A program made the translations under genes and the position numbers. A DNA stretch of 64,000 nt from Spirochaetota bacterium (GTDB lineage Bacteria > Spirochaetota > UBA6919 > CBDBPB01), in NCBI GenBank assembly GCA_965208615.1, contig CBDBPB010000001.1, positions 320,001 through 384,000 on the forward strand. Direction: 5' to 3'. Of this stretch, positions 1-64,000 are shown piece by piece. The notes under the pieces are model-generated. The model ran no database searches. It was not told where the DNA came from and was given only the letters and a program-made list of their open reading frames with translations. Position 1 is the stretch's first letter. Each line of letters begins with the position of its first letter.

Positions 1-513
1 CCTGCCTGGATCAGTATTAGCCTCTTTTAATGCCCAGTTGAAAAGTCCTATATCTGGCTTGCTTATCCCCAAACTGTCAGATAACGCTATAACCTTAAAA
101 TATTTAACTAAGTCATGCTTTTTAAGAACGTCGTAACACTCAACAGGTTGATTCGCAATAATCCCAAGGTTATATTTACTATATGCACGCTTTATAAAGG
201 ATTTTGCCTTTGGTATAATAGGATTAAGATCATACCACATAGAGTGTATATGAGAAAATATAGTATTACGAATTAGCTTTTCTTCATCATAAGAACAATA
301 ATTAAGAACCAAATCCCTAGGAAGACGCTTATTAGAATTAATAAAAAACTCATCCCTCTTGTTAAGCAGGTCATTAAATGTAATGTTAATACCTCTTTTT
401 ACTAACTCTTCATGAATAAGCTTATAAGAATAAGCTACACCAGGATCATCATTTAGTATAACATTACCCACATCAAGGAATAACCATTTTCTATTATGCA
501 AACTATTACCCAA
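1..513 (-). CDS. HAD-superfamily hydrolase (3' end runs off window; not in ORF track)
   Basis: Manual translation from TTG at 513 (GGAG upstream): motif I WLFLDVGNV, then GIIANQ and GISKPD; frame open to position 1. Confidence 0.85.
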   Translation of the reverse strand, partial: MGNSLHNRKWLFLDVGNVILNDDPGVAYSYKLIHEELVKRGINITFNDLLNKRDEFFINSNKRLPRDLVLNYCSYDEEKLIRNTIFSHIHSMWYDLNPIIPKAKSFIKRAYSKYNLGIIANQPVECYDVLKKHDLVKYFKVIALSDSLGISKPDIGLFNWALKEANTDPGR

Positions 514-556
514 AACTCCAGCCTTTTTATAAGGGCTTAACCTTATTTAGCAAATA

Positions 557-1054
557 TTATCTATAATTTTCAAAATCTATATGGATACCAAAATCCTTAT
601 CCTTAAGCTTGGCCATTATATCCTGAAGATCATCTTTTTTTCTTCCAGTAACCCTAACCTGTAAATCCTGTATTTGAGACTGAACCCTTATTTTACTATC
701 CTTTATAAATTTAACAATTTCCTTACACTTATCTTTATTAATACCCGATTGCAATTCAATCTTTTGCCTAATCATCCCATGAGATGCACTCTCCTCCTTG
801 TTATAAATAAGTGCCTTAAGAGGAACCTTTCTTTTTACCAGCTTTGCCTTTAGTATATCAACTATACTCTTAAGCTTAAAATCGTTATCAGCCAAAAGAT
901 TAATACAGTTATCCTTCTGATTAAGGGTAATATCACTCTTACTGCCCTTAAAGTCATATCTTTGAGCCATCTCCTTTTGAGACTGATTAACCGCATTCAT
1001 AACCTCGTTCATATCCACTTGGGATATAATGTCAAATGAAAAAGTCTGTGCCAT
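557..1054 (-). CDS. yajQ: YajQ family nucleotide/c-di-GMP-binding protein
   Basis: SFDIIS, RYDFKGS, QVRVTGRKKDDLQ, C-terminal FENYR. Confidence 0.95.
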   Translation of the reverse strand: MAQTFSFDIISQVDMNEVMNAVNQSQKEMAQRYDFKGSKSDITLNQKDNCINLLADNDFKLKSIVDILKAKLVKRKVPLKALIYNKEESASHGMIRQKIELQSGINKDKCKEIVKFIKDSKIRVQSQIQDLQVRVTGRKKDDLQDIMAKLKDKDFGIHIDFENYR

Positions 1055-1139
1055 ATTATTTATACCCTGTTTTCTATTAGCAATTTGCCTGACTAAAAAT
1101 AAAAAGATTAATAAACTACTCCATCATATTTACAAAAAC

Positions 1140-1982
1140 CTAACTAGTATATTTATGCAAACTTGGTCCTGGTAAATACTGCATGCCCAAATAAGTAAAA
1201 AGAATAGCTAAAAACCCTATGATAATAACAATAGCTAACTTTTTATCATCCCATATATACTTTAAATGAAAATATCCCACAAAAGCAAACCATGATACTA
1301 ATGCCCAATTTTCTTTTGAATCCCATCCCCAATAGTTAGACCATGCCTCCTGACCCCACCATGAACCTATTAATAATCCCAAAGTTAAAAATAAAAAACC
1401 AAACTTGCTAACAGAAAAAGCATAAGAACTAAAATTAACAGACTTCTGTCCACTCATAAGCCAATACCAACTAACATCCCTTGGAAATATTAAATATAAA
1501 ATCGCAGACAAAAAAGCTATAAAAAATGCTCCATAGCCCATAACATAACTAAGTACATGAGGTATAAAAAGTGGACTCTGTAAAGCCGCCATAAGAGGTA
1601 ATGCCTCTACATCCCTCTTGGATACCGCAAATAAAAAGGTTAATAGTATACCAAGACTAACAAACACTCCAAGAAGTCTAACTTTAAAAATTAACTCAGC
1701 AATAATATATATAAGAGCAGTTGCCCATGTTATAAATATAGTTGCCTCATACCAAGTCTTAAAAGGCTCTCTACCTGTTGTTATCCACCTATCAACAATT
1801 AGCCATGTATCAATAATAAAAGCCAATATCAATAAAAAAGTAGTAAGGAAAAACATAAGTAAAGACTTATCCACAAGCCTTTTACTAAAAACTAATGCCA
1901 CTATATATCCCAAAAAAGCTACAACAAAAGCTAATAGAGTTAACTTAGCTAATATAGGTAAATAATATATCTGCTCTATCAT
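1140..1982 (-). CDS. ccsA: Cytochrome c biogenesis protein CcsA/ResC (system II)
   Basis: WWD motif WWGQEAWSNYWGWDSKENW, conserved His, multiple TM helices. Confidence 0.92.
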   Translation of the reverse strand: MIEQIYYLPILAKLTLLAFVVAFLGYIVALVFSKRLVDKSLLMFFLTTFLLILAFIIDTWLIVDRWITTGREPFKTWYEATIFITWATALIYIIAELIFKVRLLGVFVSLGILLTFLFAVSKRDVEALPLMAALQSPLFIPHVLSYVMGYGAFFIAFLSAILYLIFPRDVSWYWLMSGQKSVNFSSYAFSVSKFGFLFLTLGLLIGSWWGQEAWSNYWGWDSKENWALVSWFAFVGYFHLKYIWDDKKLAIVIIIGFLAILFTYLGMQYLPGPSLHKYTS

Positions 1983-1999
1983 AATATACTCCTAACTAC

Positions 2000-4456
2000 T
2001 TAATTAGAACTATTTAAGCCATTCTTTGGCTTTATGTATAACGTTATAAAAACTCCAATCAATAATACCACAAAGCCAAAATATACAATGTATAATCCAG
2101 GCTCATAAGTAATACCAATCCCAGAATAATATGGATTTTGTTCACTGGCATTAGTTTGATAAAAACGATAACCATTATACTTCATATACTCATTGACCCT
2201 AATAACCTGAGTTTTACTAGCCCTATTAACTTTTTTATCCTCGAATATCGATAAGGTACTCTGCCAATACTTTGTAGTGGACTGCTTTGACGAATCAAGA
2301 TATAAAATATAGTCAGAATTAGGCAGTGAATACCTATATGAACCAGTGTTATCCCTTATATTCGGTAGATAAACTAATTTATCTAATCCCCCAGTCTTTA
2401 CCTCCAGCAATACAAGTGGATTACGCTGATACGGCAAAGCATTAGCTGGAAAAGGATATACCTGCTTAATATCATTATACATTTTTATAAAAGTGTATGA
2501 GGCTTTACTATCCCCAAAAATATAAGGCTTATTAAATTCAATATCCTCAACCTTCAAAGTCTTATTCAATATGCTATATATTTTTCTATCCTTTCCAGCA
2601 ATGACAACCTTATTCATTTGCTTGGAGTCATAAGAATACTTAAACCCTAAATCCGGTAAAATCTTTTTAAGCTTATCCGGTAATGGAAAGTCATAATTCT
2701 CAAATAACATAAACTTAATATCTTCTTTATCCCCCAAAAGACTAAGCTCAACAACAGGATTAATAGGATTAGATAAATCATTAACAATAACCTTTTCTTT
2801 AATATAAAAATGCTTATAAAACTTGTCTAACCTTATTTTATATGGAGAATTATCCACCTTATGAACATCACCAGGCTTAAAAAATGTTTTTATAGTGTTT
2901 TTATCCCCATTAACTAGCTTAATATAATGCTTAGACTGCTTTTTAGCCCGCTTTACTTTATACAATAATTTATTAGCATCCTTTTTAGAAAAACTCCATA
3001 TCAAGTTAATCTTAGTCCCATTAGTAGGATCTTTGTGATTATAATTATGCCTAAACAAAATGGTATTATTCACCTTTCCAGAGGACATACTAGCAAATAA
3101 TCCTGGATTTATAACGTCTATATTAGCGGATAAAATATCATCAGGAATAGAACTTAATATCTGAGCAACATCAAGACTCAAAAGCTCATCTTTATAAATA
3201 TCTTTTTTAAGTATATATCCACTGTTAACTCTTTTATATGCACTTAATAAAAGGTTTTTATCATTATCACTTTTAACCCTAGGTAAAAGCTCTTTCTCAA
3301 AGGAATGCTTAGACAGCCTATTAGGAAAATTAATATAGTTAATATAAAAATCAGGAATATATTTTACAATTTTATAAGATATATCCTCGCCGTAAACCTT
3401 TTGACTATTACCAATACCTAATGGAATAGCAACAAGAACCTCATTCTTAGAACGCTTTTTAACTGCCTTCTTACCAGATGGAGTCTCTACTTCAATTTCT
3501 TTATGCCCCTGATTAACCTTAGCTAAATATATATGAAAATCAGGATCGTATTTCTTAGTTTCAAACTTATCCAATTTAAGATAAAAATCTAACTTTTTCT
3601 TTTTCCTACCCATAAAATCAGCCTTATAAAGCTCAACCCTATCGCTATACTTGTTAAGCTCAAGGTGAATAACTCCCTTAAAGCCCAAAAGAAAGTCTAG
3701 CCAAGCTCCCATAACAATAATTATTAGCGAAATATGAAGAAGATGAAATCCAGTAAAACGCCAGTTAAAGGGCTTAGTTAGAATAATCCTAATAAGACTA
3801 ACTAATAAAAAAACATATAAAACAGTATAAGGTCCACTATGATAAAAGTCATGAAGCCCTAAATAAATAATTATCTTACTCGCCAATGCACCAAACATAC
3901 TAACAGATGGCGAAGATAAACTAAAAATAACGGATAAACATAAAAATAAACCAAAACCTAAAATTAAATAAGTAAATACCCTCTTATACCTAAACTTGAA
4001 AATAATCCTAACTAAAAGGTATACCAATATAAGTATGACGAATACAATGGCAAATTTATACCAAGAATTGCCCATAAACGTAAAAAAAGAAACTGAAAAA
4101 TTATTATAATAAATATCCTCTTTAACGCTGGCATTAAATGTATTCCACTGAGGTAAAAAAGTACCTATCATGGTAGTAATAACTAGAAAAAAAACATTCA
4201 TTACTGCAAAATAATATGTAGTCATTAGGTTTTTAATGTGCTTGTAGGTTATAGCGATAAAAATTAAAGCTATTAATAATGATAACGCTATAACAATTGG
4301 ATATCCAAAGCTATAACCCTCCATTGAAAGCCACTTTCCAAAACCAATTACTTTATGTATTATAAAACCTACAAACATACCAGCAAGTAATAATATTCCA
4401 GATTTAACAAATAATGACAACTCAATTGATTTATTTTGTATTTTCTTAGCTTCCAT
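2000..4456 (-). CDS. Cytochrome c biogenesis protein ResB/Ccs1 (long form)
   Basis: IGTFLPQ, GFHLLHISLIII, C-terminal VNEYMKYNGYRFYQ and EPGLYIVYFGF; adjacent to ccsA. Confidence 0.85.
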   Translation of the reverse strand: MEAKKIQNKSIELSLFVKSGILLLAGMFVGFIIHKVIGFGKWLSMEGYSFGYPIVIALSLLIALIFIAITYKHIKNLMTTYYFAVMNVFFLVITTMIGTFLPQWNTFNASVKEDIYYNNFSVSFFTFMGNSWYKFAIVFVILILVYLLVRIIFKFRYKRVFTYLILGFGLFLCLSVIFSLSSPSVSMFGALASKIIIYLGLHDFYHSGPYTVLYVFLLVSLIRIILTKPFNWRFTGFHLLHISLIIIVMGAWLDFLLGFKGVIHLELNKYSDRVELYKADFMGRKKKKLDFYLKLDKFETKKYDPDFHIYLAKVNQGHKEIEVETPSGKKAVKKRSKNEVLVAIPLGIGNSQKVYGEDISYKIVKYIPDFYINYINFPNRLSKHSFEKELLPRVKSDNDKNLLLSAYKRVNSGYILKKDIYKDELLSLDVAQILSSIPDDILSANIDVINPGLFASMSSGKVNNTILFRHNYNHKDPTNGTKINLIWSFSKKDANKLLYKVKRAKKQSKHYIKLVNGDKNTIKTFFKPGDVHKVDNSPYKIRLDKFYKHFYIKEKVIVNDLSNPINPVVELSLLGDKEDIKFMLFENYDFPLPDKLKKILPDLGFKYSYDSKQMNKVVIAGKDRKIYSILNKTLKVEDIEFNKPYIFGDSKASYTFIKMYNDIKQVYPFPANALPYQRNPLVLLEVKTGGLDKLVYLPNIRDNTGSYRYSLPNSDYILYLDSSKQSTTKYWQSTLSIFEDKKVNRASKTQVIRVNEYMKYNGYRFYQTNASEQNPYYSGIGITYEPGLYIVYFGFVVLLIGVFITLYIKPKNGLNSSN

Positions 4457-4525
4457 ATTAAAACCTTTATATTTATAAAGTTAGTTATAGCAAGTAGTTT
4501 ACAATGTATTAGCTTTAGGACGAAG

Positions 4526-4801
4526 TTAGTATAGTTTTCTATTTTGAGTTAGCTTACATAAAAACTCTGACTTTTTATGCTTTTTAAGCCTTTTTATTTT
4601 ATATTCAAGCTTATATGCCTCTTTTTTACTAAGCATATCATAAAAAGCAATAAGCTTAACAGGCAGTCTATAACGAGTATATTTAGCTCCTAATCCGTTA
4701 TTATGGTCTTTTATCCTTTTATTAATGTTTTTAGTTACCCCGCAATAATAAGTCTCATCCGCACAATAAACTAAATAAACACCCCAGTCTTTTTCAGACA
4801 T
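4526..4801 (-). CDS. GIY-YIG nuclease family protein (UPF0213-like)
   Basis: VYLVYCADETYYCGVT, HNNGLGAKYTR, EYKIKRL. Confidence 0.9.
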   Translation of the reverse strand: MSEKDWGVYLVYCADETYYCGVTKNINKRIKDHNNGLGAKYTRYRLPVKLIAFYDMLSKKEAYKLEYKIKRLKKHKKSEFLCKLTQNRKLY

Positions 4802-4944
4802 CTATATACCCTTAGTTAACCTAACTAATTGCTTTCTACATAATAAGTACAACTATAACATCCCAATATAATTTAACTAATTTAAACTAAAAAACATAGC
4901 ACTTTTTATCCCATCAACGCTATCCTTATAAAAAAACCTAAAAC

Positions 4945-5592
4945 TCACTCATCACTATACTCCTTTATATCTATCTTTGGTCCAAGATGTTTAGGTTTAT
5001 GATTAAATATATGTAGCTCAAAATATGCCTTTATCCTAGCTAAAAACTCTCTTGCCTTATTTAAATAATGAGCATCATAAATACGCTTATCCGCTGGTAT
5101 ACCATAAACATTAAGCCCAAGATGGCGTGCTATATATATAGCCCTGTCAAGGTGGAACTTTTGTGTTATAACATAAAAAGACCCTAAACCAAAAATAGCT
5201 TTTGCCCTATATAAACTATCATAAGTTCTAAGACCAGCATGATCTAAAAATATATCCCTATCCAAAACACCTTTAGATAAAGCATAGTTTTTCATGGCAT
5301 TAACCTCATCATAATCCACTTTGTGATGAGCACCAGAAAATAATAACTTTGATACCACAGCTTTTTTATATAACTCTATCCCCAAATCAACCCTGTCCCT
5401 AAGAATAGTGGATAACTTACCATCCTTATATACTCTTGCACCGAGTACTAAAACAACATAACGCTTATCAATATTATCAATATTATTAATCCAATAAGGT
5501 CTGGCAAACTTAACCATAGCACTGCTTATGTATAAAGCAATACTCAAACCCACAACAAATAAAACTACAACTAAAATAAATATCCTAAGCAT
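4945..5592 (-). CDS. SanA/YdcF (DUF218) family protein
   Basis: VLGARV, LRDRVD, DHAGLRTYDSLYRA, TQKFHLDRA, REFLAR. Confidence 0.9.
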   Translation of the reverse strand: MLRIFILVVVLFVVGLSIALYISSAMVKFARPYWINNIDNIDKRYVVLVLGARVYKDGKLSTILRDRVDLGIELYKKAVVSKLLFSGAHHKVDYDEVNAMKNYALSKGVLDRDIFLDHAGLRTYDSLYRAKAIFGLGSFYVITQKFHLDRAIYIARHLGLNVYGIPADKRIYDAHYLNKAREFLARIKAYFELHIFNHKPKHLGPKIDIKEYSDE

Positions 5593-5613
5593 GTTAACCT
5601 AAAAACAACTACT

Positions 5614-5645
5614 AAATAAAATACCCCAGCATAAAAGCTGAGGTA
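5614..5645 (-). terminator. Intrinsic terminator after soeABC
   Basis: Minus-strand hairpin TACCTCAGC-TTTTAT-GCTGGGGTA followed by TTTTATTT. Confidence 0.65.
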
Positions 5646-5725
5646 AAGATAATTAATAATAAAAAACTATACTCTTGAAGGAGATAAATATAATAATAAC
5701 CCATAACAACTATTTTTAAATATAG

Positions 5726-6736
5726 CTAAGGTATGGGAGTACCTCTTTTTGCCTTTGTCAAAATAGGATTCTTAATAGCCTTTACCCTAAAATTATTATA
5801 GTACAAGTTTTGTAAGTGATTGCCCTCAATAAAAAATAAACGCCTATCCCATAAAAAACCAAAAATCACTAATACCATAACAACTAAACTCAAAACTAAA
5901 TCAATAAAACTATAAACCCTGTTATAGCCTATGAAAAGCCAAATAAACAACGGTACTACAAATGCAAATACTATAACTAACCTCTCCTGCATAACCTTAT
6001 TATCTGCCTTATAAAAATATTCTTTTGTATTATAGTTATCATAAGCACATCCAGTATCCATTAAACGTATGTCATGATCGTTTATCCCAAGGGCATTCCT
6101 CAAAGTGGATGACTCATAAGCATTGTTAATATATTTATAAGACATTAGCTTAACAACTAATGCAAATAATGTAAGCAATATCAAAAATATGACTAGACCA
6201 TCAATAATAAAAACCATATCACCACGTAAAAATAACAAGGCTAAACTATAAGCTATAGCAGTCCCACCCAGTATACCGGATAATATAAAGTTAACCAAAG
6301 TATATATATTTGCCCACTCCTTTATATAACTAATGGCAACATACAACATGGATGAGGCTATCAAAAAGCCAAAACTAACAATAACGCCTAAAAACCCAAG
6401 TAATAAAAGCTTTTCGTAAGAAGCATTAAAATAAAACATAACTAAATATATAAAAGTTATACTAATTGCCCCCCCTAGGTGCATAGCCTCTCTGGATAAC
6501 CATGATTGTCTAATCATCCTAATTGCCTTCCATCCACGCTTTGGATTACCAAGATGAAATATACTGGCAATACCGCCTAAGCCCTGAAATAATAGAGAAC
6601 TCAATAATAAACTATATATGTATATCCTCGGCATAGTGTTAGCAAAAAGACCCTCTAATACAATAGTCAAAATGAATATCCCTTGACCTATTCCCCCCAA
6701 AACAGTTAATAAAACTAATGACATCTCTGGTCTCAT
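5726..6736 (-). CDS. soeC: Sulfite dehydrogenase membrane anchor (DmsC-like)
   Basis: MRPEMSLVLLT, SIFHLGNPKRGW, SWLSRE, HLQNLYY; third gene of the operon. Confidence 0.85.
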   Translation of the reverse strand: MRPEMSLVLLTVLGGIGQGIFILTIVLEGLFANTMPRIYIYSLLLSSLLFQGLGGIASIFHLGNPKRGWKAIRMIRQSWLSREAMHLGGAISITFIYLVMFYFNASYEKLLLLGFLGVIVSFGFLIASSMLYVAISYIKEWANIYTLVNFILSGILGGTAIAYSLALLFLRGDMVFIIDGLVIFLILLTLFALVVKLMSYKYINNAYESSTLRNALGINDHDIRLMDTGCAYDNYNTKEYFYKADNKVMQERLVIVFAFVVPLFIWLFIGYNRVYSFIDLVLSLVVMVLVIFGFLWDRRLFFIEGNHLQNLYYNNFRVKAIKNPILTKAKRGTPIP

Positions 6737-6751
6737 ATAGCCTCCTATAAA

Positions 6752-7480
6752 CTAAGTGCTGGCAATATCCTCAGCAATAGTCTCTTTGTACGATATAATA
6801 GACTTCTCAGTCTTAACCTTAATATGTTTTCTACTTCTAACATCATCCCTATCGACCTTCATCTCAATCTTTCTCTTGGGTAAATAGTGGTTTGACGGTT
6901 CAGCAGCAGACTTAGGCATAAGTTTATAACCCATACCATCCCTAATCCTTTTTGAGGCCTCACTATTAGGATCATCAATATCACCAAATACCCTTGCCCT
7001 AGTAGGACAAGCTAAAACACATGCAGGCTTTCTCTCTTCATGAGGTAAATTATCATTATATATTCTGTCAATGCAAAGAGTACACTTTTTCATAACCCCC
7101 TCAAACTCGTCATACTCCCTACAGCCATAAGGACAAGCCCATGAACAATACTTACAACCAATACAATCATCATAATTAACTAAAACAACCCCATCCTCCT
7201 CACGCTTATAAGAGGCTGATGTAGGGCATACCTTAACACATGGGGCATCCTTACAGTGCATACAGGACTTGGGTAAATACATAATCTCAGTATTAGGGTA
7301 TTTACCAATCTCATAAGTCTGAACCCTGTTAAACCATACCCCGTCAGGACACTCACCATAAGGATTATTATCAGTAAGAGGTCCAGCACTCCCTTGAGTA
7401 TTCCACGACTTACAGTTGGTAGCACAGGCATGACATCCCACACAACTGTTTAAATCTATCACTAACGCTAATTGACTCAT
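6752..7480 (-). CDS. soeB: Sulfite dehydrogenase 4Fe-4S subunit
   Basis: QLALVIDLNSCVGCHAC; four Cys clusters of DmsB type. Confidence 0.9.
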   Translation of the reverse strand: MSQLALVIDLNSCVGCHACATNCKSWNTQGSAGPLTDNNPYGECPDGVWFNRVQTYEIGKYPNTEIMYLPKSCMHCKDAPCVKVCPTSASYKREEDGVVLVNYDDCIGCKYCSWACPYGCREYDEFEGVMKKCTLCIDRIYNDNLPHEERKPACVLACPTRARVFGDIDDPNSEASKRIRDGMGYKLMPKSAAEPSNHYLPKRKIEMKVDRDDVRSRKHIKVKTEKSIISYKETIAEDIAST

Positions 7481-10371
7481 CTATTCCCCCTTATAAACTC
7501 GTATCTAAGTACCTTTGGCACCTTATCCATATTGGGTAAAGCCTTAAGAGGTTTAAACTCAGGCCATGGCTTTTTCTCATTAGCCTTACTAATACGCACC
7601 CTTAAATCAAACCAAGCCGCCTGACCACTAATCGGATCACTGTTGGATATTATAGTCCCATCATCTAAAGTAAGCTCCTCTTTGATAAGGTGATTCAATA
7701 AAAAACCATAACTAGCCTCTTTTGCCTTAGGATCAAGATTCCATGCACCAGGTATTTTAGCAATTGCATTCCACGTCCAAACAGTATCGGGCTGAACAGC
7801 CTCTGACAGCTTAACCTGTACCCTAATCTTACTAAGAGGAGATTCAACCCAAACCCAGTCCATATCCTTAATTCCAAGCTCAATAGCCTTAGCACTGTTC
7901 ATATATAAATAATTCTGACCAATAATCTGCCTAAGCCAAGCATTCTGACTATCCCATGAATGATACATAGGCATAGGCCTTTGGGTTATAGCATGAATGT
8001 TATATTTATCCTTGTCAATAAGCTCATGCTCAATAGGCTCATACCAAAATGGTAGTGGATCAAAATACTTAATAATCCTCTCTCTATGCCTATCACTAAC
8101 AGGCTGACGACCACTCCTATGCCCTTTAGCCGATAACCTAAACCTTTGTAGTGCCTCAGAATAAAGATTCATAACAATAGGCTCATTCATCCGTATAAGC
8201 TTAGCTTTTTGTGCCCAGTTTAAATATCCCTGATTAATATTACGATTGTATTTAATGTTGTCCTCAAGCTCAATCTGAAAGAATGACTTATTATTAAAAT
8301 ATGCCTCCCACTGATTTGGATTAGGCTCACCAATCATATGACTATTACCGTCTTTACCCCTCCATCCAGCTAAAAACCCTATACCAGCACCCTTAGCAGG
8401 CTCCCAATTGGCAATGAACTCCTTATAGGTTTTAAACAAAGGCTTTTTATCCGAATCACAAAAGCCCTCTAAGCCAAGAGAATTAGCAAGATCAATAAGA
8501 GTTTGTTGAAAAGGCCTACATTCACCCTTAGGCTCAAGGATAGGGCGTCTTATAGCATCAGCAGGACACTCATAATCACTAATAGGCCTATCCAACATGG
8601 ATATAACATCCAGCCTCTCAAGATAAGTTGTGTCAGGTAAAACTAAATCAGCAAAAGCAACTTGCTCACTATAAAAAGCATCACTCACAACCAAAAACGG
8701 TATCTTATATGTACCATCCTCATTCTTAGCCTTTAACATCTCAATAGTACCCATAGTATTCATAGACGAGTTCCACGCCATGTTAGCCATAAACAAAATT
8801 AACGTATCAATGGTATAAGGATCACCCCTATAGGCGTTGGATATAACATTCTGAAGCATCCCATGGGCTGTTAGTGGAAAGTCCCAGCTAAAAGCCTTAT
8901 CAAGCCTAAGAGGTTCACCATTATCATCAACCATTAAGTGTTCAGGCATAGATGGAAAGCCCAATACAGGTGATGGTAATGGTGTGTTAGGCTTAATCTG
9001 ATCAGCCGAGTTAATAGGCTTAGGACAAGGAGGAGCAGGCTTTGGGAAAGGCGGCTTAAACCTAAACCCACCAGGACGATCTATAATACCCAAAAGCATC
9101 ATAAATATAGATAGTGCCCTAATAGTCTGAAAACCATTGGAATGTGCAGCTAATCCCCTCATGCCATGAACAGATACAGGATTACCAGTGGTGGTCTCAT
9201 GTTCATTATCCCAAGCATCAGTCCACGGTATTGGCAATGTTATAGTCTCATTTTTTGCTATAATCCCTATCTCAAGAGCGATTCTCTCTATAGTATCAGC
9301 TGGTACACCACAAATAGCCTCTGCCTTCTCTGGAGTATACTCCTCCATGACCCTCTCACTCAGTAATTGCATACCAGTCTTTACTGTTTTACCGTCAGAA
9401 GTCTTAAAAGTACCCATAAGAGCTGGATTAATACCCTCAGTATATGGCTCCTCAACCTCATCAGTGTTTAAGTCCCACACTGAATGTAGACTATCATCCC
9501 TACCACCCCACTCAGGATGTATATATGATAGACCCTCACCTTCATCGCCCTCATCAGTCTGGATTAAGTATGAGGCATTAGTATGGGTCAATAAAAAGTC
9601 ATTGTCATATAAGCCATTCTTTAAAAGTACGTGGATCATAGCCATAATAAACATCCCATCAGTACCAGGCTTAATAGGTACCCACTCATCAGCAATTGCC
9701 CCATATCCAGATCGAACAGGGTTTATAACAACTAACTTACCACCACGCTCCCTTATCTTGGATAGGCCAAGCTTAAGAGGATTAGAGTCATGATCCTCAG
9801 CCACGCCAAATAATAACATATATTTAGTACGTTCATAATCAGCACCACCAAACTCCCAGCTAGTACCCCCTATAGAGTATATCATCCCAGTTGCCATATT
9901 AACAGAACAAAACCCACCATGTGCCGCAAAGTTAGGGGTACCAAATTGCTTTGCCCAGTAAGACGTTAAAGCCTGCATCTGATCCCTACCCGTAAAGAAT
10001 GCTAACTTCTTTGGATCAGTCTCTCTAATGTTTTTAAGACGCTTTGTAAGAATATCCATAGCCTCATCCCAGGATATCTCATTAAACTCACTCTCCCCTC
10101 TTTCTGCATTCTCTTTTCTTAAAAGAGGCTTACTTAGCCTAGCAGGGCTAAACTGCTTCATAATCCCTGATGAACCCTTTGCACATATCACTCCCTGATT
10201 AGTAGGATGATCAGGATTACCCTGTATATATACGATTTTATTATCCCTTAAATTAACCTTTATCCCGCACCTACAAGCACACATATAACAAGTTGTATAC
10301 TTAATATCCTCGTTGGACAAAAGAGTATGGCCATCCTTCTCCCGCCTTATGTTATCCATAAATCTCTCCAT
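7477..10371 (-). CDS. soeA: Cytoplasmic sulfite dehydrogenase molybdopterin subunit (start may be ATG at 10359, which has a GGAGA SD)
   Basis: TTCYMCACRCGI, FFTGRDQMQ, AAHGGFCSVN, MRGLAAHSNGFQT; no Tat signal. Confidence 0.9.
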   Translation of the reverse strand: MERFMDNIRREKDGHTLLSNEDIKYTTCYMCACRCGIKVNLRDNKIVYIQGNPDHPTNQGVICAKGSSGIMKQFSPARLSKPLLRKENAERGESEFNEISWDEAMDILTKRLKNIRETDPKKLAFFTGRDQMQALTSYWAKQFGTPNFAAHGGFCSVNMATGMIYSIGGTSWEFGGADYERTKYMLLFGVAEDHDSNPLKLGLSKIRERGGKLVVINPVRSGYGAIADEWVPIKPGTDGMFIMAMIHVLLKNGLYDNDFLLTHTNASYLIQTDEGDEGEGLSYIHPEWGGRDDSLHSVWDLNTDEVEEPYTEGINPALMGTFKTSDGKTVKTGMQLLSERVMEEYTPEKAEAICGVPADTIERIALEIGIIAKNETITLPIPWTDAWDNEHETTTGNPVSVHGMRGLAAHSNGFQTIRALSIFMMLLGIIDRPGGFRFKPPFPKPAPPCPKPINSADQIKPNTPLPSPVLGFPSMPEHLMVDDNGEPLRLDKAFSWDFPLTAHGMLQNVISNAYRGDPYTIDTLILFMANMAWNSSMNTMGTIEMLKAKNEDGTYKIPFLVVSDAFYSEQVAFADLVLPDTTYLERLDVISMLDRPISDYECPADAIRRPILEPKGECRPFQQTLIDLANSLGLEGFCDSDKKPLFKTYKEFIANWEPAKGAGIGFLAGWRGKDGNSHMIGEPNPNQWEAYFNNKSFFQIELEDNIKYNRNINQGYLNWAQKAKLIRMNEPIVMNLYSEALQRFRLSAKGHRSGRQPVSDRHRERIIKYFDPLPFWYEPIEHELIDKDKYNIHAITQRPMPMYHSWDSQNAWLRQIIGQNYLYMNSAKAIELGIKDMDWVWVESPLSKIRVQVKLSEAVQPDTVWTWNAIAKIPGAWNLDPKAKEASYGFLLNHLIKEELTLDDGTIISNSDPISGQAAWFDLRVRISKANEKKPWPEFKPLKALPNMDKVPKVLRYEFIRGNR

Positions 10372-10505
10372 AAATAAATGAGTCTATAAACCGAACTATT
10401 ATTGAAAGTAAAAATCTAATGAATTAAAACACCCCTCTCATAAAGAGGGGTAAGAGGAGATATTCATTTGCTTTTATAGCAAATATTGAAAAAAACAATA
10501 TATAT

Positions 10506-10539
10506 TTAAATTACTATCCGTCTTAAATTACTATCCGTC
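10506..10539. repeat. 17-bp perfect tandem duplication
   Basis: TTAAATTACTATCCGTC twice (10506-10522, 10523-10539). Confidence 0.9.
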
Positions 10540-10844
10540 ATTAATAGTATAACAAAATGATATTATACTTGGTTCCATAAATTTATATAGGAACAAAAAA
10601 CTATGAGTTTAGTTTGTTTTTTAGGAGAATAGTAAAATAATACCTCAAAGGAATGCTATTATCTTGACGTTATATGTTTTCCCTAAAATAATAAGTAAAT
10701 TATTAAGCCAATACCCCCTCTAAACTAATTAAATTATCATAAAATATCTCTTTATTATATCTGATAGAAGGCTTGCTAACAAAGCATTAAACAGTAATTA
10801 GTAACACTATAATAAATATAAACCTATGGTTTTTTTGGAAAAAG

Positions 10845-10873
10845 TTGACTGTTTTAAAAATAGTACTTATATT
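10845..10873 (+). promoter_or_regulatory. Putative sigma70 promoter of acpP
   Basis: TTGACT-17 nt-TATATT. Confidence 0.5.
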
Positions 10874-10958
10874 ATAGCAAAAATTATTTAGAATATGCTC
10901 TAATATAAATATATTACAACCAGTTAAACCAAATTAATTACTAAACCGGAGGCTATAA

Positions 10959-11192
10959 ATGAATCATTTTGATAAAGTAAAAGAAATTATTGTTGATCAA
11001 CTAGGCGTTGAAGAATCTGAAGTAACTCTAGAAGCATCTTTTATAGACGATCTTGGAGCCGATTCACTAGATACTGTAGAGTTAGTTATGGCTTTTGAAG
11101 AAGAATTCAAAATAGAAATACCTGATGAAATAGCTGAAAAAATCCTTACTGTAAAAAATGCTGTCGACTTTATACAGAAAAGCGCTAAGTAA
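10959..11192 (+). CDS. acpP: Acyl carrier protein
   Basis: [20 protein letters not shown]; GGAGG SD. Confidence 0.98.
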
Positions 11193-12113
11193 CTAGTTAT
11201 ATATATAATTTTTTAAATTTTGACATGTTGTCCTTAGCTTTTTAAGAGTTTTAAGCTCTACTTGCCTAACCGTTTCTGGAGATATACCAAAAAAATTGCC
11301 TATTTCTTTTAAAGTATATTTTTCACTATGGTCTATACCAAAACGATGGATAAGTATAGCTTTCTCTTTAGGAAGAAGACTATTTAATGCTTTTTTAGTA
11401 TCATCTTCAGCATTTTTGTTAATAAGTGTTTCATAAGGATTATAATTATTGTCTGTCACAAAGTTTTCAAAAGAAGCTGACTGATCAGAATTAATGGTAT
11501 CCTCAAAATAGACTACCACCGTGTCAGAAAGTTTTATTTTGTTTATTTGTTTAGTATTAACACCGAGCTTTTTAGACAGTTCTTTGTTAGTCGGATAACG
11601 ATTATATTTGTCCATGTACTCATCTATGACTCCATGGATTACCTTTAATTCCTTTTCCTTACGATAAGGTATAGGAATTATCTTTTTTTTCTTAGCTAAA
11701 GCTCTAATAATAGTTTGCTTTATCCAGCTTGAAGCATAAGTAGAAAATCTAACATTCTTTCTATAATCATACTTTTCAGCGGCTCTAATAAGACCAATAT
11801 TCCCATCCTGAACAATATCTATTAGCTGATACTCTTTTGAGGTAAATAACTTAGCTATTTTTATAACTAATCTAAGGTTAGAGTTAACTAACAAGTCTAA
11901 AGCTTCTTTATCCCCATTTTGTATTTTTTTAGAAAGGCTTTTTTCTTCCTCAAAGGTCAAAAGTTTATATTGAGAAACATCCTTTAAGTAGTTTTTAATA
12001 GAATCATGATAACCTTCATTATCTAATTTAACCTTGCAAAGCCTTTTATGTTTTTTATTATCTATAAGGTCTTTCTTACCACACTTTTTATTTACCATGC
12101 TTGACTTTGGCAT
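11193..12113 (-). CDS. RpoS-like (group 2) sigma70-family factor lacking region 1.1
   Basis: NLRLVIKIA, DIVQDGNIGLIRAAEKYD, RFSTYASSWIKQ, TLKEIG...SPETVRQVE. Confidence 0.9.
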   Translation of the reverse strand: MPKSSMVNKKCGKKDLIDNKKHKRLCKVKLDNEGYHDSIKNYLKDVSQYKLLTFEEEKSLSKKIQNGDKEALDLLVNSNLRLVIKIAKLFTSKEYQLIDIVQDGNIGLIRAAEKYDYRKNVRFSTYASSWIKQTIIRALAKKKKIIPIPYRKEKELKVIHGVIDEYMDKYNRYPTNKELSKKLGVNTKQINKIKLSDTVVVYFEDTINSDQSASFENFVTDNNYNPYETLINKNAEDDTKKALNSLLPKEKAILIHRFGIDHSEKYTLKEIGNFFGISPETVRQVELKTLKKLRTTCQNLKNYIYN

Positions 12114-12157
12114 ATCAAACTCCTTATAATTACTTTTCTATATACACATACTTAAGA

Positions 12158-12174
12158 AGCAAATACTATACCAA
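12158..12174 (-). promoter_or_regulatory. sigma54 (-24/-12) promoter of the sigma factor gene
   Basis: TTGGTATAGTATTTGCT with exact GG-N10-GC spacing, about 45 nt upstream of ATG; AAGGAG SD at 12120-12125. Confidence 0.75.
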
Positions 12175-12847
12175 CTTGAAATATTTATTTTAAAATTATA
12201 ATATGACATTTCGCTAACATAGATGTTCTTTTATTAAAAAGGGTTTAAAAAAACCTTAACAAATACAGTAGTTATAGCTGTCTATTTTTATAAACACCTT
12301 ACATATAAGGTCAATATATAGTAAGTTTAATAATTTAGTCTATACATTTGTGGAATAGTAAATGATCAATATAGGAAGAGGATATACAGTTATACAACAA
12401 CCATTTAAGGTCATAGTAAAATAATATGTTTAAGGAAATAAGTTTTCTTCAATATTTATTTTTCTTGTTCCAAAAATAAATGTAAAATATATCTATTTTA
12501 ACTTTATATGCTGGTTAATTGGGATATAATATAATTATAAGATTAAAAATATTAAAACCTTTTAAGCTATATCATTACATTAAGCTATGCATATCTTATT
12601 ATTATACAACTAGTTAGTAATAACCATAATCTAGTTTTTATGGCAAAGCTATCCCTCGCCATTAGAAAATAGTTAGTTCTAATGGAAATTATATTAGTAT
12701 TTTGGTGTATTATATTTAACACACTAAGTGTGATTAATATGACATAGGAAAATATTAATACTTATAAATAAAAGCATTCAAAGCAACTAACCTATTCTTA
12801 TTAAGCTGTCCTATAAAAAGCACATTAACAATATGTTAGGCATGTTA

Positions 12848-13855
12848 TTATAGTAAGCCATGAGAATTAGATGCCCACTTAAATGAATAGTTTTCGCTAT
12901 AAATGTCAGGCAAATCAAGTTGTATACGAAATTCTAATTCATAGTGATTATGAGTATCAAGAGTATATCTTCTGTTTGACACAGGCTTTAGCGAATATAT
13001 TTGCTCTTTATAGTCATAGGGTAATGTAGAACAGATATTATATAGTTCACGGTATATTGCATCCTGGGGTGACTCATTGGATAAAATATGAATATTTGGA
13101 ACACTCCACTTTGTGGACGAAAAAGGCGATTTTCTTTGATATAAAAGAATCTCATCTTTAAGATTTTTAATAAATAATGAAATACTATTATGAATTATAG
13201 AGCTTTCTGGTCTCATAAACTTATCTGCTAAACTCATTTCATAAGACATTATTATAGCAAGGTTTTTAACCGCCTCATCCAAATCATCATTTATAATCAA
13301 ATACTTAAAGTGATGCCTATATGAATATTCAAATTCTATTCTTCTAAGTCGTGCCTCGATCTCATTATTACTTACATTAGCATCACGCTTTTTCATTCTA
13401 TTAATAAGCTCATTCCTACTAGGAACATCAACAAAAATGCAAACACTAGAAGAAGGAAAACACTCTATAACCTCCATTGCACCAAGAACTTCAATATCAG
13501 TTATTAAGTTTTCCCCTTTGTTTAAGGCATCAGTAATCTCTTTTCTTCCAATACCATAATAATTACTTCCGTGAACGAACTTCCATTCAATTAACTCTCC
13601 ACTATAAATCTTACGTTCAAATTCATCCCTACTAATAAAAAAATAAGGATTACCATTACTTTCATCCTTTCGCATTGATCGTGTTGTATAACTAGGAATA
13701 AATTTAATAGGTAGTTTATTTTTTCTAAAAAAAAACTTATAGTTAATAGAAGAGTTAACCAAAAAAGGATAGTCAATAACCTTTGAAATTAATGAAGTCT
13801 TACCCACTCCAGTAGGACCTATTAACAAAAACAATCTTCCATTCATTAGGTTCAT
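12848..13855 (-). CDS. Guanylate kinase fused to a degenerate NUDIX-like C-terminal domain
   Basis: GPTGVGKT, SYTTRSMRKDESNGNPYFFIS, IINDDLDEAV; C-terminal LLYQRK...WSVP...NESPQDAIYREL. Confidence 0.8.
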   Translation of the reverse strand: MNLMNGRLFLLIGPTGVGKTSLISKVIDYPFLVNSSINYKFFFRKNKLPIKFIPSYTTRSMRKDESNGNPYFFISRDEFERKIYSGELIEWKFVHGSNYYGIGRKEITDALNKGENLITDIEVLGAMEVIECFPSSSVCIFVDVPSRNELINRMKKRDANVSNNEIEARLRRIEFEYSYRHHFKYLIINDDLDEAVKNLAIIMSYEMSLADKFMRPESSIIHNSISLFIKNLKDEILLYQRKSPFSSTKWSVPNIHILSNESPQDAIYRELYNICSTLPYDYKEQIYSLKPVSNRRYTLDTHNHYELEFRIQLDLPDIYSENYSFKWASNSHGLL

Positions 13856-14015
13856 CCTATATAAGCACAGTTAATTTATATATACAAATGGATTTATAGT
13901 ATTTATAGTTAATATATATAGCTTTACTCTATTTAGCTAATTTTAGTATTATGGAATATAAGTAGTAAAAGCGAACGAACAACCATATAAAAAAGATAAG
14001 TATTAAAATACGATT

Positions 14016-14201
14016 TTACTTTTTAGGTTTTTTATTTTTACGTTTTTTATTTTTTTTTTCATCAAACTTTTCATCCATTTTTTCCCAGTCACTCCCATAA
14101 ACAGAATCCTTACCTTTAGAGTTAGGTTTTTTTTTAGAGTCACCCGAAAAAACAAACTGCGTACTAAAACATAGTACCAAACTTATAATCAATATTTTCA
14201 T
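14016..14201 (-). CDS. Small exported Lys-rich hypothetical protein
   Basis: Signal-peptide-like N-terminus; 61 aa. Confidence 0.55.
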   Translation of the reverse strand: MKILIISLVLCFSTQFVFSGDSKKKPNSKGKDSVYGSDWEKMDEKFDEKKNKKRKNKKPKK

Positions 14202-14269
14202 AATAGTACCAACTATATAACCCTATTATAACAATACTTTAAAATCTCAATTTTTAGTATAGCTTATTA

Positions 14270-14908
14270 TTAATCAACATCATATATGTTATTATATTTA
14301 ATTTTATACCTCGACACAAGTTGATTAAGCTTAAACATAAGTGCTTTTTTTAATTCATTAGTTTCTGCTTCTTTTTTTGCAAAGTCTATTTTCTTTTTAT
14401 AAGTCCAGTTTTTAGTTTCTTTTTTAGAGTTTAACTGTTCATATAATCTTTCTATGACTTTATCACTAGGTTTTTTAGCTTCTTTTTTTACAACTTTTTC
14501 TATATATACTTTTTTAATCAACATTTTTTTTATAATATTGGATAGGATTCTTGCTTTTTCACTATATTGTTTTTCATTAAAAATATTTTTTCTAGTGGCA
14601 TCCTCTATAATCAAGAATTCATCAACAAGACCTTCAAAATATTGTTTTTTTCTTTCATTACTATTTTTAAGTTCATTTATTTTTTTTTGATTTAAATATG
14701 GATTTAACAAACTCTGTAACTCAATAGAGGCAAGATATTCTTTTTTAAATTGATTATCGGTTAGTTTAACTTCTCCATTTATTTTAATCAACCACTTACT
14801 ACCGGCATATAAACCAAAAACAAAGATCAAAACATTTGTTAATAATACTATAGCCACCATCCATACTGATTTAATATTTTTTTTAGTCATAACTTTATCC
14901 TTTACCAT
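14270..14908 (-). CDS. Membrane-anchored SurA N-terminal-like protein
   Basis: TM helix, WLIKINGEVKLT, helical body; paralogous to the neighbouring gene. Confidence 0.55.
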   Translation of the reverse strand: MVKDKVMTKKNIKSVWMVAIVLLTNVLIFVFGLYAGSKWLIKINGEVKLTDNQFKKEYLASIELQSLLNPYLNQKKINELKNSNERKKQYFEGLVDEFLIIEDATRKNIFNEKQYSEKARILSNIIKKMLIKKVYIEKVVKKEAKKPSDKVIERLYEQLNSKKETKNWTYKKKIDFAKKEAETNELKKALMFKLNQLVSRYKIKYNNIYDVD

Positions 14909-15528
14909 CTATTTATTATAGGTTCATTTCGAATAACTGAAGACTCTCCTCTTAGTTTTTTATAATACCTTTCCAGTCTACTTCTTAATTTTTTAGCCTT
15001 CAATTGTTTTTTAATATATTCCTTTGCTAATTTTGGTGAAACATTCTTTAGTTCAGGTTTATTCTTATTTGCTCTATACTCTTTATTTACCTCTCTATTA
15101 CTAACCTTTACCTTGGGATAAAAGTAGTCCCGCACAAAGTTACTAATAATAAGCTGTTTTTTAAGGTAAGAAGTTATACTTTTTAGCAATTTATCTATTT
15201 TTTGTTCATTATAATAGAATTTCTTTTGTTTAGCCAGTTCTTTAATATTGCTTAATAGTAATTGTTGATTTTCAAAGTCGATAAGAAACAGTTTTTTTGA
15301 TTCTTTATTTTTTAATATTTTTTTAATATCCTTTTTAGATATAGGTATAGGAGAGCTCATTGCTCTAAACTGTGTAATTGCATTATAAGAATTATAAAAC
15401 TTTTTTAGTGAAACAGTTTTATCATCTATTTTTGTTATCCATGTATCCTTTGCTATTAAAAAGCTTATAAAGATTAGGTTTAATCCTAATAATATAACTA
15501 TAATTCTTTTCTTCATCAAATCCCCCAA
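14902..15528 (-). CDS. Exported SurA N-terminal-like protein (no PPIase domain)
   Basis: WITKIDDKTVS, VKVSNREVNKEY, YYKKLRGESSV. Confidence 0.6.
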   Translation of the reverse strand: MGDLMKKRIIVILLGLNLIFISFLIAKDTWITKIDDKTVSLKKFYNSYNAITQFRAMSSPIPISKKDIKKILKNKESKKLFLIDFENQQLLLSNIKELAKQKKFYYNEQKIDKLLKSITSYLKKQLIISNFVRDYFYPKVKVSNREVNKEYRANKNKPELKNVSPKLAKEYIKKQLKAKKLRSRLERYYKKLRGESSVIRNEPIINRW

Positions 15529-15774
15529 GATGTTAATTTATATCAATATAATTATATATTTTAACCTCTGCAATAAAAAGTACAAAGTTTTTTTAAAATT
15601 ATATATCAGCAATCGATTAGTTATTTTTAAATACTAGTACTATAGTTTAAAGCCAGGCTTTTTAAAAAATTAATATATTCCATATTATAACCTAATATAA
15701 AATTATTAATTAAGGTTTTTTTTTACTAATGCTTTTTAACTTTAAGTCGAAACATATTTTGTAGCGTTCCTTAT

Positions 15775-15820
15775 AAAGAGACAGCTCCTCTATCTTGAGA
15801 TGGTGGTTGTCTCTTTTTTT
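15775..15820 (+). terminator. Terminator-like hairpin with U-tract, better formed on the + strand
   Basis: AAAGAGACAGC...GTTGTCTCTTT ending in a T7 run; G-U pairs only on +. Confidence 0.55.
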
Positions 15821-15840
15821 AACTCTATATAAAAACCAGT

Positions 15841-18387
15841 TTATTTCTTAGATGTTAATTTATATATTTTGGCATCAATAAAAAGTCTTACCAACTCTGA
15901 ATCAATATGATTACTATTAACTTCTAATTTTAGAATATCTAATGCCTCGCTCTGGGAAACCGCTACCTTATAAGGACGATCACCAGCAGTAAGTGCATCA
16001 TATATATCTGATACCGCTATTAGCTTTGATTGATTGGGAATACTATCCCCACTAAGATTATTAGGATAACCTTTAGAGTTTAGTCTTTCATGATGTGCAT
16101 AAGCTATTTCTGGTATACTATTAAGCTCGCTAGTCCATGGTATCTGTGATAAAAACTCAAATGTATGAGATACATGAGATTCAATCTCCTTTCTTTCTTT
16201 ATAACCCAAAGAACCCTTACCTATAGATAAATAAGATAATTCTCTATCAGTAATATAGTTTATATAATCTCCATTGGAGTCCAAAATAGTTTTATTTGCA
16301 ATTTCCTTTAAATAATTCAAATTAACTTTCTCTTCCACCACCTTAGGATTATTATTAAAAATAACTAATTCCAAAGCCTTATCTACTTCCTCAAGCTTAT
16401 TTTTTAGAATACTATCCTCATTCTTGATTAGCGTTAAAGCCTTATTCCTATCTTTTTCAAGTAAATATTGTACCTTTTTCTTCAAAAATTGATTTTCTAA
16501 TGTCTTTTTAATAAGCTTAAACCTACTTTTAATAAACTCAAGCTCATATGGATAAAGCTTACTAGCCTTAAGAAGCACCTCTTCTCTAACTCCTACCTTA
16601 CCAAAATCGTGGAGTAAAGAAGCATACCTAATCTCTTTTATTTGATCACTATTAAAATTAATCTTTTCCCATTTACCGCTATCCAACGTGTTTACAGCTT
16701 CAGCCAAACCAACAGTATATATTGCAACTCGTTCAGAATGACCAGATGTAGGAGGATCTCGTGATTCAATAGCATATACAGAGGCTTTTACAAATCCTTC
16801 AAACAGATTTTCAATATTTCTATATAATATATTATTCTCAATGGAAACAGCAGCTTGACCAGCTACCGATTTCACTAACTCAATATCATGACTATCAAAA
16901 TTTATAGTATACTTCTCAATGGATTCAATAGAGTCAAAGCTAATATCAGGGTATCTTTTTTTATTAATTAGTTGAAGAACTCCAATAACCTCATTGCTGT
17001 GATTCGTCATTGGAACAACTAACATAGACTTAGTTTTATAATAATGCTTTTTATCATATTCAAGGTTTAAAGAATATTCAGCGTCATTCGGTAAATTATA
17101 TACATCCTTTAGGCTTAGGACCTTACCTGTTAGTGCTACATATCCAGAAATACTATTTTTACTTATTGCAAAAGAAAACTCACCCTCATCCAGCTTAAGG
17201 GATGACTGCTTAAAACAAAGAGTCTTATTACCACTTTTATCCTGTTCTACTATATAAATACTACCAGAATCGCACTGGGTTAGTTTTTTGACCTTAGACA
17301 AAATTAGACTAAGTAATTTATTAAAATCCTTTTCTGTTGCCAAGGCTTTACCTATATTAGTTAGTACTTCTATTTCTCTAGACTTTTCCTCAAAACGATT
17401 ATTTTCAATGGCAAATGCCGCCTGACCAGCAATAGATATTGCCAATTCCATATCATGACGATCAAATGAAATAACATCACTTATGTTAAAACTACTAGAC
17501 CTCTTATGATTTTTCATTTTATTTATAAGCTGAAGAACTCCAATAACCTTACCTTTCTGGTTTTTCATGGGGATAACCAATAGTGAAGTCGTATGATAAT
17601 TATTTTTTTTATCATATTCAAGGTTTAGGCTGTAACCAACATCCTTTGGAAGATTATAAGCATCACTAATATTTAAGCCCTTACCTGTAAGTACCACATA
17701 ACCCACTATACTTTTTTTAGTTAAAGGAATTAAATTTTCATGTAATTTTAAGTCCGATAAAATAAAACGTAATTTTTTCTTACCATTTATGTCTTTCTCT
17801 ATTATAGATAAGCTGGCTGAGTCTGCATTTGTTAACAACTTTCCTTTAGTCAATATTAGGTTTATAAGGTCATTATAGTTTTTTTCTGTTAAAATCATTT
17901 TTCCAATTTGATTAAGTTCCTTAAACTCTCTATGTCTCTGTGTTAACCTCTTATGCAAAAGGGAGTTCTCTTGTTTTAATATTAGATTTTTAAATCCGCT
18001 TAATACTGCTTGTTTTAGGTTTTCGAAGTTAAAGGGATATGATATTGGATAATGAAATATACTAGATGGTAAATTTAACTTTTCAAACAGTTTAAGTTTT
18101 TCATCCGATAAAAATAATGGTATAATTAAAAAACAAGGTATCTCTTTAGCATTTTTTATTCTCTTCCAAAAGGCATAATCTCTTTTTAACACATCCATTT
18201 CGTCTAAGAGAAAAAGGTATATACTTGATTCAGCTGGTAATTTCATAAGAGGGATTTCAAAATCATCATTAAGTTCCACAGTTAGTATTTTTTCATTTTT
18301 TAAAAAGTCATTAATTTGTTTTAGCCAATTTATATTAATATTTGTAGAAAAATATAATTTCTTAGTTTTTTTATTAGTATAAGTCAT
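15841..18387 (-). CDS. GAF-GAF-HD-GYP c-di-GMP phosphodiesterase
   Basis: Two near-duplicate GAF repeats (VGYV..TG...VIGVLQLINK); TSGHSERV, LLHDFGK, HHERLNSKGYP, DIYDALT..RPYK. Confidence 0.92.
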   Translation of the reverse strand: MTYTNKKTKKLYFSTNININWLKQINDFLKNEKILTVELNDDFEIPLMKLPAESSIYLFLLDEMDVLKRDYAFWKRIKNAKEIPCFLIIPLFLSDEKLKLFEKLNLPSSIFHYPISYPFNFENLKQAVLSGFKNLILKQENSLLHKRLTQRHREFKELNQIGKMILTEKNYNDLINLILTKGKLLTNADSASLSIIEKDINGKKKLRFILSDLKLHENLIPLTKKSIVGYVVLTGKGLNISDAYNLPKDVGYSLNLEYDKKNNYHTTSLLVIPMKNQKGKVIGVLQLINKMKNHKRSSSFNISDVISFDRHDMELAISIAGQAAFAIENNRFEEKSREIEVLTNIGKALATEKDFNKLLSLILSKVKKLTQCDSGSIYIVEQDKSGNKTLCFKQSSLKLDEGEFSFAISKNSISGYVALTGKVLSLKDVYNLPNDAEYSLNLEYDKKHYYKTKSMLVVPMTNHSNEVIGVLQLINKKRYPDISFDSIESIEKYTINFDSHDIELVKSVAGQAAVSIENNILYRNIENLFEGFVKASVYAIESRDPPTSGHSERVAIYTVGLAEAVNTLDSGKWEKINFNSDQIKEIRYASLLHDFGKVGVREEVLLKASKLYPYELEFIKSRFKLIKKTLENQFLKKKVQYLLEKDRNKALTLIKNEDSILKNKLEEVDKALELVIFNNNPKVVEEKVNLNYLKEIANKTILDSNGDYINYITDRELSYLSIGKGSLGYKERKEIESHVSHTFEFLSQIPWTSELNSIPEIAYAHHERLNSKGYPNNLSGDSIPNQSKLIAVSDIYDALTAGDRPYKVAVSQSEALDILKLEVNSNHIDSELVRLFIDAKIYKLTSKK

Positions 18388-18461
18388 TATCTTTTAACCC
18401 AAAAAAGCAGTATTTTTTAGCATTACTTTTACATAACAATGTCACACTTAAAAAATTAACT

Positions 18462-18495
18462 ATTTAGTAAAAAGTTAATTAACTTTTTACTAAAT
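18462..18495. repeat. 34-bp perfect palindrome between divergent genes
   Basis: ATTTAGTAAAAAGTTAA|TTAACTTTTTACTAAAT. Confidence 0.9.
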
Positions 18496-18676
18496 GGGAA
18501 GTTGGTATATATAAAAATATAAAGCAGTATAACTACTAGTTAGTTTAACAAGGCTAGATTTTCCTATTAGCTAGTTGAATACTGTTATCTGATGTAAATA
18601 TTATTGTATTATGACGTACTATAACTTAAATAATACTATTTAGTTAATTGATTATAAATTATAAGGTGGAGGTATT

Positions 18677-19888
18677 ATGGATAAAATTAAAAAGGTTGTA
18701 TTGGCATATTCTGGAGGCCTTGATACTTCTGTAATTTTAAAATGGCTCATTGAAACCTATGATGCAGAAGTAGTTGCATATGCCGCAGATATTGGTCAAC
18801 AAGAGGAACTTGATGGACTGGATGCTAAGGCAAGAAAAACTGGTGCATGCGATGTCTATATTGAAGATTTAAAAAAAGAGTTTGTCGAAGACTATATTTT
18901 CCCTGCAATAAAAGCTAATGCAGTATATGAGGGCAAATACCTTCTTGGAACATCATTAGCAAGACCTCTAATTGCTAAAAGGCAGATTGATATTGCAAAG
19001 CTTACTAATGCTGATAGTGTTGCACATGGTGCAACTGGTAAAGGTAATGATCAGGTACGCTTTGAGCTTGCATATAAGGCATTGGATCCAAATATTAATA
19101 TTATTGCTCCATGGAGAGATTGGAATTTAACTTCGAGAGAAGAGCTAATTGCTTTTGCAAAAACCCATAATATTGATATTCCAGTTAGCAAGTCAAAGCC
19201 TTACTCATCCGACAGAAATATTCTTCACATTAGTTTTGAGGGGGGAGTTTTAGAGGATCCTTATACAGAGCCAAATGAAGAGATGTTTACACTATCAAAA
19301 TCCCCTTTTGATGCCATAGATGAGCCTAAATATATTGAAATCTCTTTTTATAAAGGCATACCAGTAGCAATAGACGGAAATGGACTATCACCCGTTGAAC
19401 TAATGGAAACTCTAAATAAGCTTGCTGGTGAACATGGTATTGGTAGAATCGATATTGTTGAAAACCGTCTAATAGGAATGAAATCACGAGGTGTATATGA
19501 GACTCCTGGCGGTACTGTACTAATAGAGGCTCATCGTGCCCTTGAATCCCTTACTATAGAAAGGGATACTTTTCACTATAAAGAGTTTATTAGCCTTAAA
19601 TATGCAGAATTACTATATTACGGTAAGTGGTTCCACCCTTTAAAAGAGGCTTTGGATGCTTTTATTAATCACACTCAACAGGCTGTTACTGGTGATGTTA
19701 GATTAAAGCTGTATAAAGGAAATTGTATGGTAGTGGGCAGGCGTTCTATGTATTCTTTATATAATCCGCAGTTAGCTACTTTTGAAGAAGATAAAACCTA
19801 TGATCAAAATGATGCAAAAGGATTTATTAATTTATACGGGCTTACTACAATAGAGTCTGCCATGCAAAAGAAAAAGCTTGATCCATAA
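18677..19888 (+). CDS. argG: Argininosuccinate synthase
   Basis: [36 protein letters not shown]. Confidence 0.98.
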
Positions 19889-20016
19889 AAAAAACTTAAT
19901 AAAAAGTTAGAGTATTTATAAAATATGCCTATAATCTAGTGAAAATGAATATTTATTCAATTTTTTTTGAGTTGTTGTTAAGAACACATCTTAGACTATA
20001 TTTATGAGGTATTTAT

Positions 20017-20730
20017 ATGTCAATCAAGCTATTTATTATAATGTTTTCGCTTACTCTTTGTTTTGAGGCATTTGCTATACCCGTTAGTACTAAAGGTATA
20101 TTCAATAAGATAAGGGAGAACTATTATAAGAGTTTTCCAAAAGATTTTACTGCAAGCGTTGTTGGACCAGAGATAAATAAAAGTCTTTCCAAAATACCTA
20201 AGAATGCATATTGTGAAAATAAAAGTCCAAAGGTTAGCTATCTTTATCTTAAGCATAAAGAAGAAAATATTATTGTAGAAAACGTTGAAAACCCTTATGT
20301 AACCAGATTCCAACTATATCTAAATATGTATAAAGGCACTAAAATATTTTTAAACTCGTCAATTTCTTTTTTACAGTTGAAAAAGGTGTTCTATTGGAGT
20401 TATAGACCTTCTCTTAGTAAAAAGTACTACGTAATAAAAATGAGAAGGCATAGGATTAGGAAATCCGACTATATGCTACTTTATGTAGATAAAAAAGATT
20501 TTTCTATTAAAAAGGCTGTTAAATATAGTAATGAGCGTGCAATAGGTACTCTTCTAATAACATATAAGAAAGTAAAAAGTTATAATATTCCATCGAGTCT
20601 AAAGTTCAACATTTTAAGGAAAGGTAAAATGGAAAAGTTTAACTTATTGATAAAGAGCTACAAGCTAAACACAGGATTGACTAAAGAAAAGATCATACAA
20701 CTCCAGAACGACTGTCCATCGCTAAACTAA
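20017..20730 (+). CDS. Exported hypothetical protein, possibly LolA-like fold
   Basis: Signal peptide; beta-rich C-terminus ending YKLNTGL; fold is inference. Confidence 0.55.
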   Translation: MSIKLFIIMFSLTLCFEAFAIPVSTKGIFNKIRENYYKSFPKDFTASVVGPEINKSLSKIPKNAYCENKSPKVSYLYLKHKEENIIVENVENPYVTRFQLYLNMYKGTKIFLNSSISFLQLKKVFYWSYRPSLSKKYYVIKMRRHRIRKSDYMLLYVDKKDFSIKKAVKYSNERAIGTLLITYKKVKSYNIPSSLKFNILRKGKMEKFNLLIKSYKLNTGLTKEKIIQLQNDCPSLN

Positions 20731-20771
20731 ATGGGATACTAGCTAGTAATTAGAATAGACCTATCAAATTA

Positions 20772-21512
20772 TTAGACTAGTTCCCAGCAACCGAATCCCA
20801 TAGAGTTTTTTGAACCTATTCCGCTATCATAGGCTATATCGATTAATTTATTATTAGCAGTTATGCTGTATAGTCCTAAATATCCTTCTATAATAAGGTT
20901 TTTATATTTAGTAATTATTTTTTGTGGATTATTTAGTGGTTTAAAGGTAAAAATAGTAGGTTCTATATTATTAACTGTAGGTATATTAAGTTGTGGATTA
21001 GCGTTAGCTTTTTTTAAGAGGTTATCATGTATAAGCTTTTCAAACACTGGATCACGGGGATTATAAAAGTGTATTTTTTTATTATTAGTTGAGTATTGTG
21101 TAACGGGTGATAGCATTTTTATAGTTATTTTATGATTAAAGTTTTGTTTGTTGTGGATTTTAATACCGTTTAGTTTTAATTTATTTTGTCCTAGAGTTAT
21201 GTTATGGGATTTCATTTGATTTTCAATCATACTAATGGCAATCTTTTCAACGGCGGTAGACAGGGTGAACTGAACATTTTTACCAAAGTTTAATGTTTTA
21301 TTTGATTTATTAAATGAGGTTTTTGTATTGCTTTTGAGCAGTGAAAAGCAAAATAGTTTAAAATGTCTTCCGTTTATTTTATATCCTTGTTTATGTAGGA
21401 AGGATGCAAAATCTTTTTCTAGATATTTGTATATCATAGCTTGTATAAAGTGATTATAGTTAACGGGGAGGATAATATCCAATTGTGATGAGAAGCTTAT
21501 AGTAATACGCAT
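20772..21512 (-). CDS. cas6: CRISPR endoribonuclease Cas6
   Basis: YNHFIQAMIY, FLHKQGY, FKLFCFS, G-rich loop GIGSKNSMGFG. Confidence 0.96.
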   Translation of the reverse strand: MRITISFSSQLDIILPVNYNHFIQAMIYKYLEKDFASFLHKQGYKINGRHFKLFCFSLLKSNTKTSFNKSNKTLNFGKNVQFTLSTAVEKIAISMIENQMKSHNITLGQNKLKLNGIKIHNKQNFNHKITIKMLSPVTQYSTNNKKIHFYNPRDPVFEKLIHDNLLKKANANPQLNIPTVNNIEPTIFTFKPLNNPQKIITKYKNLIIEGYLGLYSITANNKLIDIAYDSGIGSKNSMGFGCWELV

Positions 21513-21615
21513 TTTTTATTAATGTGTTATATGATATTAAATTACATTTAATTATTTATAGTTAAATGGTTCGGTAGAACTATCTTTTAGATATAGTTTT
21601 TATTATTAAAAAGTA

Positions 21616-21659
21616 AAATTGAAAATGATAAATTTTATCAATTTGGAGTGAAGCTTTTA
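21616..21659. repeat. Direct repeat copy 1 (40/44 identical to 28604-28647) containing a Fur-box-like dyad
   Basis: AAATTGAAAATGATAAATTTTATCAATTTGGAGTGAAGCTTTTA. Confidence 0.85.
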
Positions 21660-21687
21660 TGATTAATGAGTTGGAATAAGATAGATG

Positions 21688-21879
21688 TCATGGATATCCA
21701 AAACCTTTTTTATAAAAAAAAGAGTGTGATATTTATAAACATTTGTTTGTATAATAATATAATAAGCATTATGTTGGTATAGAGTTTTATTAATTATTTA
21801 AAATACACTATCGGAGGTTTGGGAATAAATTATAGAAATGCATGTTATAACTTATTGTTATATTATGAGTTATAAATGG
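21688..21879 (+). promoter_or_regulatory. CRISPR leader region
   Basis: AT-rich non-coding DNA before the first repeat with TATAAT at 21750-21755; repeat ends ATTGAAAC on +. Confidence 0.65.
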
Positions 21880-22302
21880 GTTTAACCGTACCTATAAGGA
21901 ATTGAAACATATAGCGATTTGTTAGAAAAGCTAGAGCTAGTCACTGTTTAACCGTACCTATAAGGAATTGAAACACTAGTAATCCTATACGTCCTACTGT
22001 TAATATTTCTCGTTTAACCGTACCTATAAGGAATTGAAACTAATTTTCGTCTGTTCTTATTTTAGAGAGGGGAGCCGTTTAACCGTACCTATAAGGAATT
22101 GAAACCATATACAAAATTTTTGTCCGCATTCGCATTCGCATGTTTAACCGTACCTATAAGGAATTGAAACTTTGAAAAACTTCCTGAAAGTATAACTAAA
22201 CTAACAAGTTTAACCGTACCTATAAGGAATTGAAACCTCTAAAACCGCTTACAGGACAGGCATATTTAAACCAGTTTAACCGTACCTATAAGGAATTGAA
22301 AC
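21880..22302 (+). CRISPR. CRISPR array: 7 identical 29-bp repeats, 6 spacers of 36-37 bp
   Basis: GTTTAACCGTACCTATAAGGAATTGAAAC at 21880, 21946, 22012, 22077, 22142, 22208, 22274. Confidence 0.99.
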
Positions 22303-22416
22303 TGAAATAGGACATACAAATAACACTATATTTTATTATAAAAACAATATTCTGAACAAATAAAATAAATATCATGACTATACAAAAACTAACTTTTTTA
22401 TAAAAAGTCATAAAAC

Positions 22417-22450
22417 AGTGTGATATTTATAAACTTTTGTTTGTATTATA
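22417..22450 (+). repeat. Second copy of the leader promoter-like block (32/34 identical to 21723-21756)
   Basis: AGTGTGATATTTATAAACTTTTGTTTGTATTATA. Confidence 0.85.
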
Positions 22451-22518
22451 AAATAAGGTTATTAAAAACATTCTCTTTTGTTTTTGTTGTTTCTTTTGTA
22501 ACTCCTTTTTTTTGTTTG

Positions 22519-22550
22519 TACGACCTTAAGAGTTTCTTAGGGTCGTATTT
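22519..22550 (+). terminator. Stable hairpin between the array and cas8b (weak U-tract)
   Basis: TACGACCTTAAGA-GTT-TCTTAGGGTCGTA then TTT; one U-G pair on +. Confidence 0.55.
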
Positions 22551-22573
22551 AAAAAGTCTTAATTTTGTTTTGC

Positions 22574-22602
22574 ATTTTATAGTATCTATAACAAGTTGAA
22601 AT
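22574..22602 (+). CRISPR. Solitary degenerate CRISPR repeat directly before the cas8b RBS
   Basis: ATTTTATAGTATCTATAACAAGTTGAAAT, 20/29 ungapped identity to the array repeat. Confidence 0.6.
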
Positions 22603-22614
22603 AGGAGAGAAATA

Positions 22615-24405
22615 ATGATTAAGGCAATACAAGAGTTAGGTCAGCTTTTATTAAAAGAAAAGAATACAACAAGTATACTTACTAGCCTTTTAACTACCGC
22701 AGATTTAAATAAAATACAGTTAGTACTCGAAATTCATATTAAAAATGGAGAGTATACCAAGGTTTATTATGTTGCCTATCAAAAAGAAGACGGAGATAAA
22801 TATCTATATAAAAAGGGACCTGGTAATGGTGGAGATTATACCCTCTCTTCCAGGCTGAGCAAAGATACAAATACAAAAACCTTTCTTGCTAACAAAACTT
22901 TAAACCGTTTTAAGAACTGCTTTAATAATTTGCTAGCAAAGAAAAGTCTATCAGAAGATGATAAAAAACTAATTAATACCTTAAATGATAATTTTACAAG
23001 CTATTACAAAGAAATCGAAAAAGAGCTATATAACTTAGCTAATAAACTTAACAAAAAAGATGGCTATCTTGTAACTTTCATAATTGATGATAAACCTTTA
23101 TCTGAGTTTAAGGTTTTTAAAGATTCTATCTTAGAAGATTTTTATTCAAAGAGTTATACTAAACAAAATAAGAAGTCTATTGGAACTAATCAAGTATGTA
23201 GTATATGCCTTAATAAAAAGGCTGAAGTATATGGTCTATCAAAGAACTTCTCATTTTACACATTAGATAAATGGTCTTTTGTTAATTCAGGTTTTGATCT
23301 ACAAAAAGCCTGGCGTAATTATCCAGTTTGCCCAGAGTGTTTATTAGAGGTAGAGCTTGGCAAGCGAAAACTTATGAGTGAGTTTAGTTTTTCATTTTGT
23401 GGTTTTCGTTATTTACTAATCCCAAAGTTAGTTACTTCAAAGGATGAAGAGCTAAAAAAGGTATATGATCTTCTAAAGGATTTTAAGGGTCCCTCTTTCG
23501 AAAAAGAAGTAAAACAAGGTATTATTGATGGTGAAAACGAGGTACTGGAGCTTTTTAAAGACAAAAGTAATAACTTAAATCTCTTTTTTCTTTTCTATAA
23601 GATAGATAATTCAGCTTTTAGAATTCTTCTCACTTTAGAAGGGTTTAACCCTTCGCTAATAAGAAAACTATATTGTGCACAGGATAAAGCTCATAATGAA
23701 CCTATGTTTAAAAGAATTAAGAAACTTGAAGTGCTTGTTAAAGCTGGTTATGAGCCTCGCTTTACATTTAAAGTAGTAAGGAATTTCTTAGAAGACAAAT
23801 CATTTTTAGAAATTATTGGCAAGACATTTACACTAAGGCATATTAGCTATCAATATCTTATTGCTATGTTTATTAACAAAATACGCTATCAATTTGTTAA
23901 TAACTATTCTTCACTTATTCAAACATCAGATGCTTTTCTAATTTTATATTTTTTGCACCACTTAAACTTAATAAAAGTTAAAGGAGGAAATATGGATAAG
24001 TTTCATGATAATGACACTGAAGAAGAGTTCACAAAGCACTTTGAAGACCATAAAAGCTTTTTTAGTAATGAGCAATGTACTGCATTCTTAGTGGGTGTTT
24101 TAGTACAAAAGTTATTGAATATTCAATATCAAGATAAAAAAGCCAGTCCATTTTACAAACATCTTAATGGTCTACAAGTTAACGAGAAGCTCTTAAGGAG
24201 GGTGTTTGTTAAGGCTCAAAACAAATTAATAGAATATGAAAAAAACTATTATGTTAAATTAGAAGTTTTAATTTCAAAATACTTTGAGGTTTCAGACCTT
24301 GCAAAAACCACTAGTGATGAAATATCATTCTATTTTATAACAGGGATGAACCTAAGCCGTCTCTTCCTCAAAAAAGAAGATAGCAATTCAGATTCATCTA
24401 GTTAA
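22615..24405 (+). CDS. cas8b: Type I-B large subunit Cas8b/Csh1
   Basis: MIKAIQELG, CSIC...FYTLDK...WRNYPVCPEC, C-terminal AFLVGVLVQKLLNIQ. Confidence 0.92.
   Translation: MIKAIQELGQLLLKEKNTTSILTSLLTTADLNKIQLVLEIHIKNGEYTKVYYVAYQKEDGDKYLYKKGPGNGGDYTLSSRLSKDTNTKTFLANKTLNRFKNCFNNLLAKKSLSEDDKKLINTLNDNFTSYYKEIEKELYNLANKLNKKDGYLVTFIIDDKPLSEFKVFKDSILEDFYSKSYTKQNKKSIGTNQVCSICLNKKAEVYGLSKNFSFYTLDKWSFVNSGFDLQKAWRNYPVCPECLLEVELGKRKLMSEFSFSFCGFRYLLIPKLVTSKDEELKKVYDLLKDFKGPSFEKEVKQGIIDGENEVLELFKDKSNNLNLFFLFYKIDNSAFRILLTLEGFNPSLIRKLYCAQDKAHNEPMFKRIKKLEVLVKAGYEPRFTFKVVRNFLEDKSFLEIIGKTFTLRHISYQYLIAMFINKIRYQFVNNYSSLIQTSDAFLILYFLHHLNLIKVKGGNMDKFHDNDTEEEFTKHFEDHKSFFSNEQCTAFLVGVLVQKLLNIQYQDKKASPFYKHLNGLQVNEKLLRRVFVKAQNKLIEYEKNYYVKLEVLISKYFEVSDLAKTTSDEISFYFITGMNLSRLFLKKEDSNSDSSS
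23992..24405 (+). CDS. cas11: Cas11 small subunit from an internal in-frame start within cas8b
   Basis: AAGGAGG at 23981-23987 followed by in-frame ATG at 23992; 137 aa helical domain. Confidence 0.75.
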   Translation: MDKFHDNDTEEEFTKHFEDHKSFFSNEQCTAFLVGVLVQKLLNIQYQDKKASPFYKHLNGLQVNEKLLRRVFVKAQNKLIEYEKNYYVKLEVLISKYFEVSDLAKTTSDEISFYFITGMNLSRLFLKKEDSNSDSSS

Positions 24406-24431
24406 GCTAATTGTTTTAAGGAGGAAAAATT

Positions 24432-25316
24432 ATGTTAGATATTAAAAATAGAAGTGAATTATTATTTTTATATGATATTAGTGATGCTAATCCTAATGGC
24501 GATCCTGCTGATGAGAACCGTCCAAGAGTTGATGAAGAAACAGGTTATAATATTGTAACTGATGTACGTCTTAAAAGGACTATAAGAGACTATCTATTTG
24601 AAAACAAGGGATATAATGGTAGTGATGACAAGGATATTTTTGTAAGAGAGATTATTTATGATCAAAAAAATCAACATATACAAGACGGAAAAAGCAGAAC
24701 CAAGAACTTTGATAACGATAAAGAAAAGATAATAAACAGCTGTATTGATATTAGAATGTTTGGTGGGGTACTGCCTATTGAAAAAGATTCTATAACGTTT
24801 ACAGGACCTGTTCAATTTCAGATGGGCAGATCACTCCATCGTGTTTCCATCAATCACATTAAAGGCACAGGAGCTTTTGCCTCTAAGATGGGGGCTAAGC
24901 AAAAAACGTTTAGAGAGGAATATATTTTACCTTATTCACTTATAGCATTTCACGGTATTATAAATGAGAATGCCGCTAAGCATACAAACCTAACTACTGA
25001 AGATGTTAAATTACTTTTAGAGGGTATGTGGGAGGGAACTAAAAACCTTATTACCCGATCCAAGTTTGGACAGATGCCAAGACTATTACTAAAAGTAGAT
25101 TATAAAGATAACTTTTATATTGGAGAATTGCACAAGTTAGTTAGCTTAGATAGCGAAAAAGAGGATGAACACATAAGATCTACTGATGATTTTATACTTG
25201 ACGTGTCAAAGCTAAATATAGCTTTAGAAAAGTATAAAGACAAAATTGTAAAAGTTACACTTATAAATATATCCGATTCTCTTAAGTTATCTGAAAAGAT
25301 ATATGACGCTAATTAA
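24432..25316 (+). CDS. cas7: Type I-B Cas7/Csh2
   Basis: NPNGDP...NRPR, VTDVRLKRTIRDY, DIRMFGG, TGPVQF. Confidence 0.96.
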   Translation: MLDIKNRSELLFLYDISDANPNGDPADENRPRVDEETGYNIVTDVRLKRTIRDYLFENKGYNGSDDKDIFVREIIYDQKNQHIQDGKSRTKNFDNDKEKIINSCIDIRMFGGVLPIEKDSITFTGPVQFQMGRSLHRVSINHIKGTGAFASKMGAKQKTFREEYILPYSLIAFHGIINENAAKHTNLTTEDVKLLLEGMWEGTKNLITRSKFGQMPRLLLKVDYKDNFYIGELHKLVSLDSEKEDEHIRSTDDFILDVSKLNIALEKYKDKIVKVTLINISDSLKLSEKIYDAN

Positions 25317-25327
25317 TCACATAAATT

Positions 25328-26077
25328 GTGAGGAAAAAAGTGAATAAATGTTTAATCTTTGATGTTTGGGGAGACTATGCTCACTTCAGAAAGTTTTATA
25401 CGACTTCTTCACCTATAACATTACCATTTCCTCCTAAGGCAACAATTGTTGGAATGATATCTGCTATTATAGGTTTAGATAAGGATATTTATCTTAAATC
25501 TTTTTCAAAAGAAGATTATCATATAGCTTTAGGAATTATTAATCCTATAAAAACATCATTTATTATGGAAAATTGGCTTGATGTTAAAAGATGGAGCTAT
25601 GAATTACGCACTAAAGAAATATTAGGTAAAAAACAACCTAAGCAACGAATATTAGCTCACACTCAAATAAAAATAGAGTGGGTTAAAGACCCTAAATATC
25701 GAATATATTTTTATCACAAAGATAATGATATACAAAACAACTTAAAACAGCATTTAAAGAACCATACATCATTCTATACCGTTACTCTAGGGGCCAGTGA
25801 GAACTTAGCTAATTTTAACTATATAGATGAACAAGACTTCCAACTGTCAGATACTGAACTAACCAGCATTAGGTCTGTTATTAGAAAAGAGCATCTTAAA
25901 GAAATTGACTGGTCTAATCCTCAAGAAATTAAGATACTAAACTATCCAATAGATATGACTGAAAATAGAATAACAGAATGCTATGACGAGTATCTTTACG
26001 AAAATAATGGAAACTCCATTAAGGCAAAACTTTATAAGGCAATGAGGATTAATGATTATGTCATCTGCCCTATGTAA
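25328..26077 (+). CDS. cas5: Type I-B Cas5
   Basis: FDVWGDYAHFRK...SSPITLPFPPKATIVGMISAIIG. Confidence 0.95.
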   Translation: MRKKVNKCLIFDVWGDYAHFRKFYTTSSPITLPFPPKATIVGMISAIIGLDKDIYLKSFSKEDYHIALGIINPIKTSFIMENWLDVKRWSYELRTKEILGKKQPKQRILAHTQIKIEWVKDPKYRIYFYHKDNDIQNNLKQHLKNHTSFYTVTLGASENLANFNYIDEQDFQLSDTELTSIRSVIRKEHLKEIDWSNPQEIKILNYPIDMTENRITECYDEYLYENNGNSIKAKLYKAMRINDYVICPM

Positions 26078-28495
26078 TCCAAAAGAGTTAAGCCTTTACT
26101 CTCATCCTAATAAGAAGTTATTTGATCATCTATTAAGAGGGTTTAATCACATTAAAGATCAAATAGATCGCTCTAAACTTTCATTTGATAAATATAATGC
26201 TGATGATATTAAATTAGCCTCTAAAATAGCCTATATATTCCATGACTTTGCTAAGTCTACACCTTTTTTTCAAGATTATATGAAAGAGATTATGGAAAAA
26301 GGTGAGTCTAAAAATCGTTCTAAAAATAAGAGTCACTCTCATTTATCAGCTATTGTAGGCTATTCTGTTGGAATAAAGGTCTTAAAATGTGAAGTGCTTG
26401 CTGTTCTAGTCTATGCCTCAATTAAATTACATCACTCAAATATTAAAGATTTTGATAAAGTCTTAATCATTTCAGACGAGGATAAAAACCTTTTAGAGAA
26501 ACAATTTCTATCCTTAAAAAAGTACTCAAAAGAAATTAATTGTACGTTCCAAACTCTTTTGGAGAAGGCTAACATAGACTATACATTTGATATGGAATAT
26601 ACTAAGGAGTCTTTTGGAGATTTGTGGAACCTTAAAAAAACTCTTCGTAAAAATAAAAAGGCTCTTTGTAATAAAGAAAAGCACACAAACGATATTAAAG
26701 AAATTGAGCCTTATTTAACCCTCTTATTTATATTTTCTTCTATAATTTATGGGGATAAGTCAGAAGCTATTTTAAAGCAAGATATTGATAAGACTAAGTT
26801 AGGAAGGTCTCCTTGGCGTTTCGACATAGTGAATAATTATATAACAAATCTTTCAAATAATTCCCCTATAAATAAGATTCGCAAGGATATCTATCAAGAT
26901 GCTTTAAATAATATTGAAACACTAGATTTAAAAAATAATAAGATTCTTACTTTAACTGTTCCAACAGGTGGGGGTAAAACATTAACATCGTTAGCTATTG
27001 CTACAAAAATCAATGAAATATTAAAAAAGAATGGAAAAATTATCTATTCTCTTCCCTTTACTTCTCTCATAGAGCAAAACCAAAATGTTTTAAAGATATT
27101 TTGAAAAACAATCAAATTAGCCAAGATGATAAAAATATACTAACCCATCACTATCTTAGTGATAGAGAGTTTAATGACTTTTCAGAAGATAATTATAATT
27201 TTGATATTGATAAATCTTCTCATCTTATCGAAACCTGGAATAGTCATTTAGTAATTACTACTTTTATTCAATTTTGTAATAGTGTTTTTAATAATCGTAA
27301 TAAAAATCTCAAGCGATTTCTCCAATTGAGAGATAGTATTATAATTTTAGATGAAATTCAATGTTTTCCTACAAAATATCATAAGATATTCTCTAAAGTA
27401 ATTCAATGTCTTAGTCAATGTTTTAATATCCATTTTATTTTAATGACTGCCACTCAGCCTTATATTTTTGAACAGGGCATATCAAAAGAAATATTACCAT
27501 GTTCCAAAAGGTATTTCACTCAGTTTAATCGTACTAAATTAATCTACTCAGATAAGAAAGTTAAAATATGTGATTTAAATAATAACATGTTTAAACAGTG
27601 GGAACTGCAAAACAATAGTTTTCTTATTGTGATGAATACTATTAGCTCATCCATTAAGCTGTTTAATGAGCTTAAAGCTAAACTAGAAAGACATATCCCC
27701 TTTTATCTTTCAACTAATATTATCCCCAAAGAACGACAGCACCGAATAAAAGAAATTAAAAGACTTTTGAAAAGTAAAAAAAATATTTTTGTTGTAAGTA
27801 CACAATTAATTGAGGCAGGAGTTGATCTTGATTTCCCTTTGGTTATAAGAGATTTTGCACCTCTTGATAGCATTAATCAAATTGCTGGAAGGTGTAATAG
27901 AAATGGCCTTAATGAAGGTAAACCTGTTTACGTTATTGAGCTACAAGATGATAACAATAAAAGCTTTGCAAATTATGTATATGATAACATATTGTTACAC
28001 ATTACCAAAAATATACTTAAACCAGAAATTAAAGAAAATGAGCTTTATAGTTTTGCTAAAACATATTTTGATGATGTTAACAAAAAACGTAGTCAAGACT
28101 TTATAGACCTGTGGCAATCTTTTTGTAGATTAAGCTTTGAAAAAGCATATAGTAGTGTAAATGGGAATAGCGGAGGCCTTAATCTCATTGAAAACCTGCC
28201 AAATTATGTTAATGTCTTTGTAGAAATTGATGAAGAGGCTAAAATAGTTTGGGAGAAATATGATAATAACATATTATCAAATAAAAAGCTTAATAACATT
28301 GAAAAAAGAACAAAATATAAACAGATTGTAAACGAACTTAATAAGTATATCGTTAATACACCTTTGAAAATTGCTGATAAGTTTGTAGAAGTTTATGATA
28401 AGTCGCTATACAAAATTGATTATGAAAGTATAGAGCATTACTATAATATGGAAACAGGTGTAAAACGTGGAGAAGAAGATATTTATGTCATCTAA
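26052..28495 (+). CDS. cas3: Cas3 HD nuclease-helicase, split by a -1 frameshift at about 27089-27095
   Basis: Part 1: FHDFAK, HHS, PTGGGKT, LPFTSLIEQN. Part 2: DEIQ, MTATQP, STQLIEAGVD, QIAGRCNR. The break lies inside the helicase. Confidence 0.92.
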
Positions 28496-28603
28496 CATAG
28501 ATCGTTTTTTACATCTGGATGAATATGAACGCTCAAAGACTATTAAATTATTAATATCTAAAAAAGAAAATTATGCTATCCTTGATTTTCCTATAATTTT
28601 AAG

Positions 28604-28647
28604 AAATTGAAAATGATAAATTTTGTCAATTTGCAGTCAAGATTTTA
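28604..28647. repeat. Direct repeat copy 2 of 21616-21659
   Basis: AAATTGAAAATGATAAATTTTGTCAATTTGCAGTCAAGATTTTA; both copies continue to GAATAAGATAG. Confidence 0.85.
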
Positions 28648-28701
28648 CCATTAAGAATAAGATAGCTTTTAAAAAAATACCCAGTATACACTTATATAAA
28701 A

Positions 28702-31596
28702 CTATACTACTATAGCGTTATATAATATCTCAACCAAGTGTAGAGCTTTAAACCTTGTACCATCCATAATTTGATGTCTGCAACTAGTGCCATTAGCACA
28801 TATAATAGCCCTATCTGCTCCCCTTAAACTAGGGAATAATACTAACTCCCCTATCTTCATTGATAAATCATAATGCTCATCTTCATAACCAAAAAAACCA
28901 GCCATACCACAACATCCAGATGGTATTTCCCTTACACTATAACCAATAAAAGATAATATATCCCTGCTGGCACCTAAAAAACCAATAGCCTTCTGATAAC
29001 AATGGGTATGCACCAAAACTATACCCCTAGATTTATTAGAAAAAATATTCTTAGGTATACGCTCACTTTCTATTTCACGGGCTAAAAACTCGTCTATCGT
29101 AAAAGTACAACTTGATAAAACCTTTGCACTATCAACTAAATCCCTATCCACAAGATCAATGTACTCATCCCTAAGTGTCAAAATGGCTGACGGCTCAATA
29201 CCCAAAATAGGCTCAGAAAGCGATACACAGTCTTTTAACATCTGAACATTCCTATTAGCCCTCCTCTTAGCCCTCCTTAAAAGCCCCTTGGATAATAATG
29301 AACGTCCACTATCAACATGCTTAGGCGTTCTAATATAATAACCCAGCTTGTTCAAAACTAAAATTGCCTTAATACCAATATCTACATCAATATAATTAGT
29401 AAACTCATCCACAAAAAGATTGACCGTATCAACCCTATCACCTATAGAGCCATTAATACTACTTAGATTCTTCCTAAGCCATGCCCTTAGAGTGGTTTTT
29501 TGTACTTTAGGTATTTCCCTTTTGGCACTCAGCTTTAAGACCCGCTTTAAAACTCCAAACCCTAAACCATAGTTGAATAACCTCGGATAAATAGACCCAA
29601 TTTTATACATAATAGGCAAATAAGCAAGTAATAACTCCCTAAAAGGTAAACCATTCTCATCATAATGCTTTTGTAAATATTCAGCCTTTAACTTTGTCAT
29701 GTCCACATTAGACGGACACTCAGCCTTACACCCCTTGCACGAAAGACAATAATCAAGAATATTATAAGCCTCTAAATAACTAAATGGACTAATCTTACGA
29801 CTAATTGCCTCCCTCAGTATGTTAGCCCTTGCCCTAGTTGTAAAAAACTCATCCCTATGAGCCATGTAACTGGGACACATAATACCTATATTTATCTTAC
29901 GACAGGCTCCTACACCATTACACTTCTCTATCATCCCCAGCATGCCATTAGAACTTGAAAAATCAAAAATAGTATTTATCTCATTGGCTTTTTCTCCCAA
30001 GTCATACCTAAGACTGGATGACATCAAAACACTGTTAACTATCTTACCCCTGTTAAACAAGTTAAACGGATCCCATGTATGCTTTATCTGCCTTAGTAAA
30101 TCGTAATTATGCTCTCCAATAAGCAAAGGAATAAATTCACCCCTTGACCTACCATCCCCATGTTCACCGCTAATCGATCCCCTATACTTCTTAACAAGCT
30201 TGGCAGTCTCTAAGGCAATGTCCCTAAAAGCCTTACGATCACTACTATCCCTTAGATTAAGTACAGGCCTTATATGCAACTCCCCAACGGAAATGTGAGC
30301 GTAATAAACACAGGATAAATTATATCTATCAAGAAGTAATTGAAAATCCCTAAGATACTGTTCCAGTGCATATACACTAACAGAAGTGTCCTCCACAAAG
30401 GCTATGGGCTTAGCATCACCAGGTATATTAGCTAATACACCAAGTCCAGCTTTACGAAGCTCCCAAGCCTTTTGGATGTCATCACCAAACAATATTGGAA
30501 AATGATAACCTAAATTAGCCTTCCTCATTCTATTTTCAAGGGTATCCCTCATACTAAATAATTCTTCTTCTGTGTCAAAGGCAAACTCCACCATAAGCAT
30601 AGCCCCAGGGTCACCCTTAACAAAAAAACGATTCTTAGACTGCTCAATATTATCCTTAGTAAGGTCCAAAATAGCCTTATCCATAAGCTCAACAGCCTGT
30701 GGATCATATTTTAATGCAATTAAATTAGCCCTTATCGCATCCATAACAGAATCTAGGTGTACGCAAATAAGACCCGCCTTCCTATACAGAATAGGTAAAA
30801 TATTAAGCTTAATCTCAGTCGTAAAAGCTAATGTACCCTCTGATCCAGTCAGCAACTTAGCCATATTAAATCTAACATTACTATCACTAAAAACCTCTGT
30901 GTCAGCTAAAACGTCTATAGCATAACCAGTATTCCGTCTCAGTACTGCCTTATCTGGATACTCTTTATCTATCTCTTTTCTATTCACCGGATTAGATAAT
31001 ATATCCCTTATGTTCCTGTATATATCACCCTCTAATGACTTATCCCCGCACCTACTGCTAAACTCAGAAGGACTTATATCCCCAAACTCAGCCTCAGAAC
31101 CGTTACTAAGTATAACCCTTAATGAAAGAATATGATCCCTTGTAGTTTTATAAACTATAGAATGAAGTCCAGCAGAATTATTACCAACCATCCCACCTAT
31201 CATACAGCGGTTAGAAGTGGATGTCTCAGGTCCAAAAAAGAAACCATAACCCTTAAGATAACTATTAAGCTCATCAAGTATAACTCCAGGCTCAACCCTA
31301 ATCCAGGACTCCTCTTTGTTGATCTCAAGTATCCTATTCATGTTGGACACATCAACAACAATACCAGAACCAACAACTTGACCTGCTAAAGAGGTACCAG
31401 CAGTTCTGGGAATTATAGTTAACCCATTATCCTTAGCAAAATTAATAATCTTTATTATGTCATTCTTAGTCTTAGGCAGGCAAACAGCAAAAGGTAGCTC
31501 CCTGTAAACTGAGGCATCAGTTGCATAAAGTAAACGATAAGCCTCATCAGTAAGAAGTGTACCATCCAATGAGGCTCTTAAGCTTTTTATGTCCAT
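28702..31596 (-). CDS. FAD-binding / Fe-S 2-hydroxyacid oxidoreductase (GlcD-GlcF fusion, YdiJ-like)
   Basis: YATDAS, GTSLAGQ, GSEGTLA, SGEHGDG, CLSCKGCKAECP, CCGMAG. Confidence 0.9.
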   Translation of the reverse strand: MDIKSLRASLDGTLLTDEAYRLLYATDASVYRELPFAVCLPKTKNDIIKIINFAKDNGLTIIPRTAGTSLAGQVVGSGIVVDVSNMNRILEINKEESWIRVEPGVILDELNSYLKGYGFFFGPETSTSNRCMIGGMVGNNSAGLHSIVYKTTRDHILSLRVILSNGSEAEFGDISPSEFSSRCGDKSLEGDIYRNIRDILSNPVNRKEIDKEYPDKAVLRRNTGYAIDVLADTEVFSDSNVRFNMAKLLTGSEGTLAFTTEIKLNILPILYRKAGLICVHLDSVMDAIRANLIALKYDPQAVELMDKAILDLTKDNIEQSKNRFFVKGDPGAMLMVEFAFDTEEELFSMRDTLENRMRKANLGYHFPILFGDDIQKAWELRKAGLGVLANIPGDAKPIAFVEDTSVSVYALEQYLRDFQLLLDRYNLSCVYYAHISVGELHIRPVLNLRDSSDRKAFRDIALETAKLVKKYRGSISGEHGDGRSRGEFIPLLIGEHNYDLLRQIKHTWDPFNLFNRGKIVNSVLMSSSLRYDLGEKANEINTIFDFSSSNGMLGMIEKCNGVGACRKINIGIMCPSYMAHRDEFFTTRARANILREAISRKISPFSYLEAYNILDYCLSCKGCKAECPSNVDMTKLKAEYLQKHYDENGLPFRELLLAYLPIMYKIGSIYPRLFNYGLGFGVLKRVLKLSAKREIPKVQKTTLRAWLRKNLSSINGSIGDRVDTVNLFVDEFTNYIDVDIGIKAILVLNKLGYYIRTPKHVDSGRSLLSKGLLRRAKRRANRNVQMLKDCVSLSEPILGIEPSAILTLRDEYIDLVDRDLVDSAKVLSSCTFTIDEFLAREIESERIPKNIFSNKSRGIVLVHTHCYQKAIGFLGASRDILSFIGYSVREIPSGCCGMAGFFGYEDEHYDLSMKIGELVLFPSLRGADRAIICANGTSCRHQIMDGTRFKALHLVEILYNAIVV

Positions 31597-31641
31597 AGTT
31601 AATAATGCTAAAACAGCCTTTAATTAACAAAATATTATACA

Positions 31642-34410
31642 CTAAGCAATAGCCTTTCTCACCCTAACCTTCTGCATAAAATAAACTAAAACTAAAAGCC
31701 CTACACCAATTGCAGTTGTTATTAGAGTAGGCCAGAATAATAACACAGTAGTGGGTAGCATTATAGCCCACTCATACCACTTTGTTTTCTCAATAAAATA
31801 AAGCATGGTCAACGACGAAAAGGCAACAGTACCAATAATGCAAGATATAAAAGCAACTAAAATCTCATATACACTGCCGTCAAGTAAAATAGCAGGTACA
31901 TAAGCAAATAAAATAGGCATTACATAAAGCATTTTTGCAAACTTAAATGAAGTCCATCCAGTCTTCCAAGGATCAGCTCCAGCAATAGCAGCCCCCGCAT
32001 AAGCCGCAATACATACAGGTGGAGTGATATTAGAATCTTGACTAAACCAATAAACAATCATATGAGCCGCTATTAAACTAACTCCAAGCTCATCAAAAAC
32101 AGGTGCCACTAATACAATGGTAATCATATATGCCGCAGTAACAGGTACACCCATGCCAAGAACTAATGATGCCAATGCCACCATAATAATATTAGCGAAA
32201 ATATTCTTACCAGCAAAATCTAAAAGAATGTTAGAAAAACGACTTGCCAAACCAGTTAACTCAACCGATCCAATAATAACCCCAATAGCTCCTACAGTAG
32301 CTCCAATAACCAAAGTCTGCTTAGCACCAAGAGTAGTGGCATTCCATATCTCATGACCTATAGACTTAAGCATATCCCATATTTTTTTCATATTGGTCTT
32401 ATTAATCAAAACCCTAGACTTATCAATAAAAAAGGTTAAAACAACTAAGAAAAATACAGGCACTATAATATAATATCCAGGATGAGCATCATATATAGCC
32501 TTAACATAAACATTAAGAGGTCCAGTTAAAGCAATAAGATAAATCACTAAATCTAATACCATCTTAACAGGAATAAGAAATAGTACTATACTACTCCACT
32601 TATTACCCTGCTTAATAGACCTGTTAGCCAAACTAATTATAATACAAGTCATAATACCCCAAAAAGCAGCATTACCAGCAGAAAACTGTTCTACCATCAT
32701 CCAGGTAATAACAAGAAGGGGTAACATCATAAACCATTGCTCTTTCATAAGCTTTTTTATACTAGGGACCTCTTCCTTAGGTAAACCCTTTAGATCGTAT
32801 TTCTTAGCCTCAAAATGAATCATGGTAAAAACACCCCAAATATACATAAGCGCCGGTAATATGGCTACCGCCATAATATAAGAATATGGCTCCTCAGTTA
32901 ACTCAGCCATCAAAAACCCTCCAGCACCCATAACAGGAGGTAAAAACATACCAGCAATAGATGCAGATGGCTCAATTGCTCCAGCTACATGAGGTCTAAA
33001 TCCTGCCTTTTTCATAAGAGGGATAGTAAATACTCCAGTGGATACTGTATTAGCTATTGCACTACCAGAAATAGAGCCAAATAATGCAGATGCTAAAACC
33101 GATACTTTTGCTGGTCCACCAATAGCCCTACCAGCACTAGCCATAGCAAAATCAACAAAAAACTGTGTTGCTCCGGATAGCTTTAAAAATGCTCCAAAGA
33201 AAATGAAAAGTATAACATAAGTCGCTAATACATTTGCCATAGTACCAAATACGCCAATGGTGTGTATAAATAACTTAACCGAAATCTGCTTAACAGAAGA
33301 ACCCGCATGTGCAAAACTCTCAAGAGGAATAAAAGTCCCTATCCCAAACTCAGCTAAAAAAAGACCAAAATATGCATAAACAAGAAATGTATAACCTATA
33401 ATCGCTAATGGCCTTCCAAGTACACGCCGTGCTACCTCAAGGGATACTAAAATACCAATAGCTCCAATTAAAAAGTCTATGTCATTCTCACCGCCAGACC
33501 GTAAGTTTAAATCAGTAAAATTACTTATGTAATAAAGCACGGTTACTATACTGGCTGTGAAAAATATAAGATCAGATACACCAGGTATCTCCAACTTTTT
33601 TGTCCAAAACGGTAAGTATGGCTTTACAAATATGTATATCAAAAATACTAATCCGCCCACTGTAGTTAGCCAACCTAAAGCCTTTTGCAGAGTGCCTAAC
33701 CCTATATTAAACCCTAAAAAGTTAATAGCCTCATTAAGATATTTAGCGTTTACCTTATCACCCAAAGTTATTAACTCAGAAAACTGATATATCCAATATC
33801 CACCCAACAGCACAGTCAATAATAAAAAAGCTATGTTAACATAAAGCGGTAAAGATAGATCTTTCTCCCTTTGGTGAAAGATGTTAACCACAAAAGTAAA
33901 TAAATAAAATATGAAAAATGCACCCACAAGATAATAAGTCATATATCCTAAATCAGCCTTTGCCTCAATATCACTAATAGCAAAGTTATTGAGTATCCAC
34001 AAAAACAAAAGCCCAAAAGGCGCTAATGTAAAAATAGCATAGTAATTAGATGAATACTTTGGCTTCTCTCCCATACGCATGAATGGAAATAAAATAAATA
34101 TAAGCATAAATGTAATAAGTACGTAAGTACCACGATGGAATTGAGGCTGTAATAATCTATCAAAAAAAGAACTTATAGGACCTAACCACGACTTTAAACC
34201 AGGACTAAGCTTTATAATATAGGTAAGACCATCAGATATATTAGCCCAAATATAACCCGCACTAGCAACATAATAAGTTACCATAACCGCACTTAATATT
34301 AAAACTATATACCTCCAATACCTACCAACAGACCTCTCTTTGGCTGAGTCCTTCTTTAAAAGCTCATCCGCTTTTTTCTTTATACCACTATCATTAGCAT
34401 CTTTATCCAT
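31642..34410 (-). CDS. TAXI-type TRAP transporter fused permease (4TM/12TM)
   Basis: GGPAKVSV..SALFGSISGSAIANTV, PPVMGAGGFLMAE, LGMGVPVTAAY, ITPPV. Confidence 0.93.
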   Translation of the reverse strand: MDKDANDSGIKKKADELLKKDSAKERSVGRYWRYIVLILSAVMVTYYVASAGYIWANISDGLTYIIKLSPGLKSWLGPISSFFDRLLQPQFHRGTYVLITFMLIFILFPFMRMGEKPKYSSNYYAIFTLAPFGLLFLWILNNFAISDIEAKADLGYMTYYLVGAFFIFYLFTFVVNIFHQREKDLSLPLYVNIAFLLLTVLLGGYWIYQFSELITLGDKVNAKYLNEAINFLGFNIGLGTLQKALGWLTTVGGLVFLIYIFVKPYLPFWTKKLEIPGVSDLIFFTASIVTVLYYISNFTDLNLRSGGENDIDFLIGAIGILVSLEVARRVLGRPLAIIGYTFLVYAYFGLFLAEFGIGTFIPLESFAHAGSSVKQISVKLFIHTIGVFGTMANVLATYVILFIFFGAFLKLSGATQFFVDFAMASAGRAIGGPAKVSVLASALFGSISGSAIANTVSTGVFTIPLMKKAGFRPHVAGAIEPSASIAGMFLPPVMGAGGFLMAELTEEPYSYIMAVAILPALMYIWGVFTMIHFEAKKYDLKGLPKEEVPSIKKLMKEQWFMMLPLLVITWMMVEQFSAGNAAFWGIMTCIIISLANRSIKQGNKWSSIVLFLIPVKMVLDLVIYLIALTGPLNVYVKAIYDAHPGYYIIVPVFFLVVLTFFIDKSRVLINKTNMKKIWDMLKSIGHEIWNATTLGAKQTLVIGATVGAIGVIIGSVELTGLASRFSNILLDFAGKNIFANIIMVALASLVLGMGVPVTAAYMITIVLVAPVFDELGVSLIAAHMIVYWFSQDSNITPPVCIAAYAGAAIAGADPWKTGWTSFKFAKMLYVMPILFAYVPAILLDGSVYEILVAFISCIIGTVAFSSLTMLYFIEKTKWYEWAIMLPTTVLLFWPTLITTAIGVGLLVLVYFMQKVRVRKAIA

Positions 34411-34510
34411 CTTATTTTCCTTGTTAAAAATTAATTCTCCTTATTGCTACACTATATAAAACTATAAACAAGTATCACATACTGCTTAGCAAAGACAAAA
34501 GTATCATACA

Positions 34511-34539
34511 AACATACACAACATATAGATAAATGTCAA
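34511..34539 (-). promoter_or_regulatory. Putative sigma70 promoter of permease-oxidoreductase
   Basis: TTGACA-17 nt-TATGTT on the minus strand. Confidence 0.55.
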
Positions 34540-34650
34540 TAAATAAATTGTTGAATAAAAGAATATGCTTTTTAATCGAGAATATATTTGAAAGATAGAG
34601 CTATTAAGAGTTCTAATGATTTAGAAGGAAGGTTTATATAAATAGAATAA

Positions 34651-34696
34651 AGAAAGAAAAACTCTTATGTTATAAGCCTAAACCTATAACATAAGA
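34651..34696 (-). terminator. Intrinsic terminator after the TAXI receptor gene
   Basis: TCTTATGTTATA / TATAACATAAGA 12-bp stem followed by GTTTTTCTTTCT on the minus strand. Confidence 0.6.
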
Positions 34697-34707
34697 AGTA
34701 TAGGAAA

Positions 34708-35742
34708 TTAGTTAGACTTAATATTATCAGAAATCTTTAAGCCATTCTCTTTCCAAAACTTTTCAGCTCCTTTATGTAAAGGAGTTACTACACCAGTAAC
34801 ACCATTCTTAACAGTGGTTTGCTTAGCAGTCTTCTTAAGACTTATAAGATAAGCTAAACCCTCTTTTGTAAATATAGCTTTCATAGTATTATAAACAAGA
34901 TCAGGATCAACATCCTTATTAGCTACCCATAATGCAGAGTCAAAGAAAGAATTGGTATCACTATCAATACCCTTATACTTTCCCTTAAGATCAGCAGCAG
35001 GAATAGTCATTTGTGTGTAATATGGATGATTCTTAAAGAGTCCCTTTTCTTTACCAAGTGAGGCAACATCCAATAAAGTTATCTCTTTACTGTTAGAGAG
35101 CTCAATTAAAGCTGACGTCGGATAACCAGCTAATATCCACATTGCATCCAACTTTCCATCCTTAATAGCATTAGCGGCTTTTGTATACCCAAGGTTAGAA
35201 CTTTTTACCTTGTCCCAAAGACCAACACTAGTAAAATATCGCTCAGCTGCTGCTGCTGCACCAGAACCAGGACCACCCATATCAACTCTTTTACCTTCTA
35301 AATCATTAACACTCTTAATAGCTCCACCTTTTAAAACCGCTAATTGTGCAGGTGCTTTGTAAAGGAATGCAACAACTCGTACATTAGGATACTTTTTAGT
35401 ATCACCAGTAAGCCTTCCATTACGAGCTAAATATGTATCTCCAGAATAGGAAATACCAAAATGTGCAGCACCACTGTTTACCTTTCTAATGTTCTCTACC
35501 GAACCTTCCGATGACTCATTAGATAAACTAACACCATCAACATTCTTAGTTGTATATTGAGATATACCAGAAGCAAAAAATCTAAAGGTACCACCAGTAG
35601 GGCCACCACTAAACTTTAAAAAGGACTTCTTAGCTTCTGACTTACCATCCGCTTTCTTAGCCTTTGCCTTACATCCAGCAAAAGCAAATGTCATAGCCAT
35701 GATTACTATAAAAGCAATCATAAACGAGCTTTTCTTAAACAT
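34708..35742 (-). CDS. TAXI family TRAP solute-binding lipoprotein
   Basis: Lipobox FAGC, GGPTGGTF, SEGSVEN, GGPGSG, PLHKGAEKFWKE. Confidence 0.93.
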   Translation of the reverse strand: MFKKSSFMIAFIVIMAMTFAFAGCKAKAKKADGKSEAKKSFLKFSGGPTGGTFRFFASGISQYTTKNVDGVSLSNESSEGSVENIRKVNSGAAHFGISYSGDTYLARNGRLTGDTKKYPNVRVVAFLYKAPAQLAVLKGGAIKSVNDLEGKRVDMGGPGSGAAAAAERYFTSVGLWDKVKSSNLGYTKAANAIKDGKLDAMWILAGYPTSALIELSNSKEITLLDVASLGKEKGLFKNHPYYTQMTIPAADLKGKYKGIDSDTNSFFDSALWVANKDVDPDLVYNTMKAIFTKEGLAYLISLKKTAKQTTVKNGVTGVVTPLHKGAEKFWKENGLKISDNIKSN

Positions 35743-35892
35743 AAATTATCTCCTTAACTACTTTATTTAAAGTTAATAGTAAATATATAAAATTATAAAA
35801 TATAGTATACCGTATATTTTTTTTATTATATTTTATTTGCTTAATTTAAAATTAACTATTATACCATTACCTAAAAAATGTTAATCCCTATT

Positions 35893-36111
35893 CCAAAGCT
35901 ATAAACACTCCTAATCCCAAAGACCAATACCCTTAAAATATTGCTCTTCAACTACTGAACCAGAACCACCCATATCAACTCTTTTTCCTTCTAAGCCCTT
36001 AACAGCCTTAATATCTCCTTCTTTTAAAACTGCTAACCGTGCAGGACCTTATAAAGAAAAGCAAGAACTCGTATATTTAGGATATTTTTGCTATCACTAG
36101 TAAGTCTTCCA
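35893..36111 (-). pseudogene. Decayed internal fragment of a TAXI receptor paralog
   Basis: Aligns to about 35189-35419 (LAVLKEGDIKAVKGLEGKRVDMGG) with frameshifts and a stop. Confidence 0.85.
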
Positions 36112-36254
36112 TATTATACTTAACTTTGATCTTTAAAAAAATACAGTAATAAAAGCTAAATAAAGTATAAAAAATGTTTTAATAACATCTAATAGATGGT
36201 TATCTTTTTAACAAAAGTTAATAAAATCTTTCTATAAATAATTAAGAGTATATT

Positions 36255-36635
36255 ATGCTAAAACTTATAATTGTTATTATACTCTTTACCCTTAATAACC
36301 CTATATTCGCCTTACGATCAGTTAAAGAGGGTAATTTGCTGGTGTTTTATAATCCTAAGAACCTAAAAGTTAAAGCTTATTATATTCGCGGAAATAAAGT
36401 AGTTTATGTAATAAGATATTATTACAATAGTAAAAATTTATGTATTAGAAAAGAAAATTGGTATAAAAATACCTTGCTATCCTACTATAACTATACCTAT
36501 CACAAAAATAAAAAATTAAAACAAAAAAAATACTTTCATAATCGTAGGCTTAAATACATTACTGTCTATAATAAAGAAGGTAAAATAATTATGTACAAAA
36601 CGTTTTCTAAAAAGAAGAAGAATAAAAAAAAGTAA
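36255..36635 (+). CDS. Exported basic hypothetical protein with Tyr-rich beta repeats
   Basis: Signal peptide; YYYNSKN, YTYHKNKK, YNKEGK. Confidence 0.6.
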   Translation: MLKLIIVIILFTLNNPIFALRSVKEGNLLVFYNPKNLKVKAYYIRGNKVVYVIRYYYNSKNLCIRKENWYKNTLLSYYNYTYHKNKKLKQKKYFHNRRLKYITVYNKEGKIIMYKTFSKKKKNKKK

Positions 36636-36641
36636 TACAAA

Positions 36642-36845
36642 CTATTCTGACGGATCAAGTCTTCTAACAATAGCATTATTATCAGTTACTTCATATCTTA
36701 TACAGTCATAACCCCATACAACTCCATTTTCTACCTCAACAAGATAAATACCTCTTATTGCCAAAGGATTACATTTTTGTAAATCTCCATCAATCTCACA
36801 CTGAATTATACCATGAGATTTAGTTATAATTTTTTTAATACCCAT
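36642..36845 (-). CDS. Small hypothetical protein
   Basis: 67-aa ORF with AAGGG upstream; no recognised motif. Confidence 0.45.
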   Translation of the reverse strand: MGIKKIITKSHGIIQCEIDGDLQKCNPLAIRGIYLVEVENGVVWGYDCIRYEVTDNNAIVRRLDPSE

Positions 36846-37001
36846 AATTACAGCCCTTCTTAACTAAGATAAATACCAATAACTATACTATTATGGTATA
36901 CGCTATTAAATCATGATAGCTTAAAATTACTGGATAAATACCTATCTTTACTTTTATTAAACTTAATTTATTCTAACTACAGTAAATAAACAAAAATAAG
37001 C

Positions 37002-37424
37002 TTATTTAACTATTTCAACCTCACTAAAAAAGAATGCAATTTCTTTTTTAGCATTCTCAAGTGAATCGGAACCATGAACAGCATTAGCTTCAACATTAGT
37101 ACCATAAAGACTTCTTATAGTCCCTTCATCAGCCTCATCAGGGTTAGTAGCTCCCATAAGCTTACGATTACTTAATACAGCATTTTCCTTCTCAAGAACC
37201 TGTACAATACAAGATCCAGATGTCATAAACTCAACAAGACTATTAAAAAATGGCCTTTCTTTGTGTACGGCATAAAAATCTTGTGCTTGTTTAATAGTGA
37301 GATTTAGCTTTTTTTGTCCTATTATATTAAAGTTGTTGTTCTCAAACATAGATATAATTTTACCAGATAGCCTATTCTTAACAACTTCTGGCTTAATAAT
37401 CGATAGAGTCCTTTCAATAGCCAT
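37002..37424 (-). CDS. ndk: Nucleoside diphosphate kinase (start corrected to ATG at 37424)
   Basis: MAIERTLSIIKP, FYAVHKERPFF, NAVHGSDS. Confidence 0.97.
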   Translation of the reverse strand: MAIERTLSIIKPEVVKNRLSGKIISMFENNNFNIIGQKKLNLTIKQAQDFYAVHKERPFFNSLVEFMTSGSCIVQVLEKENAVLSNRKLMGATNPDEADEGTIRSLYGTNVEANAVHGSDSLENAKKEIAFFFSEVEIVK

Positions 37425-37697
37425 AAATATATATTTACCTTTAAGTTTTTTTTCACTAAACACAATACTAAAAAAAACTGCTTAAGTCAATTTTTAAACT
37501 TTTCTTTTTCTAAAAAGTTTTAGTGGCTAATAAATTAAGACCATTGAATAAAAAAATACGCCCTATTGGAACCAGTAATAATTAAAAAGCGTTACTTCTT
37601 AATGTAATTGTTTTTTGACTATTAATAAAGTCTTATAATAACGCCATTTAACCTAAGCTATATATTTTATAAATAAATCTTTTTTGGAGGAAAACTA

Positions 37698-38123
37698 ATG
37701 CCTACTTTTGTTAAAATGGATAAGTGTGACGGCTGTAAGGGGCAAGACAAAACTGCATGTATGTATATTTGTCCTAACGACCTTATGACACTAAACAAAG
37801 ATATCATGAAAGGGATTAATCAAGAACCAGAACAATGTTGGGAGTGTTATAGCTGTGTAAAGATTTGTCCTCAACAAGCCATAGAGGCAAGACACTATGC
37901 TGACTTTGCTCCTCTTGGTGGTGCTACTATCCCGTTAAGGGGTACTGACTCTATTATGTGGACTATTAAGTTCCGCAATGGTACTACAAAGCGATTTAAG
38001 TTCCCTATAAGAACAACGCCAGAAGGTTCTATAAAACCATACGAAGGTAGAACTGAACCTGATAATATCGATGATCAAAAACTTTTTACCGAAACAGGAC
38101 AAAGTATACCCAGCTTAAATTAA
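37698..38123 (+). CDS. aprB: Adenylylsulfate reductase beta subunit
   Basis: MPTFV..DKCDGC...ACMYICPNDLM, CWECYSCVKICPQQA, KRFKFPIRTTPEG. Confidence 0.97.
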   Translation: MPTFVKMDKCDGCKGQDKTACMYICPNDLMTLNKDIMKGINQEPEQCWECYSCVKICPQQAIEARHYADFAPLGGATIPLRGTDSIMWTIKFRNGTTKRFKFPIRTTPEGSIKPYEGRTEPDNIDDQKLFTETGQSIPSLN

Positions 38124-38270
38124 TTTATTAATTACTATGTAGAGTAGCTATAATGGATGACATCAACCACAATATTAAAAATATTATATTGTTGACCCTT
38201 TAAAGTTTATTATGTTGGTTTAAATTTGCATAAAATAACATTATAATCAAGTTTCTTAGGAAAAAAGAAA

Positions 38271-38411
38271 ATGCCTACTTTTGTTAAAATGGATAAGTGC
38301 AATAATTGTGTAAAGATTTTTCCTCAACAAGCTATTGAGGGACGTCATTATGCTGACTTTAGTCACATTGGTGGTTCTGTTGTTCCATTACAAGAGAGTA
38401 ACTCTATATAG
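38271..38411 (+). pseudogene. Internally deleted aprB copy (46-aa open frame)
   Basis: MPTFVKMDKCNNCVKIFPQQAIEGRHYADFSHIGGSVVPLQESNSI; first 29 nt identical to aprB. Confidence 0.85.
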
Positions 38412-38447
38412 ATAGTTAAAATTACTAATATTTAGGAGATAAATAAA

Positions 38448-40391
38448 ATGGCATATGATCCAAATATGAATTCAGACAAATACAAAGACGTAAAAATTGA
38501 AGAGCACGATACTGACATACTACTTATTGGTGGTGGTATGGCTTGTTGTGGTGCTGCTTTTGAGGCTAAGCGATGGGCAGATAAGGTCGGTGGGGATATT
38601 AAAATAACTCTCGTTGATAAAGCCGCTATGGATAGAAGTGGAGCCGTTGCTCAAGGACTATCTGCTATAAACACATTCTTAGGGGATAACTCTCCTGAAG
38701 ACTACGCCAGAATGGTAGCAAACGACCTTATGGGTATTACAAGGGATGACCTTTGTTATGACGTTGGACGCCATGTTGATGGTACTGTTCACATGTTTGA
38801 AGACTGGGGATTGCCTTTCTATAAAAAAGAAGGGGATGAAGGTAAAAAAATGAGTGAGGGTGCTAAACCTGTTCGATCTGGTAAGTGGCAGGTTATGATC
38901 CACGGTGAGTCTTATAAGGTTATTGTTGCTGAGGCCGCTAAAGCCGCTCTTGGAATGGAGAACATACACGAAAGAGTTTTTATTGTTAAGCTTTTACTCG
39001 ATAACAATGAGCCTAATAGAATTGCTGGTGCTGTTGGTTTTAGCGTTAGAGAGCATAAAATATATGTATTTAGGTGTAAGGCTGCGTTAATTGCATGTGG
39101 TGGAGCTGTTAATGTATTTAGACCAAGGTCTACTGGCGAGGGTATGGGACGTGCATGGTATGCTGTATGGAATGCTGGTTCTACATATACTATGTCGGCT
39201 ATGATTGGTGCTGAAATGACCATGATGGAAAATAGATTCGTACCTGCAAGATTTAAAGACGGATATGGTCCTGTTGGTGCATGGTTTCTTTTATTCAAGT
39301 CTAAGGCTACTAACGCATTAGGCGAAGTTTATATGGATACCAATAAAGAAATGTTAAAAGACTATCCTCCTTATGGACTGGCTCCTGTTCCTGCAAGCTG
39401 TCTTAGAAATCACCTTATGATGAAGGAGATGAATGAAGGACGGGGTCCAATATGGATGGATACTCCTACTGCTATGGCTGAACTTGCTAAGACCATGGAT
39501 AAAAAACAAATTAAGCATCTTGAGGCTGAGGCATGGGAAGACTTTCTTGATATGACCATTGGTCAAGCTGGATTATGGGCTTGTATGAACATTGCTCCTG
39601 AGAAAAATCCATCTGAGTTAATGCCTACTGAACCTTATCTTTTGGGTTCTCATTCTGGTTGTTCTGGACTATGGGTTTGTGGGCCTGAAGATGTTGCTCC
39701 AAAAGAATGGACATGGGACTACAAAGGCATTATATATAATAGAATGACCACTGTTAACGGACTTTTTACTGCTGGTGATGGCGTTGGTGCTTCTGGACAT
39801 AAGTTCTCATCTGGTTCTTTTACTGAAGGACGTATTGCCGGTAAACAATTAATTAGGTTTGTAAAAAATAACTCTGACTTTAAACCAACTCTTAAGGATA
39901 ATGCCCAAGAGCTTGCTAACCAGATATATCTTCCATTCAAGAATTATGAAGATAGTAAAGGCCTTACCTCTGATCCCGACATTAACCCTAACTACATTAA
40001 GCCAAAGATGTATCAAATGAGGCTTATGAAGATTATGGATGAATATGTTGCTGGTACTGGTACTATGTATATCACATCCAAGACCATGTTAGAAAGAGGA
40101 TTAGAGCTTCTTGATATGCTTAAAGAGGATGGACTTAAATTAGCCGCATCTGACTTACATGAGCTTATGAGAGCATGGGAAAACTATCACCGCCTTTGGA
40201 CTGCTGAAGCTCACTTAAGACATATCCTATTTAGACAAGAAACAAGATATCCTGGATTCTATTACAGAAAAGACTTCCCTAAGGTAGATGAAGACAACTG
40301 GAAGGCTTTTGTTAACTCTAAGTATGATCCAGCCACTGAAAAGTGGGAAATGAAAAAAGTTCCTCATATTGATGTGATCCCTAAAAATTAA
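38448..40391 (+). CDS. aprA: Adenylylsulfate reductase alpha subunit
   Basis: RSGAVAQGLSAIN, GKWQVMIHGESYK, RFKDGYGPVGAW, GHKFSSGS. Confidence 0.98.
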   Translation: MAYDPNMNSDKYKDVKIEEHDTDILLIGGGMACCGAAFEAKRWADKVGGDIKITLVDKAAMDRSGAVAQGLSAINTFLGDNSPEDYARMVANDLMGITRDDLCYDVGRHVDGTVHMFEDWGLPFYKKEGDEGKKMSEGAKPVRSGKWQVMIHGESYKVIVAEAAKAALGMENIHERVFIVKLLLDNNEPNRIAGAVGFSVREHKIYVFRCKAALIACGGAVNVFRPRSTGEGMGRAWYAVWNAGSTYTMSAMIGAEMTMMENRFVPARFKDGYGPVGAWFLLFKSKATNALGEVYMDTNKEMLKDYPPYGLAPVPASCLRNHLMMKEMNEGRGPIWMDTPTAMAELAKTMDKKQIKHLEAEAWEDFLDMTIGQAGLWACMNIAPEKNPSELMPTEPYLLGSHSGCSGLWVCGPEDVAPKEWTWDYKGIIYNRMTTVNGLFTAGDGVGASGHKFSSGSFTEGRIAGKQLIRFVKNNSDFKPTLKDNAQELANQIYLPFKNYEDSKGLTSDPDINPNYIKPKMYQMRLMKIMDEYVAGTGTMYITSKTMLERGLELLDMLKEDGLKLAASDLHELMRAWENYHRLWTAEAHLRHILFRQETRYPGFYYRKDFPKVDEDNWKAFVNSKYDPATEKWEMKKVPHIDVIPKN

Positions 40392-40417
40392 GGATTAAAC
40401 ATAAACCATTATCTATT

Positions 40418-40442
40418 GCCCCTGTTTATACAGGGGCTTTTT
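40418..40442 (+). terminator. Intrinsic terminator of aprBA
   Basis: GCCCCTGT-TTAT-ACAGGGGC-TTTTT. Confidence 0.85.
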
Positions 40443-40571
40443 TATTTATTAGTTTATCTTATTAGTCAAAAACAAAAAGTTATATTCTTAATAAAAAAAA
40501 CTGATCCAAACTATTATGTGTTCATATTAAAAATAGACTATATATTAAAAATTAACTATAAAGGAATAATT

Positions 40572-42017
40572 ATGGACCACGTAAGACGAACTAAAATAAT
40601 AGCTACTATTGGCCCCGTGTCAAACAATAAAGAAACCTTAACTAAACTAATCAATGAAGGTGCTAATTACTTTCGTCTTAACTTCTCACACAGCAATAAA
40701 GATGAACATCTAAAAAGTATCAAACTTATAAGGACTTTAGAAAAAGAAAAGTCTAAACCCATTGGAATATTAGGTGATCTACAAGGTCCTAAAATTAGAG
40801 TTGGAAAGATCGAAAACGGATATATTAACCTAAAAGAAAAAGATAATATCATAATCACCACCCGTCAGATTATGGGCAATCAAAATGAAATTAGCACTTG
40901 TTATCATAATCTCCCTTTGGATGTTAAAAGTGGTAATAAACTACTACTGGATGATGGTCTTATAAGTCTTTTGGTAAAGTCTGTGGATATAAAACAAGGT
41001 AATATTTATTGCGAGGTAATATATGGTGGTAAGCTTAAGTCTAATAAGGGAATTAATCTCCCAGATATTGATATTTCTGCTCCCTCTCTAACTAATCACG
41101 ATATCGAAAGCGTTATATTTGCCCTTGAGCATAATGTTGATTATATTGCCCTATCCTTTGTAAGACACCCAAAAGACATACTGCAACTTAAAAAGCTAAT
41201 TAAGGACTACGGTAAACAAACCCCTGTAATAGCCAAAATAGAAAGAAAAGAAGCCCTTGAACAAATCGACAATATTATAGACATAACAGACGGCCTTATG
41301 GTTGCAAGAGGTGATCTTGGTGTAGAGATGGGTATACAAAAAGTCCCACTACTCCAAAAAGAAATTATTAGAAAATGTAATATATTGGGTAAGCCTGTTA
41401 TCACTGCTACTCAAATGTTGGAGTCTATGATAAATAACCCTAAACCAACTAGAGCAGAAGTATCCGACGTTGCTAATGCCATATTAGACGGTACAGATAC
41501 AGTTATGTTATCAGGTGAGACAGCTGTAGGGAACTATCCTGAAAAAGCAGTAAGGGAAATGGCCTTAATTAGTACTGAAATAGAACTAACATCACAAATC
41601 TTATATAATAGACGCCATGGAATGGATAAATATGTCGATAACGATATTGAAGAATCTATTAGCCAATCCACATGCGATATTGCTAATAGTCTAAAGGCCA
41701 AAACCATATTAGCATGGACTCAAAACGGTGAAGCAATACGATTATTAAGTAAATATCACCCAGTATGCCCCATAATAAGCCTAACAGATGATAATATTAT
41801 AAGCAGACAAGTACAACTATCATGGGGAGTTATATCTTTAGTAATACCCTCTAACCTCTATGATAAAAAAAACTTTAACTCATTACTTGACTATCTAGTT
41901 GATAAAAAGCTTTTATGTCCATCTGATCTAACCGTCATCACCGGAATAGAAGATAAAAATAGCAATATTAAAAAAATAAAGGATAAGATTAACTCCCTAA
42001 AAGTACAAAGAGTATAA
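40572..42017 (+). CDS. pyk: Pyruvate kinase (start corrected to ATG at 40572)
   Basis: RRTKIIATIGP, DLQGPKIR, MVARGDLGVE, ATQMLESM; AAGGA SD. Confidence 0.97.
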   Translation: MDHVRRTKIIATIGPVSNNKETLTKLINEGANYFRLNFSHSNKDEHLKSIKLIRTLEKEKSKPIGILGDLQGPKIRVGKIENGYINLKEKDNIIITTRQIMGNQNEISTCYHNLPLDVKSGNKLLLDDGLISLLVKSVDIKQGNIYCEVIYGGKLKSNKGINLPDIDISAPSLTNHDIESVIFALEHNVDYIALSFVRHPKDILQLKKLIKDYGKQTPVIAKIERKEALEQIDNIIDITDGLMVARGDLGVEMGIQKVPLLQKEIIRKCNILGKPVITATQMLESMINNPKPTRAEVSDVANAILDGTDTVMLSGETAVGNYPEKAVREMALISTEIELTSQILYNRRHGMDKYVDNDIEESISQSTCDIANSLKAKTILAWTQNGEAIRLLSKYHPVCPIISLTDDNIISRQVQLSWGVISLVIPSNLYDKKNFNSLLDYLVDKKLLCPSDLTVITGIEDKNSNIKKIKDKINSLKVQRV

Positions 42018-43379
42018 CTATATAGCCATAACCTTAATGTCACGCCCCTTTAGCCATAACTCAGCACCCTCTAATAGCTGATTATACTCATTCTCATAAC
42101 TGCCATCCAATACCTTATCCAAAAGAAAATTAAGAATATCACCAATAATAGGACCAGAGGATAAATCAAAAGCATCCATAATATCATTACCATTAATATC
42201 CAAGTCTCTTACAGAAAAACGACTATCCTCCTCTAAGATATAGTTAATACGCCTTTCAAGGTTTTGGATAGACCTTGATTCCCTATTCTTAGTTTTACCA
42301 TTACCAAGCCTATCAGCCTCTCGTAACTTCAAAAGAAAAGATAAGTCATTCCCAACCTTCTTTATAAAACGTCTAACTGCCCTGTCAGTCCACTGACCGG
42401 TATAGTGGAACATATGCTGGCTAACAAGCTTGGATACCCTCTTAACAGTATTATTAGAAAATCCATACCTCTTAAGAATACCATGACATATTCTAGCCCC
42501 AATATTCTCATGATCATAAAAGGTATTTTGTATGTTATCCTGTGTACCCTTAACCTCTTTTCTCACCCTCGGCTTGCCAATATCATGAAAAAGAGCCGCT
42601 AATCTAATAATAGGCTCATCCACATTAGACGAATCGCAAGAGGATAAACCATGATAATAAACATCATACTTGTGATACTCATTTTGATGAATATTATATC
42701 CCTCAAGTAACTCAGCAAACAAATATGATAAAATGTTATACTCCCTCAAAAGCTCAATAGCCTTACTAGGCTTAGTTAATTCTAATAACTTAATTATCTC
42801 TGTTTTCCATAACGGCTTATCTAAATAGTCAATATTAAGCTTTTTCTTGTTCAATAACATTAAAATAGAACTATCCAAGTTATACTTAATAATATATCTA
42901 ACTGCCCTAATAAGACATATAACATTATTAGTTAAATCAAATCCACTAAGCTTTCCCTTATCAAAACAGCCCTTAACTAACTCATAATTATATAACTTAT
43001 TAAAGTCCCATACAATATTGTCCAAAGGCAAAGATAAACTATTACAATACTTAATAACATCAGACGTAAAATGAATGTCAATATAGTATTTATCCTCTAA
43101 ATCACTTTTAAGAAAGTCATCTTTTATTAAATGAAACTTGCTATCACAATAGTAAAAAGAAAGATCATTAAGCCTACACCCCGAAAGCGATATGTTTAAC
43201 TTATTAAGTAAACTATCCCTCGACGCAGAAGTTACTAACTGATAGTGATAAGGCTTATTATCCGTAAATAAAATATCACATATAGTCTCCCCGTAAACAG
43301 CAAGACTATCACCTAACTGTGTTATTATATCATGTAAAATATTAATCGACTGAGGTAAACTCTTATTTATTTTTTCCAT
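42018..43379 (-). CDS. CCA-adding/poly(A) polymerase-like HD-domain protein with a degenerate nucleotidyltransferase head
   Basis: QNEYHKYDVYYH, LAALFHDIGKP, FYDHENIGA, LDINGNDIM...GPIIG; N-terminal DxD absent. Confidence 0.8.
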   Translation of the reverse strand: MEKINKSLPQSINILHDIITQLGDSLAVYGETICDILFTDNKPYHYQLVTSASRDSLLNKLNISLSGCRLNDLSFYYCDSKFHLIKDDFLKSDLEDKYYIDIHFTSDVIKYCNSLSLPLDNIVWDFNKLYNYELVKGCFDKGKLSGFDLTNNVICLIRAVRYIIKYNLDSSILMLLNKKKLNIDYLDKPLWKTEIIKLLELTKPSKAIELLREYNILSYLFAELLEGYNIHQNEYHKYDVYYHGLSSCDSSNVDEPIIRLAALFHDIGKPRVRKEVKGTQDNIQNTFYDHENIGARICHGILKRYGFSNNTVKRVSKLVSQHMFHYTGQWTDRAVRRFIKKVGNDLSFLLKLREADRLGNGKTKNRESRSIQNLERRINYILEEDSRFSVRDLDINGNDIMDAFDLSSGPIIGDILNFLLDKVLDGSYENEYNQLLEGAELWLKGRDIKVMAI

Positions 43380-43479
43380 AGTAATTAGTAGTATATAAGT
43401 GAGTAAAGTTTATTCTAATAGTTTAAGAAGGAATATAATAAAAAATATACTAATTGATAACATCCACATTATACATAAT

Positions 43480-44079
43480 TTAATCACAAACCCTATAAAG
43501 CCCCTTACTATTAATATAATCCTCAACTTTATAGGGTACAAGATATTTAATAGAATAGCCCTCTAATAACCTCTGCCTTATTAAGCTCGAGGATACGTTA
43601 AATCCAGTAGAGTTAAACGGTATAATATATGAAAAATCTTTTTTATAGCTTTCTGCTTTAAAGCTAGTCCTGCTAATAACCACTAAGTTCACCTTTTCTA
43701 TTAACTCTTTATAGCTCATCCAAGTAGTTATGTCCTTAATTAAGTCAGCACCAATAAGTAAGTATATTTTATCCTCAATAACTAGTGAACTATAAAATGA
43801 TTTCACCGTATCAATAGTATATGATATACCCCCCCTTTTAATCTCTATGTCAGACACATAAAAATAAGGATTAAACTCAATAGCCAACTCAATCAGCCTT
43901 AAACGATCACTATCACTAATCAATGGCTTATAACCCTTATGAGGAGGTATGCTAACCGGTATGAAATATACCCTGTCAAGATTAAAAGTTAGCCTAACCT
44001 CCTCTGCCATTAGTAAATGACCATTGTGAATCGGATTAAATGTACCACCAAGTATACCTATTTTCATAACATATACCAA
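43480..44079 (-). CDS. nadD: Nicotinate-nucleotide adenylyltransferase
   Basis: GGTFNPIHNGH, SYTIDT, IGAD, VSSSLIR. Confidence 0.96.
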   Translation of the reverse strand: MVYVMKIGILGGTFNPIHNGHLLMAEEVRLTFNLDRVYFIPVSIPPHKGYKPLISDSDRLRLIELAIEFNPYFYVSDIEIKRGGISYTIDTVKSFYSSLVIEDKIYLLIGADLIKDITTWMSYKELIEKVNLVVISRTSFKAESYKKDFSYIIPFNSTGFNVSSSLIRQRLLEGYSIKYLVPYKVEDYINSKGLYRVCD

Positions 44080-44133
44080 TTACCATTATAACCCTAATAT
44101 AAACTCCAATACTAAGTTGTAAAACTTAATATA

Positions 44134-45672
44134 CTAAATCTTTTTCCATATAGCTGGTGCAAATAAAATAATAACACTATATAACTCCAGCCTACCAAGG
44201 AGCATACAAAAAGTAAGAACCCATTTACCAAGTACAGATATGTCGGCAAAATTACCATTAGGACCAATAGAGCCTAAACCTGGACCAATATTATTAAGAG
44301 TAGCTACCACAGCTGAAAAGCTAACTATTAAATCATCCTCTAACAAATTCATAATAAGGATAGCTGAACCAAGAACTAAAGTATGAATTATTATAAAACC
44401 TAAAGTAGACAAAAGTATGTTATCAGGAATAACTTCCTTTCCTATTCTAACCAACTTAATATGACGCGGATATAAAAATTTTAAAATCTCGTTATAGGTA
44501 AACTTCATTATCAAATATACCCTTATAGACTTAATACCTCCTCCAGTGGATCCAGCTGATCCTCCGTTAAACATAAGCATAATAAATAAAAATTGACAAA
44601 AAGTAGACCAAGCAGCAAAATGATAAATACTACCCTCACCAATACCCAGACCATATCCAGTAGTAGTAATTACAGATACCACCTGGAATAAAACATAACG
44701 TAATGCCTTATTAATAGAGCCGTCAAACTGGCTATCCAAAGTGTTAATTACAATAATTAGCGTAGCTAACAAAATTATAACAACATAAAAACGAAATTCA
44801 TGATCCTTAATATGAGCCTTTCGTTGTCCCTTAAGAAATCGATAATGCAATGAAAAGCTTGCACCAGCCAAAAACATAAATATAGTAATAACATAATCAA
44901 TATATACCGAGTTATAATGACCTATGCTCAAATTCTTAGTAGAAAACCCTCCAGTAGCTACAGTCCCAAATGTATGACAAAGAGCATCAAATAAGTCCAT
45001 TCCTCCAAACATCAAAAGAATGGTTTCTAAAACAGTAAGTAAAAGATAAACTCCCCATAAAATCTTTGCAGTTTGACTAACCCTTGGAGCAATCTTATCA
45101 GATGTAGGTCCAGGTACCTCAGCCTGATATAACTGCATACCCCCAACACCAAGAGCAGGTAAAATAGCAATAGCTAATAAGATAATCCCCATACCCCCTA
45201 GCCAATGTGTTAAACTCCGCCAAAATAAAAGTCCCTTTGGTAATGCCTCAATATCAGTCAAAATAGATGATCCAGTAGTGGTAAAACCACTCATCATCTC
45301 AAAATATGCATCAGTAAAGTTATCAATAGTTCCAACATTCCAGTTATCATTATGAGAGTTAATTGCACCAATATTAATTATACCTACATCTATACTGTGA
45401 ATAAGAAAAGGTAAAGTCGCAAATAATGCAGCAATCAACCATCCAAAAGTAACAATACCAAAGCTTTCTCTAATCTTAACTTCAGCTTTTCTAGCCTTCC
45501 TCATAAGCAGGTTTAATATGGCACCTACAAAAAGAGTTAGCACTATAGAATAAATAAATGCCCTAATATCACTACCATCATAGTAAATAGCAAAAAATAA
45601 CGGTATAAACTCAAACAAAGCAATAAACATTATAAGATAACTCTGTAGGTATAAAACAACAGATAACTTCAT
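44134..45672 (-). CDS. trkH: Trk potassium uptake membrane subunit
   Basis: SGFTTTG, WLGGMGI, ATGGFS, GSTGGGIK, NNIGPG, MLLGRLE. Confidence 0.95.
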   Translation of the reverse strand: MKLSVVLYLQSYLIMFIALFEFIPLFFAIYYDGSDIRAFIYSIVLTLFVGAILNLLMRKARKAEVKIRESFGIVTFGWLIAALFATLPFLIHSIDVGIINIGAINSHNDNWNVGTIDNFTDAYFEMMSGFTTTGSSILTDIEALPKGLLFWRSLTHWLGGMGIILLAIAILPALGVGGMQLYQAEVPGPTSDKIAPRVSQTAKILWGVYLLLTVLETILLMFGGMDLFDALCHTFGTVATGGFSTKNLSIGHYNSVYIDYVITIFMFLAGASFSLHYRFLKGQRKAHIKDHEFRFYVVIILLATLIIVINTLDSQFDGSINKALRYVLFQVVSVITTTGYGLGIGEGSIYHFAAWSTFCQFLFIMLMFNGGSAGSTGGGIKSIRVYLIMKFTYNEILKFLYPRHIKLVRIGKEVIPDNILLSTLGFIIIHTLVLGSAILIMNLLEDDLIVSFSAVVATLNNIGPGLGSIGPNGNFADISVLGKWVLTFCMLLGRLELYSVIILFAPAIWKKI

Positions 45673-45673
45673 A

Positions 45674-47014
45674 TTATATAAATAAATCCCCTATATCAGT
45701 GGTTAAGTTAGGAGCTGTAAATACTATAACTTTATCATCAACATCAAAAAAGTCATCCCCTCTCGGAATTATAACCTTATGACCACTAATTATAGCCGCA
45801 ATCAAGCATCCATTAGGAAACTCTAATTCCTTAATCGGAGTTTTAATAAGTTTATTGTCCTTTGTTATTAAGTATTCTATTGCCTCAGCATCTTTTTCAC
45901 CCAATGTATCAACAGATAATATATTCCCTCCTCTAACATATCTCAATATCTCTCCCACAGTGGATATCTTAGGGTTAATTACAGCATCTATGCCTATTAC
46001 CGAGGTGAAGTCTAAATACTCCTTTTTTTGTATTTTTGCGATAGTCTTTTTTACCTTTTGCTTTTTGGCAATCATACAGGATAATATATTATCCTCTTCA
46101 TCGTTTGAAAGAGCAATAAAAACATCAACATTGCTTATTCCCTCATCCTGAAGAGCCCCAAGATCAGTCGGATTACAATTAACGACCTCAATATTATGAT
46201 AGTCTTCTGCAAAAGCTAAGCATTCCTTTCTATCAGGCTCAATAACCTTAACCCTTATTCCCATATTCTCTAGGCTAGTACACAAAAATCGGCTTATCTT
46301 AGTAACTCCAACTACAAAAACATAATTAAAAACCTCTTCTGATTCCGAAAAGTATGGATCAACATTCTCAAAATCCTTACTCTTGCCTATAACATATACC
46401 TTGTCATTAGGTAAAAGATAATCATTTCCTGTAGGGATAATCATATCAAACTCCCTAATAATAGCAAGAAATAATATTTTTTCAAGTTCTTTAAATTTAA
46501 TAAGATCCTTAAGCTGGAATCCAGCAATTTCTAAGCTTTCACTAATTTTGTATCCATTTATGATAAGCTCTTCTTCAGAAAAGTTAACAGTCTCGAATGC
46601 GGCAGGAGTCTCAATTAATTTAACAATATCATCAGTAGCCACTTCTTCTGGATTAATTAAAACATCAATTCCCAATTCTTCTTTTGTTATAAAGCCATTG
46701 CTCTGAAATATATAACTTCTTATTCTAGCTATTTTTAAAGGAACATTAAACTTTCTGGCAATAAAACAAGCTATCATATTAGTTTCATCAACATCAGTAA
46801 CAGCAATAAGAATATTACAACTACGTAATCCAGCCTTATTAAGACTATTATAATCCCCACCATGACCAACCACAGTCAAAACGTCTAAAGACTTATTAAT
46901 ATCCAATATTTTATCAGGATCCTGATCAACAATTACCACATCATGCTTTTCTGCAACAAGACGCTCAGCAATCTGAAAACCAACTTCTCCTGCACCAACA
47001 ATAATTATATTCAT
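45674..47014 (-). CDS. trkA: Trk potassium uptake NAD-binding subunit
   Basis: IIIVGAGEVG; two RCK repeats. Confidence 0.95.
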   Translation of the reverse strand: MNIIIVGAGEVGFQIAERLVAEKHDVVIVDQDPDKILDINKSLDVLTVVGHGGDYNSLNKAGLRSCNILIAVTDVDETNMIACFIARKFNVPLKIARIRSYIFQSNGFITKEELGIDVLINPEEVATDDIVKLIETPAAFETVNFSEEELIINGYKISESLEIAGFQLKDLIKFKELEKILFLAIIREFDMIIPTGNDYLLPNDKVYVIGKSKDFENVDPYFSESEEVFNYVFVVGVTKISRFLCTSLENMGIRVKVIEPDRKECLAFAEDYHNIEVVNCNPTDLGALQDEGISNVDVFIALSNDEEDNILSCMIAKKQKVKKTIAKIQKKEYLDFTSVIGIDAVINPKISTVGEILRYVRGGNILSVDTLGEKDAEAIEYLITKDNKLIKTPIKELEFPNGCLIAAIISGHKVIIPRGDDFFDVDDKVIVFTAPNLTTDIGDLFI

Positions 47015-47185
47015 AATTTTTCCAATATTTTACTAAGCATATTAAGCAGTTACTATAACAAAATTAAGATAATTAAAATCTATTAATAAAGATATACAAA
47101 ATTATTAATAGTAGAATTTAAGTATCAAAAAAAAAAATCCGATTTTCCCTTTAAAGCAGTACTACAGTAAAATAAGGAGAGCTTT

Positions 47186-47371
47186 ATGACTGATAACGAA
47201 AAAATAATAATTAATAAAAACCTGGCCAAAATTGCTAATATTTTCAACTTAAAAGTTAAGTTAACAATAAACAATGCACATAAAGTCATAGAGGATAATT
47301 ATAAAAAAATGAAAGAAATTGACCAAAGAATTGAAACACGACTTTCTTCACTAACTAAACTTGCGGCCTAA
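47186..47371 (+). CDS. Small hypothetical protein
   Basis: Strong AAGGAG SD; 61 aa helical. Confidence 0.55.
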   Translation: MTDNEKIIINKNLAKIANIFNLKVKLTINNAHKVIEDNYKKMKEIDQRIETRLSSLTKLAA

Positions 47372-47534
47372 AGTTATATAATATATAAACGATCTATTTA
47401 AGACCTTTGTAAATTATATTTTTTTAATATTATTAGAAGATTTATATTAGGTGTTAGTTAATAAATAATATTCTTTAACTTTAGGATATAAATTATATTA
47501 TAAAGAAACACTTTTTTAGTCGATATTATATGAT

Positions 47535-48164
47535 ATGGGAGTTACTAGAGTAAAGATTTGTGGCATAACTAACGTTGAGGATGCCTTACTTTCTATTTCT
47601 CTTGGGGCTGATGCCCTTGGATTTATTTTTTGTGATAGTCCAAGACAAATAACTATTAAAAATGCCGAAACCATTATAAAAAAGCTACCTCCGTTTGTTA
47701 GCAAGGTAGCCGTAGTTAAAGACTTCTCAGAAGGCGAAATTTGGGCATTACTTTCCCATTTACCAATTGATACTATTCAGTTTCATGGATCAGAGTCAGA
47801 AGAGTATTGTCTTGAGTTTCTCCCTCATACTATAATAAAAACTATTTCTATTAAATCCGAAAAAGATATTAATAAGCTTAAAGTTTATCCATCCCAGTTT
47901 AACTTTCTATTGGATACATATTCAGAAATAGGTGGTGGAAGCGGTAAAACATTTAATTGGGATATAGCACTAAAAGCTAAGCAATATGGCAATATTATAA
48001 TAGCTGGTGGATTAAATCCAAATAATATAAACTCTGCCATAAACCTTGTTAATCCTTATGGTATAGATATATCCTCAGGTTTAGAGAAGTCACCAGGTAA
48101 AAAAGATCACGATAAAATGAAATACTTTTTTGAAGTAATAAAAAAACGGAGTATAGTTCAATGA
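47535..48164 (+). CDS. trpF: Phosphoribosylanthranilate isomerase
   Basis: VKICGIT, QFHGSE, GGSGKTFNW, AGGLNP, DISSGLE..PGKKD. Confidence 0.96.
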   Translation: MGVTRVKICGITNVEDALLSISLGADALGFIFCDSPRQITIKNAETIIKKLPPFVSKVAVVKDFSEGEIWALLSHLPIDTIQFHGSESEEYCLEFLPHTIIKTISIKSEKDINKLKVYPSQFNFLLDTYSEIGGGSGKTFNWDIALKAKQYGNIIIAGGLNPNNINSAINLVNPYGIDISSGLEKSPGKKDHDKMKYFFEVIKKRSIVQ

Positions 48165-49252
48165 AAAAAATATTATTAGTCGTTTTAATCCTCTCTGTTA
48201 CAAGTATATTTGCACAAAGTTACTATTTCAACTTTTCTAGTAAATCTAAGGTTCAGGAGTTCACATCTGATTCAAAATATCCCATAGGATACATAAACTG
48301 GACTAAGGGATATTTCTTAGCCAGAGCTAAAGAAAAGCTTAATAATAGCTTATCCCCTAGTGATAAACTAAAGATAGAACAAAAATTAACCCATATTGCA
48401 AAGATTCGCCTTTTTAACATTATTCTTTCTACCAAAGTGGATAGCTATAACTATATAAAGGATCTTTTTAGAAAAGAAAAAAGATTTAAATTATCCTTTC
48501 TAGAAGAACTAAAAACTAATATTATTGTTTTATCTCCTATTTACAAATTCGATGAAGTTGAAGTTGTAGTAAAATATCCCCTTTATGGTAAAGGCTCTAT
48601 AACAGACCTTCTTTTTAAAATAGATGACTATGAAATGCCTTTTCCTAAACCCAATAAAAACTATATAGAAGAACCTCAAGAATATTCATCTTTGATAGTA
48701 GACCTTAGAAAAAGTTTTAAAATGCAAATAAAGGTGTCTGAGTGGTTAGGTCAGCTACCAACCAATATTAACTTTCCACGATATCTTAAAAATAAAATAA
48801 GGTATAACGAAGAAGATAAGCTACTATCCTTCAAAGGGACTATGGCATTAGAAGAAAAAAAAGACCTTCTTGAGCTGTCCTATAATGAGGATTATCAAGA
48901 TAGCATTAACGAACTTTATAAAAAGTCCCAAAGTAGTAATAAAATATATAAGCATTCTCCTTCAATATTCCCAAAGATTTATGACAGCCATGGCAAATTA
49001 ATTTATTCCAAAAACATGATAAAGCTATCTGACCGCATTAATACAAAATATGTAAGGTATACCAAAGATACTACTCTTCCCTATAAAGTAGAGATAGTAG
49101 GGAATAATCCTTTATATGTATTACCAGACAAGTTAAAAGGAGAAAATAATACAGACTTCATAATTAATAAAGAGGATTCAAGAAAGCTTCTAGTCAACTC
49201 TAGAACAATTTATAACCTGAAGAAAGGAAAGATATTCTTACTTGTTGATTAA
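48161..49252 (+). CDS. Exported hypothetical protein (LPP20-like family, inferred)
   Basis: Signal peptide; INWTKG, YSSLIVD, PSIFPKIYDSHG, VGNNPL. Confidence 0.6.
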   Translation: MKKILLVVLILSVTSIFAQSYYFNFSSKSKVQEFTSDSKYPIGYINWTKGYFLARAKEKLNNSLSPSDKLKIEQKLTHIAKIRLFNIILSTKVDSYNYIKDLFRKEKRFKLSFLEELKTNIIVLSPIYKFDEVEVVVKYPLYGKGSITDLLFKIDDYEMPFPKPNKNYIEEPQEYSSLIVDLRKSFKMQIKVSEWLGQLPTNINFPRYLKNKIRYNEEDKLLSFKGTMALEEKKDLLELSYNEDYQDSINELYKKSQSSNKIYKHSPSIFPKIYDSHGKLIYSKNMIKLSDRINTKYVRYTKDTTLPYKVEIVGNNPLYVLPDKLKGENNTDFIINKEDSRKLLVNSRTIYNLKKGKIFLLVD

Positions 49253-49256
49253 TATA

Positions 49257-49535
49257 TTACTTTTTAGTAACTAAAGCCTTAAGCTCTTTTCCTGCCTTAA
49301 AATAAGGAACTCTATGTTCAGGAACATTAATCTTTTCATTAGTCTTAGGATTACGAGCTATTCTAGCCTTTCGTTCTTTAGTACCAAAGGTACCAAAACC
49401 TCTTAGTTCAATATGGTCGTTATCACTGATTCCTTTTTTTATTTTATCAAAAAAACTATCAATGATAACCCCGATATTCTTTTTTGTAAGATTACCATTT
49501 TCACTTATAATTTCAATAATGTCGGCCTTAGTCAA
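49257..49535 (-). CDS. hup: HU/IHF family DNA-binding protein
   Basis: TKADII, IELRGFGTF, ARNPKT, FKAGKELK. Confidence 0.92.
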   Translation of the reverse strand: MTKADIIEIISENGNLTKKNIGVIIDSFFDKIKKGISDNDHIELRGFGTFGTKERKARIARNPKTNEKINVPEHRVPYFKAGKELKALVTKK

Positions 49536-49545
49536 CGTAGTCTCC

Positions 49546-49815
49546 TTAAGTTGCTTTTAGCATGTTTAATTTTTTCATAATAATGGACTTCTTTCTAGAG
49601 GCAGTATTTTTTGGATATACTCCCTTTTTTATAGCCTTATCTAAGGCGGATACAAGTTGTTTTGTATATGATTCGCTTTGTTCTTTATCTTGATTTTTAA
49701 TTGCATATTCTGCTTGCTTTAAGAGATTTTTAACCTGTGATTTAACCACTTTATTACGACGACGTCTTTTTTCATTTTGCCTTATTCTTTTTATTGCTGA
49801 TTTACTATGTGCCAC
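49546..49815 (-). CDS. rpsT: 30S ribosomal protein S20
   Basis: HSKSAIKRIRQNEKRR, KNTASRKKS. Confidence 0.97.
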   Translation of the reverse strand: MAHSKSAIKRIRQNEKRRRRNKVVKSQVKNLLKQAEYAIKNQDKEQSESYTKQLVSALDKAIKKGVYPKNTASRKKSIIMKKLNMLKAT

Positions 49816-49949
49816 AAAAACCTTCCTAATTTTTTATTTACTAAATATCATAAAGAAAGACTTGGATGTCAAGATGTTTTAAAAAAAAGTAGCCATAAAG
49901 TTAACTAAACTTAAATATATATCATATAGTTAAGAGTTTAGTAAGTAGT

Positions 49950-50900
49950 CTTTTAAGATTAGAAATTATAAACTGCCTTATAAAGTTCCTTATTTATATT
50001 GCTATATAATAGCTATTCAGTTCTTCCATAGGTTTGTCAGCAAGATAAACTTTTTAGCTATATAAACTTGGGCTAAACTTTATCTATTACTAATTAATTA
50101 ATAAATTAAGCACATTGCTTATCTTGTTTACAGCTATCCATAGAGGAAGCCCTGTATCAAATACTGAAGTAGCTCCAGTAATTGTTATCAAATGTTCTAG
50201 TAGGTTATTGTAAAAACGTTCTAAGTTTATCAATTTTTATAGATATAAACTGTTCTATTATTTTTAATTCACATAGAAAGTTACACATAAAGTCAATATA
50301 TAATATTCCAATAATCCGCCCTATCCTTTTATAGAACGGCAAATCAGTTATCACTTAATAAAGGTCTATAATTCTTAGTCTCAATAAGGGATTCTTAATA
50401 GCTCTCGAAGTGATGATTACTTGCATAAAAAGTGATATTTTGTGTTCATTACTAAAGTATTTAAGCAGCACTTAAAGAGTATATAGGGATAACCTGCTTG
50501 ACACAAGGAAATGACTTTTTCATGAATATTTTAACTTTCCTGTTTCACAAAGAGATGTAAAATATACCTATCTTTACATTATATGTATTACTTTTTATCT
50601 TATACGCTTTATCATAAAATGATAACTAAATTATTAAACAATATCACTCTAAATAAACTAAATTATTATTAAAAAAAAATACCTTCTTATTACGTTTGAT
50701 AGAACATCTGCTAACTTATCACACCTCTTTAACAACCTTTCTATAACTTGATAATCTGTATTTTTTAAGTTTTAGATATATAAACTAGCTTAGAATACTT
50801 TTGGTTTACACTAATAGAACAATTAGTAACATGATATAATAAACATGCTATCACAAACTTATTTTTTTAAAGATGTCATCAATAATTAATATTTATTCTT
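49950..50900 (-). pseudogene. Possible decayed signalling gene (receiver-like start)
   Basis: Short minus-strand frames ILIIDD (~50890), ERLLKRCDKLADVLS and INLERFYNNLLEHLITITGATS, broken by stops. Confidence 0.3.
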
Positions 50901-50975
50901 GTAAATATTAATTATTGATGGTAAGTTCTTTTTTAGAAGCCTTATAGAATAACCTACTAGAACATTTGATAACAA
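50182..50975. repeat. Perfect 28-bp inverted repeat pair (50182-50209 and 50948-50975) enclosing 738 bp
   Basis: TTGTTATCAAATGTTCTAGTAGGTTATT and its exact reverse complement. Confidence 0.9.
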
Positions 50976-51185
50976 CTAGATTGCCTTTCTATAACAAAAT
51001 TATTATTTTTATTTTATCCTCGTACTACTTTATTATAACTGTAGTCCATTAGCTTAAACTTAATTGTTTTTTTATCTTATTATGGAACTAACAACTACAT
51101 AAAACTGTTAGTTCTTTCAATACATAATGTTAAATATTGGTCTGATTTCTATACTTAAACAAAAATAATGCTTCGGAGGTATACT

Positions 51186-52013
51186 TTGTATAAAATACTA
51201 GAAAAAAAAGAAATAACTGCAACATCCAATCTTCTTAAATTACACGCTCCACGAATAGCAAGAAAAGCTTTACCCGGTAATTTTGTTATTCTCCAGCTTA
51301 CAGAAAAAGGTGAACGGTTTGTTCTAACCGTAGTCGATACCGATATTGGGGATTCGTCCATCACAATAATAGCACAGGTCGCTGGTAAAAGTACTGCTCT
51401 TCTTTGCTCTATGAATATTGGGGATGAGCTTTTTAGTGTAGTTGGACCCCTTGGTAATTCTACTCACATTGAGAACTTTGGTACAGCTGTTGTAATTGGT
51501 GGTGGTGTTGGCATTGCAGAGACTTATCCTATTGCAAAAGCTTTAAAAGAAGCCGGTAATAAGTTAATTACCATTATTGGTGGACGAGATAAATCACTTT
51601 TAATGCTCGAAAACGAGCTAAGGGCTATTAGTGATAAGCTGATTGTAACTACTGATAACGGCTCCTATGGCGAACAAGGGCTAGTTACTGATCCATTAAA
51701 GCGTCTTATTAATAATAATGAAGTTGATTTTGTATTATGTATTGGACCTATTCCTATGATGGCGGCAGTTTCTGAGGCTACTAGACCTAACAAAATTAAA
51801 ACTATGGTGAGCTTAAACCCCGTTATGGTGGATGGAACAGGCATGTGTGGGGCTTGCAGAGTAAATGTTGGAGGCAAGATGAGATTTGCATGTGTTGAGG
51901 GGCCTGAGTTTAACGGTCATGAGGTAGATTTTAAAGAACTAGCAAATAGAAATCGCATTTATTTATCCCAAGAAAAATTTGCTATGGATAAATTCCAAAA
52001 AATTAAAGCTTAG
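51186..52013 (+). CDS. nfnA: NfnA/SudB flavoprotein (start probably TTG at 51186)
   Basis: GGAGG SD; PGNFVIL, GPLGN, GGGVG, GPIPMM, MVDGTGMCGACRV, CVEGPEF. Confidence 0.85.
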   Translation: MYKILEKKEITATSNLLKLHAPRIARKALPGNFVILQLTEKGERFVLTVVDTDIGDSSITIIAQVAGKSTALLCSMNIGDELFSVVGPLGNSTHIENFGTAVVIGGGVGIAETYPIAKALKEAGNKLITIIGGRDKSLLMLENELRAISDKLIVTTDNGSYGEQGLVTDPLKRLINNNEVDFVLCIGPIPMMAAVSEATRPNKIKTMVSLNPVMVDGTGMCGACRVNVGGKMRFACVEGPEFNGHEVDFKELANRNRIYLSQEKFAMDKFQKIKA

Positions 52014-52053
52014 TCAGTTAATTTTAATTATAACAAAATATATGAGGATTATT

Positions 52054-53523
52054 ATGGCAGAGGAAAAAGTAGTAAAGAAATATAAAGTTAGTACTGATCC
52101 AGAACGACGGAATATTAAAGGTGATGAATTAAGACGTAGAAAGGCAATAGAGAGGCACTCTATGCCCCAGCAAGGTCCTGATAGAGTTAACAATTGGGAT
52201 GAGGTTCCTTATGGCTTTAGCGCTGAACAGGCTATGAAAGAGGCTGAAAGATGTTGGGATTGTAGAGTACCATATTGTATTGATGGCTGTCCTGTTGGTA
52301 TTGATATTCCTGCTTTCCTTCGTTTAACTGAAAAGGGTGATTTTATTGGTGCTATAAGGAAGATCAAAGAGGCTAATGCACTTCCTGCTATTTGTGGACG
52401 TGTATGTCCAAAAAGTGAGCAATGTGAGTTAAAATGTGTTGTTAGTAAGAAAAATAAGCCTGTGGCTATTGGTTTTTTAGAAGCTTTCTTAGCAGATTAT
52501 GAGAGAAAACATAATGCTATAGAGATACCTGGTAAGTTACCGTCTACAGGCAAGAAGGTTGCAGTTGTTGGAGCCGGACCTGCTGGTATCACTGTTGCTG
52601 GTGAGCTAGCACAAAGAGGACATGAGGTTAGCTTATTTGAAGCACTATCTAAGCCTGGTGGAGTTTTAAGATATGGTATACCTGACTTTCGTTTGCCAAA
52701 AGAAATTGTGAATACTGAGCTTAAAGTATTAGATCAGCTTGGGGTTAAGGTGCAATGCAATACGGTAATTGGTAAGACCATTACTGTTGAGGAACTTGAT
52801 GAAGAAGGTTTTGATGCTATATTTATTGGTACTGGAGCTGGGCTACCATGGTTTTTGGGTATTGAGGGTGAAAACTTAAATGGAGTATTCTCTGCTAACG
52901 AATATCTTACCAGGGTTATTTTGATGAATGCCAATAGATTCCCAGAGTTTGACACTCCTGTATTTGTTGGTAAAAAGACTGTTGTTATTGGTGCTGGTAA
53001 CACTGCTATGGATGCTTGTAGGACTGCTAAGAGGCTTGGTTCTGATGAGGTTACTATTGTATACAGGCGGTCTATTAAAGAGGCTCCGTGTTTGCCTGAA
53101 GAGCTTGATCATGCTCAAGAAGAGGGTATAAAGTTTAAGTTTTTGACATCTCCTTTAAGATTCCTTGGGGATGAGAATGGTTGGCTCAAAGCTTTAGAGT
53201 GTCAGGAGATGAAGCTTGGTGAACCCGATGATAGTGGTAGACGGCGTCCTGTACCTGTAGAGGGGTCTATATTTAATGTTGAATGTGATGTAGCTATTAT
53301 ATCCATTGGTTTTAGTCCTAATCCTATTGTACCTCAGACTACTGAAGGTATGGAGACTAACCGTAGAGGCTGTATTGTGGTTGATGAAAACGGTAAGACT
53401 ACCAGAGCAAAGGTTTATGCTGGTGGCGATATTGTTAATGGTGGTTCAACAGTGATTATGGCCATGGGTGAAGGAAAGCGTGCAGCAGCTACTATCCATG
53501 ACTATCTTCGTTCATTAAAATAA
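52054..53523 (+). CDS. nfnB: NfnB/SudA (GltD-like) subunit (start probably ATG at 52054)
   Basis: RCWDC..PYCIDGCP, CGRVCP..EQC, GAGPAG, GAGNTAMD, AGGD; paired with nfnA. Confidence 0.85.
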   Translation: MAEEKVVKKYKVSTDPERRNIKGDELRRRKAIERHSMPQQGPDRVNNWDEVPYGFSAEQAMKEAERCWDCRVPYCIDGCPVGIDIPAFLRLTEKGDFIGAIRKIKEANALPAICGRVCPKSEQCELKCVVSKKNKPVAIGFLEAFLADYERKHNAIEIPGKLPSTGKKVAVVGAGPAGITVAGELAQRGHEVSLFEALSKPGGVLRYGIPDFRLPKEIVNTELKVLDQLGVKVQCNTVIGKTITVEELDEEGFDAIFIGTGAGLPWFLGIEGENLNGVFSANEYLTRVILMNANRFPEFDTPVFVGKKTVVIGAGNTAMDACRTAKRLGSDEVTIVYRRSIKEAPCLPEELDHAQEEGIKFKFLTSPLRFLGDENGWLKALECQEMKLGEPDDSGRRRPVPVEGSIFNVECDVAIISIGFSPNPIVPQTTEGMETNRRGCIVVDENGKTTRAKVYAGGDIVNGGSTVIMAMGEGKRAAATIHDYLRSLK

Positions 53524-53530
53524 AAACATA

Positions 53531-53553
53531 GACTCTGGCTATATGCTGGAGTC
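53531..53553. terminator. Hairpin between convergent genes
   Basis: GACTCTGGC-TATAT-GCTGGAGTC. Confidence 0.5.
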
Positions 53554-53579
53554 ATCTGCTAAACACGCTATCTAACAGG

Positions 53580-53957
53580 TTAATCACTAAAGGGTATAAG
53601 GTCTAACTTATCTAACCCGTCAGACTCATACAACCTCGACTTTATTATAAACCTATATCCAGTTGGTATCTCGAGAGAAAAGCTTGACCCTCTACCAGGT
53701 GTAAGGTCAACTATAATTTGTGTATGCTTAATATATTCAAAGTTCCTCTTTGATGTGTAAAAATAACAGCCACAGATTTTACCAATAGCTATATCACTAT
53801 CCCCAAGCTTAAACTCACCATCTTTAAAGCACATTGGCTGTGATCCATCACAACATCCACCACTTAGATGAAAAATAAGATCACCATGCTCAGATATTAG
53901 CTCTTCAATAAGCTTATTAGCTTTATCTGTGGCAATTACCCTTTTAACCCTTTCCAT
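53580..53957 (-). CDS. DUF779 family protein
   Basis: HGDLIFHLSGGCCDGSQPMC, GRGSSFSLE; typical neighbour of aldehyde dehydrogenase. Confidence 0.92.
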   Translation of the reverse strand: MERVKRVIATDKANKLIEELISEHGDLIFHLSGGCCDGSQPMCFKDGEFKLGDSDIAIGKICGCYFYTSKRNFEYIKHTQIIVDLTPGRGSSFSLEIPTGYRFIIKSRLYESDGLDKLDLIPFSD

Positions 53958-53983
53958 GCTTATATTATAACCTCAAAGGCTTA

Positions 53984-55507
53984 TTAGAAAAACCCCATAG
54001 CCTTTTTGTCATAGGATATAAGCAAGTTCTTAGTCTGGCTATAGTGGGATAACATCATCTTATGAGTTTCTCTACCTATACCAGACTGTTTATATCCGCC
54101 AAAGCTTGCATGAGCAGGATAAAGATGATAACAATTAACCCATACTCGTCCAGCCTCAATAGCCCTTGGTACCTTATATATTTGATGAGCATCTCTTGTC
54201 CAGACACCTGCACCAAGTCCGTAAAGGGTATCATTAGCAATTTCTATAGCTTGAGCCTCGTCGCTAAAAGTGGTAACTGATACAACAGGACCAAATATTT
54301 CCTCTTGGAATATTCTCATTTTATTATGGCCCTTAAAAACTGTAGGTTCAATATAGTATCCGTTTTCACAGTTATCAATGGTACGTGTATTACCACCAAC
54401 TAAAACCTCAGCCCCCTCATCCTTACCCAAAGCCAAATAGGACTTAATTTTCTCATACTGGTCATTGGATGCTTGAGCACCAATCATAGTATTCATATCC
54501 ATAGGATGACCAAACTTTATAGCATTAACTCTATCAATAATCTTATCTTTAAGTCCATCATATATAGACTCTTGTATTAATGCCCGTGAAGGACAAGTAC
54601 AAACTTCACCTTGATTTAACGCAAAAAGAGCAAAGCCCTCTAATACCTTATCAAGATAATCATCATCCTCATCCATAATGCTTTCAAAGAATATATTAGG
54701 TGACTTTCCACCAAGCTCAAGGGTAACAGGTATTATATTCTCAGAGGCATACTGCATAATAAGTCTACCAGTAGTAGTCTCACCAGTAAATGCTACCTTA
54801 GCAACCCTAGGAGATGACGCTAATGGCTTTCCAGCCTCAGGACCATATCCATTAACAACATTAAGAACACCAGGGGGTAAAAGGTCTTGTATCTCCTCCA
54901 TAAGAGCCATAATACTTAAAGGAGTCTGTTCAGCAGGCTTAATAACTACACAGTTACCAGTAACAAGTGCAGGAGGTAACTTCCATGACGCCATCAATAG
55001 AGGGAAGTTCCATGGTATAATCTGTGCAACAACACCAAGAGGCTCGTGTATGTGCATGGATACAGTATTAGCATCAATTTCTGATACTCCATTATCATAT
55101 CCCCTTATAACACCTGCAAAATACCTCCAATGATCAATGGATAAGGGTATATCTGCATAAGTGGTCTCTCTAATAGGTTTACCATTATCCCAAGTTTCAA
55201 GTTCTGCAAACATACCAGCTTTTTGTTCAATACGGTCGGCTATTTTTAAGAGTATATTACTCCTCTCAGCAACAGAGGTATTTGCCCAACCATCCTTAGC
55301 ATTATGTGCGGCATCCAAAGCTAGATTAATATCCTCTTCTGTTGATCTTGCAAACTCACCAAACAAAAATCCATCAATAGGGCTTATATTATCAAAATAT
55401 TTACCTTTTACAGGAGCAACCCACTTTCCCCCAATAAAGTTGTCGTACCTAGACTTAATAGTAGGCCTAGAAAACTTTACAACTTGCTTGCTATCTTTTA
55501 TTGCCAT
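53984..55507 (-). CDS. Acetaldehyde dehydrogenase (AldB/AcoD type)
   Basis: [41 protein letters not shown]. Confidence 0.95.
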
Positions 55508-55649
55508 GTTAATCCTCCGTTATTAAAGTCTTATAGTTAATTTTTATAGCTTTGATAAATAGAGTTACTAACAAAAATTTATAATGATTGAAAGAATACT
55601 TATTCAAATAACATAAGTATGAGATTTTAATTGAAAACGCCCCAAATTA

Positions 55650-55677
55650 AATATAACATAAATATGCTTTTTGTCAA
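55650..55677 (-). promoter_or_regulatory. Putative sigma70 promoter of the aldehyde dehydrogenase gene
   Basis: TTGACA-16 nt-TATATT with TG extension. Confidence 0.5.
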
Positions 55678-55793
55678 TAGTAAAAGTTTAACATTTTTTT
55701 TAATACAGTTTTTTAGTAAGCCCATAAGGTGAATACCCAAAAACCATAAGACAAAAGAACAAAGTTATTTTAAACCTTTTTAGAAGGCATAGA

Positions 55794-56099
55794 CTAAATA
55801 AAACTAGGCCATCCTGTAGGCTTATAAGTTCCTTGAGCCACAATTACAGCCATTATGCTCTTAGTTTCTTTACTCACAGCAAAAGCCGTATCAATAGCCT
55901 TTTGAAGATCGCTAAAAGCGGTTGCCCAGCTTTTTCCATCCCCACCAGGAGGCACAACTTTATTTATTTTCGGTTTTCCATTTTTTATACTATAACTTTC
56001 ACTAGACAGTTTCTGAAGTACACTTTTGTTATCGCAGTTAAATATTGAAAGACTAAATAATAAAACTATTATTAAACTTCTTAACCGACCTATTAACAT
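55794..56099 (-). pseudogene. Truncated lipoprotein carrying the N-terminal cap of a beta-helix (pectin-lyase-like) surface protein
   Basis: Signal ending IFNC; GDGKSWATAFSDLQKAID...VIVAQGTYKP, then a stop soon after; GGAGG SD. Confidence 0.6.
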
Positions 56100-56257
56100 A
56101 CAGCCTCCTATATAAATTTAGGTCAAAATAGCTAAAAGGCCGTACAAAGTCAATAGGATGTTCTTAATTTCTTTAATATTAATGTGGTAGAGGTGTTCTA
56201 GTTTATAGCGTTACTGAATTGTTCTATCGTTTTATATTACGACTCATAAAAGTAATA

Positions 56258-57529
56258 TTAAACCTTTATTGTGGCATCCCTGTCTGGTCCAACAGATATG
56301 TATGATATAGTCGTATTTAAAAGCTCTTTTATTGCATTTACATAAATCTTGGCGTTATTAGGTAAAGACGAAAAAGTCCTTATATGTGAAATATCACAGT
56401 TCCATCCATCCATCTCTTTGTATACAGGCTTTGCCCTATCAAAAAAGCCCCTGGATAATATTACTTTATCATAAACCTTACCGTCTAACTCATATCCAGT
56501 GCAAATCTTAAGCTTATCAAAATAACTTAATACATCCAATTTTGTCATGAATATTTCATCATATCCGTTAATCATAGTCGAGTATCTAGCAAGAACTGCG
56601 TCAAACCAACCACATCTTCTTGGCCTACCCGTTGTCGCACCAAACTCACCACCGTAGTCCTGTAAGGCTTTACCCTCACCATTATGAAGCTCAGTTGGGA
56701 AAGAACCCTCTCCCACCCTAGTGTTATATGCTTTCATAACACCAAATACCTTGTCTATCCTAGTAGGAGGTATACCTGTCCCTATACAAGCTCCCCCTGC
56801 TGATGAGTTAGACGACGTTACATAAGGATATGTACCAAAATCAATGTCCAGTAAAGTACCCTGGGCTCCCTCACAAAGAACATTTTCATTATTATCCAAT
56901 GCCTTATTAAGCAAATAAGACGTGTTTACCTTAAAAGGCTCCAATAACTCTCTATATTTAATATAGTCATCGTATACCTTGTTATAGTCCAAAGTAGGAG
57001 CATTATAGAAGTTCTTTAAAATAAAGTTTTTCTCTTCTAAAATAAATTTTAATAGCTCTGAAAAACTATCATCCAGAAGATCTAAAAGCCTTATACCACT
57101 TCTGTAAACCTTATCAGAATATGATGGGCCAATACCCCTGCCAGTTGTACCAATCTTAGCCTTATTAAGACGACTTTCTTTATAATTGTCAAAAAGTTTA
57201 TGGTAGGGCATAACAATATGACAGTGATCTGATATAAAAAGCCTATTATCTAAATTAATACCTAAATCTTGTAAAAGCTCTATCTCATTAATAAACTCTT
57301 CAGGGTCTAAAACTACCCCATTACCAATAACACAAATCTTATTATCATGTAAAATGCCCGATGGGACTAAATGAAAAATATATTTATCCTTTCCCACAAC
57401 AACAGTATGTCCTGCATTTGCCCCCCCTTGATAGCGAACTATATATTTGGAGTCTTTACATAAGTAGTCTATAACCTTAGCCTTGCCCTCATCACCCCAC
57501 TGACTACCCACTACCACACTACATCCCAT
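56258..57529 (-). CDS. purA: Adenylosuccinate synthetase
   Basis: QWGDEGK, GGANAGHT, EGAQG, GATTGRPRRCGW. Confidence 0.98.
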   Translation of the reverse strand: MGCSVVVGSQWGDEGKAKVIDYLCKDSKYIVRYQGGANAGHTVVVGKDKYIFHLVPSGILHDNKICVIGNGVVLDPEEFINEIELLQDLGINLDNRLFISDHCHIVMPYHKLFDNYKESRLNKAKIGTTGRGIGPSYSDKVYRSGIRLLDLLDDSFSELLKFILEEKNFILKNFYNAPTLDYNKVYDDYIKYRELLEPFKVNTSYLLNKALDNNENVLCEGAQGTLLDIDFGTYPYVTSSNSSAGGACIGTGIPPTRIDKVFGVMKAYNTRVGEGSFPTELHNGEGKALQDYGGEFGATTGRPRRCGWFDAVLARYSTMINGYDEIFMTKLDVLSYFDKLKICTGYELDGKVYDKVILSRGFFDRAKPVYKEMDGWNCDISHIRTFSSLPNNAKIYVNAIKELLNTTISYISVGPDRDATIKV

Positions 57530-57577
57530 TATCTACTCCTCCTTAAAGTTAAACTGTTATATTAATGCATTTTTGCT

Positions 57578-58060
57578 TTATTGTATATACATACCTTTTA
57601 TAAGCCACTGATCGTTTTTTTTGGTGATTATCAGTCCCGATTTTGTGTTAGTTATTACACCATCTATTTTCATTTTTAATACTAATGCTATCCAGTCATC
57701 AGAACCTATATTATTAAAGTTAACTTTTAAACAAATAAATCTCTTTTTATAACGATATTTTAAAATATCCTTAGACTTAAAAACACTAAGTTGTATGATT
57801 TCAATATGTTTATGGGGTTTAGTATAAATTCTTCTTAGAAAGTTTAAGCTTTCATTACGTTTCTTAAAATTAATTACTCCGTTTATCGAAAACGGATCAT
57901 CCATCATATTGTTAACAGCATTAAACTTTTTGTTTAACAGTAAATTATAGTATTTTACTGTTATATTTGCTAGCTTTAGTCTGGTATTTTTTGAGTATGC
58001 GTTTATGTGAAATAATAATGTTATTATTGTTATTATACTATATTTAGAAAGTTTTAGCAT
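57578..58060 (-). CDS. Exported hypothetical protein
   Basis: Signal peptide; C-terminal KKNDQWLIKG suggests an NTF2-like fold (inference). Confidence 0.55.
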   Translation of the reverse strand: MLKLSKYSIITIITLLFHINAYSKNTRLKLANITVKYYNLLLNKKFNAVNNMMDDPFSINGVINFKKRNESLNFLRRIYTKPHKHIEIIQLSVFKSKDILKYRYKKRFICLKVNFNNIGSDDWIALVLKMKIDGVITNTKSGLIITKKNDQWLIKGMYIQ

Positions 58061-58160
58061 TTGTATTATTACCCCTTATTTAGATTACTAAATTAAATAA
58101 ATAATATTATTAAAGGCAATAGTTTAGGAGTTAATATTTCTGTAAAAAAATAGCTACCAT

Positions 58161-59939
58161 TTATTTTAAGTTAAATAAAAATAATATCTTATTTGCAATT
58201 GATCTCAGAGGAGGAAAATCATCAAAAGGTTCAAACCCAAGAGTCTGCGGAAAAGTCCATGATACATAATAAATCACGACCAAACTAATAAAGATTAACA
58301 TAGCTAACTTTTTATTTTTGTATAAGTTAAATAACCTGACCATATTAAAGAATTTTGTATCTGCTATTTTTTCGTTAACAATGAGATGATTTGTTAATAA
58401 AGACAAAATAAATAAAGAAACAAGATTAGTATATAAAAACCTTCCCCAATCAATAGCAACAATGCATAGAACTATAGTCCCAATAATACTTATCAAAAAT
58501 AATATCAAGACTAATTTTTGTTTAAATAACTTTTTTAACTCGTTTAAAATGGGAATATAAGCAACAAAAGCTAAAGCTAAAGCTAGACCAGTACTATATA
58601 TCATCCAATAAAAAAACTTTTTAAAAGTTAAAAAATGATTCGATACATCATTCATATTAGTTTTTATTGAGCAATTTAACCAATCTATAGGTCCAAAAAA
58701 GCCTGGGGTTCGATCTGAACAAGTACTTTGAGATATCTTTATTCCATACTCTTCTAATGAATTATAAATACCAACAACAGCTTCTTCATTACCTGAGTAA
58801 TAAACAGTAAAACTAAAGCTAATCAATGATGGAATTAAAAAAGCAATAACGGTAAAAACTTTTTTAATAGTTACATCGACTTTTAAAACATAAACAATAA
58901 CAATATAGGGTAAAAATATAGCAAGCATTTCATGAGAAAGAATAAGCAGCGGATAAGCTAAAAGAGTTAAATAAAATATCTTTTCAAACTTTTTTGTTTT
59001 ATAAGATATTGCTGACCAAGCTACAAAAACTAATACAACAATATACATTATCTCTTTTTTATAACCAGGAGTATGTATAATAAGATGCTCAGATATTTGG
59101 TAAGTAAAAATAAATGGAGAGAAAATAAGAAAGATATATGGCAATAATGATGGTTGCTTTCTCAAAATTAAAAAAGAAAAAATAAAAAACGACCCATAGA
59201 AAAAAGAATGTAATAAAAAAACATAAAAAGTAGGATTTATATTTGTCAATCTTGCCAATTGCAAAATTAATTCGCCTGATAAACCCCTTCTAACAAACCC
59301 ACCTTGATAGTTAATTAGCCAATCTTCTATAGCATATATCTTATTGAAACCATTAGTTCCCTCAATTGTATAAAGATGAGCCCAATAACTGCTAATTATA
59401 CTAAATATAAATACTAGTAAAAGAAAAACTATAATATATGTTTTTAATGTAAGTTCAACATCAAATTTTTTTTTCCAAGCTAGAAGCCCTGTAAAAAAGA
59501 ATATTCCTACTATTGTTAAGACAATGCTAAAATAGCTAAAAAGTTTGTATGAATATTTAAGTTGATATTTATAGTTGTTAGTAATTGGGTTTGTATTATC
59601 AGATGAAGAAAAGTATAAAGTCTTATTACGCCAAAATGAATATCGCCCTTTTCCCTTATTCCTAATATTATTATGCATATCATCAGAAACTAACAACTTA
59701 TCATTTTCATAAAGTTTAGTATTTATTGTAACTAATAACGATAATGGGTAATAAGGGGGATACGCTTTAAAGATATAACAAAAACCTTTTTCAGGTTTAA
59801 TATTACTTTTATCTATAGTTTGTAATGGGCTTTTATTTAAATTATCCACAAAAACCATAGTCAAAGGAATATTTATTATTGCTATTATTGATAAAGAAAA
59901 AAGAAAATATAATATAATGGTTTTAGTTTTTTGTTTCAT
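58161..59939 (-). CDS. Polytopic membrane protein, probable GT-C glycosyltransferase with an N-terminal soluble module
   Basis: DWLINYQGGFVRRGLSGE, LSHE, AIDWGR; more than 10 TM segments. Confidence 0.65.
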   Translation of the reverse strand: MKQKTKTIILYFLFSLSIIAIINIPLTMVFVDNLNKSPLQTIDKSNIKPEKGFCYIFKAYPPYYPLSLLVTINTKLYENDKLLVSDDMHNNIRNKGKGRYSFWRNKTLYFSSSDNTNPITNNYKYQLKYSYKLFSYFSIVLTIVGIFFFTGLLAWKKKFDVELTLKTYIIVFLLLVFIFSIISSYWAHLYTIEGTNGFNKIYAIEDWLINYQGGFVRRGLSGELILQLARLTNINPTFYVFLLHSFFYGSFFIFSFLILRKQPSLLPYIFLIFSPFIFTYQISEHLIIHTPGYKKEIMYIVVLVFVAWSAISYKTKKFEKIFYLTLLAYPLLILSHEMLAIFLPYIVIVYVLKVDVTIKKVFTVIAFLIPSLISFSFTVYYSGNEEAVVGIYNSLEEYGIKISQSTCSDRTPGFFGPIDWLNCSIKTNMNDVSNHFLTFKKFFYWMIYSTGLALALAFVAYIPILNELKKLFKQKLVLILFLISIIGTIVLCIVAIDWGRFLYTNLVSLFILSLLTNHLIVNEKIADTKFFNMVRLFNLYKNKKLAMLIFISLVVIYYVSWTFPQTLGFEPFDDFPPLRSIANKILFLFNLK

Positions 59940-60409
59940 TTTTAACTACCCTCATGTTTGATCTCATTATTGAACTTTATACATAAAAAATAAATACTAT
60001 CTTTTATAAAAGATATAAAAAAAACTATTAAAATTTTTTACATACTAACTAATATTATACAATATTAAAATATTATAAAGCTCATTCGCAATAATCTGTT
60101 AATATATATATATAAAAATATATGATTTATTATTGGCTCTATAAGGAAGAAGGCTATTTAATACTTAAAACCACAATAAAACTAATAAAGGTTAACAGAA
60201 TTAACTTCTTATTTTTATTAATTATATTAACTAATTGATTAGCTATATTAATTACTTGATAAAATAACCCTAAAATAATATATTGTACTTTTTAGCTATG
60301 ATTATAAAAATAATATTTATGTAAGCTTTAAACAAGTTTTAGTCATAACTATTAGTAATTATAAAGTTTTTTTGTATATTCTATAAAAATAGTTATAGGT
60401 AAATATGCT

Positions 60410-61915
60410 ATGCTTTTTATTAAAAACCGGTTAGATAAATTCCAAACGATTTTGCAAAGCTTTAACAATAAAAATCACTGGAATATAATTCATATTTTGG
60501 CAATTATAGGTTTATTAATAAGGATATTTGTAGCTCTTCATTCTGATTACATTCATCACCCCGATGAAATATTTCAATACTTAGAACAGGCTCATCGAAA
60601 TGTTTTTGGCTATAGTTATATTCCATGGGAATATCGTTTTGGCACCAGATCATGGCTATTACCCTACTTTATTTCAATTTTTTTATATGCTTTTAAGTTT
60701 TTTAACATTGATGACCCAGTACTATATATTAATTTTATTAAAATAGTTTTTTGTTTTATTTCTACAACTCTTATTTATTCAGCATATATCATCACTAGAA
60801 GACTCTTCTCTGATAATGCAGGTAAAATAGCTGCCATACTCACTTGTTTTTGGTATGAATTAATTTATTTTTCTCATAAGCCAACTCCTGAGGTACTTGG
60901 TGCATACCTATTTATGATAGCTATGGCAATTGTCATTACTAAATCTGATAATACTAGTTCAATAATATTTGGTTTACTTTGTGCATTGGTTATTGCTTTA
61001 CGAATTCAATATATAGTACCTATTGGCTTTTTGGGTCTTTATGCTTTACTTAAATGGAAAAGAAAAAAAATATACTTGGCAACGTTGAGTTCTTTTGTAG
61101 TTATTACTATTGCCGGTTATATTGACTATATTACATGGGGTAACTTTTTCATATCTTATTATAATAATTATCTTTTTAACTCGGTTTATAACATATCATC
61201 AATTTTTGGCGTATCTCCTTTTACTTATTACTTTGTCATCCTAACAGTTAACTCATTAGGAGTATTCTCCATAACCTATCTACTTAGTTTTAAGTATTTA
61301 CGTAATACATGGCTACTTTTACTTTGTTTATCAAGCGTTATAATCTCACATTCAATAATACCACACAAAGAATACCGATTTATATTTCTCGTAATACCTA
61401 TTTTTTTAGTACTATTATCTAATATTTTAAATAAAGTTTTTCTACGTTACAGGCAAATATTAAATAAATATTTTTTATTGATAATAATATTTCTTATAAT
61501 TTTGTTAGCAGGAAAAGTTAATAAGAAATACGAAAAAAAAATGTTTAACAAAGAGAATATACTGACTAGTTATTTATATTTATACAACGAACCTGATTTA
61601 CACTCAATTTTAAATATTGCCAAACCATGGTATGGAACCGGAGGATACTATTACTTACACAGGGATGTACCAATAATAGTCAATTATAAATATTTCAACT
61701 TGGATAATGATAAAAGTTATTTATCCTATATAAGCCATATTATTTGTCCGTTTGGTTATAAATATATCCCAGGTTTTAAAACTATAAAAACAATAGGATC
61801 AATTGAGATTAGAAAACAGATAAATCCACCTTCTAAATATAAAAGGATTCCTTTTGACACAAAAAATCCTAAACAACCTAATATTGATAGTAAATATAAA
61901 CCTAATATAAAATAG
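60410..61915 (+). CDS. Alg9/PIG-B-like (GT22-type) mannosyltransferase
   Basis: HPDEIFQYLEQAH, PWEY..G.RSW, PHKEYRFI. Confidence 0.85.
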   Translation: MLFIKNRLDKFQTILQSFNNKNHWNIIHILAIIGLLIRIFVALHSDYIHHPDEIFQYLEQAHRNVFGYSYIPWEYRFGTRSWLLPYFISIFLYAFKFFNIDDPVLYINFIKIVFCFISTTLIYSAYIITRRLFSDNAGKIAAILTCFWYELIYFSHKPTPEVLGAYLFMIAMAIVITKSDNTSSIIFGLLCALVIALRIQYIVPIGFLGLYALLKWKRKKIYLATLSSFVVITIAGYIDYITWGNFFISYYNNYLFNSVYNISSIFGVSPFTYYFVILTVNSLGVFSITYLLSFKYLRNTWLLLLCLSSVIISHSIIPHKEYRFIFLVIPIFLVLLSNILNKVFLRYRQILNKYFLLIIIFLIILLAGKVNKKYEKKMFNKENILTSYLYLYNEPDLHSILNIAKPWYGTGGYYYLHRDVPIIVNYKYFNLDNDKSYLSYISHIICPFGYKYIPGFKTIKTIGSIEIRKQINPPSKYKRIPFDTKNPKQPNIDSKYKPNIK

Positions 61916-61995
61916 TTTTTGTTGTTTGATTTATAATTTAAAAAAACATGTTTTAATATATTTGACTTTTAATCATTATTAACCATATTTGTCTT

Positions 61996-62700
61996 ATGAA
62001 AATACTTATCATTATTCCCACATATAACGAAAAAGATAATATAGAAAATATATTAAAAGAAATTATTGATGCTCATCCAAAACCAGACATCCTAGTTATT
62101 GATGATAACTCTCCTGATGGTACAGGACAAATTGCCGATGATATGTCAAATAAATATAATAGAATTAAAGTAGTCCATAGAACAGGAAAAATGGGATTGG
62201 GTACTGCATATATCGAAGGATTTAAAAAAGCTATGTCAGAAAACTATGACTACGTTTTTGAGATGGATGCAGACTTCTCTCATGATCCTAAGGATATACC
62301 CAGATTTATAAAGGCTATTAAAAATAATGACCTTGTTATTGGATCACGATATGTTCCCAAAGGTAGAATAGTAGGATGGGGACTTATTAGATATGCAATT
62401 AGTATGGGAGGTAATATTTTAGCTAGGTTAATACTAAAGTTGCCTATTAAAGATTGTACCACTGGATTTAGGTGCTATCGTATTACAGCACTAAAACAAA
62501 TCAACCTAGATAATATTAGCTCAGAAGGTTATGGCTTTCAGGTAGAACTTGTATTTCTTTTTTATATTAATAAGCTTAAAATCCATGAGATTCCAATTAC
62601 ATTTATCGATAGACAAATAGGTAAGTCCAAAATGAGTAAAAATATTATTATAGAAGCCTTTATCAAACTTATACAACTACGAAAAGAATATACCTCTTAA
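61996..62700 (+). CDS. Polyprenol-monophosphomannose synthase (DPM1-like GT2)
   Basis: IIPTYNE, DDNSPDGT, GLGTAY, EMDADFSHDP, DCTTGFR, F.DR..GKSK. Confidence 0.92.
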   Translation: MKILIIIPTYNEKDNIENILKEIIDAHPKPDILVIDDNSPDGTGQIADDMSNKYNRIKVVHRTGKMGLGTAYIEGFKKAMSENYDYVFEMDADFSHDPKDIPRFIKAIKNNDLVIGSRYVPKGRIVGWGLIRYAISMGGNILARLILKLPIKDCTTGFRCYRITALKQINLDNISSEGYGFQVELVFLFYINKLKIHEIPITFIDRQIGKSKMSKNIIIEAFIKLIQLRKEYTS

Positions 62701-62705
62701 AAAAG

Positions 62706-64000
62706 CTATCCCTTTACTATACCCAAAGGCCTAAGACGAACAACCTTTTTTGCAATACCCGACTCTACAACAACATCCACAACATCAGCTACGTCCTTAT
62801 ATGCCTCAGGCATCTCTTCTGATAAGGTGTTCTTAGCCTTTGATCTAACAATAATACCTTTTTTTAAAAGCTCTTTATCAATTTTACGTCCTTTGGCGAT
62901 CTTCTTAGCCTTTGAACGACTTAATAGACGTCCAGCTCCATGACAACAGCTACCAAAGGTATAATCAAGAGCCTTATCAGTGGGTACAAGTACATAAGAA
63001 TATCTACCCATATCGCCTGGTACTAAAACAGGCTGACCAATACTTTTATAATCCTCAGGTATATCCCTATGATTAGCAGGGAATGCCCTTGTTGCACCCT
63101 TTCTATGAACACATAATTTCTTCATCTTGCCGTCAACTAAGTGATCCTCAATCTTGGCTATGTTATGAGCAACATCATAAACTACCTCTAAACCATGATT
63201 ATCCCTATCCATATTAAATAACTTCTCAAAACTCTCCCTCACCCAATGAGTGATTATCTGTCTGTTGCAAAATGCAAAGTTAATTGCTGATCCCATAGCC
63301 TTTAAATAGTCCTGCCCCTCTTTAGACTTAACAGGCGCACAACATAACTGCCTATCAGAAAGCTTAATTCCATACTTCTTGGACGCATTATCCATTATAC
63401 GTATAAAATCATCGCATATCTGATAACCAAAACCTCTAGAACCTGTGTGAATAAGTACAGTAATATGTCCAGCCTTAAGCCCCATAACTTTAGCGGATAT
63501 ATCATCATAAACCTCATCGACATAACCCACTTCTAAAAAGTGATTGCCAGATCCAAGAGTACCAAGCTGGTTACTACCGCGTCTAAAAGCTTTTTCACTT
63601 ATCACACTATAATCTGCCAAACTACTCTTTCCATTTTCTTCAGTGTGAATAAGATCCTCTTTATAGCCAAAACCATTTTTAACCCCCCACTCTGCTCCAC
63701 TAATACATACCTCTTTCATATTACTATCGGATAACCTCAAATCACCCCTATGAGAACCAAGTCCACTGGGTACGTTCCTAAAAAGAGCATCCACTAAAGG
63801 CCTTATACCATCGTGGATAGAGTCCTTATGAATGTTAGACCTCAAAAGCCTTACACCACAATTAATATCATAACCAACTCCACCAGGGGATATAACACCA
63901 TTATCAATATCGAATGCGGCTACACCCCCTATAGGAAAGCCATATCCACAATGAATATCAGGCATAGCAATAGAGTTACCAATAATACCGGGTAACTCAG
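62706..64000 (-). CDS. rtcB: RNA ligase RtcB (5' end beyond window)
   Basis: MPDIH.GYGFPIGG, GYDINCG, GSGNHF, HTGSRG, HRKGAT, HGAGR; frame open to the window edge. Confidence 0.96.
   Translation of the reverse strand, partial: ELPGIIGNSIAMPDIHCGYGFPIGGVAAFDIDNGVISPGGVGYDINCGVRLLRSNIHKDSIHDGIRPLVDALFRNVPSGLGSHRGDLRLSDSNMKEVCISGAEWGVKNGFGYKEDLIHTEENGKSSLADYSVISEKAFRRGSNQLGTLGSGNHFLEVGYVDEVYDDISAKVMGLKAGHITVLIHTGSRGFGYQICDDFIRIMDNASKKYGIKLSDRQLCCAPVKSKEGQDYLKAMGSAINFAFCNRQIITHWVRESFEKLFNMDRDNHGLEVVYDVAHNIAKIEDHLVDGKMKKLCVHRKGATRAFPANHRDIPEDYKSIGQPVLVPGDMGRYSYVLVPTDKALDYTFGSCCHGAGRLLSRSKAKKIAKGRKIDKELLKKGIIVRSKAKNTLSEEMPEAYKDVADVVDVVVESGIAKKVVRLRPLGIVKG

What the first reader, a model, noticed from the sequence alone, without database searches (positions are those of the whole stretch)
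22574..22617. Solitary degenerate CRISPR repeat fused to the cas8b ribosome-binding site
Seen: 22574-22602 aligns without gaps to the 29-nt array repeat at 20/29, keeps the CTATAA core and a handle-like GTTGAAAT end, and is followed immediately by AGGAGAG and the cas8b ATG. It lies about 270 bp from the array. Upstream are a 13-bp hairpin (22519-22547) and a U-rich tract containing an anti-SD (ACTCCTT, 22501-22507). Known: degenerate repeats near type I-B cas6/cas8 give rise to crRNA-like regulators (CreA/CreR class). Inference: Cas6 could cut its own operon's leader 8 nt from the repeat end. That would either free the RBS from the anti-SD or load the cas8b 5' end into Cascade, giving a post-transcriptional feedback loop.
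Basis: partly seen in the sequence, partly recalled or inferred. Interest (0 to 1): 0.72.

Follow-up and report, generated by a model that had tools for sequence, protein, structure and literature searches.

The report
Decayed CRISPR repeat before cas8b
The 29-base stretch just before the cas8b gene is a real but worn-down copy of the neighbouring CRISPR repeat, left from a duplicated promoter-leader-repeat unit that now appears to drive the cas genes; whether it still does anything is unproven.

Summary
22574-22602 matches the 29-nt repeat at 20/29 and abuts the cas8b SD (AGGAGAG 22603-22609) and ATG (22615).

It is not chance:
- Only 10 of 20,000 shuffles of the 312-nt intergenic region reach 20/29.
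- It lies at the same offset (694 nt) from a 45-nt promoter-like block (22412-22456) as repeat 1 (21880) lies from the block's only other genomic copy (21718-21762, 41/45 identical).

So 22393-22602 is a diverged paralogue of the array's promoter-leader-repeat-1 unit. The 117 nt between block and repeat are unrelated in the two copies (34/117).

The CreA/CreR-type reading is not supported. There is no convincing second repeat and no promoter target for the would-be spacer. Cas6 cleavage or feedback could not be tested: no RNA runs were listed and no close orthologous locus could be fetched.

The decay pattern suggests a relic. A/T positions are kept 17/19 and G/C positions 3/10, including the GG before the cut site that related repeats keep.

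Best reading: a vestigial repeat carried in the cas8b 5' UTR (about 0.5). A cis-acting Cas6/Cascade site is the main rival (about 0.28).

The parts
20772..21512 (-). cas6 (246 aa), divergent from the array
   Evidence: TIGR01877 cas6, 123 bits, above the cut-off
21705..21718 (+). CTTTTTTATAAAAA, start of unit A (array copy)
   Evidence: 14/14 identical to 22393-22406 (D5)
21718..21762 (+). Block A: 45-nt promoter-like block of the CRISPR leader (GTGATA-18-TATAAT at 21726-21755)
   Evidence: 41/45 identical to block B (D2). Best promoter-like sites of the leader. Only two copies in the genome; next best is 31/45
21763..21879 (+). Leader proper (117 nt) of array 1
   Evidence: Its last 93 nt are 93.5% identical to the leader of a second array at G000:C1:280820-280912. 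28 nt are 92.9% identical to the leader of the system-2 array on C2. Unrelated to 22457-22573 (34/117)
21880..22302 (+). CRISPR array 1: 7 identical 29-nt repeats and 6 spacers of 36-37 nt
   Evidence: Rfam CRISPR-DR2 matches 7 of 7 repeats
22393..22406 (+). CTTTTTTATAAAAA, start of unit B (cas8b copy)
   Evidence: D5
22412..22456 (+). Block B: paralogue of block A, inferred cas8b operon promoter (GTGATA-18-TATTAT at 22420-22449)
   Evidence: The promoter role is inferred; it was not shown
22457..22517 (+). U-rich part of the inferred 5' UTR; contains ACTCCTT (22501-22507)
   Evidence: 53% T across 22457-22573; ACTCCTT is unpaired in the MFE fold
22518..22548 (+). 14-bp hairpin with a 3-nt loop; function unknown
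   Evidence: dG -19.2, z -6.3. Unique in the genome. Not terminator-like (0 found)
22574..22602 (+). Degenerate solitary repeat (psiR), 20/29 to the array repeat. The predicted Cas6-equivalent cut would fall between 22594 and 22595
   Evidence: Same 694-nt offset as block A/B
22603..22617 (+). cas8b Shine-Dalgarno AGGAGAG (22603-22609), 5-nt spacer, ATG (22615-22617)
   Evidence: conserved N-terminus
22615..24405 (+). cas8b (Csh1/TM1802 type, 596 aa)
   Evidence: TIGR02556 193 bits, TIGR02591 114 bits
24432..26077 (+). cas7 (24432-25316) and cas5 (25328-26077)
   Evidence: TIGR02590 287 bits; TIGR02592 130 bits
26046..28495 (+). cas3 in two overlapping frames (26046-27104 and 27017-28495); the break lies inside the helicase core
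   Evidence: The first ORF carries Cas3'' HD plus helicase profile positions 2-47. The second carries positions 56-356

Best explanation
The element is a true but decaying CRISPR repeat. The region 22393-22602 upstream of cas8b is a diverged paralogue of the array's own promoter-leader-first-repeat unit (21705-21908).

The 45-nt promoter-like block has been kept almost intact. It most likely drives the cas8b-cas7-cas5-cas3 operon, so crRNA and Cascade would be transcribed from twin promoters (inferred). The adaptation leader has been lost from this copy. In its place is a U-rich tract with a strong hairpin of exactly the same length.

The former first repeat survives at its original distance, now directly abutting the cas8b ribosome-binding site. 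It is transcribed as the last 29 nt of a roughly 158-nt 5' UTR before the SD (inferred), and possibly also on read-through from the array. It is mainly a vestige whose G/C positions have been eroded by A/T-biased mutation. It is not a dedicated regulator; any residual binding by Cas6 or Cas5 would be weak.

Shown: the homology, the register and the decay pattern. Inferred: the promoter function, the UTR extent and the lack of function.
For: - The match is 20/29, with 10 of 20,000 shuffles of the intergenic region doing as well.
- Blocks A and B are 41/45 identical and occur nowhere else in the genome (next best 31/45).
- Repeat 1 and psiR both start 162 nt after the block start (offset 694 for both pairs).
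- Both blocks carry the best sigma-70-like sites of their regions.
- Decay pattern: psiR keeps 17/19 A/T positions but only 3/10 G/C positions (Fisher p 0.002). The block keeps 35/38 A/T and 6/7 G/C. The two therefore have the same A/T-site divergence, and G/C loss is confined to psiR. This is as expected for relaxed selection in a 31% GC genome.
- The GG of AAGG just before the cut site is present in the repeats of L013, L017, L022 and this genome, and is lost in psiR.
- Rfam CRISPR-DR2 lists 7 of 7 array repeats but not psiR at E<=1.
- The same genome holds another decayed leader-plus-two-repeat remnant upstream of its second array, so such relics do arise here.
- The local system looks run-down: it has no cas1/2/4 and a frame-broken cas3.
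- In distant Cas8b relatives, 1 of 27 loci has TTGAAA near the RBS. None of the 3 loci with arrays has a clearly significant repeat-like match upstream of cas8b; the six tests (two strands each) gave uncorrected shuffle P of 0.04-1.0.
Against: - psiR is far better kept (69%) than the 117 nt next to it (29%, random level). A purely neutral relic of the same age should have decayed alike.
- The exact conservation of the 117-nt spacing, with no sequence similarity in between, is unexplained. It could mean constraint on geometry.
- The handle core TTGAAA and the CTATAA core are intact, and positions 1/29 and 12/20 changed in a pair-preserving way (G-C to A-T, C-G to T-A).
- Haloarchaeal I-B Cas6 processes psi-repeats that share as little as 11-16 of 30 nt with each other (PMC8501985, passages read). 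Degeneracy alone therefore does not exclude processing.
- The position flush against the SD is what a cis regulator would need.
- No expression or comparative data could be obtained either way.
Confidence: 0.5

Rival explanations
1. Cis-acting repeat mimic. psiR in the cas8b 5' UTR, or on array read-through transcripts, is bound and cut by Cas6 between 22594 and 22595. This leaves an mRNA that starts with an 8-nt handle (GUUGAAAU) directly followed by the SD.

Two outcomes are possible. Cleavage could free the SD/AUG from the upstream U-rich strand and detach the cas message from the pre-crRNA. Alternatively, Cas5/Cas7 could load on the handle and cover the SD/AUG. That would give translational feedback sensing free Cascade subunits against crRNA load.
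For: - Real repeat homology in the right strand and register.
- psiR is kept much better than its flank (20/29 vs 34/117).
- TTGAAA of the handle is intact and the element is flush with the SD.
- No terminator-like site lies between the array and cas8b (0 found), so psiR can sit on the same transcript as the array.
- The MFE fold encloses psiR in a stem that pairs 22556-22573 with the SD/AUG region.
- Precedents read here: degenerate psi-repeats are Cas6-processed in I-B, and a one-repeat creA exists (PMC8501985). Solitary repeat RNAs can bind Cas6 and Cas7 (PMC10651486, abstract in the listings only).
Against: - The GG before the cut site and the terminal C are lost, and G/C positions are kept only 3/10.
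- Only 7 of the first 12 nt are kept; those are the Cas6-binding part in haloarchaeal I-B (PMC9458426). 6/8 of the handle are kept.
- The enclosing stem is no better than shuffles (z +0.48).
- Rfam does not list psiR.
- The feature was not seen in 27 distant relatives, apart from L013's TTGAAA.
- There are no RNA data.
Confidence: 0.28
2. Trans-acting CreA/CreR-type guide. psiR supplies the 5' handle of a crRNA-like RNA whose spacer-like part guides Cascade to a partially matching, PAM-flanked site in a cas or toxin promoter.
For: - The location between cas6 and cas8b is typical for such elements in I-B (PMC10120712; preprint 10.1101/2023.03.10.532045).
- A weak second repeat (15/29) lies at the array's own period, 65 nt downstream.
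Against: - The spacer-like part would be the cas8b SD and first codons, whose protein sequence is conserved in distant relatives.
- It has no partial match in 20001-23200. Genome-wide seeds of 9-10 nt occur only at other AGGAG[A/T]GAAA ribosome-binding sites.
- The upstream alternative has no first repeat; the best is 13/29 at -60.
- No toxin-like small gene was seen in my reading of 22303-22614. The only small ORF there, 9 codons at 22374-22403, has no SD in front of it.
Confidence: 0.05
3. DNA-level geometry. The block and the repeat-like element are two halves of one protein-binding architecture, kept 117 bp apart in both copies. The protein could be a regulator, or an adaptation or architectural factor, contacting both sites. 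psiR would then be kept as a DNA site, not as RNA.
For: The spacing is exactly equal (117 nt) although the intervening sequences are unrelated. The two conserved islands are unique to these two sites.
Against: - Arrays 2 and 3 of the same genome lack the block yet share the leader-proximal sequence. The block is therefore not needed for the array's leader function.
- G/C positions of psiR are poorly kept.
- No known factor was identified.
Confidence: 0.1
4. Chance resemblance in A/T-rich intergenic DNA.
For: - 16 other non-array sites in the genome reach 20-21/29, one of them inside argG in this window.
- A 27/30 match to the psiR region itself occurs antisense inside an unrelated ORF on C6.
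Against: - Only 10 of 20,000 shuffles of the intergenic region reach 20/29.
- The element is in the exact register of repeat 1 behind the duplicated block. That is about 1 in 130 possible positions, independent of the match itself.
- It is by far the best local alignment in 22303-22760: score 26, next best 16.
Confidence: 0.04

Closest known systems
[quoted passage not shown] 2023, PMC10120712; passages read)
   Same: A single repeat-derived sequence sits outside the array, in a long intergenic region next to cas6/cas8 of a type I-B locus. That paper reports repeat-like sequences enriched near cas6 in I-B (27%), and notes that many are partially degraded.
   Different: - Their SRUs are nearly identical to the array repeat, and they required a 16-bp BLASTN match. 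Here the longest exact run is 6 nt, so that pipeline would not find it.
- They required conservation in close relatives, which could not be tested here.
- In the passages I read, nothing is said about an element fused to a cas gene's SD, or about a cas promoter paralogous to the leader promoter.
CreA / CreR degenerate mini-CRISPRs of type I systems (PMC8501985; PMC9458426; preprint 10.1101/2023.03.10.532045)
   Same: Degenerate repeats lie in a type I-B cas intergenic region. The handle part is better kept than much of the rest. A one-repeat form (H. hispanica creA) exists.
   Different: CreA/CreR act in trans, through a spacer-like segment that partly matches a PAM-flanked promoter site. Here the segment after psiR is the cas8b SD and start codon, and no such target exists in the locus. 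The only candidate second repeat is weak and lies inside the cas8b coding sequence (15/29).
Degenerate terminal repeats and decayed array remnants
   Same: It is a repeat copy that has accumulated substitutions, mostly G/C to A/T, on the leader-distal side of an array. The same genome has another decayed remnant upstream of array 2.
   Different: - It is not contiguous with the array; it lies 272 nt away.
- It has its own copy of the leader's promoter block at the canonical distance.
- It is better kept than its immediate flank.
RNA anti-CRISPRs (Racrs): solitary repeat mimics that bind Cas6/Cas7 (PMC10651486; abstract in search listings only)
   Same: A solitary repeat-like RNA that could engage Cas6 and backbone subunits without guiding interference.
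   Different: Racrs are phage-encoded inhibitors. This element is chromosomal, inside the cas operon's own 5' UTR, and much more degenerate.

Membership tests
CRISPR repeat derivative (solitary / ectopic repeat) | Similarity to the cognate array repeat beyond chance, on the transcribed strand | tested here: met
   20/29 ungapped. 10 of 20,000 shuffles of the 312-nt region reach it. Best local alignment by far, 26 vs 16.
CRISPR repeat derivative (solitary / ectopic repeat) | Homology by position: same register as a bona fide repeat within a duplicated unit | tested here: met
   Offset is 694 nt for block A/B (41/45) and for repeat 1/psiR. The block is unique to these two sites.
SRU as defined by Shmakov et al. 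2023 | BLASTN match of at least 16 bp to the array repeat | tested here: not met
   The longest exact runs are 6 nt, CTATAA and TTGAAA. The threshold is quoted from PMC10120712.
SRU as defined by Shmakov et al. 2023 | [quoted passage not shown] | not testable with these tools
   The closest Cas8b proteins (67% and 41% identity, P0002 and P0003) carry no reachable DNA. All loci fetched are 27-36% identical.
CreA / CreR mini-CRISPR | Second degenerate repeat one spacer length away, or a terminator ending the spacer-like part | tested here: inconclusive
   15/29 at +65 (22639), per-position chance 0.0047, but inside the conserved cas8b coding sequence. Upstream the best is 13/29. No terminator-like site.
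CreA / CreR mini-CRISPR | Spacer-like segment partly complementary (seed of about 10 nt or more) to a PAM-flanked site in a cas or toxin promoter | tested here: not met
   No site in 20001-23200. Genome-wide seeds of 9-10 nt occur only at generic AGGAG[A/T]GAAA ribosome-binding sites. The PAM of this system is unknown.
CreA / CreR mini-CRISPR | Cas6-dependent maturation and Cascade-dependent repression | not testable with these tools
   No RNA run is listed; this needs bench work.
Canonical CRISPR repeat (Rfam CRISPR-DR2, RF01315) | Match to the family covariance model | tested here: not met
   7 of 7 array repeats score 34.1 bits (E 5e-4, below the 37-bit gathering score). psiR is not listed at E<=1.
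Intrinsic terminator (for the hairpin 22518-22548) | G+C-rich stem followed by a T run | tested here: not met
   0 terminator-like sites in 21400-22700. The stem is followed by ATTTAAAAAG.
Type I-B (Csh1/Hmari-type) effector module | cas6, cas8b, cas7, cas5 and cas3 family matches above cut-off | tested here: met
   TIGR01877, TIGR02556/02591, TIGR02590 and TIGR02592 are above cut-off. cas3 HD and helicase are present but split over two frames.

The most novel reading that the evidence does not exclude
A CRISPR-Cas system carries a repeat mimic in cis, fused to the ribosome-binding site of the first Cascade gene and inherited from a duplicated leader-repeat unit. Free Cas6 would cut it, and/or free Cas5/Cas7 would assemble on the resulting 8-nt handle and cover the SD/AUG. 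Cascade synthesis would then be tuned post-transcriptionally to the balance between Cas proteins and crRNA.

The twin promoters would couple crRNA and cas transcription. This would be a cis, translational counterpart of the trans, transcriptional CreR/tracr-L circuits.
Probability: 0.25. Interest if true: 0.8.

Novelty: new variant of a known kind. Interest (0 to 1): 0.4.

Why it matters
Ectopic, degenerate repeats are now known to regulate cas genes in trans (CreA, CreR, mini-arrays). This locus shows a different origin and position. A whole promoter-leader-repeat unit has been duplicated, its promoter kept, and its repeat left flush against the cas8b ribosome-binding site.

At the least, this documents how a cas operon can acquire the array's promoter, giving built-in co-expression of crRNA and Cascade, and how solitary repeats arise. 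If the repeat remnant is still recognised by Cas6 or Cas5/Cas7, it would be a cis-acting, post-transcriptional feedback on Cascade synthesis. I found no description of such a mechanism in the four literature searches run.

A practical point: elements this degenerate (longest exact run 6 nt) escape BLAST-based repeat screens. Register relative to a duplicated leader block is a usable alternative criterion.

Tried and rejected
**Orthologue search.**
- Cas8b as a single query found nothing in genome contigs, metagenome contigs or viral contigs (with P0002).
- The repeat as a DNA pattern found nothing in metagenome contigs or viral contigs.
- A four-protein alignment (A1) brought 30 distant loci at 27-36% identity.
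- Whole-genome searches of 61 relatives and of 401 genomes of the phylum gave at best 34% identity.

**Distant loci.**
- Of the 30 loci, I printed the upstream 140 nt for the 27 whose match starts at query residue 1. L021, L029 and L034 were left out because their matches start at residue 47 or 62.
- 1 of 27 (L013) has TTGAAA near the start.
- Only 3 of the 30 loci hold an array within the fetched flank. None of those 3 has a convincing repeat-like match in -300..+30; shuffle P is 0.04-1.0 over 6 tests.
- Six further loci from the phylum searches showed no real array near cas8b. One 3-copy A/T-rich 14-mer was seen in L046.

**Expression.** No RNA holder is listed for 21500-24500.

**Homology of the 117-nt segments.** Rejected. 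The global score is -23 against shuffles at -15.3 +/- 5.0, and the local score is 9 against 10.8 +/- 1.5. BLAST of 22457-22573 against the genome gave only short A/T-rich hits.

**Other readings tested and rejected.**
- Second repeat upstream of psiR: the best is 13/29 at -60, overlapping the hairpin; a gapped alignment was not better than other sites.
- Target of the would-be spacer: none.
- Array spacers regulating the locus: none of the 15 spacers has a seed of 8 or more in 20500-22700 or upstream of the system-2 cas6.
- The degenerate mini-array upstream of array 2 as the real CreR: no target in any cas promoter.
- Hairpin as a repeated element or terminator: it is unique and not terminator-like.
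- SD/anti-SD pairing with ACTCCTT: not in the MFE or centroid fold.

**Not available.** Supplementary files of the papers, which hold the lists of SRUs and mini-arrays in PMC10120712, were not opened.
Full report
**Setting.** The window carries a type I-B effector module:
- cas6 on the minus strand (20772-21512);
- a 7-repeat array on the plus strand (21880-22302, repeat GTTTAACCGTACCTATAAGGAATTGAAAC);
- cas8b (22615-24405), cas7 and cas5;
- a cas3 split over two overlapping frames.

There is no cas1, cas2 or cas4 here. The genome (2.46 Mb, 31% GC, 9 contigs) has a second, complete I-B system of another subtype on contig C2. That system runs cas6-cas8b1-cas7-cas5-cas3-cas4-cas1-cas2 and has a 4-repeat array with a different repeat. 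A further 7-repeat array with the window's repeat (one base different) lies 61 kb upstream on C1. All three arrays share the leader-proximal sequence. The two Cas6 proteins are only 27% identical.

**The observation.** 22574-22602 matches the repeat at 20/29 without gaps. It keeps TTT, GTA, CTATAA and TTGAAA. AGGAGAG (22603-22609) follows at once, and the cas8b ATG is at 22615. The start codon is secure because the N-terminus is conserved in distant homologues. The hairpin at 22518-22548 is strong (14 pairs, dG -19.2, z -6.3) and unique in the genome. ACTCCTT is at 22501-22507.

**Is it more than chance?** A 20/29 match is not rare on the scale of the genome. 17 non-array sites reach 20-21/29 on the two strands, one of them in argG inside this window. 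Two independent facts nevertheless make chance very unlikely.
- Within the 312-nt array-cas8b spacer, only 10 of 20,000 shuffles reach 20/29. The element is also by far the best local alignment there, scoring 26 against 16.
- A 45-nt block in the CRISPR leader (21718-21762) recurs upstream of cas8b (22412-22456) at 41/45 identity, preceded in both places by CTTTTTTATAAAAA. This block occurs nowhere else in the genome; the next best is 31/45.

The block-to-block offset is 694 nt, and repeat 1 (21880) plus 694 is 22574, exactly the start of the element. So 22393-22602 is a paralogue of the array's promoter-leader-repeat-1 unit, and the element is homologous to repeat 1 by position as well as by sequence.

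**Anatomy of the two units.** Both blocks contain the best sigma-70-like sites of their regions: GTGATA-18-TATAAT at 21726-21755 and GTGATA-18-TATTAT at 22420-22449. The scan as a whole is not enriched over shuffles (12 found, 8.3 +/- 2.4 expected). I therefore infer, without proof, that the block is the promoter of the array and, in its second copy, of the cas8b operon. That would place the element at the end of a 5' UTR of about 158 nt.

No terminator-like site lies between the array and cas8b. Array read-through could therefore also carry the element.

The 117 nt between block and repeat are unrelated in the two copies: 34/117 identical, and gapped alignments are no better than shuffles. 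In the array copy this segment is the adaptation leader shared with the other arrays. In the cas8b copy it is a 53% T tract plus the hairpin. I cannot explain why the length is exactly conserved when the sequence is not.

**What speaks for a vestige.**
- Nine positions differ from the repeat. A/T positions are kept 17/19 but G/C positions only 3/10 (Fisher p 0.002). The block keeps 35/38 A/T and 6/7 G/C. The two islands thus have the same A/T-site divergence, and the extra loss in the element is confined to G/C sites. That is the signature of relaxed selection under A/T-biased mutation in a 31% GC genome.
- The lost bases include the GG of AAGG just before the expected cut and the final C. The repeats of three distant relatives (L013, L017, L022) and of this genome all keep AAGG and ATTGAAAC.
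- Rfam's CRISPR-DR2 model lists 7 of 7 array repeats but not this element at E<=1.
- The genome holds another decayed leader-like end followed by two degenerate repeats, upstream of array 2. No target was found for that remnant's spacer.
- The local system lacks adaptation genes and has a frame-broken cas3.

**What speaks for function.**
- The element is much better kept than its flank; P is about 1e-5 if the flank identity were the background.
- The handle core TTGAAA is intact and the element is flush with the SD.
- Positions 1/29 and 12/20 changed in a pair-preserving way.
- In haloarchaeal I-B systems, Cas6 processes psi-repeats that share only 11-16 of 30 nt with each other, and a one-repeat creA exists (PMC8501985, passages). 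In those systems the first 12 nt serve Cas6 binding and the last 8 serve Cas5 binding (PMC9458426, passages). Here 7/12 and 6/8 are kept.
- The MFE fold pairs the SD/AUG with 22556-22573, with the element at the tip, so a cut would separate the strands.

**CreA/CreR membership.** Not supported.
- The segment after the element is the cas8b SD and first codons.
- It has no partial match in the locus, and genome-wide it matches only other ribosome-binding sites.
- The candidate second repeat, at the array's own period (+65, 15/29, chance 0.0047 per position), lies in conserved coding sequence.
- None of the 15 array spacers targets the locus.

**Comparative and expression evidence.** None could be obtained.
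- The lineage is isolated: only 2 genomes of the same order were among the 61 relatives searched.
- The best Cas8b in 401 genomes of the phylum is 34% identical.
- The 67% homologue has no reachable DNA.
- Collection scans found no close locus.
- Distant relatives do not show the feature: 1 of 27 has TTGAAA near the start, and none of the 3 loci with arrays has a clearly significant match (uncorrected shuffle P 0.04-1.0 over six tests). At 27-36% identity and with other repeat families, this says little.
- No RNA run is listed.

**Verdict.**
- Most likely (about 0.5) it is a vestige riding in the cas8b 5' UTR, while the duplicated promoter is the functional part.
- A cis-acting Cas6/Cascade site giving post-transcriptional feedback remains a live rival (about 0.28) and is the most novel reading.
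- A trans CreR-type guide (0.05), a DNA-geometry element (0.1) and chance (0.04) are less likely.

In the four literature searches run and the passages read, I found solitary and degenerate repeats described. I found no repeat fused to a cas gene's SD and no cas promoter paralogous to the leader promoter. Supplements were not seen.

Noticed in passing
window 21624-21644 and 28612-28632 (wider match 21616-21659 vs 28604-28647): A Fur-box-like 7-1-7 inverted repeat (TGATAAATTTT[A/G]TCA inside AATGATAAATTTTATCAATTT) occurs 13 times in the genome at 19/21 or better. Two same-orientation copies bracket the leader-array-cas8b-cas3 module and are 91% identical over 44 nt. The first lies about 110 nt upstream of cas6. 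It may be a metal-regulator operator controlling cas6, or a trace of how the module was inserted.
   Followed up: partly
window 26046-28495: cas3 is split into two overlapping frames (26046-27104 and 27017-28495). The break lies inside the helicase core: profile positions 2-47 in one frame and 56-356 in the other. This is a frameshift or a sequencing error in an A-rich stretch. The local system also lacks cas1, cas2 and cas4.
   Followed up: partly
G000:C1:about 280965-281075, minus strand (L042 about 8965-9075), outside the window: Upstream of the second array lies a decayed mini-array. It has a leader-like end, a degenerate repeat ending in ATTGAAAG, a 32-nt spacer-like segment, a 25-nt repeat copy with a 4-nt deletion, and then CTTTTTTTTTAAAAA before the present leader. 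No promoter target for its spacer was found.
   Followed up: partly
G000:C2:25668-34360 (L044 3668-12360), outside the window: A second, complete type I-B system of the Cst1/Cst2/Cas5t subtype with cas4-cas1-cas2 and a 4-repeat array (GTTTTAGTCGCCAATAGTGGGATTTAAAG). Its roughly 67-nt leader-proximal sequence resembles the leaders of the two arrays that use the window's repeat. This suggests that one adaptation module serves all three arrays.
   Followed up: partly
window 22518-22548: A unique 14-bp hairpin lies in the inferred cas8b 5' UTR. It is preceded by a U-rich tract and followed by an A-rich one, and is not terminator-like on either strand. Its function is unknown.
   Followed up: partly
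window 22572-22601 vs G000:C6:39638-39667 (minus strand): A 27/30 match to the psiR region lies antisense inside a long ORF on C6 (BLAST E 0.007 for that search). It matches the CRISPR repeat itself at only about 17/29 by my hand count. It was taken as coincidence.
   Followed up: partly
window 22106-22141 (array 1 spacer 4) and G000:C1:280687-280724 (array 2 spacer 2): The two spacers share a GAATGCGAATGC-type repeat in opposite orientation (24/38 positions). Both arrays may therefore hold spacers against related targets.
   Followed up: no
G000:C7:162970-164784, outside the window: Six tandem copies of the same gene start (AGGAGAGAAATATGATAACGGATGACC...) recur every 300-400 nt, suggesting a tandem family of small genes. 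This was seen while scanning for spacer-like matches.
   Followed up: no
L010, L018, L023, L025 (Bathyarchaeia loci), about 140 nt upstream of cas8b: The upstream regions of cas8b in four Bathyarchaeia loci are visibly alike (e.g. TTATTCAAAG...GATGCATTGATTGCTG...), hinting at a conserved regulatory region in that clade.
   Followed up: no
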